A stretch of 32,000 nucleotides of DNA from Catenibacterium mitsuokai (lineage in GTDB: Bacteria > Bacillota_I > Bacilli_A > Erysipelotrichales > Coprobacillaceae), in assembly GCF_025148785.1 (NCBI RefSeq), contig NZ_CP102271.1, forward strand, positions 77,434-109,433. The letters are read 5' to 3'. The translations under genes and the position numbers were made by a program. The stretch's first letter is position 1, and each line of letters begins with the position of its first letter. Shown here piece after piece: positions 1 to 32,000 of this stretch. The notes below the pieces were generated by a model. The model was not told the origin of the DNA and searched no databases. It saw only the letters and a program-made list of their open reading frames with translations.

Positions 1-1
1 T

Positions 2-754
2 AAGTCAGATTCTAAAACTATTACAGTCGGTGCAACAACTTCACCACATGCTATTATCTTAAAGCATGTCCAGCCAGAATTTGAAAAAGCAGGATATACA
101 TTAAAGATTAAGGAATTCTCAGATTATCCTAATATCAACCCATCTACTTCAGATGGTTCATTAGATGCAAACTTCTTCCAGCATCAGCCATACTTAACTT
201 CTTACAACAAGGATAAAGGTTATAAGAAGGGTGATGATGGATATCTAGTATCCGTTGGTGCAATCCACTTTGAACCTTTAGGATTATATTCAACTAAATA
301 TAAAGCAGTATCTGATATTAAAGATGGTGCTAAGATTGCAATTCCTAATGATGCAACAAATGAAGCAAGAGCTTTATTATTACTTGCAGATAATGGTGTT
401 CTTACATTAAAGAAAGATGCAGGTGTAACTGCAACTAAGAAGGATGTTGTATCTTACAACAAAAAAGTTGAATTAGTAGAAGTAGATGCTGCACAGGTAG
501 CTTCTAAATTACCTGATGTTGATTTCGGTATTATTAATGGTAACTATGCTTTAGATGCAAAAGTAACTGATAAGATCATCACTTCTGAAGATTCAAATTC
601 TGAAGCAGCAAAGACTTACCAGAATATCATCGCTGTAAAAGAATCAAACAAAAACAATAAAGCAATTAAGAAACTTGTTGAAATCTTAAAGAGCGATAGC
701 ACTAAGAAATGGATTGAAAAGAAATTCGGAGTATCTGTAAAACCTGCAGAATAA
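2..754 (+). CDS. metQ: MetQ/NlpA-family methionine ABC transporter substrate-binding lipoprotein (5' end lies outside the window)
   Basis: Open frame from position 2 to TAA at 752-754. The translation (KTITVGATTSPHAIILKHV...DANFFQHQPYL...NDATNEARALLLL...IINGNYAL) matches the conserved NlpA/MetQ blocks. A terminator follows. Confidence 0.8.
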   Translation, partial: KSDSKTITVGATTSPHAIILKHVQPEFEKAGYTLKIKEFSDYPNINPSTSDGSLDANFFQHQPYLTSYNKDKGYKKGDDGYLVSVGAIHFEPLGLYSTKYKAVSDIKDGAKIAIPNDATNEARALLLLADNGVLTLKKDAGVTATKKDVVSYNKKVELVEVDAAQVASKLPDVDFGIINGNYALDAKVTDKIITSEDSNSEAAKTYQNIIAVKESNKNNKAIKKLVEILKSDSTKKWIEKKFGVSVKPAE

Positions 755-763
755 TGAATTGAG

Positions 764-787
764 GCGGTCAATTGACCGCTTTTTATT
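764..787 (+). terminator. Intrinsic terminator after metQ
   Basis: GCGGTCA-at-TGACCGC hairpin followed by a T-run. Confidence 0.8.
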
Positions 788-838
788 TATCTAGAAGAGT
801 ATTTCTTATATAATAGTTCTATAAGGAGGTCAATCTTT

Positions 839-1366
839 ATGGAATTTGATCAGTTATTAAAAGAAAGATATTCTGTTAGAAAGTTTTCTAATCAGAAGGT
901 AGAAAAAGAAAAAATAGATAAAATATTAGAAGCTGCAAGAATAGCACCTACAGCTGTAAACTATCAGCCACAAAGAATACTTGTAGTAGAAGATCCAGAT
1001 AATCTTGCAAAACTAAAGGAATGTACTAGATATCATTTCCATGCGCCTCTCGCAATGATCTTATGTTATGACAAGACTGTATCATGGAAAGATATGCATA
1101 ATAGAGAATGTGGTGAAGTAGATGTGTCTATTATGGCTACATATATGATGCTTAAACTCTTTGATTTAGGATTAGGGTCTACTTATGTAGGTTCTTTTGA
1201 TTATAAGGAGTTAATCAAACAGTTTAATATTCCTGAAAATTATGTACCAGTGATGATCTTACCTATTGGTTATCCAAGAGAGGATTGTGTACCTGGACCA
1301 ATGCATGATAAGAGAAAACCACTCAATGAGATTGTCTCGTATGAGGAATATACACAGGGGGAATAA
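839..1366 (+). CDS. Nitroreductase-family oxidoreductase
   Basis: N-terminal RYSVRKF motif plus the ...APTAVNYQP block typical of the NfsB/FRP-like nitroreductase fold. AAGGAGG RBS upstream. Confidence 0.8.
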   Translation: MEFDQLLKERYSVRKFSNQKVEKEKIDKILEAARIAPTAVNYQPQRILVVEDPDNLAKLKECTRYHFHAPLAMILCYDKTVSWKDMHNRECGEVDVSIMATYMMLKLFDLGLGSTYVGSFDYKELIKQFNIPENYVPVMILPIGYPREDCVPGPMHDKRKPLNEIVSYEEYTQGE

Positions 1367-1368
1367 TA

Positions 1369-1830
1369 ATGGAGTTATTAATAAAACAATTAGAAGAACT
1401 TATTTCACCAAATGAATGGTTTGTGACTAACTTGTCTAATGCAAGTGCGTTACTCGTGGATGCGATTGATGATTTAAGCTGGGTAGGATTTTATATGATG
1501 AGAGCAGGGGAACTTGTCTTAGGTCCTTTCCAGGGTAAAGTGGCATGTACACATATTAAAGTAGGTAAAGGGGCCTGCGGTGTATGTGTACAGGGAGATC
1601 AGACAATTCTTATTGAAGATGTGACGACATTCCCTGGCTATATTGCCTGTGATGCAGAAGCAAAGTCTGAAATTGTAGTCCCTTTACATGATGAAGAAGG
1701 TAAAGTGATTGCGGTATTGGATGTTGATTCGAATAGTTTAGGTCGTTTTGGAGACAAGGAACAGGAGTTATTTGAGGCTCTTGGAAAAGTATTGGAGAAA
1801 TCATTATGGAGCGAAAAAGCAGACGTTTAA
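1369..1830 (+). CDS. msrC: GAF-domain protein, free methionine-(R)-sulfoxide reductase-like (YebR/MsrC family)
   Basis: WVGFY...LGPFQGKVACTHIKVGKGACG...FPGYIACD...SEIVVPL...VLDVDS matches the fRMsr GAF signature. Confidence 0.75.
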   Translation: MELLIKQLEELISPNEWFVTNLSNASALLVDAIDDLSWVGFYMMRAGELVLGPFQGKVACTHIKVGKGACGVCVQGDQTILIEDVTTFPGYIACDAEAKSEIVVPLHDEEGKVIAVLDVDSNSLGRFGDKEQELFEALGKVLEKSLWSEKADV

Positions 1831-2324
1831 GTTATATTCTCAGACATTGTCCAGAAAGTATTGATCTTGAACTAGATGATCATGGATATGGTGATGTTAA
1901 TAAGATATTAGAAGCGTTAAATATCACAATAGAAGACTTAGATATGATTGTGAGAGAAGATGAGAAACAGCGCTATTCATATAATGGAGATCATACAAGA
2001 ATACGTGCAAATCAAGGACATTCTATTCCTGTGAATGTGGATTTAAAAGAAGTACAACCACATGATATTCTTTATCATGGAACAGCGACTCGTTTTGTAC
2101 CTTCTATTCTAGAAGAAGGTATATTAAGTCAGACACGTATATATGTTCACTTATCTCAAGATATAGAAACCGCAATGACGGTTGGTTCAAGACACGGGGA
2201 ACCATATGTCTTTACTATTGATACTAAACAGATGTATGAAGATGGATACAAGTTCTATCTTTCAGAAAACAATATCTATCTTACAAAGATTATACCTGCA
2301 AAATACTTGAAGGCTTCCACTTAA
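1806..2324 (+). CDS. kptA: RNA 2'-phosphotransferase (Tpt1/KptA family)
   Basis: LSYILRH...DDHGY...RIRANQGHS...LYHGT...VHLS motifs. GGAGA RBS 7 nt upstream. The start overlaps the 3' end of the preceding gene by 25 nt. Confidence 0.85.
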   Translation: MERKSRRLSYILRHCPESIDLELDDHGYGDVNKILEALNITIEDLDMIVREDEKQRYSYNGDHTRIRANQGHSIPVNVDLKEVQPHDILYHGTATRFVPSILEEGILSQTRIYVHLSQDIETAMTVGSRHGEPYVFTIDTKQMYEDGYKFYLSENNIYLTKIIPAKYLKAST

Positions 2325-2336
2325 GGAAGCTTTTTT
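2313..2336 (+). terminator. Intrinsic terminator after kptA
   Basis: GCTTCC-acttaa-GGAAGC followed by T6. The hairpin spans the kptA stop codon. Confidence 0.7.
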
Positions 2337-2375
2337 GTGCTATACTTGTTGAGAGAATATGAAGGAGGGGGTTTT

Positions 2376-4721
2376 ATGACTCTAGATGAGTTAAAGATTG
2401 GTGAAAGTGCTACAGTGACTTATGTAGGGGGCTCTGGGTCATTAAGACAACATTTCCTAGATATGGGTTTAATACCAGGTTCTGTTGTAACATTGGAAAA
2501 ATTCGCCCCAATGGGTGATCCAATGGAATTACGTATTCATGGCTATGAGCTAACATTACGTTTAGATGATGCAAAAAAGATTGGAATAGATATGACAACT
2601 AAAGGTGTAGAGAATCATACACCTATTCCACCTATTCAACACCATATTCATCCAGGACTCGGTGAAGGTGGTAAATATCATGATAAAGAGACTGAAAATC
2701 CTTTATCAGAAGGAACACAGATTACCTTTGCGTTAGCAGGTAACCAGAACTGTGGTAAAACGACATTATTTAATCAATTAACAGGTTCTAATCAACATGT
2801 AGGGAACTTCCCTGGTGTGACTGTTGATAGAAAGAGTGGGTCTATTAAAGGACATCCAGAAACACTTGTAACTGATTTACCAGGTATTTATTCTTTATCT
2901 CCTTATACAAGTGAAGAATTAGTATCTAGACAGTATATCTTAGATGAAAAACCTAAAGGAATCATCAACATCGTAGATGCAACAAATATAGAAAGAAACC
3001 TATATCTCACTATGCAGTTAATGGAACTAGATGTACCAATGGTTCTAGCACTGAATATGATGGATGAAGTAAGAGGTAATGGTGGTTATGTTCATCTAAA
3101 TAAGATGGAAGAACTATTGGGTATCCCAGTTGTTCCTATTTCTGCTGCTAAGAATGAAGGTATTGATGAACTAGTGAATCATGCCATCCATGTAGCGAAA
3201 TATCAAGAAGCACCTTTAAGACAGGACTTTTGTGATGAAAATGATGAAGGTGGAGCAGTGCATAGATGCTTACATGCCATCATGCATTTAATTGAAGACC
3301 ATGCAAAGCGAGCTGGTATTCCATTACGTTTTGCGGCTAATAAATTAGTAGAAGGTGATGCAAGAGTAGAAGCAGCCTTAGACCTTGATACAAATGAAAA
3401 AGAAATGATTGAACATATCATTTCACAGATGGAAGAAGAAAGAGGATTAGACCGTACTGCTGCTATTGCGGATATGCGTTTTACCTTTATTAATAAATTA
3501 GTTAAAGAAACAGTGGTTAAACCACATGAAAGTAAAGAAAGAGAAAGCAGCCGTAAGATTGATGAAGTCTTAACAGGTAAATACACTGGTCTTCCTGCTT
3601 TTATCATTATTATGGGACTCGTATTCTTTTTAACATTTAATGTACTTGGTGCCTGGGGACAGTCACTTATGGAAATAGGCGTTGATGCTTTGACTCAAGT
3701 TGTAGATAAAGGACTCACTGCTTGGGATATTAACCCAGTCCTTCATTCATTAGTCATTGATGGTGTATTCCAGGGTGTTGGTTCTATTATTAGTTTCTTA
3801 CCTATTATTGTTATTTTATTCTTCTTCTTATCATTATTAGAAGATACAGGATATATGGCTCGTGTCGCTTTTGTAAGTGATAAACTACTCAGAAAAATCG
3901 GTTTATCAGGAAGAAGTATTGTGCCAATGTTGATTGGATTTGGATGTTCTGTACCAAGTGTTATGGCCAGCCGTACACTCCCTTCAGAACGTGACCGTAA
4001 GATGACAATCATGTTGACACCATTTATGAGCTGTACTGCAAAGCTTCCAATCTATGCATTCTTTGCAGCTGCATTCTTCCCAAAACAGGCTGGACTGGTC
4101 ATGGTTGGATTATATATCTTTGGTATTGTGATGGGTATTATTACAGCCCTCATTTCTAAGCGTTTCTTATTCAAAGGTGAAGCTGTTCCATTTGTGATGG
4201 AACTCCCTAACTATCGTATGCCTAGCGCAAAAACTACTTTCCAGTTATTATGGGAAAAAGCCAAGGATTTCTTACAAAGAGCCTTTGGTATTATCTTTAT
4301 CGCTTCTATTGTCATTTGGTTCTTACAGAGCTTTAATTTAAGATTAGATTTAGTCTCTAATTCACAGGATAGTATTCTTGCAATGGTGGCAGGATTTATT
4401 GCGCCAATCTTCAAACCTTTAGGTTTTGGTGATTGGAGAATTTCTACATCACTTATTGCAGGATTTATGGCAAAAGAAAGTGTTGTTTCTACACTCTCAG
4501 TATTATTTAAAGGAACAGAATCTTTAATGACAATACTTACACCTCTCGGTGCATTATCACTCTTAATATTCTGTTTATTATATACACCTTGCGTGGCAGC
4601 TATCGCTTCTATTAGAAGAGAACTAGGCGCTACATGGGCTGTGAAGATAGTTATCTTCCAGTGTGTTATTGCCTGGATTTGTGCCTTTATCGTACATACT
4701 ATTGGATTACTCTTCATATAA
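2376..4721 (+). CDS. feoB: Fused FeoA-FeoB ferrous iron transporter
   Basis: An N-terminal FeoA SH3-like domain (MTLDELKIGESATV...HGYELTLR) is followed by a His-rich linker. Next comes the FeoB G-domain (AGNQNCGKTTLFN, DLPG, NMMD) and the polytopic permease. I prefer the ATG at 2376 with a GAAGGAGGGGG RBS over the track start at 2337. Confidence 0.9.
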   Translation: MTLDELKIGESATVTYVGGSGSLRQHFLDMGLIPGSVVTLEKFAPMGDPMELRIHGYELTLRLDDAKKIGIDMTTKGVENHTPIPPIQHHIHPGLGEGGKYHDKETENPLSEGTQITFALAGNQNCGKTTLFNQLTGSNQHVGNFPGVTVDRKSGSIKGHPETLVTDLPGIYSLSPYTSEELVSRQYILDEKPKGIINIVDATNIERNLYLTMQLMELDVPMVLALNMMDEVRGNGGYVHLNKMEELLGIPVVPISAAKNEGIDELVNHAIHVAKYQEAPLRQDFCDENDEGGAVHRCLHAIMHLIEDHAKRAGIPLRFAANKLVEGDARVEAALDLDTNEKEMIEHIISQMEEERGLDRTAAIADMRFTFINKLVKETVVKPHESKERESSRKIDEVLTGKYTGLPAFIIIMGLVFFLTFNVLGAWGQSLMEIGVDALTQVVDKGLTAWDINPVLHSLVIDGVFQGVGSIISFLPIIVILFFFLSLLEDTGYMARVAFVSDKLLRKIGLSGRSIVPMLIGFGCSVPSVMASRTLPSERDRKMTIMLTPFMSCTAKLPIYAFFAAAFFPKQAGLVMVGLYIFGIVMGIITALISKRFLFKGEAVPFVMELPNYRMPSAKTTFQLLWEKAKDFLQRAFGIIFIASIVIWFLQSFNLRLDLVSNSQDSILAMVAGFIAPIFKPLGFGDWRISTSLIAGFMAKESVVSTLSVLFKGTESLMTILTPLGALSLLIFCLLYTPCVAAIASIRRELGATWAVKIVIFQCVIAWICAFIVHTIGLLFI

Positions 4722-4748
4722 TTATTTTTTTAAAAATAGTTGTAATGT

Positions 4749-4777
4749 TTGATACATTTATTGTGATTAATTATAAT
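4749..4777 (+). promoter_or_regulatory. Candidate sigma-A promoter for the 4803 gene
   Basis: TTGATA (4749-4754), 17-nt spacer, TATAAT (4772-4777). Confidence 0.5.
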
Positions 4778-4802
4778 AAAAGTATTGAAGGAGGTGTTCG
4801 TC

Positions 4803-5243
4803 ATGAGATTATCTAAAATCATACTTTATTCAGATGCGAAAGGACGTGGAGTAAAACCGGATGCTTGCGTAGAAGTCAGTCAGCGTTTAACAATCATGCG
4901 TGATGGACACATCTGGTTTACTGGATATGATTATGGAGATGGATTTAACTCTAGAAGAATCATTAGACGTAAAAGAGTGAATATAGGTCAGGAAAAAGCA
5001 GAAACACTCTTAGAGCTATTAAGAGAATTCTTTCTTGAAACATCTAATCATCCATCCTCTACAAATCGTGACTGGTGGCGTATTCAGTTAATTGATGAAG
5101 ATGGACATGAATACAACTATAATGTATCTGTCGTAGGAGATGTTATTCTTAAAGAAATTGATATGACACAATATATGAGGAATATTATTCCTATAGATGA
5201 TATGTACTTGTTTGGGAAAAAGGATTCACATAATTTGACATAA
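4803..5243 (+). CDS. Hypothetical protein (146 aa), no recognisable domain
   Basis: The ATG at 4803 is preceded by GAAGGAGGTG; the track start at 4785 is a TTG that overlaps this RBS. The gene has its own promoter and terminator. Confidence 0.6.
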   Translation: MRLSKIILYSDAKGRGVKPDACVEVSQRLTIMRDGHIWFTGYDYGDGFNSRRIIRRKRVNIGQEKAETLLELLREFFLETSNHPSSTNRDWWRIQLIDEDGHEYNYNVSVVGDVILKEIDMTQYMRNIIPIDDMYLFGKKDSHNLT

Positions 5244-5346
5244 TCGAATTATAATCTTAACACAATCATTAAGTATTATATATATCGTAGTCAAACAATC
5301 CCTTCCCTTCGTTAGGCTACAAAGTACAAGTGTAAATACAAGAAAG

Positions 5347-5380
5347 AAGATAAGTGTTCCCCATGCTTATCTTTTTTCTT
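5347..5380 (+). terminator. Intrinsic terminator
   Basis: AAGATAAG (5347-5354) pairs with CTTATCTT (5366-5373), followed by a T-run. Confidence 0.75.
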
Positions 5381-5440
5381 TATCATATAGTTTGTGTTTA
5401 CTAACTAGTTTATGTAGTATGAATGACAGGAGGTATTTAT

Positions 5441-6187
5441 ATGGTTTTAATTATACCCTTTATTGGAACAACATTAGGTGCAGCTTGTGTGTTCTTTATG
5501 AAAAAAGAATTAAGTATGAATATACAAAAAGCACTCACTGGATTTGCAGCAGGTGTAATGGTTGCTGCCTCTATTTGGAGTTTAATTATTCCTTCACTTG
5601 AGCAGGCATCTACCTTTATTCCTACCCTTATTGGATTTTGGTTAGGTATTCTATTCTTATTATTACTTGATCATTTGATTCCTCATATGCATTTAGATCA
5701 TAGTCAGGAAGGACCGCGTAGTCACTTATCTCAAACAATCAAGCTTGTACTTGCAGTCACGATTCATAACATTCCTGAAGGAATGGCAGTCGGTATTGTT
5801 TATGCTTCTAACTTATCAGGAAATCCTACAATTACGGCTATGGGTGCACTCGCATTATCACTAGGTATCGCAATACAGAATTTTCCTGAAGGTGCTATTG
5901 TATCCATGCCTTTAAGAAGTACAGGGGCGTCTCGATTGAAGTCTTTTATGTATGGCACATTATCAGGTATTGTAGAACCCATAGGAGGTCTTATTACAAT
6001 CTTACTTGCACGTTATATTATCTCAGTGATGCCTTATCTACTTAGTTTTGCGGCAGGCGCAATGATGTATGTGGTAGTAGAAGAATTAATTCCTGAGATG
6101 AGTCAGGGAGAACATTCACACCTAGGTGTCTTGTTTTTTTCAGTAGGTTTTACTTTGATGATGGTTCTAGATGTGGCATTAGGTTAA
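5441..6187 (+). CDS. ZIP-family divalent metal (zinc/iron) transporter, ZupT/GufA-like
   Basis: HNIPEGMAVG and QNFPEG motifs, multiple TM segments and a His-rich loop (HMHLDH). I prefer the ATG at 5441 after GACAGGAGG. Confidence 0.85.
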   Translation: MVLIIPFIGTTLGAACVFFMKKELSMNIQKALTGFAAGVMVAASIWSLIIPSLEQASTFIPTLIGFWLGILFLLLLDHLIPHMHLDHSQEGPRSHLSQTIKLVLAVTIHNIPEGMAVGIVYASNLSGNPTITAMGALALSLGIAIQNFPEGAIVSMPLRSTGASRLKSFMYGTLSGIVEPIGGLITILLARYIISVMPYLLSFAAGAMMYVVVEELIPEMSQGEHSHLGVLFFSVGFTLMMVLDVALG

Positions 6188-6251
6188 TTCGTAGTATTCA
6201 TCTTTACTATTATTTGAATTAAGCATAAGATAGAGATAAGAGGTGAAATAA

Positions 6252-7199
6252 ATGCGAAAGATACTCATAGTTTTATTGATGTCTTTGTTTTTTATAAGCC
6301 CAGTTTATGCAGATAATCATGTAGTCAATGTAAGTTATGATGGTGAAGTAACAACGGCTTCTGGAACAGCACCATCACTTCCACTCAAGGCAAGGATTAC
6401 TTTCTATGATGGGAGTGAGAAGGATTATAATATCGACTGGAATACATATGATGAAAGCTTATATAAGACAAGAAATGCAAGTCAATTTACTGTCACAGGT
6501 TCTATTTCAGACTTGCAGCTTACTACAAATTGTATAGTGAATGTAGAAGCGGCTAAAATAACGCATATCGATGAATTGTCTAATAAAACAGTGATTATAG
6601 GAAGTGCACTTTCTTTACCTGCAACAGCTTCTGTGACTTGGTCTAATGGAGATCACACAAATGAAGTGATTAAATGGGATAACTATGATGGGAATGCATT
6701 GAAGTATGTGCATACTTTTTCATTAAAGGGCTATGTGTATAACAGTACAATTATACAGACGGTTCATGTGAAGGATGCATCTGTTACAAGTGTGAGTGTT
6801 CCTGCAGTTGTTTCTACTACAGCGGGTGTAGAAGCAGAATTACCACAATATGCGACAGTCAGATATTCCAATAAAACAAGTAAGAAAGTAAAAATCATCT
6901 GGGATAATCAAGTTTTTAATGAACCAGGTAAATATACAGTTTATGGAAAACTATCTCATTCTACACATAAGGTATCTATTCGTGTAGAAGTGAAGAAAAA
7001 TGAAGATAATACACAAACACCAGAACAGAAACAACCTGTAAAAAAGACAAAGACAGAGAAAAAGAAGAAGGTTCAAAAAGAAGAGAAATCATCGTTTTCT
7101 TATGTGATGGCATTAGCTGTATTTATGGCTTTTGTGTTTGGGTTTATTACATTAATTTCTTTTATTAAAAGAAAGATTAGAATTCAAGAGAATCGTTAA
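6252..7199 (+). CDS. Cell-surface protein with three Ig-like (Big_4-type) repeats, a signal peptide and a C-terminal TM anchor
   Basis: Signal peptide MRKILIVLLMSLFFISPVYA. Three repeats of about 75 aa follow the pattern LP..A.V.(Y/W)S(D/N)G....V.I.WD......G.Y.V.G. A K-rich linker and a hydrophobic anchor follow. Confidence 0.7.
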   Translation: MRKILIVLLMSLFFISPVYADNHVVNVSYDGEVTTASGTAPSLPLKARITFYDGSEKDYNIDWNTYDESLYKTRNASQFTVTGSISDLQLTTNCIVNVEAAKITHIDELSNKTVIIGSALSLPATASVTWSNGDHTNEVIKWDNYDGNALKYVHTFSLKGYVYNSTIIQTVHVKDASVTSVSVPAVVSTTAGVEAELPQYATVRYSNKTSKKVKIIWDNQVFNEPGKYTVYGKLSHSTHKVSIRVEVKKNEDNTQTPEQKQPVKKTKTEKKKKVQKEEKSSFSYVMALAVFMAFVFGFITLISFIKRKIRIQENR

Positions 7200-7215
7200 G
7201 GATTCTCTTTCTATT
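7187..7215 (+). terminator. Intrinsic terminator
   Basis: AGAGAATC-gttaag-GATTCTCT followed by a T-rich tract. It overlaps the stop codon. Confidence 0.7.
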
Positions 7216-7252
7216 TTTATTTACATAGTAAGCGCTTGCTGGAGGGTAGGAT

Positions 7253-8158
7253 ATGAATGAAATAAGGGGTGTTAGAAAAAAGAATGTGATGAAGATTATT
7301 CAATCATTAGTGAAACAAGGTGGTTGTACTAAGAATGAATTAGTATTTTATACAGGTTTATCTTTGTCTACGATTGATAGTCTTTTAGAAGAAATGTTGA
7401 AAAGTAATCGAGTGATTAAGGCAGGCTATAGAGAATCAACAGGTGGAAGACCAAGCATGTCTTATAAGGTGAATGGAGAATTTTCACAGACTTTATGTAT
7501 TTATGCATATAAGCATGATAAGACAATAACAGTTATAGGACGTCTTTATAATCTTTATAGTGAGATGATGGAAGAAAAGAGAAGGGATATACCTAAGTTA
7601 GATTGTGATGTATTGTGTTCTTTTATAGATGAGATGTTGAATGAACAGGTGCATACAATATGCCTTTCTTTACCTGATTGTGATATAGATATAAATCATC
7701 GTTATAAACAACGAGTATTCGTAAAGAATGATGTGTATATGGGAGTTATAGGCGCTTATATTAAGCATATGCAGTATGATTCTATAGTCTTATTAGATTC
7801 AAAAGTCAATTCACGTTTAGGAATAGTGGTACATGGACATCTTGTAGAAGGAAAGAGTTCTATTGCTGGACAGATTCGTTATATGCCTTTGATAGAAAAT
7901 AAGAATAGACGTTCTATGAAAGGCAGAAGCCAATCACTTGTCATAGAACTACAGAATATTATTGGTATGTTGAATCCTGAAGCCATTGTGATATGTGCTC
8001 AAGGTATTGATCAACATTATGTAGAAGAAGAATTATTAAAGATCTTTAAAATGAATGATATGCCACACTTGATATATATTGATGATTTTATTGATGAGGT
8101 CATGTTAGGTATGGAGAGTATAAGTAAAGACAGTTTATTTGACAATCTATCAAGATAA
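7253..8158 (+). CDS. ROK-like transcriptional regulator (winged-helix N-terminus plus a degenerate sugar-kinase-like domain)
   Basis: The N-terminal wHTH (NVMKIIQSLVKQGGCTKNELVFYTGLSLSTIDSLLEEM) resembles ROK repressors. The C-terminal part lacks the ROK CxCGxxGC zinc motif. Confidence 0.5.
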   Translation: MNEIRGVRKKNVMKIIQSLVKQGGCTKNELVFYTGLSLSTIDSLLEEMLKSNRVIKAGYRESTGGRPSMSYKVNGEFSQTLCIYAYKHDKTITVIGRLYNLYSEMMEEKRRDIPKLDCDVLCSFIDEMLNEQVHTICLSLPDCDIDINHRYKQRVFVKNDVYMGVIGAYIKHMQYDSIVLLDSKVNSRLGIVVHGHLVEGKSSIAGQIRYMPLIENKNRRSMKGRSQSLVIELQNIIGMLNPEAIVICAQGIDQHYVEEELLKIFKMNDMPHLIYIDDFIDEVMLGMESISKDSLFDNLSR

Positions 8159-8186
8159 AGTATGATGGTAGAAAGGGGTGAAATAG

Positions 8187-8969
8187 ATGTCACAAACAGT
8201 ATTGATTACAGGTGCTTCTAATGGAATAGGGAAAGCTTGTGCACGTGTGTTTGCGAGAAAAGGTTATGATCTTGTACTTGTAGCACGTCATAGAGAAAAA
8301 CTAGAAGCAGTAAAAGCAGAATTATCAGAATATGATGTAAATATTAAAGTGGTTGCGATGGATCTTACAGGAGAAGATGCTGCTGTGGATTTATATAATA
8401 ACTTAGTTCTTGATGATATAAGTATTGATATTCTAGTAAATAATGCAGGTTTTGGAGATCATGGTGCATTCCATGATTCATCGTGGGAAAAACAGAAAAA
8501 GATGGTTTTATTGAATATAATGGCTTTAATGCAGATGACTTATGTATTTGGTCAGTCAATGAAATTGAGAAAGAAAGGCCGTATATTGAATGTGGCTTCT
8601 ATTGCAGGACTTTGTGCAGGACCTTATATGTCTACCTATTATGCAACGAAAGCTTTTGTATTGTCTTTTAGTGAATCCATTGCGTATGAGTTAAAGGATT
8701 ATAATGTAGAAGTATCATGTTTATGTCCTGGTCCTACTAAAACAGGATTTATGGATGTAGCTAACTTAGGTCAGTCTCCGATGTTTAAATTATTTAAACC
8801 ACAGTCTGCAGAAGCAGTGGCTGAAATAGGTATTCAAGGATTGTTTGATAATCATTTGGTTCAGTTTACTGGTTTATCAGGACACTTATTAAATCTTGCC
8901 GCAAGACTCTTACCACGTTCATTTTTGAGTTCATGTACAGGATTTGTGAATGGAAAGAGAAAAGTATGA
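8187..8969 (+). CDS. Short-chain dehydrogenase/reductase (SDR) family oxidoreductase
   Basis: TGASNGIGKA cofactor motif, NNAG motif and the S...YxxxK catalytic motif (YYATK). Confidence 0.9.
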   Translation: MSQTVLITGASNGIGKACARVFARKGYDLVLVARHREKLEAVKAELSEYDVNIKVVAMDLTGEDAAVDLYNNLVLDDISIDILVNNAGFGDHGAFHDSSWEKQKKMVLLNIMALMQMTYVFGQSMKLRKKGRILNVASIAGLCAGPYMSTYYATKAFVLSFSESIAYELKDYNVEVSCLCPGPTKTGFMDVANLGQSPMFKLFKPQSAEAVAEIGIQGLFDNHLVQFTGLSGHLLNLAARLLPRSFLSSCTGFVNGKRKV

Positions 8970-9442
8970 TTGAACATCCATTAGAACCAATCATAGATGA
9001 ACAATGTGAAGTATTGATACTAGGGAGTTTCCCTTCAGTTAAATCAAGGGAAATTTCTTTCTATTATGGACATCCTCAAAATAGATTCTGGAAGATTATT
9101 GGTACGATCACACAAACAGACTATGAAACAATAGAAGATAAGAAAAAGATGTTACTGGAACATCATATTGCGATATGGGATATTATCCACTCATGTACGA
9201 TTATTGGAAGCAGTGATGCCTCTATTAAGGATGTAGTACCCAATGATATTAAGACATTAATACAAGGTACAAATATCAAAAGAATATATTGTAATGGAGG
9301 CACATCATTAAAACTTTATAAGAAATATCAGGAAAAAGAAACAGGAATCAAAGCGATACTTCTACCTTCCTCTTCTCCTGCCAATGCCCGTTATCGATTA
9401 TGTGATTTAGTTGATATATGGAAGAAGAAATTGACTTTATAA
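8966..9442 (+). CDS. Uracil-DNA-glycosylase-superfamily protein, DNA-deoxyinosine glycosylase-like
   Basis: LILGSFPSVKS...YYGHPQNRFW motif. The ATG at 8966 overlaps the SDR stop codon (ATGA coupling); the track start at 8933 is less likely. Confidence 0.7.
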   Translation: MIEHPLEPIIDEQCEVLILGSFPSVKSREISFYYGHPQNRFWKIIGTITQTDYETIEDKKKMLLEHHIAIWDIIHSCTIIGSSDASIKDVVPNDIKTLIQGTNIKRIYCNGGTSLKLYKKYQEKETGIKAILLPSSSPANARYRLCDLVDIWKKKLTL

Positions 9443-9466
9443 AATCCTTTATGTATGATTAATCAT
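9431..9466 (+). promoter_or_regulatory. Candidate promoter with an overlapping 12-bp perfect palindrome
   Basis: TTGACT (9431-9436), 17-nt spacer, TATGAT (9454-9459). The palindrome ATGATTAATCAT lies at 9455-9466. Confidence 0.4.
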
Positions 9467-9486
9467 GTTAATCAAGGAGGATAAAT

Positions 9487-9981
9487 ATGGAATCAATCGC
9501 ATTATGGTTTGCAGGAACATTAGGTAAATATATTTCACCTAAGATTGCAGTATTTATAGTTTCTTTAGTTCCTATTCTTGAATGTCGTGGAGGATTAATT
9601 GCATCTGCATTATTAAAAGTAGATATTCGTTATGCAGTTCCTATATGTATTCTAGGAAATATCTTACCAATTCCATTTATTTTGTTATTTATTAAACGTA
9701 TATTTAAATGGCTTAAGAAGTTTAACTTCTCTAGACCATTAATTGAAAAACTAGAAAACCGTGCTATGAATAAGAGTAAGGGTATGAGTAATGGTGAATT
9801 CTTAGGACTCTTATTATTTGTAGGAATCCCATTACCAGGTACTGGTGCATGGACAGGTTCTTTAGTGGCTGCATTACTTGATATGGACTTCAAGAAGGCT
9901 ATTACAGCTATCTTCTTAGGTATCTTACTTGCGACACTTATTGTTGGTTCATTATCATATGGCTTATTAGCTGCATTCTAA
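9487..9981 (+). CDS. Small membrane protein, putative small multidrug export family (COG2426-like)
   Basis: Four predicted TM segments and the ECRGG motif typical of this family. AAGGAGG RBS. Confidence 0.6.
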   Translation: MESIALWFAGTLGKYISPKIAVFIVSLVPILECRGGLIASALLKVDIRYAVPICILGNILPIPFILLFIKRIFKWLKKFNFSRPLIEKLENRAMNKSKGMSNGEFLGLLLFVGIPLPGTGAWTGSLVAALLDMDFKKAITAIFLGILLATLIVGSLSYGLLAAF

Positions 9982-9982
9982 A

Positions 9983-10007
9983 AGAGAGACTAATCATCTC
10001 TCTTTTT
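9983..10007 (+). terminator. Intrinsic terminator
   Basis: AGAGAGA-ctaatca-TCTCTCT followed by a T-run. Confidence 0.8.
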
Positions 10008-10077
10008 ATATTTCTGCACTTTCACTAATCCTTTTTTACAACCTAAACATAATTCATTTTCAAATAACCTTCTATGA

Positions 10078-10105
10078 TTGACAAGCGATATGAATTTGGT
10101 AGAAT
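10078..10105 (+). promoter_or_regulatory. Sigma-A promoter of the riboswitch-ATPase unit
   Basis: TTGACA (10078-10083), 16-nt spacer, TAGAAT (10100-10105). Confidence 0.65.
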
Positions 10106-10113
10106 GAAATTAA

Positions 10114-10232
10114 TTAAAGGGGAGTAGCTCTTACAGAACCGTTCGTCAACACGTTATGTTCAACATAACCGGATTGTTTTGGTCATTTATGATCAGCGAG
10201 ACCTTTAATAAAACGATTGTTTTTATTAAAGG
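10114..10232 (+). promoter_or_regulatory. yybP-ykoY (Mn2+) riboswitch with an SD-sequestering expression platform
   Basis: The 5' conserved block AAAGGGGAGUAGC and the 3' block AUCAGCGAGACCUUU are both present, with internal CGUCAAC and UUGGUCAU elements. A 12-bp alternative helix pairs 10202-10213 with 10221-10232. Confidence 0.85.
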
Positions 10233-10242
10233 AGGAATACAA

Positions 10243-12822
10243 ATGTATAAAAAAACAATTGAAGAAGTAGTAAACTCTTTAGATACAAATATTGAAAAGG
10301 GACTAACTTCTTCTGAAGCAAAGAAGAGACAAGGCATATATGGTACCAATGAACTAGAAAAGCCACAGAAAAGGTCTCTTCTTTTACGTTTTCTAGATCA
10401 ATTCAAGGATGCAATGATTATTATTTTAATTATTGCAGCAGTGATATCTATTGTTGTAGAACCAGGAGACTGGATTGATTCTCTAATTATTGTAATAGTT
10501 GTTATGATGAATGCGATTCTTGGTGTTGTATTAGAGAGTCATGCAGAAAAGAGTCTTGAATCATTACAGGAATTATCTGCACCACAATCAAAGGTATTAA
10601 GAGATGGTGTGAAACAGACTATAGCCTCTAAGGAATTAGTGCCTGGTGATATTATTATTCTTGAAACAGGGGATATGATTCCTAGTGATGCACGTTTAAT
10701 TGAAGCTTATAACTTAAAGGTGGATGAATCAGCCTTAACAGGTGAATCTGTTCCTGTAGAAAAGACAACTGATCCTATTAGTCAGGATGTTGTGATTGGC
10801 GACCAGACAAATATGGTCTTCTCTTCTACAGTAGTCACTTATGGTCGTGGTAAAGCAATAGTGACATCTACTGGTATGAAGAATGAAGTAGGTAAGATTG
10901 CTGGCATGTTGAATGCGAGTGAAAAGGAATTAACACCTTTACAGGTTAAATTAAATGAAATTGGTAAAACAATTGGATTACTTTGTATTGTAATCTGTGT
11001 GATTGTATTTATTCTTGAATCTATTAGCGGTATTAGCTGGTTAGAATCATTTAAGACAGCTGTTGCCTTAGCTGTTGCAGCTGTACCAGAAGGACTTGCA
11101 GCTACTGTTACTATTGTCTTAGCTGTCAGCGTGACTAAGATGGTTAAACAGCATGCCATTATTCGTAAATTACCTGCAGTAGAAACATTGGGTAGTACTT
11201 CTATTGTATGTTCTGATAAGACAGGTACATTAACACAAAATAAGATGACTATCTTAAAGACTTACTTAGATGGTGACGAAGTAAAAGATTTAGAAGAAGC
11301 AGATTCTAAGACTATTGATATGTTGAATGCATTTACTCTATGTTCTGATGCTTCTATTGATGATGGCAAGGTACTAGGTGATCCTACTGAAGTCGCACTC
11401 GTAGAAGCAAGTAAGAAGATGAACTTTGAAAAGAAAGCACTCATGGAAAAGTGTCCACGTGTAGGAGAATTAGCTTTTGATTCTGATCGTAAGATGATGA
11501 GTGTTATTGTGAAGGATGGAGATCGTTATGTGTCTATTACTAAAGGTGGACCTGATGTGATCTTAAATAGATGTCGTGATGTAGATAGTGACCAGGCTAT
11601 GACTGCCAATGATGAAATGGCTAAAGATGCATTAAGAGTTTTAGCTGTGGCAGTGAAGATATATGATACAATGCCTACTCACATTACAGTAGAAGAAATA
11701 GAAAATGATATGGACTTTATTGGGTTTGTAGGTATGATTGACCCAGCTCGTCCAGAAGCCAAAGAAGCCATTAGAGTTGCTAAGCATGCAGGTGTGCGTA
11801 CGATTATGATCACTGGTGACCATAAGACAACAGCCACTGCCATTGCGAAGGATTTAGGTATTTTAAGTGAGGGACAGGAAGTTATTTCTGGTGAAGAATT
11901 ATCTCAGATGTCTCAGGAAGAACTAGAAAAGAATGTAGAAAAATATAGTGTTTATGCACGTGTGGCTCCTGAACATAAAGTAAATATCGTCAAAGCATGG
12001 AAATCAAAGAATAAGATTGTCGCTATGACAGGGGATGGTGTCAATGATGCACCAGCCTTAAAGACTGCAGATATTGGCTGCGCTATGGGTATTACAGGTA
12101 CAGATGTAGCGAAGAATGCTGCTACTATGATCCTAACAGATGACAACTTTGCGACTATTATTCAGTCTATTAAACAGGGTCGTGGTATTTTTGATAATAT
12201 CCAGAAGGATGTACAGTTCTTATTATCAAGTAATATTGGTGAAGTACTTGCAATCTTCTTGGCTTCTATTATTGCGTTAATTAACCCTTCATGGGGATTT
12301 GGTGTTCCACTATTACCTATTCATTTATTATGGATTAACCTAATCACAGATGCTTTACCAGCCTTTGCGATTGGTTTAGAACCCGTTGAAGATGATATCA
12401 TGGATAGAAAACCAAGAGAAAAGGATGAAGGTTTCTTTGCGAATGGCTTAATGGTGAAAGTCATCTGGCAGGGTGTTATGGTAGGTTTACTTACTTTAGT
12501 TTCTTATTCAATTGGTCAGTATTTCAGTAATCATGAATATGCGATGACTATGGCATTTATCACAATGTCAGGCGCTGAATTATGTCATGCTTTTAACGTG
12601 AAGAGTCATCATTCAGTATTTAATAAGCAGGTATTCAACAATAAATATTTATGGGGTGCAACAGCTTTAGGTCTTGTATTACAGTTAGCCATCATCTTTA
12701 CACCTCTTTCTCATTTATTTAGTTTAGTGCCTCTTGATCCATCTCATTTCGCGATTGCAGCATTACTTGCATTCTCAGTTATCCCAATCGTAGAAATCTC
12801 TAAACGTTTCGATAAACGTTAA
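10243..12822 (+). CDS. P2-type cation-transporting ATPase (Ca2+/Mn2+ family)
   Basis: DKTGTLT phosphorylation motif, TGES, MITGDH and TGDGVNDAPAL. The ATG at 10243 lies 7 nt after AAAGGAGG. The track start at 10156 falls inside the riboswitch and is rejected. Confidence 0.9.
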   Translation: MYKKTIEEVVNSLDTNIEKGLTSSEAKKRQGIYGTNELEKPQKRSLLLRFLDQFKDAMIIILIIAAVISIVVEPGDWIDSLIIVIVVMMNAILGVVLESHAEKSLESLQELSAPQSKVLRDGVKQTIASKELVPGDIIILETGDMIPSDARLIEAYNLKVDESALTGESVPVEKTTDPISQDVVIGDQTNMVFSSTVVTYGRGKAIVTSTGMKNEVGKIAGMLNASEKELTPLQVKLNEIGKTIGLLCIVICVIVFILESISGISWLESFKTAVALAVAAVPEGLAATVTIVLAVSVTKMVKQHAIIRKLPAVETLGSTSIVCSDKTGTLTQNKMTILKTYLDGDEVKDLEEADSKTIDMLNAFTLCSDASIDDGKVLGDPTEVALVEASKKMNFEKKALMEKCPRVGELAFDSDRKMMSVIVKDGDRYVSITKGGPDVILNRCRDVDSDQAMTANDEMAKDALRVLAVAVKIYDTMPTHITVEEIENDMDFIGFVGMIDPARPEAKEAIRVAKHAGVRTIMITGDHKTTATAIAKDLGILSEGQEVISGEELSQMSQEELEKNVEKYSVYARVAPEHKVNIVKAWKSKNKIVAMTGDGVNDAPALKTADIGCAMGITGTDVAKNAATMILTDDNFATIIQSIKQGRGIFDNIQKDVQFLLSSNIGEVLAIFLASIIALINPSWGFGVPLLPIHLLWINLITDALPAFAIGLEPVEDDIMDRKPREKDEGFFANGLMVKVIWQGVMVGLLTLVSYSIGQYFSNHEYAMTMAFITMSGAELCHAFNVKSHHSVFNKQVFNNKYLWGATALGLVLQLAIIFTPLSHLFSLVPLDPSHFAIAALLAFSVIPIVEISKRFDKR

Positions 12823-12847
12823 CACCTGCATTGCAGGTGTTTTTTTT
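12823..12847 (+). terminator. Intrinsic terminator after the ATPase
   Basis: CACCTGC-att-GCAGGTG followed by T8. Confidence 0.85.
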
Positions 12848-12857
12848 ACTATTTCTA

Positions 12858-12886
12858 TTGCATTTATCTAATGAGAGTAGTATTAT
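12858..12886 (+). promoter_or_regulatory. Candidate orphan sigma-A promoter inside a gene-free interval
   Basis: TTGCAT (12858-12863), 17-nt spacer, TATTAT (12881-12886). Confidence 0.4.
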
Positions 12887-12892
12887 TTAGTT

Positions 12893-13000
12893 AGTAAAGG
12901 CTAACCTCCTTTACTAAACACAACATATCCTTTCATATTCTCAGTTCCTTAAAACAGAGGACATAAAAAAATCACAGGACGGCACACACCTGTGATTTTT
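12893..13000 (+). ncRNA. Candidate small RNA (about 105 nt), possibly metal-responsive (hypothesis)
   Basis: The interval runs from a promoter to a terminator with no ORF. It starts with the stem-loop UUAGUAAAGG-cuaaccu-CCUUUACUAA. It contains the anti-SD CCUCCUUU and two further CCUU motifs. It ends in the hairpin at 12971-12998 plus U7. Confidence 0.3.
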
Positions 13001-13003
13001 TTA
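12964..13003. terminator. Bidirectional intrinsic terminator
   Basis: A7, then ATCACAGG-acggcacac-CCTGTGAT, then T7. It serves the minus-strand regulator gene and any plus-strand transcript. Confidence 0.8.
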
Positions 13004-13004
13004 T

Positions 13005-13376
13005 TTAGATCTTATTTTTAAAATAAGCTTTTAATGCTTCAAAAGTTTCTGGTGAAATATAATGTTCGATACGACATGCATCCTGTGAAGCAGTAGACTC
13101 ACTGACTCCAATATGAACTAGGATATTTCTTAATTCAGTATGTCTTTCAAATATCATATTCGCAATCTTAGCACCAGCTTCTGTTAATGTGATGGCACCA
13201 TCTTCATCCATGTTGATGAGTTCCTTCTCTTTTAATCTTTTCATCTGTTGTGAAATAGTAGGTTTAGAGAAATTCATTTCACGGGCGATATCAATGGAAC
13301 GCACATGTCCTTTCTTTTTCTGAATAACTAATATAGTTTCTAAGTACATCTCTGTTGATTCACTCATTTTATTCAC
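13005..13376 (-). CDS. DtxR/MntR-family metal-dependent transcriptional regulator (short, 123 aa)
   Basis: TEMYLETI...VRSIDIAREMNFSKPTISQQMKRL wHTH, followed by a dimerisation/metal-site helix (RHTELRNIL...CRIEH). Confidence 0.85.
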   Translation of the reverse strand: MNKMSESTEMYLETILVIQKKKGHVRSIDIAREMNFSKPTISQQMKRLKEKELINMDEDGAITLTEAGAKIANMIFERHTELRNILVHIGVSESTASQDACRIEHYISPETFEALKAYFKNKI

Positions 13377-13420
13377 CTCATTTTCATCATTATAGCATAA
13401 AAATTCAAATAATGAAAAAG

Positions 13421-13509
13421 TTAGGCTTTACTAATATTTTTGTTGACATATAAAAATAGTAAGGCTATACTAACAATGAAGTTAGAAAAGGCTAATTAGT
13501 TTAGTCTAA
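13421..13509. promoter_or_regulatory. Cluster of TTAG-N6-CTAA / AGGCTAA boxes, candidate operators of the DtxR-family regulator
   Basis: TTAGGCTTTACTAA (13421-13434), TAGTAAGGCTATACTAA (13457-13473), TTAGAAAAGGCTAA (13482-13495) and TTAGTTTAGTCTAA (13496-13509). The AGGCTAA core also occurs in the classical DtxR/IdeR palindrome. Confidence 0.55.
13443..13471 (+). promoter_or_regulatory. Sigma-A promoter of the feoA-feoA-feoB operon
   Basis: TTGACA (13443-13448), 17-nt spacer, TATACT (13466-13471). It is overlapped by the box at 13457-13473. Confidence 0.7.
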
Positions 13510-13530
13510 TCATCTGAGGAGGCGGAGTAT

Positions 13531-13740
13531 ATGCCAATTAGTATGGCAAATCCTGGAGATACAGTCATTATTAGACGTATTACAGGAACTGATAAAGTAA
13601 AGAATCATCTAGCAGAACTTGGTTTTGTGGTAGATGGTGAAGTGACTATTATCAGTAAAGTGGATAACGGAATTATTTGTAATGTGAAAGGTAGTAGGAT
13701 TGCGCTTTCTGAACAGATGGCGAATCGTATATTGTTTTAA
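13531..13740 (+). CDS. feoA: FeoA-family protein
   Basis: SH3-like FeoA pattern (GDTVIIRRI...LAELGF..G..V.I). GAGGAGG RBS. Confidence 0.85.
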   Translation: MPISMANPGDTVIIRRITGTDKVKNHLAELGFVVDGEVTIISKVDNGIICNVKGSRIALSEQMANRILF

Positions 13741-13752
13741 GGGAGGAGTATC

Positions 13753-13974
13753 ATGAACTTAAAAGAAGTAAAAGTGGGCGAAACAGTAACTATTAAAAAA
13801 GTAACTGGTACAGGTCCAGTAAAAAGAAGAATTATGGATATGGGTTTAACTAAAGGACAGAATGTTTATGTAAGAAAAGTTGCACCTTTAGGAGATCCAG
13901 TAGAAATTACAGTACGTGGTTATGAATTATCTTTGCGTAAAGCAGATGCGCAGATGATTGAAGTGGAGGAATAG
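13753..13974 (+). CDS. feoA: FeoA-family protein (second copy)
   Basis: LKEVKVGETVTIKKV...RRIMDMGLTKG...GDPVEITVRGYELSLR. GGGAGG RBS. Confidence 0.9.
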   Translation: MNLKEVKVGETVTIKKVTGTGPVKRRIMDMGLTKGQNVYVRKVAPLGDPVEITVRGYELSLRKADAQMIEVEE

Positions 13975-13976
13975 TT

Positions 13977-16100
13977 ATGAAGATAGCGTTAGCGGGTAAC
14001 CCTAACTCTGGTAAAACAACGTTATTCAATGCACTGACTGGTAGTACTCAGTATGTTGGTAACTGGCCAGGGGTTACAGTTGAAAAGAAAGATGGGAAAC
14101 TAAAAGGTCATAAAGATGTGACTATCCAGGATTTACCTGGTATTTATTCATTATCTCCTTATACACTTGAAGAAGTTGTTACAAGAAGATATTTGATTAA
14201 TGAAACACCTGATGCAATCATTAATATCATTGATGGAACTAACCTAGAAAGAAACCTATATTTAACAACTCAGTTAGCTGAATTAGGTATTCCTATGGTT
14301 TTAGCTGTCAACATGTATGATATCATTGAAAAGAAGGGTGATAAGATTGACTTAGATCAGTTAGGTCAGTTATTTGGTTGTAAAGCAATGACTTTATCAG
14401 CATTAAAGGATAAAGGTACTCAGGAAGTGGCTGAAGAAGCAATTAAACTTGCACATAACCATAAGGTATCAGAACATCCTCATGTATTTGAGGGTTCTGT
14501 AGAACATGCTTTAGCACATATTGAAGAATCAATTGAAAACAAAGTAGATGCATCTAAGTTAAGATGGTTTGCGGTTAAGGTATTTGAAAGAGATGAAAAG
14601 GTATTGGCTGAACTTAAATTAGATCAGGCAGTATTAAATGAAATCGAAGGTCATATTGCGGATTGTGAAAATGAAATGGATGATGATTCAGAATCTATTA
14701 TCACAAACCAGAGATATACTTTTATTAAGAATTCTATTAATAAGGTTCTTACAAAGAAGAATCCACATCAGACATTATCTACATCAGATAAGATTGATAA
14801 GATTGTCACTAACAGATTCTTAGCTTTACCAATCTTTGTATTAATTATGTGGTTTGTTTATTACATCTCAGTATCTACAGTAGGTGACTGGATGACTAGC
14901 TGGGTGAATGATGTATTATTTACTGAAATCATTCCACCTGCAGTAGAAACTTTCCTTAAATCAATTGGTTGTGCAGCTCCATTAATCAGCTTAATCAATG
15001 ATGGTATTATTGCTGGTGTTGGTACAGTATTAGGTTTCGTACCACAGATGGCACTTATCTTCTTATTCTTAGCTATTCTTGAAGATTCAGGATATATGGC
15101 AAGAATTGCATTCATTATGGATAGACTATTACGTAAATTCGGTTTATCTGGTAAATCATTTATCCCTATCTTAATTGGTACAGGATGTGGTGTTCCAGCC
15201 GTTATGGGTACACGTACTATTGAAAATGAATCAGATAGAAGAATGACTATTATGTTATGTACATTTATTCCTTGTGGTGCGAAGACTGTTATTATTGGTA
15301 TGATCACTTCAGCATTCTTCCCAGGCAACATTTGGATTGCGCCAGCAATGTATTTCTTAGGTATTTTAGTTATTATCTTATCAGGTATCGCATTAAAGAA
15401 GACTCGTTTCTTTGCAGGTGATCCAGCACCATTCGTAATGGAATTACCAGCATACCATATTCCTACATTAAGAGGTGTATTCATCCATGTTTGGGAACGT
15501 GCAAAAGCATTCATGATTAAAGCAGGTACTATTATCTTTAGTATTTGTATCATAGTATGGTTATTATCTACATTTAACTTCTCATTCCAGATGGTTGAAG
15601 TTGAAAACTCAATGTTAGCATCTATTGGTCATGTATTTGCAACTTTATTCGCACCAGTAGGTATTGAAAACTGGAAAGGTTCAGTAGCTGTTATTTCAGC
15701 ATTAGCTGCTAAGGAACAGGCTATTTCTACTATCTCTATCTTAAATCACATGGGTGATGCAGATTCAGGTGCGAAGGCAATTCATGCTATGGTGAATACT
15801 TTCTCTGCAATGGGTGGTTTCTCATTCATGATCTTGAACTTATTCGATCCACCATGCATTGCCGCTATTGGTACAATCATGAGAGAAATGGGTTCTAAGT
15901 TCTGGGGATGGTTCGCCGTATTATATCAGATGGTATTAGGTTATGTATTAGCTATGATCACTTATCAGTTGGGTTCATGGTTATTCTATGGTGCAACATT
16001 CGGATTAGGTCAGATTCTATCAATCGTATGTATTTTAGTAATGATCTACTTCATTGTAAGACCAGCACCTAAACCAGAATTAAAGACACAGAGAGCTTAA
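13977..16100 (+). CDS. feoB: Ferrous iron transporter FeoB
   Basis: G-domain motifs GNPNSGKTTLFN, DLPG and NMYD, followed by the gate/permease domains. It is a paralogue of the protein at 2376-4721. Confidence 0.95.
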   Translation: MKIALAGNPNSGKTTLFNALTGSTQYVGNWPGVTVEKKDGKLKGHKDVTIQDLPGIYSLSPYTLEEVVTRRYLINETPDAIINIIDGTNLERNLYLTTQLAELGIPMVLAVNMYDIIEKKGDKIDLDQLGQLFGCKAMTLSALKDKGTQEVAEEAIKLAHNHKVSEHPHVFEGSVEHALAHIEESIENKVDASKLRWFAVKVFERDEKVLAELKLDQAVLNEIEGHIADCENEMDDDSESIITNQRYTFIKNSINKVLTKKNPHQTLSTSDKIDKIVTNRFLALPIFVLIMWFVYYISVSTVGDWMTSWVNDVLFTEIIPPAVETFLKSIGCAAPLISLINDGIIAGVGTVLGFVPQMALIFLFLAILEDSGYMARIAFIMDRLLRKFGLSGKSFIPILIGTGCGVPAVMGTRTIENESDRRMTIMLCTFIPCGAKTVIIGMITSAFFPGNIWIAPAMYFLGILVIILSGIALKKTRFFAGDPAPFVMELPAYHIPTLRGVFIHVWERAKAFMIKAGTIIFSICIIVWLLSTFNFSFQMVEVENSMLASIGHVFATLFAPVGIENWKGSVAVISALAAKEQAISTISILNHMGDADSGAKAIHAMVNTFSAMGGFSFMILNLFDPPCIAAIGTIMREMGSKFWGWFAVLYQMVLGYVLAMITYQLGSWLFYGATFGLGQILSIVCILVMIYFIVRPAPKPELKTQRA

Positions 16101-16106
16101 TCAATT

Positions 16107-16454
16107 ATGGGTAACATCATAGTTGCGGCTATTATTGTTGTGTTGCTCATTATAGGTGTTCTTCACTACAAGAAGACATTACAGTCAGGATGTTGTGGTG
16201 AACACGATCAAATAAAGAAAATAGGTACGGGGGATAAGGATAAAAATCTTTATCCCTATCGTACTACTCTTCATATTGACGATATGTTCTGCAAGAACTG
16301 TGCAGCAACAATAGAAAACGCATTTAATCAACATAAAGAATATCTAGCATCAGTAAACATGAATAAGAAAGAAATCACTATTCTTTCTATGAATCAACCT
16401 GATCTAGAAATATATAAACAGATGATCATCAAACTTGGTTATACTCCAAGATAA
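16107..16454 (+). CDS. Membrane-anchored protein: an N-terminus like the FeoB-associated Cys-rich family, fused to a heavy-metal-associated (HMA) domain
   Basis: One N-terminal TM segment plus a GCCG motif, resembling the next gene. The C-terminal 65 aa align to the CopZ-type fold with MFCKNC in the position of the MxCxxC motif. The RBS is weak, so translation may be coupled to feoB. Confidence 0.6.
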   Translation: MGNIIVAAIIVVLLIIGVLHYKKTLQSGCCGEHDQIKKIGTGDKDKNLYPYRTTLHIDDMFCKNCAATIENAFNQHKEYLASVNMNKKEITILSMNQPDLEIYKQMIIKLGYTPR

Positions 16455-16483
16455 ATGTATAATAGAAGCAAGGAGGAGATAGT

Positions 16484-16675
16484 ATGGGTACAATTATAGT
16501 AAGTATTTTATTAGTTATCTGGATTTGTCTTGTCCTTAGAACTATATATAAAAATAAGAAAAAAGGCATAGGTGTATGTGGACATAATTGTAATACATGT
16601 GGCACAAATGATCTATGTCATGCTGATCTCTATAAAATGTATCGTGAAGAGATGCGTAAAGAAGGGCACGCTTAG
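16484..16675 (+). CDS. FeoB-associated Cys-rich membrane protein
   Basis: One TM segment, a K-rich stretch, then CGHNCNTCGTNDLC. AAGGAGGAG RBS. Confidence 0.75.
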   Translation: MGTIIVSILLVIWICLVLRTIYKNKKKGIGVCGHNCNTCGTNDLCHADLYKMYREEMRKEGHA

Positions 16676-16691
16676 TGTTCTTCTTTTTTTT
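16661..16691 (+). terminator. Intrinsic terminator of the feo operon
   Basis: GAAGGGCAC-gctta-GTGTTCTTC (two G-U pairs) followed by T8. Confidence 0.7.
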
Positions 16692-16777
16692 AGTTTGAGC
16701 ATATTCATTGAATTATATCTCAAAAGGACTATAGTATAAGTAGTAATAATTACTATATACTAAAGGAGGATCATAAT

Positions 16778-16894
16778 ATGAAATGGGTATGTAAAGTATG
16801 TGGATATGTGTATGAAGGTGATGAATTACCTGAAGATTATGTATGTCCAGTATGTGGTGTAGGACCAGAAGAATTTGAAAAAGTAGAAGAATAA
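16778..16894 (+). CDS. Short rubredoxin (38 aa), not in the supplied ORF track
   Basis: The translation is [38 protein letters not shown]. It has two CxxCG knuckles and the rubredoxin EFEKV tail. The ATG lies 8 nt after AAAGGAGGA. Confidence 0.8.
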
Positions 16895-17050
16895 TATAAT
16901 CATTTTTCAAAGCAAAAAAGGCTGTAACGTTTAAGGTTTAAAATGGACCCTGTAAAAAGGACACGATAAAAAAGGATATTTATTTCGTGACCCTGTTTTA
17001 CAGGGTTTTTATTTTGCATAGTATAATGATTATAGAATGGTGGTGTTATT

Positions 17051-17479
17051 ATGGGAGTAAACTATTTTAGTGATGAACAAGTAAAGGAACTCGAAAAGAA
17101 TCCATATGTAAAGAAAGTATCTATCAAAAGCATAACCTATTCAGAAAAATTCAAAGAACTCTTCTGGATTGATTTACAGAAAGGCATGATGCCTGGAAAC
17201 ATATTTAGAAAGTATGGATTTGATCCTCATATGTTAGGATCTAGTCGAACTCCCAAGTTCACAGATCGTGTAAGGAAAGAAGCAGCAAGGGAAGAAGGAT
17301 TCAAGGATACCAGAGGCACAAAATCCGGAAGACCTTCTACAAAGAATCTTACCATTGAGGAACAGCTAGAAAGGCTTAAGCAGAAAAATAAAATTCTCCA
17401 GCAGGAGAACGATTTTTTAAAAAGAGTGAGATTTATCAACAGAAAGCAAATATTAAAACTGCAGAAGGGCAAACAATAA
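17051..17479 (+). CDS. IS3-family transposase OrfA (HTH / leucine-zipper part)
   Basis: Helix-turn-helix N-terminus and a C-terminal coiled coil (LERLKQKNKILQQENDFLKR). The slippery run TTTTTTAAAAAG lies at 17413-17424. Confidence 0.85.
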   Translation: MGVNYFSDEQVKELEKNPYVKKVSIKSITYSEKFKELFWIDLQKGMMPGNIFRKYGFDPHMLGSSRTPKFTDRVRKEAAREEGFKDTRGTKSGRPSTKNLTIEEQLERLKQKNKILQQENDFLKRVRFINRKQILKLQKGKQ

Positions 17480-17493
17480 GAGAAAAATATAAA

Positions 17494-18528
17494 ATGATAG
17501 ATAGAACTCTTGAATCACCTAGTAATAATCTGAGTGTCTCAGCATTATGTGATACTGCAGGTGTTTCAAGAAGTGGGTTCTATTCATGGAAGAAACGAAA
17601 AGGTTCCATAAGCGAAAAAGAAGAACAAGACCGTAAGGATTTTGAACTGATTTTAGAAGCATACAGGTTCAAAGGATATGACAAGGGCAGACGTGGTATT
17701 CATATGCGTCTTCTTCACATGGGCATTGTGATGAACCATAAAAAGATTTCAAGACTGATGAAGAAATACGGACTATTCTGTCCAATAAGAAAAGCCAATC
17801 CTGCAAGAAGAATGGCTAAGGCAATGAAAACATCAAATTATGCAGATAATATTCTAAACAGACACTTCGAGGAATATGGTCCTGGATATGTGCTTGAAAC
17901 AGATATTACTTATCTATTCTACGGTCACAAAAGATCTAAAGCCTATCTATCGGTGATAAAGGATGGATTTACAAAGCAGATTCTTGCATATGTATTATCA
18001 CCGTCTTTAGAAGTAGACTTTGTCCTGGAGACAATCAATCAGCTTTACAGTAAACATAAGCATAATATTCACACTGATGCTTTGATACACAGTGATCAGG
18101 GTGTGCATTATACAAGTGTCAAGTTTATTGACTTACTCAAGAGCCTGGAAATCAGACAGTCAATGTCAAGAAGAGGAAACTGCTGGGACAACGCTCCCCA
18201 GGAATCCTTCTTCGGACATATGAAAGATGAGATAGGTAGATATACAGAGAATGCCTGCTCATATGAAGAACTAAAGGAAATAATAGATTCCTATATGGTT
18301 TATTACAACAATGATCGTTATCAGTACAATCTGGCCAAACTTTCACCAAATGAATATTTTGAATATTATATAACTGGTGAATACCCACTAATTCATGTCG
18401 CAAAGGAGCCTGATGAATATAAGGAAAAATTCAGACAGATAAGAAATAATCTTGATAGAAACTCAACGCTCGAGAAATTAGTAGCTATCCTTCAAAGAAT
18501 AACTCATTTCAAACAGTCCATCAGGTAG
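17494..18528 (+). CDS. IS3-family transposase OrfB (DDE integrase core), probably made as an OrfAB fusion by -1 frameshifting
   Basis: HTH_21-like segment (LCDTAGVSRSGFYSWKKR) and rve core (TDITY...HSDQG.HYTS...N.ESFF..K.E). The orfB frame is open from 17392. It carries a C-terminal tail of about 50 aa beyond the usual LSPNEY end. Confidence 0.85.
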   Translation: MIDRTLESPSNNLSVSALCDTAGVSRSGFYSWKKRKGSISEKEEQDRKDFELILEAYRFKGYDKGRRGIHMRLLHMGIVMNHKKISRLMKKYGLFCPIRKANPARRMAKAMKTSNYADNILNRHFEEYGPGYVLETDITYLFYGHKRSKAYLSVIKDGFTKQILAYVLSPSLEVDFVLETINQLYSKHKHNIHTDALIHSDQGVHYTSVKFIDLLKSLEIRQSMSRRGNCWDNAPQESFFGHMKDEIGRYTENACSYEELKEIIDSYMVYYNNDRYQYNLAKLSPNEYFEYYITGEYPLIHVAKEPDEYKEKFRQIRNNLDRNSTLEKLVAILQRITHFKQSIR

Positions 18529-18849
18529 TCTGCGTAAATGACTTCTGATTATATCTATATCATTATTACTTAATGATGCAAAGCCAAAATCATCCATCTT
18601 AGTGAATATAACAGTGCCATTAAAATAACCGTCAGCATCATCTGGAAATGATCTGTAAACAATAGTATGACCAGTATCATATACACTTAAATCCTTTACA
18701 AGAAGATAGACTGATGGATCATCATCAAATATATAATCTCGGTAGTCAAATACACCAAGTTCATTTCTTATGACTTCCTTCATTCTATCTGTTTCCAATA
18801 CACATAAAACTCCATCTTTAATAATTACATATTTACATAGTTTACACAT
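18478..18849 (-). CDS. Hypothetical protein (123 aa) carried inside the IS; weak resemblance to DUF3846-type proteins
   Basis: Strong AGGAGGA RBS 8 nt before the ATG. The 3' end overlaps the orfB tail by 51 nt. The family resemblance (GTVIFTK..DFGFASLS..DID) comes from memory and is low-confidence. Confidence 0.5.
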   Translation of the reverse strand: MCKLCKYVIIKDGVLCVLETDRMKEVIRNELGVFDYRDYIFDDDPSVYLLVKDLSVYDTGHTIVYRSFPDDADGYFNGTVIFTKMDDFGFASLSNNDIDIIRSHLRRLPDGLFEMSYSLKDSY

Positions 18850-19091
18850 AAAAATATCCTCCTGGTTAATTACACCTAGAGGATATCTTTATTTCTAATC
18901 ATTTTTAAGCGCCTTTTTATTTAATGTCCTTGACTCGGGGTCCACATTATCTATCTATTCGTTACAGCCTTTTAATCTGGCAGGGAATACTCCTAGTTTT
19001 TTAATCATTATGTAAGTGTTGTGTATTTTGATTAGGTTTGATTTATTTAGTTGTTTGATATGATATAGTAGTGTGGAATGGAGAGGTGAAT

Positions 19092-19520
19092 ATGAAGAAA
19101 ATATTAATTTTATTAGTGACAATGATGTTATGTGCCTGCTCACCTGCAGAACCTATGTCACTCAAAGACAGCTATGGACAATACAAACAAGAGAAAATCG
19201 TATATGCGAATAAGAAGGATTACATAAAGAAGAAGGATGCTTATAATGCGTATCTTGTTTATGAAATCAATAAAGATGCATGTACATTTGAAAGTGATTT
19301 AAAGTATCAGAATATCCAGTATAAGAAGGTTGAACTATCAAAAGATGAGAAAGAAAAAGTTCCTGAAGCACTTATCAAATACAACCTTTATGAAGGTGAA
19401 AAACAGTTAGGTATTGCGGTTTACTTAGGTGAAGAAACTGTTTATATTTCTAGCTATGATCAATATGATGGTAAACCTGTATATATTGCGAAAATGAAAA
19501 AAATCACAAAGAAGAGCTAA
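19092..19520 (+). CDS. Lipoprotein, unknown function
   Basis: Signal peptide MKKILILLVTMMLCAC with a lipobox. GGAGAGGTG RBS. I prefer the start at 19092 over the track start at 19071. Confidence 0.7.
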   Translation: MKKILILLVTMMLCACSPAEPMSLKDSYGQYKQEKIVYANKKDYIKKKDAYNAYLVYEINKDACTFESDLKYQNIQYKKVELSKDEKEKVPEALIKYNLYEGEKQLGIAVYLGEETVYISSYDQYDGKPVYIAKMKKITKKS

Positions 19521-19573
19521 AATTTACGAAAAACAGAAAATAAATAATTTTGTTTATATTTAAAGAAAAATTA

Positions 19574-19602
19574 TTGACAAAGTAAAAAAGTGATTGTATT
19601 AT
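19574..19602 (+). promoter_or_regulatory. Sigma-A promoter of the arg leader
   Basis: TTGACA (19574-19579), 17-nt spacer, TATTAT (19597-19602). Confidence 0.7.
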
Positions 19603-19620
19603 AGACCCAAGTTAAATAAA

Positions 19621-19845
19621 CAAATCGATGAACGAGAAGAGTATCTTACAATCACCTACAGCGAGATGACATAGAGTGGAAGGTCATCAGGAAGATATAA
19701 GAGAAACGCACTCGGGAGAGTCTGTTGGAATTGAGTATAACAGAACGTGAATCTGCGTTAATGAAGAGGTGGTTTGTATGATACAAGCAACTAGAGTGGT
19801 ACCGCGTTTATATACGTCTCTGGATTAATCCAGAGGCGTTTTTTG
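19621..19845 (+). promoter_or_regulatory. T-box leader (tRNA-sensing riboswitch), specifier CGC (Arg), with terminator
   Basis: Stem I elements are present (GAUGAACGAGAAGAGUA, AGCGAG...AGUGGAA). By alignment to the B. subtilis glyQS leader, the specifier is CGC at 19707-19709 followed by A. The T-box sequence AGAGUGGUACCGCG lies at 19793-19806. The terminator is CGTCTCTGGA-ttaa-TCCAGAGGCG plus T6 (19815-19844). Confidence 0.85.
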
Positions 19846-19939
19846 TTTATTAAAGGGGTGTTTGATATGAAGGAACGACGATCTAGTTAAGTAGTGGGGC
19901 ATTAAAATAAAACATCAAACATTAAAGGAGAAGAAAATT

Positions 19940-21163
19940 ATGGAAAAGAAAACATTTAAGAAAGTTGTATTAGCTTATAGTGGAGGATTAGATACTTCAA
20001 TTATTATTTCTTGGTTAAAGGAAAATTATGGCTGTGAAGTTATTGCAGTTGCTGCTGATGTGGGACAGGGTGCTGGAGAACTTGATGGTCTTGATGAAAA
20101 GGCTGCAAAGACAGGTGCTTCTAAATATATTTGTGTAGATTGTAAACCTGAATTTGTTAAGGATTTCTGTTTTGAAGCAGTTAAAGCCAATGCATTATAT
20201 GAAGGTAAATATATGTTAGGTACTTCTCTTGCAAGACCAATTATTGCGAAGAAGTTAGTAGATATCGCTTTAGAAGAAGGTGCAGATGCAATCTGTCATG
20301 GATGTACTGGTAAAGGTAATGACCAGGTAAGATTTGAATTAGCTATTAAAGCATTTGCACCAGATATGCCTATTATCGCTCCTTGGAGAGAATGGGATAT
20401 TAAATCAAGAGAAGAAGAAATCGAATATGCGGAAGCAAGAAAGATTCCTCTAAAGATCAACAGAGAAACAAACTACTCTAAAGATAAGAACTTATGGCAT
20501 TTATCTCATGAAGGTTTAGATCTTGAAGATCCAGCTAATGAACCTAAGTATGATGAAATCCTAGAAATGGGTGTTTCACCAGAAAAGGCACCAGATGTTC
20601 CAACATATATCACTTTAACTTTTGAAAAGGGTGAAGCTGTAGCATTAAATGGTGAAAAGCTTGAACCAGTAGAAATGTTAGCTAAGTTAAATGAAATCGG
20701 TGGTGCAAACGGTGTTGGTATCGCCGATATGGTTGAAAACAGACTTGTTGGTATGAAATCAAGAGGTGTATATGAAACACCAGGTGGAACTATTTTATAT
20801 GCAGCACATCAGAACCTAGAAGAAATTACTGTAGATAAAGAAACACAGCACTTCAAACAGCAGGTAAGCTTAAAGCTTGCAGATAATATCTATAACGGTC
20901 AGTGGTATACACCTCTTACTGAAGCATTACTTGCATTTGTAGATAAGACTCAGGAAAACGTAAATGGTGATGTTAAACTTAAATTATATAAGGGTAATAT
21001 CGTAGGTGCTGGTGTAACATCTCCAGATACATTACATGATTTACAGACAGCATCATTTGATGAAGATGATGATTATGATCAGTATGATGCTAAAGGATTC
21101 ATCACATTATACGGTTTACCAATCAAGGTAAAAGCTAAGTTAGATCAGAAGAAAAAGAAATAG
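19940..21163 (+). CDS. argG: Argininosuccinate synthase
   Basis: [11 protein letters not shown]-loop motif and conserved ...[13 protein letters not shown]... block. Confidence 0.95.
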
Positions 21164-21174
21164 GAGTTTAAGAT

Positions 21175-22557
21175 ATGGTATTGTGGAAAGGTAGATTTTC
21201 TAAAGAATTAAATCATGAAGTCAATGCATTCAATTCATCTCTTTCATTCGATCATCGTATGTATAAGCAGGATATCAGAGGATCTCTTGCTCATGCAAAG
21301 ATGTTATGTAAACAAAGTATTATTGAAGAGAAAGATTATGAAGAGATTGTAGAAGGTTTAAATGCAATTTTAAAAGAGATTGAAGAGGGTACACTTCTCT
21401 TTGATCCTGAAGCTGAAGATATTCATATGTTTGTGGAAAGTGAACTCACAAAACGTTATCCAGTGGCTGGTAAAAAACTACATACAGGACGTTCTAGAAA
21501 TGATCAGGTTGCATTAGATCTTCGTTTATATGCACATGATGAAATTCTAGAAATCAAGAAGATGTTAGTGAACCTGATTCATACATTAACAGATTTAGCT
21601 GAACATAACCTTGATACAATCATGCCAGGATATACACACTTACAAAGAGCACAGCCTATTACTTTTGCCCATCATTTAATGGCTTATGCATCAATGTTTT
21701 TAAGAGATATTGATCGTTTAGAAGATGTTGATAAGAGACTTTATGTATCGCCTCTAGGAAGTGGTGCACTTGCAACAACAACTTATCCATTAGATAGACC
21801 ATTTGTGGCAGAAGAATTAGGTATGTATGATATTATGTATAACTCTTTGGACGGTGTGAGTGATCGTGATTATGCGATTGAGTTATCAAGTGCCTTAGCC
21901 ACAATCATGATGCATTTATCAAGATTCTCAGAAGAAGTGATTCTATGGTGTTCATGGGAATTCAAATTCATTGATCTTGATGATGCCTATGCAACAGGTT
22001 CTTCTATTATGCCTCAGAAGAAGAATCCAGATATTGCAGAATTAGTAAGAGGTAAGAGTGCAAGAGTCATTGGTGATGTGAATACATTACTTACAATGAT
22101 GAAGGGACTCCCTCTTGCTTACAATAAAGACATGCAGGAAGATAAAGAAGCTTTATTTGATGCAATTGATGAAGTCAAGCTTTGTCTTCCAGTCTTTACA
22201 GATATGATGGCAACTATTACTGTTCATAAAGATAAGATGAGAGATGCTGCTGCAAGAGGATTTATTAATGCAACAGATTGTGCAGATTATCTCACTAAGA
22301 AGGGTATGCCATTTAGAGATGCTTATAAGATTACTGGGGAACTTGTAAGATACTGTATTGAACATGGAGAAACATTAGAAACACTTTCTCTAGATGTTTA
22401 TACAGGTTATACAGATATGTTTGGTGAAGATGTTTATCAGGCTATTTCATTAGAAACATGTCTTAACAACAGAGCAGTTGTTGGTGGACCTTCTCCTAAA
22501 ATTGAGATGGAGAATATTCATAGAATCAATCAGAAAGTGAGTGGATATTGTGATTAA
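21175..22557 (+). CDS. argH: Argininosuccinate lyase
   Basis: Fumarate-lyase signature GSSIMPQKKNPD. The LWGGRF-type N-terminus reads LWKGRF here. Confidence 0.95.
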   Translation: MVLWKGRFSKELNHEVNAFNSSLSFDHRMYKQDIRGSLAHAKMLCKQSIIEEKDYEEIVEGLNAILKEIEEGTLLFDPEAEDIHMFVESELTKRYPVAGKKLHTGRSRNDQVALDLRLYAHDEILEIKKMLVNLIHTLTDLAEHNLDTIMPGYTHLQRAQPITFAHHLMAYASMFLRDIDRLEDVDKRLYVSPLGSGALATTTYPLDRPFVAEELGMYDIMYNSLDGVSDRDYAIELSSALATIMMHLSRFSEEVILWCSWEFKFIDLDDAYATGSSIMPQKKNPDIAELVRGKSARVIGDVNTLLTMMKGLPLAYNKDMQEDKEALFDAIDEVKLCLPVFTDMMATITVHKDKMRDAAARGFINATDCADYLTKKGMPFRDAYKITGELVRYCIEHGETLETLSLDVYTGYTDMFGEDVYQAISLETCLNNRAVVGGPSPKIEMENIHRINQKVSGYCD

Positions 22558-23578
22558 AGCAGGTATTATTGGTGCAAGTGGTTATGCAGGATGTGAACTA
22601 TTAAGAATCTTATTAATGCATCCTGAAGCAGAAGTAACAGCTATTTCTTCACATAGTTATACTGGTAAGAAGATTTATGATCTTTATCCTAACTTCTATC
22701 AGGTATGTGATTTAGAGTTTATTGAAGATACAGAAGTCATTGAGAAAGCAGATATTATTTTTGCATCTCTTCCTCATGGCTTATCTGAAAAGTATGCCAA
22801 GACATGTGTAGAAAAGGGTAAGAAGTTTATTGATTTAGGGGCTGACTTCAGACTTGATAAAGAAGAAGATTATCAAAAATGGTATGGTTTAGATTATAAC
22901 CTACCAGAACTTCATAAGAATCAGGTGTATGGTTTACCTGAAGTCAATAGAGATAAGATCAAGGATGCCACTATTATTGGAAATCCTGGTTGTTATCCTA
23001 CAACTATTACATTAGGTCTTTATCCATTATTAAAGAATAAACTTAATGTATCACAAAAGATCATTATTGATTCAGCATCAGGTACAACAGGTGCTGGTAA
23101 GAACTTAAGCGATGGTATGCATTTCCCAAGATGTAATGAATCGTTCCATCCTTATAAAGTAGGTGTCCATAGACATACACCAGAAATTGAACAGGAATTA
23201 AGTAAGATGAATGAAAAAGATGTACATATCACATTTGTCCCTCATTTACTTCCTGTAGATCGTGGTATTGTTTCTACTATTTATGTTCCTGTAGATAAGT
23301 CTTTAGAAGAAATCTATGAAACATATGTAGAAGCATATAAGGATGAACAGTTTGTGAGAGTATTACCTCTTGGACAGGTCGCAGACTTAAAGTTTGTGAA
23401 AGCATCTAACTATTGTGATATTTCATTACATATGGATGAACGTGATCATACATTAATTGTAGTGTCTACAATTGATAATATGGTGAAAGGTTCTGCTGGT
23501 CAGGCAGTACAGAATATGAATATTATGTATGGATTCGATGAGAATACAGGTTTAAATCTTGTCGCTCCATCATTCTAA
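22541..23578 (+). CDS. argC: N-acetyl-gamma-glutamyl-phosphate reductase
   Basis: GASGYAG Rossmann motif and the active-site block GNPGCYPT. The start is ambiguous: GTG at 22541 or GTG at 22550. Either overlaps the argH stop codon. Confidence 0.9.
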   Translation: MDIVIKAGIIGASGYAGCELLRILLMHPEAEVTAISSHSYTGKKIYDLYPNFYQVCDLEFIEDTEVIEKADIIFASLPHGLSEKYAKTCVEKGKKFIDLGADFRLDKEEDYQKWYGLDYNLPELHKNQVYGLPEVNRDKIKDATIIGNPGCYPTTITLGLYPLLKNKLNVSQKIIIDSASGTTGAGKNLSDGMHFPRCNESFHPYKVGVHRHTPEIEQELSKMNEKDVHITFVPHLLPVDRGIVSTIYVPVDKSLEEIYETYVEAYKDEQFVRVLPLGQVADLKFVKASNYCDISLHMDERDHTLIVVSTIDNMVKGSAGQAVQNMNIMYGFDENTGLNLVAPSF

Positions 23579-23588
23579 GGAGGAAATC

Positions 23589-24803
23589 ATGAAAGATATA
23601 CTTGGTGGTGTATGTGCACCAATAGGATTTAGCGCAAATGGTATTCATGCAGGAATGAGAAAGAATAAATCTAAGAAGGATTTATCTCTCATTGTGAGTG
23701 AGGAGTTATGTACAGCAGCTGCAACATATACACAAAATAAAGTAAAAGGTGCGCCTTTGACAGTTACAAAGCAGCATTTAAAGAATGGTCGTGCAAGAGC
23801 AATTATCTGTAACTCAGGTAATGCGAATACATGTAATTCAAATGGTATTGAGCTTGCGAATGAAGTATGTGCTTTAACTGCAAAGGAATTAGGTTTAAAG
23901 GAAGATGATATTATTGTCGCTTCTACTGGTGTTATTGGTCAGCCTATGTCTATTGATCCTTTTAAAGATCATATGAAAGAACTTGTAAAGGGATTAAATG
24001 TAGATGGGTCTCATGATGCATGTTATGGAATCATGACAACTGATACACAGCCTAAAGAATACGCAGTAGAATTTAAATTAGGGAATGCAAAGTGTCATAT
24101 TGGGGCTATCGCAAAGGGCTCTGGTATGATTCATCCAAATATGGCAACAATGCTTGCCTTTGTAACAAGTGATGTAGCTATTTCTAAAGAATGTCTAGAA
24201 GCAATGGTACATGAAGTTGTAGATGATACATTTAATATGGTCAGTGTTGATGGGGATACATCTACTAATGATATGTTATGTGTATTATCAAATGGTATGG
24301 CACAGAATAATAAGATTGTCTTGAAGGATCAGTCTTATAATATTATGAAGGATGCGCTATATCATATCTGTGAACAATTATCTCGTGGTATTGCGAAAGA
24401 TGGTGAAGGAGCAACTAAGCTTCTTACATGTAATGTCAAGAATGCGAAGACATTACAGGATGCCAAGATTGTTGCAAAGAGTGTCATCACTTCTACTTTA
24501 TTTAAAGCAGCGATGTTTGGTAGAGATGCGAATTGGGGTCGTATCTTATGTGCTATTGGTTATTCTGATGCTGATTTAGACATCAATAAAGTATCCGTGA
24601 CATTGGCTTCATCTGCAGGAGATATTCATGTTTGTGAGAAGGGCATGGGTGTTATCTTTGATGAAGAGAAAGCATTAAAGGTCTTATCTGAAGATGAGAT
24701 TGATATTAATATTGACTTGAATGATGGTATGTGGGATGCAACAGCATGGGGCTGTGATCTTACTTATGATTATGTGAAGATTAATGGGGAATATAGAACA
24801 TAA
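23589..24803 (+). CDS. argJ: Bifunctional ornithine acetyltransferase / N-acetylglutamate synthase
   Basis: ArgJ autoprocessing site ATMLAF and the conserved GANWGR-type block. The ATG at 23589 follows AAGGAGGAA; the track start at 23559 is rejected. Confidence 0.9.
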   Translation: MKDILGGVCAPIGFSANGIHAGMRKNKSKKDLSLIVSEELCTAAATYTQNKVKGAPLTVTKQHLKNGRARAIICNSGNANTCNSNGIELANEVCALTAKELGLKEDDIIVASTGVIGQPMSIDPFKDHMKELVKGLNVDGSHDACYGIMTTDTQPKEYAVEFKLGNAKCHIGAIAKGSGMIHPNMATMLAFVTSDVAISKECLEAMVHEVVDDTFNMVSVDGDTSTNDMLCVLSNGMAQNNKIVLKDQSYNIMKDALYHICEQLSRGIAKDGEGATKLLTCNVKNAKTLQDAKIVAKSVITSTLFKAAMFGRDANWGRILCAIGYSDADLDINKVSVTLASSAGDIHVCEKGMGVIFDEEKALKVLSEDEIDINIDLNDGMWDATAWGCDLTYDYVKINGEYRT

Positions 24804-25657
24804 TGGAAGAAAGAGAAATATATCGAGCAAAAATCTTATCTGAAGCTGTTCCTTATTTACAGGAATACAATGGTAAGACAGTAGTAGTAAAATATGGTGG
24901 AAATGCGATGATCAATGAAGAATTGATGAACAATGTCATTTCTGATATATGTCTAATGACTTTAGTTGGTATTAATGTGGTATTGGTTCATGGTGGGGGC
25001 CCTGAAATCAATAAGGCATTAAAACGTTCTGGTATAGAATCAAAGTTTATTAATGGGTTACGTTATACTGATGAAGAAACAATTGATATTGTACAAGAAG
25101 TATTGGCCGGTAAAGTCAATAAAAATCTTGTAAAGCTGATTATGAATGGGGGAGGCCGTGCAGTAGGTCTTTGTGGTATTGATAATAAGTTATTAGAGGC
25201 GAAGAAGATTAAAGACGAATTAGGTTATGTAGGCACTGTTACACAGGTGAACAATGAAATCATTAAGGATGCAATCAAGAGTGGTTATATTCCAGTTATT
25301 GCATCTATCGCAATGGATGATGAAGGTAATAGTTATAATGTGAATGCAGATTATGCAGCAGCAGCTATTGCGGATAGTCTAGAAGCAGAAAACTTGATTG
25401 TAGTTAGTGATATTCCTGGTTTATTAAGAGATCCTCATGATGAAAAGACATTGATTCCAGAGGTATCTATCCAGGATGTAGAAAACTTAAAAGCAGAAGG
25501 TATTATTGCAGGAGGTATGATTCCTAAAGTGGATTGTATTACTCATGCATTAAAAGGCAATATGTCAAAAGCAGTCATTATTGATGGTCGTATTCCACAT
25601 TCTATTCTTATTGAAATATTATCTAAGGATGGTAGTGGTACACTATTCACAAGATAA
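24803..25657 (+). CDS. argB: Acetylglutamate kinase
   Basis: VVKYGGNAM and VLVHGGGP motifs. Its ATG overlaps the argJ stop codon. Confidence 0.95.
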   Translation: MEEREIYRAKILSEAVPYLQEYNGKTVVVKYGGNAMINEELMNNVISDICLMTLVGINVVLVHGGGPEINKALKRSGIESKFINGLRYTDEETIDIVQEVLAGKVNKNLVKLIMNGGGRAVGLCGIDNKLLEAKKIKDELGYVGTVTQVNNEIIKDAIKSGYIPVIASIAMDDEGNSYNVNADYAAAAIADSLEAENLIVVSDIPGLLRDPHDEKTLIPEVSIQDVENLKAEGIIAGGMIPKVDCITHALKGNMSKAVIIDGRIPHSILIEILSKDGSGTLFTR

Positions 25658-25684
25658 CAGAGTTACATCTGTTATCTTTTTTTT
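25653..25684 (+). terminator. Intrinsic terminator of the arg operon
   Basis: GATAACAGA-gttaca-TCTGTTATC followed by T8. Confidence 0.8.
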
Positions 25685-25687
25685 ACC

Positions 25688-25695
25688 TCTAAAAT
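25688..25695. repeat. Target-site duplication (left copy), TCTAAAAT
   Basis: Identical 8-mer directly abutting both ISL3 ends. Confidence 0.75.
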
Positions 25696-27340
25696 GAACC
25701 TTTAATTTTTAAGGGGGGTCAATAAAAAACTCGCTTTAAATATTTGGGGGTTTCCACTTGTAAAGGGCAGTCAGAAATGACTGCCCTTTAGTGCGCTCAT
25801 ATTACTTCTATTTAAATGTTTTATTAGTTCTTTTTCTTATAAGATCCTCTCTTTTTTCCTTCTCTTTTGATTGTTTCATCAATAGCGTAAGAGGAAGGAT
25901 TAGAGGATTTATTAAGAGAGTACATTAGTCTATTTCTCATTCTTGCAAAGTTCTGATATCCACATGCATTTGAAAGTATCTTATCTATTCTGGAGTTGAT
26001 TCCTTCTACTGGTCCATTAGATATTCTTCGACCATATACTAAATTAAATGATGCGCATATTTCATCGAACCAGTTTATAAGCGTTCCAGATAATGATATG
26101 TAGCCAGTAATTCCTGATGATGCATATTCTTGAATTATTCTTGAAAGCCATTCTCTGCAGTTGCCAGATGTTGCATAATGATTAAAGGCTATATACTGTT
26201 CCTTTAGATTATATGCTTCTGTTAGTTCATCATCTATGCCCAGGATTATTTCAAGCAGTTGATGATAGTCTATATATCTTTTAAGCTTTTTGTTGTATCT
26301 TGCCTTGTTGAACGGAATATCATTGTAGTTTTTCAATATAAGGAAGTGAAACTTTTTGAGAAGATAATATTCAGTACTGTCTTTTTGGTATCTTTTGCCT
26401 ACTTTAATTCTGATATCATCTAATATTTTGTTGATATTTTTTATGACATGAAATGAATCGCATAACAATACTGCCCCAGGAAAGTATTGATTTCTTACAA
26501 ATCTGTACGTCTCATACATATCAATAGAGATATATTTGACTTTAGCGAGTTCTTTTTTATCGATTATCTGAGTATAACTTGACCATGCCTTCTTGGTTCT
26601 TCCATCAATGATATCTACAATTTCCATGGTCTTAAAATTAAGAATAACACACATATATTTGTTTTGTCCTTTATGTCTCCAGTGCTTCTCATCAATGCAT
26701 ATAATCTCAGGTAAAGGTTGTCTACGTATCTGGCCATACTTATCGAATATTTCAACGACTTTAGTAGGACTTGTGTTAAAAAATCTAGCAACCAGTGAAA
26801 AAGTAGTTGTAGGTTCTTTAAGTTTATTCATGATTTCCAGTTCTGATGTTTGAGATAATCTACTATGACTTTTTTCTGTAAATGGATTTCCTTCTGTCAC
26901 TACCTTATTACATTGGGGACATACTAATCTTCTCTTTTTAAGTATTAGAGAAGTGTTCTTGCCTCTTATCATGTTATGCATGACTTTACATTTTCTATAG
27001 TCCTTAATATTCATTCTGCTGCCGCATTCTGGACAGGAGATAATGGTTCTCTTAAGCGTGATACAATAAATCACTTCTTTTTTATTAATTTCAATCGTAT
27101 GAGACTGTACAAAGGATTCATAATCCCCTAAAATAATTTTTAGATCATTATTCAATTTGTGATCTCCTTTCGCTTTGATTTAATATGAGCAAATTAATGA
27201 TACAGCGAAAGGTTTTTAATTACACAAAAATACCTAAAAAAGTGGGAGCCTTAGGTGACCCCCACAGATTTAAAGGTGCTGTTTCCAAGACCCCCAAATA
27301 TTTAGAGCGATGGTCTGACCCCCACAAAAATTAAAGACCC
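25696..27340 (-). mobile_element. ISL3-family insertion sequence (1645 bp)
   Basis: Imperfect terminal inverted repeats of about 55-60 bp share the blocks CTTTAATTTTT..GGGGGTCA and CGCT(T/C)TAAATATTTGGGGGT. There is a single transposase ORF and an 8-bp direct repeat at the ends. Confidence 0.85.
25824..27155 (-). CDS. ISL3-family transposase
   Basis: N-terminal zinc-finger (CPECG...CPQC) and a DDE_Tnp_ISL3-like core (IDEKHW..., DMYETY, NGPVEGINSRIK-type motif). Confidence 0.9.
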   Translation of the reverse strand: MNNDLKIILGDYESFVQSHTIEINKKEVIYCITLKRTIISCPECGSRMNIKDYRKCKVMHNMIRGKNTSLILKKRRLVCPQCNKVVTEGNPFTEKSHSRLSQTSELEIMNKLKEPTTTFSLVARFFNTSPTKVVEIFDKYGQIRRQPLPEIICIDEKHWRHKGQNKYMCVILNFKTMEIVDIIDGRTKKAWSSYTQIIDKKELAKVKYISIDMYETYRFVRNQYFPGAVLLCDSFHVIKNINKILDDIRIKVGKRYQKDSTEYYLLKKFHFLILKNYNDIPFNKARYNKKLKRYIDYHQLLEIILGIDDELTEAYNLKEQYIAFNHYATSGNCREWLSRIIQEYASSGITGYISLSGTLINWFDEICASFNLVYGRRISNGPVEGINSRIDKILSNACGYQNFARMRNRLMYSLNKSSNPSSYAIDETIKREGKKRGSYKKKN

Positions 27341-27348
27341 TCTAAAAT
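27341..27348. repeat. Target-site duplication (right copy), TCTAAAAT
   Basis: Identical to 25688-25695. Confidence 0.75.
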
Positions 27349-27381
27349 AGTATATTATTAAAGATAAGGAAGGGTAAGACG

Positions 27382-28293
27382 ATGAAAAGATTATTATGCT
27401 TATTATTATGTAGTATATTGTTTGTGGCATGCGGTACTACAAAAGAGACAAAAAAGAAAGACACGGCAGTGGTAGAGAAGCAAAAGAAAAAGAAAGAGGA
27501 AAATAAGAAGTTAGAGGAACAAAAGAAAAAGGAAGAAGAAGCTAAGAAACTAGAAGAACAGAAGAAGTTAGAAGAACAGAAAAAACTAGAGGAACAGAAG
27601 AAAGCTGAGGAAGCTAAAAGACAGGAAGAATTAAAAAGACAACAGGCATCTGTTGCGACAAATAATAATGTGGTAGCCATTGATGCAGGACATCAAGCAA
27701 GAGGTAATTCACAATTGGAACCGATTGGTCCTGGTGCTTCAACACAAAAGGCTAAGGTTGCAGGAGGAGCAACAGGTACTGCGACACGTATTCCTGAATA
27801 CCAGACAACGCTTAATGTTAGCTTAAAACTAAGAAATGTATTACAGTCTAGAGGGTATAAGGTTGTTATGATCCGTACAACCAATAATGTGAATATCTCT
27901 AATAGAGAAAGAGCTGAAATGGCTAATAACGCAGGAGCAGGTGCTTTTATTAGATTACATTGTGATGGTATTGGTAATAGCGGTGTGACTGGTGCAAGTG
28001 TACAGGAACCAGCTAATGGAAATCCTTATATGAGTGCAGGTAATGTGTCTGCTTCACAATCTTTAGGAAGAACAGTACTTAATCACTATTGCAGTACTAC
28101 AGGTATTAGAAATAGAGGAATGGCTGCACGTAATGACTTAAGTGGAATCAACTGGTGTAAGACACCTGTATGCTTACTTGAAATGGGATTCATTTCTAAT
28201 GGTGATGAAGACAGAAAGTTAAACAACAGTGATTTCCAACAGAGAATTGCGGAAGGTATTGCGAATGGTATTGATGCATATTTTGGTCGATAA
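27382..28293 (+). CDS. N-acetylmuramoyl-L-alanine amidase (Amidase_3), lipoprotein with a K/E-rich linker
   Basis: Lipobox LFVACG. Amidase_3 motifs AIDAGHQ, ...RLHCDG... and LLEMGFISN. Confidence 0.85.
   Translation: MKRLLCLLLCSILFVACGTTKETKKKDTAVVEKQKKKKEENKKLEEQKKKEEEAKKLEEQKKLEEQKKLEEQKKAEEAKRQEELKRQQASVATNNNVVAIDAGHQARGNSQLEPIGPGASTQKAKVAGGATGTATRIPEYQTTLNVSLKLRNVLQSRGYKVVMIRTTNNVNISNRERAEMANNAGAGAFIRLHCDGIGNSGVTGASVQEPANGNPYMSAGNVSASQSLGRTVLNHYCSTTGIRNRGMAARNDLSGINWCKTPVCLLEMGFISNGDEDRKLNNSDFQQRIAEGIANGIDAYFGR
27505..27645 (+). repeat. Imperfect 18-bp tandem repeats encoding (KKLEEQ)n-like low-complexity linker
   Basis: The units are aagaagttagaggaacaa, aagaaactagaagaacag, aagaagttagaagaacag, aaaaaactagaggaacag and aagaaagctgaggaagct. 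One extra codon (GAA/Glu) is embedded in the aaaaaggaagaagaagct unit. Confidence 0.7.
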
Positions 28294-28336
28294 TAATTGC
28301 ATTTATGCCTATTAACTGTTTATAATGTCTCTTGAT

Positions 28337-28361
28337 AAGGTTATCCTTAGAGGATAACCTT
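28337..28361 (+). terminator. Hairpin after the amidase gene (weak terminator, or a leader structure of ttcA)
   Basis: AAGGTTATCC-ttaga-GGATAACCTT, a 10-bp stem. The downstream T-tract is poor (gaatttta). Confidence 0.4.
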
Positions 28362-28411
28362 GAATTTTAGAGTATATTCCTATGCATTTAGTAGGAACTA
28401 GAGGTGAAACA

Positions 28412-29251
28412 ATGGATAACATTAAAGCGATAGAACGTAGTATTATTACAAACTTTAGAAAACCTTTATGGCGTAGATTTATTAAGGGTATTCAGGATTA
28501 TGAATTGATTGAACCTGGTGATAAGATTGCGGTATGTATTTCAGGTGGAAAGGATTCAATGCTTCTTGCAAAGTTATTACAGGAATTACAGAGACATGGT
28601 AAGTTTCATTTTGATTTAGAGTTCATCTGTATGGATCCAGGCTATAATCCTGCCAATAGAAAACTGATTGAAGAGAATGCAGAAAAGCTAGGTATTCCTA
28701 TTCAGTTCTATGAGTCAGATATATTCAATGTCGTACATGGAATAGAAAAGAATCCATGTTATTTATGTGCAAGAATGCGCAGAGGGTTCTTATATAATAG
28801 AGCACAGGAATTAGGATGTAATAAGATTGCGTTAGGACATCATTATTCTGATGTCATAGAAACAATATTAATGGGTATGATGTATGGGGCTCAGATCCAG
28901 ACTATGATGCCTAAACTTCATAGTAAGAACTTTAAAGGTATGGAATTAATTCGCCCTATGTATTTGATTCATGAAGAAGATATTATTGCCTGGGCTGAGA
29001 AGTTTAATTTAAAGTTCTTACAGTGTGCATGTCGTTTTACAGAAGAATCTGAAGCGCGTGGAGAAATTGAACATACATCTAAACGTGCAGAAACTAAGAT
29101 GTTGATTAAGAAACTAAGAGAAATCAATCCTAAAGTAGAACAGAATATCTTTAAGAGTGTAGAGAATGTCAATCTTAAAACAATTATTGCCTATACTGAC
29201 TGGGATGAATCAAAGAAGAGTTTCTTAGATTTCTATAAGGAGCAGGACTAA
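28412..29251 (+). CDS. ttcA: PP-loop ATPase, tRNA 2-thiocytidine biosynthesis TtcA-like
   Basis: SGGKDS PP-loop, CYLCARMRRG and QCAC Cys motifs. The ATG at 28412 follows AGAGGTG. Confidence 0.75.
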   Translation: MDNIKAIERSIITNFRKPLWRRFIKGIQDYELIEPGDKIAVCISGGKDSMLLAKLLQELQRHGKFHFDLEFICMDPGYNPANRKLIEENAEKLGIPIQFYESDIFNVVHGIEKNPCYLCARMRRGFLYNRAQELGCNKIALGHHYSDVIETILMGMMYGAQIQTMMPKLHSKNFKGMELIRPMYLIHEEDIIAWAEKFNLKFLQCACRFTEESEARGEIEHTSKRAETKMLIKKLREINPKVEQNIFKSVENVNLKTIIAYTDWDESKKSFLDFYKEQD

Positions 29252-29934
29252 TGGATGATCAGTTTACAAGATTAAGATGGGTGGCAGGTAATGAGTCTAT
29301 TGATATCATGAAGACTAAACATGTTGCAGTGTTTGGTTGTGGTGGTGTTGGAGGCTATGTCATTGAAGGGTTGGTTCGCTCTGGTATAGGAACAATTGAT
29401 GTATTTGATCATGATACAGTGGATATCACAAATCTCAATAGACAGATAATTGCCTTACATTCTACAGTAGGTAAGAAAAAAGTAGATATTATTAAAGAAC
29501 GTATGTTAGATATTAATCCAAATTTAAATATAAATACGTTTGATACATTTTATTTACCAGAGAATGCTGATACAATAGATTTATCTCAATATGATTATGT
29601 AATTGATGCAATTGATACAGTAACTGCAAAGATAGAATTGATTAAGAGATGTACAGAATTGAATGTACCTATTATTTCTTCTATGGGTACAGGAAATAAA
29701 CTTGATCCTTCTCACTTACAGATTACTGATATCTATAAGACAAAGATTGATCCTCTTGCGAAAGTCATGAGAAGAGAATTAAAAGCAAGAAGAATTAAAA
29801 AGTGTTTAGTTGCTTATTCAGATGAGATTCCTGCAAAGACAGGACAGAGAACACCAGGTAGTAGTGTATTTGTGCCAGCGAGTGCAGGATTAATGATTGC
29901 AGGATATGTGTTTCAATCATTGATAGGAGGATAA
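29251..29934 (+). CDS. tcdA: tRNA threonylcarbamoyladenosine dehydratase (ThiF/E1-like, TcdA/CsdL)
   Basis: FGCGGVGG nucleotide-binding loop, D.D.V...NLNRQ motif, and a short E1-like fold without C-terminal domains. Confidence 0.8.
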   Translation: MDDQFTRLRWVAGNESIDIMKTKHVAVFGCGGVGGYVIEGLVRSGIGTIDVFDHDTVDITNLNRQIIALHSTVGKKKVDIIKERMLDINPNLNINTFDTFYLPENADTIDLSQYDYVIDAIDTVTAKIELIKRCTELNVPIISSMGTGNKLDPSHLQITDIYKTKIDPLAKVMRRELKARRIKKCLVAYSDEIPAKTGQRTPGSSVFVPASAGLMIAGYVFQSLIGG

Positions 29935-29938
29935 TAGT

Positions 29939-30487
29939 ATGGCTAAAGTTGCAGTTTTAATGGCAGATGGTTTTGAAGAAGTAGAAGCCTTAGGTGTAGT
30001 AGATATCTTAAGACGTGCAGAGGTGGATGTAGACACTGTTTCTATTAAAGAGGAGCAGGTTGTCATTTCTTCTAGAAACATTCCTGTACGTGCCGATAAG
30101 ACACTTACAGACATGGATTATTATGATATGATTGTGATTCCTGGAGGAGCAGGTGCATGGACCTTAAGAGATGATGATCGTATTATTTCACTCATTAAGA
30201 AATATGATCATGAAGAAAGATATATTGCCGCTATATGTGCAGGACCTATGGCTTTAGGTAAAGCAGGTGTAATCACTAATAAGAAAGTCACTTCTTATCC
30301 AGGAGAAGAAATTGAAAGCTATTTAAAAGCAGGTAAATATGTTGAAGAAGAAGTGGTTGTAGATGGTCATATTATTACAAGTAGAGGACCAGCCACAGCA
30401 TTTGCGTTTGCTTATAAGCTTTTAGATGTATTAGGTATTGATTCATCAAGCCTTAAGCATGGAATGTTATATGATTTATACAGATAG
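29939..30487 (+). CDS. DJ-1/PfpI-family protein
   Basis: Nucleophile-elbow motif AAICAGP, the EE(V/L)E...D pattern and ITSRGP. Confidence 0.85.
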   Translation: MAKVAVLMADGFEEVEALGVVDILRRAEVDVDTVSIKEEQVVISSRNIPVRADKTLTDMDYYDMIVIPGGAGAWTLRDDDRIISLIKKYDHEERYIAAICAGPMALGKAGVITNKKVTSYPGEEIESYLKAGKYVEEEVVVDGHIITSRGPATAFAFAYKLLDVLGIDSSSLKHGMLYDLYR

Positions 30488-30507
30488 CCTTTGTGCTATC
30501 TTTTTTT
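30482..30507 (+). terminator. Intrinsic terminator
   Basis: AGATAGC-ctttgt-GCTATCT followed by T7. Confidence 0.8.
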
Positions 30508-30513
30508 AATGCG

Positions 30514-30538
30514 AAAAAAAACGATCCCGAAGGATCGT
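30514..30538 (-). terminator. Intrinsic terminator of the tRNA transcript
   Basis: On the minus strand: ACGATCC-ttcg-GGATCGT followed by T7. Confidence 0.8.
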
Positions 30539-30549
30539 AGTATTTAATA

Positions 30550-30625
30550 TGGTGACCGGTACGGGATTCGAACCCGTGAATGCATGCGTGAAAGGCATGT
30601 GAGTTAACCGTTTCTCCAACCGGCC
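30550..30625 (-). tRNA. tRNA-Glu (anticodon UUC), CCA-encoded
   Basis: The reverse complement is GGCCGGTTGGAGAAACGGTTAACTCACATGCCTTTCACGCATGCATTCACGGGTTCGAATCCCGTACCGGTCACCA. It folds as a cloverleaf with anticodon loop CUUUCAC. It is close to tRNA-Glu of B. subtilis as I recall that sequence. Confidence 0.9.
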
Positions 30626-30635
30626 AGCGGAATTG

Positions 30636-30665
30636 AGTATATCATAGGAGAAACGAATACGTCAA
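30636..30665 (-). promoter_or_regulatory. Promoter of tRNA-Glu
   Basis: On the minus strand: TTGACG, 18-nt spacer, TGaTATACT extended -10. The predicted start is a few nt upstream of the mature 5' end. Confidence 0.55.
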
Positions 30666-30673
30666 TAGTTATT

Positions 30674-31072
30674 TTAATATTTTGATAAGGAAAATGCTGA
30701 AATTTTTTTGTCTTTAAAAGTAAATTTAATTTGTATATTCTTCTCTTTATATTTATAGGTTATTGTACCTTTTCCGTTATTGTAATGGTCAGAAGTAGGA
30801 GAAGAATAAGTATGCTTTACTCTAGAATAATCAGTTCCAACAGTAATATTATTCTTAAGTTTATACTTCTTAGTAAAGAGAGTGATTGTTTGGATTTTTC
30901 CATCCTTTTCTGAATATTGAATATTAGAATCAAATAAAGCATCTGACATCTTTGATGCACTCACACCAGGATAGAGCTCTTTATTTTTATAAATGATTGT
31001 ATAGTCTTTTATATCAGTTTGAGCACTACATGCACATAATAAGAGACATAGTAATAATAGTATCTTCTTCAT
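30674..31072 (-). CDS. Lipoprotein, unknown function
   Basis: Signal peptide MKKILLLLCLLLCAC (lipobox). AAGGAGGTATAC RBS. Confidence 0.7.
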   Translation of the reverse strand: MKKILLLLCLLLCACSAQTDIKDYTIIYKNKELYPGVSASKMSDALFDSNIQYSEKDGKIQTITLFTKKYKLKNNITVGTDYSRVKHTYSSPTSDHYNNGKGTITYKYKEKNIQIKFTFKDKKISAFSLSKY

Positions 31073-31173
31073 ATGTATACCTCCTTGTCTTTATATTAGA
31101 ACTTTAATAAGAAATTGCAAGAGAAGTTTGACAGGGAGTAACTACTGTTTAGCAGAGTAAAGAAATGTCAAAG

Positions 31174-31197
31174 AAAAAAGACTTCATTTGAAGTCTT
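31174..31197 (-). terminator. Intrinsic terminator
   Basis: On the minus strand: AAGACTTCA-aa-TGAAGTCTT followed by a T-run. It abuts the stop codon of the upstream gene. Confidence 0.75.
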
Positions 31198-32000
31198 TAA
31201 CGGATGTGGTGTTTTGATATCATCTTTTGGATGAATATAGGTATAATGCATTCTATTACAAATGAAGAAGCATAGAATGATACGATATGAATTTTTGTGA
31301 TAGGCATGATTAATGGGATAATCATCATCTTTATTGTAAAAATCATAATTACTTCTAGAAGAATCCATACAAATGTACCTAATATTAATGCGTTTTTCAA
31401 GTATGTGCGATAGAAGCTGTGATCTATTCTCTTAACTGTTAATCCCATGTTATAGAGATAATCTCTTGTCTGTTTTTCTTCTCTTAAAATGAGATACTTA
31501 AGGTAAAAATAGAAACCATACAATAATATAAAGACAACTGCAATGAATTCTATCAATACTTTCTGATTGTTATTGATAAGAGAATTGATTGCATCATTAT
31601 CTACAAATGCACCCTCTACTTTAAAACCTAATCTTTCTAATTCATTCTTTACTTGATTGATATTCTTAAGACTATCTACTCTTAATGTATAAGCATCTGG
31701 ACGCCATGGTGTTTTCATGATGATATCATCTACATCATTCATAGTATAATTTTCAGGAAGAACATTTTCAATTTTTACATAACCTTTTTCACTATGAGGA
31801 TCCTCTATATTATAAATAACAACACTTTCTTTGGCTTTAAAAGCTTCCATATATGGTGTAATACAGTCTCTAGGAATGTAAACATACGCATCTCCTGTGC
31901 CAACACTATTTGTGCTTATAGCTGTTCCTGATTTTAAAATTCCTCGTACAGGCAGGGTCATATAAACAAGTTTTACACAAGGTGTGTTGATATCGATCCA
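31197..32000 (-). CDS. ABC-transporter permease, FtsX-like (N-terminus outside the window)
   Basis: The frame stays open to the window edge (WIDINTPCVKLVYMTLPVRG...). A MacB-type extracytoplasmic segment (GDAYVYIP) is followed by three TM helices and a loop of the form R.E....L...G. Confidence 0.5.
   Translation of the reverse strand, partial: WIDINTPCVKLVYMTLPVRGILKSGTAISTNSVGTGDAYVYIPRDCITPYMEAFKAKESVVIYNIEDPHSEKGYVKIENVLPENYTMNDVDDIIMKTPWRPDAYTLRVDSLKNINQVKNELERLGFKVEGAFVDNDAINSLINNNQKVLIEFIAVVFILLYGFYFYLKYLILREEKQTRDYLYNMGLTVKRIDHSFYRTYLKNALILGTFVWILLEVIMIFTIKMMIIPLIMPITKIHIVSFYASSFVIECIIPIFIQKMISKHHIR

Follow-up and report, generated by a model that had tools for sequence, protein, structure and literature searches.

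A Predicted Iron-Repressed Small RNA Gene Beside a DtxR-Family Regulator in Catenibacterium

Introduction

In model bacteria, iron economy depends centrally on iron-responsive small RNAs (sRNAs). RyhB and PrrF are metalloregulator-repressed small RNAs encoded next to or within the iron regulon, and both are Fur-dependent, Hfq-dependent, and proteobacterial. For DtxR/IdeR repressors, the operator consensus is TTAGGTTAGCCTAACCTAA, and the classical 19-mer contains TTAG-N6-CTAA units.

The described sRNAs closest in design to the locus considered here are MrsI, IsrR, and FsrA. MrsI (ncRv11846) of Mycobacterium is a stand-alone sRNA of ~100 nt whose transcription start lies near an IdeR site; a short region ahead of its Rho-independent terminator is conserved, and by base-pairing to 5′ UTRs it mediates iron sparing (PMC6016810). 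In IsrR of Staphylococcus aureus, a Fur box follows closely on the start site and single-stranded regions rich in C pair with Shine–Dalgarno sequences; its conservation is genus-level (PMC9410917). IsrR and FsrA of Bacillus subtilis are both Firmicute iron-repressed sRNAs under Fur.

We analyzed a 32-kb window of the Catenibacterium mitsuokai genome—"the window" denotes this whole stretch throughout—in which a first-pass annotation, made from sequence alone, had proposed a metal-responsive sRNA between a P-type ATPase gene and a DtxR-family regulator gene. Comparison with relatives indicates that this gap is probably an independently transcribed sRNA gene, predicted to lie under a DtxR/IdeR-type operator (Table 1). 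The anatomy of the interval, the selective conservation of its parts, the family of its operator, and its restriction to one clade are described first; target assignment and alternative readings follow.

Table 1. Features of the interval, its neighborhood, and the candidate target site (positions in the window)
Feature	Position	Strand	Description
Candidate target site GAGAAUAUGAAGG	2353–2365	+	5′ UTR/Shine–Dalgarno region of FeoA–FeoB fusion gene 2376–4721; tentative
−35 hexamer TTGCAT	12858–12863	+	Invariant in five Catenibacterium species
Promoter spacer, 17 nt	12864–12880	+	Length kept, sequence free to change
−10 hexamer TATTAT	12881–12886	+	6/6 in L003, L005, and L043
Predicted DtxR/IdeR-type operator AGTTAG-TAAAGG-CTAACC (AGTTAGTAAAGGCTAACC)	12889–12906	.	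Core TTAG-N6-CTAA at 12891–12904
Hairpin 1 (5′)	12891–12917	+	Left arm is the operator box; perfect 10-bp repeat 12891–12900/12908–12917
Predicted sRNA transcript, ~110 nt	12893–13002	+	Start from −10 position, end from terminator
Presumed seed ACACAACAUAUCCUUUCAUAUUCUCA, unpaired	12918–12943	+	Contains UCCUUUC
Hairpin 2	12944–12963	+	Core UCCUU 12946–12950 with GAGGA 12957–12961
Bidirectional intrinsic terminator	12964–13002	.	A7 12964–12970, 8-bp stem, 10-nt loop, T7 12996–13002
DtxR-family regulator	13005–13367	−	120 aa from ATG 13367; Pfam Fe_dep_repress and Fe_dep_repr_C
Regulator/feoAAB control region	13421–13509	.	Further boxes 13421–13434, 13482–13495, and 13496–13509

Locus Organization and Lineage Distribution

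Genes in the window are ordered UDG, Sm_multidrug_ex, ATPase, interval, and regulator, with feoA-feoA-feoB (13531–16100) divergent from the regulator gene. The gene upstream of the interval encodes a PMR1/SERCA-like P-type ATPase. Its leader had been called a Mn riboswitch: The hallmark strings AAAGGGGAGUAGC and CAGCGAGACCUUU can be recognized by eye at 10113–10207, but the Rfam score is 9.3 bits against the 45 needed. Between 12823 and 13004, neither strand holds an open reading frame of at least 20 aa, in line with the earlier statement that the interval has no plausible ORF.

The regulator gene converges on the interval, and its stop codon (13005–13007) lies 2 nt from the terminator that the two units share. 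The ORF list starts the regulator at GTG 13376 (123 aa), whereas ATG 13367 gives a 120-aa protein with the Shine–Dalgarno sequence GAGGTG; database homologues are 120 aa long. An exact-protein look-up with the 123-aa ORF found no match because the true start is the ATG.

We compared the window with five further Catenibacterium species, two lineages at a greater distance, and 33 contigs from metagenomes. Scanning one genome per species by protein, we find the locus in the five species at 94 to 96% nucleotide identity. Protein search and contig look-ups show that the L043–L046 lineage, with an 86% identical regulator, keeps both the ATPase gene and the interval. Both are missing from three lineages with a ~70% identical regulator, including Intestinibaculum porci, in which the convergent Sm_multidrug_ex gene lies only 13 to 24 nt past the regulator. 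The ATPase gene and interval therefore make up an insertion peculiar to the Catenibacterium-type clade.

When metagenomes were scanned with a 20-mer taken from the conserved core, 38 loci came back. Of these, 33 represent the same syntenic locus, with L054 among them as a third divergent lineage; the other five match by chance. The element is single-copy, and every one of the 33 true matches is syntenic; plasmid and phage databases gave no match. All carriers are closely related (at least 81% nucleotide identity over the locus), so covariation within the set is thin.

Promoter and Operator

The first-pass promoter, TTGCAT and TATTAT separated by 17 nt, lies where it had been placed. Judged by sequence statistics alone it is unremarkable: TTGCAT matches 3/6 of TTGACA, a consensus scan passed it over, and shuffled sequence has promoter-like sites just as often as the window does (5 found, 6.1 expected). 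The decisive support is comparative. The −35 hexamer becomes TTGAAA in L043, which is closer to consensus, and TTGCAA in L054; the −10 hexamer varies to TACTAT and TATCAT, and L043 adds an extended −10 element (TGT before TATTAT). The distance between the hexamers is 17 nt in all variants except the low-quality, indel-rich contig L075 (15 nt), while the spacer sequence matches the window at 10/17 positions in L005, 6/17 (35%) in L043, and 9/17 in L054. Hexamers conserved in register around a freely changing spacer form the footprint of a working promoter, unlike a decaying remnant.

The box that overlaps the predicted start had been reported as TTAGTAAAGGCTAA at 12891–12904, and it is there. 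It begins 4 nt past the −10 hexamer and thus covers the predicted start near 12893. The motif TTAG-N6-CTAA occurs four times in 32 kb, always within 12891–13509, against 0.97 expected, and only 1 of 100 shuffles reaches four. One of the further boxes, at 13421–13434, agrees with the start-site box at 13 of 14 positions in reverse complement, as the earlier reading had it. The boxes of the control region lie around the feo promoter (TTGACA-17-TATACT, 13443–13471); where regulator and feoA are co-oriented in other lineages, boxes flank the feo promoter instead.

The association of this motif with the regulator extends well beyond Catenibacterium. Across 45 loci from many taxa, the density of TTAG-N6-CTAA over the 260 nt preceding regulator homologues is 18 times that elsewhere. 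The consensus of 37 boxes outside Catenibacterium is aGTTAGt....aCTAACt; the start-site box matches it in full and is the only one of the window's four with both the flanking G and the flanking C. At genuine boxes TTAG and CTAA are invariant across variants and species, and the inner N6 varies. The unit shares its palindromic TTAG...CTAA core with the DtxR/IdeR operator; relative to the classical 19-mer, it is a 14- to 18-bp AGTTAG-N6-CTAACT whose inner six bases are free, and it frequently occurs as tandem or spaced pairs. That one palindrome is common to the interval and to the regulator's own control region points to membership in a DtxR/IdeR-type regulon.

In an alignment to IdeR, the regulator keeps Met10, Cys102, Glu105, and His106, whereas MntR proteins carry Asp and Glu there. 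From DtxR/MntR metal-selectivity work, we take this Met/Cys/Glu/His set to be an Fe(II)-type primary site. A full consensus match with invariant TTAG and CTAA over the promoter and start, together with iron-type ligands in the neighboring protein, is consistent with an operator for an iron-sensing repressor and upholds the presumption of DtxR-family control of the start site.

The same box supplies the left arm of a perfect 10-bp inverted repeat, which we recover exactly, and the first-pass annotation had offered this repeat either as an RNA hairpin or as a 27-bp palindromic operator. As an operator with two half-sites it fails: In five variants the right arm changes from CTAA to CTGA, a change that no genuine box tolerates. 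The right arm is thus the RNA pairing partner of the box and not a second half-site; the hairpin version stands, with compensatory changes described below.

RNA Structure, Seed, and Terminator

The predicted RNA folds far better than shuffled sequence (MFE −30.6 kcal/mol, z = −6.6). MFE and centroid structures agree on four parts: a 5′ hairpin (12891–12917), an unpaired stretch (12918–12945), a small hairpin (12946–12961), and the terminator. Conservation of structure was judged by folding 20 distinct variants one by one.

Hairpin 1 forms a 9- to 12-bp stem in all 20 variants, with a loop of 4 to 8 nt. Two of its pairs genuinely covary. At pair 5, U-A gives way to C-G in L003, L043, and L044, and pair 10 occurs as G-C, as G·U, and, in L064 and L065, as A-U. 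An automated count of six covarying pairs was set aside, four of them stemming from L044 aligned one base out of register. The CTAA/CTGA wobble is given little weight, since transcription from 12893 would leave the first two pairs of the hairpin outside the RNA.

This hairpin includes the first of the anti-Shine–Dalgarno motifs proposed in the first pass. The string CCTCCTTT does occur at 12905–12912, but its supposed partner AAAGGAGG, said to serve as ribosome-binding site throughout the window, is found as an exact 8-mer only twice on the plus strand, against 1.0 expected. We considered CCUCC (CCUCCUUU) as a conserved element and rejected it: Loop length varies, CCUCC is confined to window-type variants, and most relatives are without it. 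The co-conservation in relatives that the earlier reading proposed to look for extends to promoter, box, and terminator and not to CCUCC. Its two remaining motifs had been placed one base too far right; UCCUUU lies at 12928–12933 and UUCCUU at 12945–12950. Of these, UUCCUU forms the 5′ arm of hairpin 2 and is not single-stranded, as an anti-Shine–Dalgarno role had assumed. Hairpin 2 has a stem of 5 to 7 bp in 19 of the 20 variants; L043 and L054 have it in rebuilt form, UUUCCUU/AAGGAAA, with the loop shortened.

The block between the two hairpins is unpaired in both MFE and centroid structures, and we regard it as the presumed seed. It is identical at 26/26 positions in L001–L005 and in L043, all retrieved without reference to it, although the ATPase, regulator, and feoA coding sequences of L043 are only 75%, 81%, and 83% identical to the window and neighboring intergenic DNA is 35 to 73% identical. 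For the metagenome variants, retrieved with the seed 20-mer, seed identity is circular; the unbiased sample is L001–L005 and L043–L046. Within the invariant 26-mer, UCCUUUC is the conserved, accessible pyrimidine motif.

The terminator hairpin with its U7 tract closes the unit as the first-pass annotation had described. Its stem pairs 12971–12978 with 12989–12996 and includes five G-C pairs, giving the G+C-rich stem-loop followed by a U tract that defines an intrinsic terminator. A consensus scan missed it because its loop is 10 nt long. It appears in the folds of both strands and is common to the interval and the convergent regulator gene; the stem is invariant in the 20 variants, and 35/39 positions of the shared terminator are identical in L043. 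The ATPase terminator, by comparison, is 59% identical to the window in L043 and varies freely among relatives.

Taken with the conserved hexamers, the variable spacer, and the lack of an ORF, this terminator makes the interval a complete predicted transcription unit, as the earlier reading had claimed. A promoter and terminator of its own, enclosing no ORF, is the arrangement of iron-repressed trans-acting sRNAs, and the interval appears to share it.

The convergent arrangement also allows a more local function. The sRNA might be made yet act on the regulator gene itself, lowering regulator mRNA at low iron through transcriptional interference or through RNase III-type cleavage of a ~39-nt duplex between the 3′ ends, and so reinforcing derepression. 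The single bidirectional terminator beginning 2 nt past the regulator stop codon suits such a role, as does its unusual conservation, loop included and with no compensatory change, next to an ATPase terminator that drifts. Against it, terminators that work in both directions often separate convergent genes with no special role, read-through past a strong terminator is not expected, and the invariant 26 unpaired nucleotides upstream of the terminator would go unexplained. We consider local action improbable as the main function; as an additional role of a trans-acting sRNA, an effect on the regulator through the fully complementary 3′ ends is possible.

Candidate Targets and Alternative Readings

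Potential partners of the seed were sought within the 32-kb window. The best is the 5′ UTR of a FeoA–FeoB fusion gene, which by its Pfam domains encodes a second Feo transporter and has a short 5′ UTR (duplex −19.7 kcal/mol). The site is the longest seed complement in the window, with 11 nt of Watson–Crick pairing and 13 including G·U; an 11-mer complement somewhere in the window is expected in ~45% of shuffles. By cofolding, it ranks first of 41 translation-initiation regions without being an outlier (−14.7 vs. −14.1 kcal/mol). Seed duplex energies in general are no better than those of shuffled seeds, whose best energy averages −25 kcal/mol over the same set of sites.

In all three UTR variants of the fusion gene, ~14 bp can still pair (−18 to −21 kcal/mol), and the 5′ region of the gene is near-invariant even in orthologues with 80 to 84% protein identity. 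The idea that the seed is an inverted copy of this 5′ UTR was rejected, as the similarity stops at ~15 nt. We treat the FeoA–FeoB fusion 5′ UTR as a lead and not as a finding: The assignment is tentative and clearly more apt to fail than to hold.

The want of a convincing mRNA target within the window would fit an RNA that works by binding protein or by sponging other RNAs, and a 26-nt invariant block exceeds the typical 6- to 8-nt seed. The target search, though, covered 32 kb only. UCCUUUC in a pyrimidine-rich block complements the GAAAGGA-type Shine–Dalgarno sequences typical of Firmicutes, and the succession of 5′ hairpin, unpaired region, and terminator is the architecture of base-pairing sRNAs such as IsrR. 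We judge protein binding or sponging, in place of pairing with ribosome-binding sites, about as improbable as local action or slightly more so.

The first-pass annotation had itself named an alternative: an orphan or decoy operator left by an old rearrangement. In its present form, operator and promoter would be remnants of the insertion of the ATPase gene between the regulator and Sm_multidrug_ex genes, with no functional RNA. The region is indeed a lineage-specific insertion, given the three lineages that lack it, and the promoter's match to consensus is modest. A remnant, however, should decay evenly, yet hexamers, box, seed, and both hairpins are kept while spacer and loops vary, and the seed is invariant where nearby intergenic DNA has diverged. 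A decoy explains neither the 26 invariant nucleotides nor the conserved hexamers, and we regard it as quite improbable.

Least probable is a minus-strand micropeptide of 10 to 15 codons encoded by the conserved block: AAGGAA does lie 8 nt before an ATG at 12936–12934, and the first six codons (ATG AAA GGA TAT GTT GTG; MKGYVV) fall inside the invariant block, but the frame would sit directly past the regulator's terminator without a promoter of its own, its C terminus shifts frame and length with hairpin-loop indels (10, 14, or 15 codons by species), the absence of any synonymous change indicates constraint on nucleotides and not on protein, and the conserved plus-strand promoter hexamers would be unaccounted for.

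RNA Family Searches and Comparison with Known Systems

Rfam 15, searched at gathering and at permissive thresholds, holds no family for the interval, FsrA, RsaE/RoxS, RyhB, and IsrR included. Gathering-level matches in the whole window are limited to a T-box and tRNA, and the subthreshold matches in 12780–13060 are all driven by the terminator. A covariance model of the RNA, R1, was run on 66 sources: Every Catenibacterium-type locus gave a match, and no other regulator locus did; the opposite-strand matches are terminator palindromes. Literature searches returned nothing on sRNAs in Catenibacterium. The first-pass annotation could name no described counterpart. As far as sequence families go, the Rfam searches bear this out, but a functional analogue exists in MrsI with its IdeR site (PMC6016810). 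We consider it likely that the predicted RNA represents a previously undescribed family of a known functional kind, the iron-repressed sRNA.

MrsI is the closest analogue, in that both RNAs have a site for a DtxR-family regulator near the start, predicted in the present case. The two also differ. There is no sequence or Rfam relationship between them; the MrsI seed is a 6-nt hairpin loop, whereas the block here comprises 26 unpaired nucleotides; and MrsI belongs to Actinobacteria, the interval RNA to Bacillota/Erysipelotrichales. The regulators differ as well: The one encoded here has 120 aa in two domains and lacks the SH3-like third domain.

In contrast to IsrR and FsrA, which answer to Fur, the interval RNA is predicted to be under DtxR-family control; it has no sequence similarity to either, and its candidate pairing motif is UCCUUUC, not a run of C. 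Nor has it any homology to RyhB or PrrF. The layout that the earlier reading had likened to Fur-dependent sRNAs, with a DtxR-family repressor in place of Fur, thus persists in its main feature, a putative sRNA gene under a DtxR-type operator, and loses two of its parts, the CCUCC motif and the double operator.

Discussion

The reading that we favor on balance, with less assurance than we attach to the sRNA gene as such, is an iron-repressed, trans-acting base-pairing sRNA under the neighboring DtxR/IdeR-type repressor. A sigma-A-type promoter, TTGCAT-17-TATTAT, would fire near 12893, inside the operator AGTTAG-N6-CTAAC. That operator would serve the Fe(II)-type DtxR/IdeR-like repressor whose gene converges on the interval. 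Iron-loaded repressor on the operator would block the sRNA promoter, as at the adjacent feoAAB operon, and scarce iron would derepress both the sRNA and feoAAB.

Once made, the RNA would probably have its 5′ end shielded by the 5′ hairpin. The unpaired 26-nt stretch with its UCCUUUC core would most likely pair in trans with ribosome-binding regions of mRNAs and, by analogy with MrsI, IsrR, FsrA, and RyhB, adjust the proteome to iron limitation. What the sequences show is the anatomy, the selective conservation, the operator family, and the clade restriction; that the RNA is transcribed, repressed by iron, and active in trans, and what it targets, is inferred.

A more specific version of this mechanism is unlikely on present grounds. 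The sRNA would act as a switch between two ferrous-iron transporters: On release of the iron-loaded repressor, feoA-feoA-feoB would be derepressed alongside the sRNA, and the sRNA, by pairing at 2353–2365 with the highly conserved 5′ UTR and Shine–Dalgarno region, would silence or retune the FeoA–FeoB fusion gene, which is transcribed separately, possibly with feedback on the regulator through the complementary 3′ ends. If so, a gut Firmicute would exchange one transporter for another by way of an sRNA under a DtxR-type regulator.

The iron sRNAs compared here all come from outside Erysipelotrichales and other strictly anaerobic gut commensals; the two from Firmicutes, FsrA and IsrR, are Fur-dependent. 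Should the proposed mechanism hold, the same regulatory design would have arisen independently in Catenibacterium under a different metal sensor, DtxR/IdeR. The AGTTAG-N6-CTAACT unit is a regulon signature of widespread minimal 120-aa DtxR-like regulators adjoining feo genes. Together, operator, seed, and candidate Feo target would then offer a compact handle on iron homeostasis in an abundant gut genus.

Genomic context of the ATPase and the predicted sRNA

Within segment 9487-13376 of the window, the P-type ATPase gene and the predicted sRNA interval form an insertion between the Sm_multidrug_ex gene and the gene for the DtxR-family regulator when compared with L047, L051 and L094, which represent Intestinibaculum porci and two further lineages. 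In these three lineages, the two genes are convergent and 13-24 nt apart; an IS200-type Y1 transposase lies close by in L047.

The ATPase leader (10113-10243) carries AAAGGGGAGUAGC ... CAGCGAGACCUUU, hallmark strings of the yybP-ykoY Mn2+ riboswitch. The Rfam Manganese model scored 9.3 bits on this leader, below its gathering score of 45, and gathering-level Rfam matches in the window were confined to a T-box leader and a tRNA gene (Table). Translation of the ATPase probably starts at ATG 10244 rather than at 10156, and the Shine-Dalgarno sequence AAAGGAGG (10228-10235) would be sequestered by a predicted hairpin 3' of the riboswitch-type strings.

Across 20 distinct sequences of the sRNA interval, the 10-nt loop ACGGCACACA (12979-12988) of the terminator shared with the regulator gene is nearly invariant: Two positions changed, and a 1-nt insertion occurs in 4/20. 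No compensatory changes were found in its stem among these variants. Loop and stem alike vary freely in the ATPase terminator, which lies 130 nt from the shared one.

Regulator start and ligand type

In the ORF list, the regulator begins with GTG 13376 and has 123 aa; database homologues are 120 aa long, and ATG 13367 is preceded by the Shine-Dalgarno sequence GAGGTG. The protein has Fe-type ligand residues, despite top NCBIfam matches to MntR, all of them sub-threshold.

Feo systems and adjacent genes

A second Feo system is encoded as a FeoA-FeoB fusion, whose 5' region lacks the TTAG-N6-CTAA box predicted as the regulator's operator; among the window, L069, L092 and L093, this region is near-invariant even at protein identities as low as 80-84%. 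Several non-Catenibacterium lineages carry a consensus GTTAG-N6-CTAAC box within the feo operon, in the short feoA/feoB gap. Catenibacterium has neither this gap nor a box within it.

Table. Coordinates of features (window positions; locus positions where an L-number is given)
Feature	Position	Remark
FeoA-FeoB fusion 5' region	2300-2375	Terminator of upstream Tpt1/KptA gene, TGnTATACT extended -10 promoter, ~25-nt 5'UTR
FeoA-FeoB fusion gene	2376-4721	
Genes for 115-aa and 63-aa proteins	16107-16675	3' of feoB; weak HMA-domain match (115 aa), FeoB_associated type (63 aa)
T-box leader	19619-19824	Rfam, 130.9 bits
tRNA gene	30553-30625	Rfam, gathering level
feoA/feoB-gap box, L047	~2872	
feoA/feoB-gap box, L051	~2798	
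feoA/feoB-gap box, L094	~2262	
feoA/feoB-gap box, L007, L008, L010, L028		

In L043, a lineage with an 86%-identical regulator, a rubredoxin/rubrerythrin-type gene comes next, beyond the genes for the 115-aa and 63-aa proteins. All three genes probably belong to the same iron regulon as feoB.
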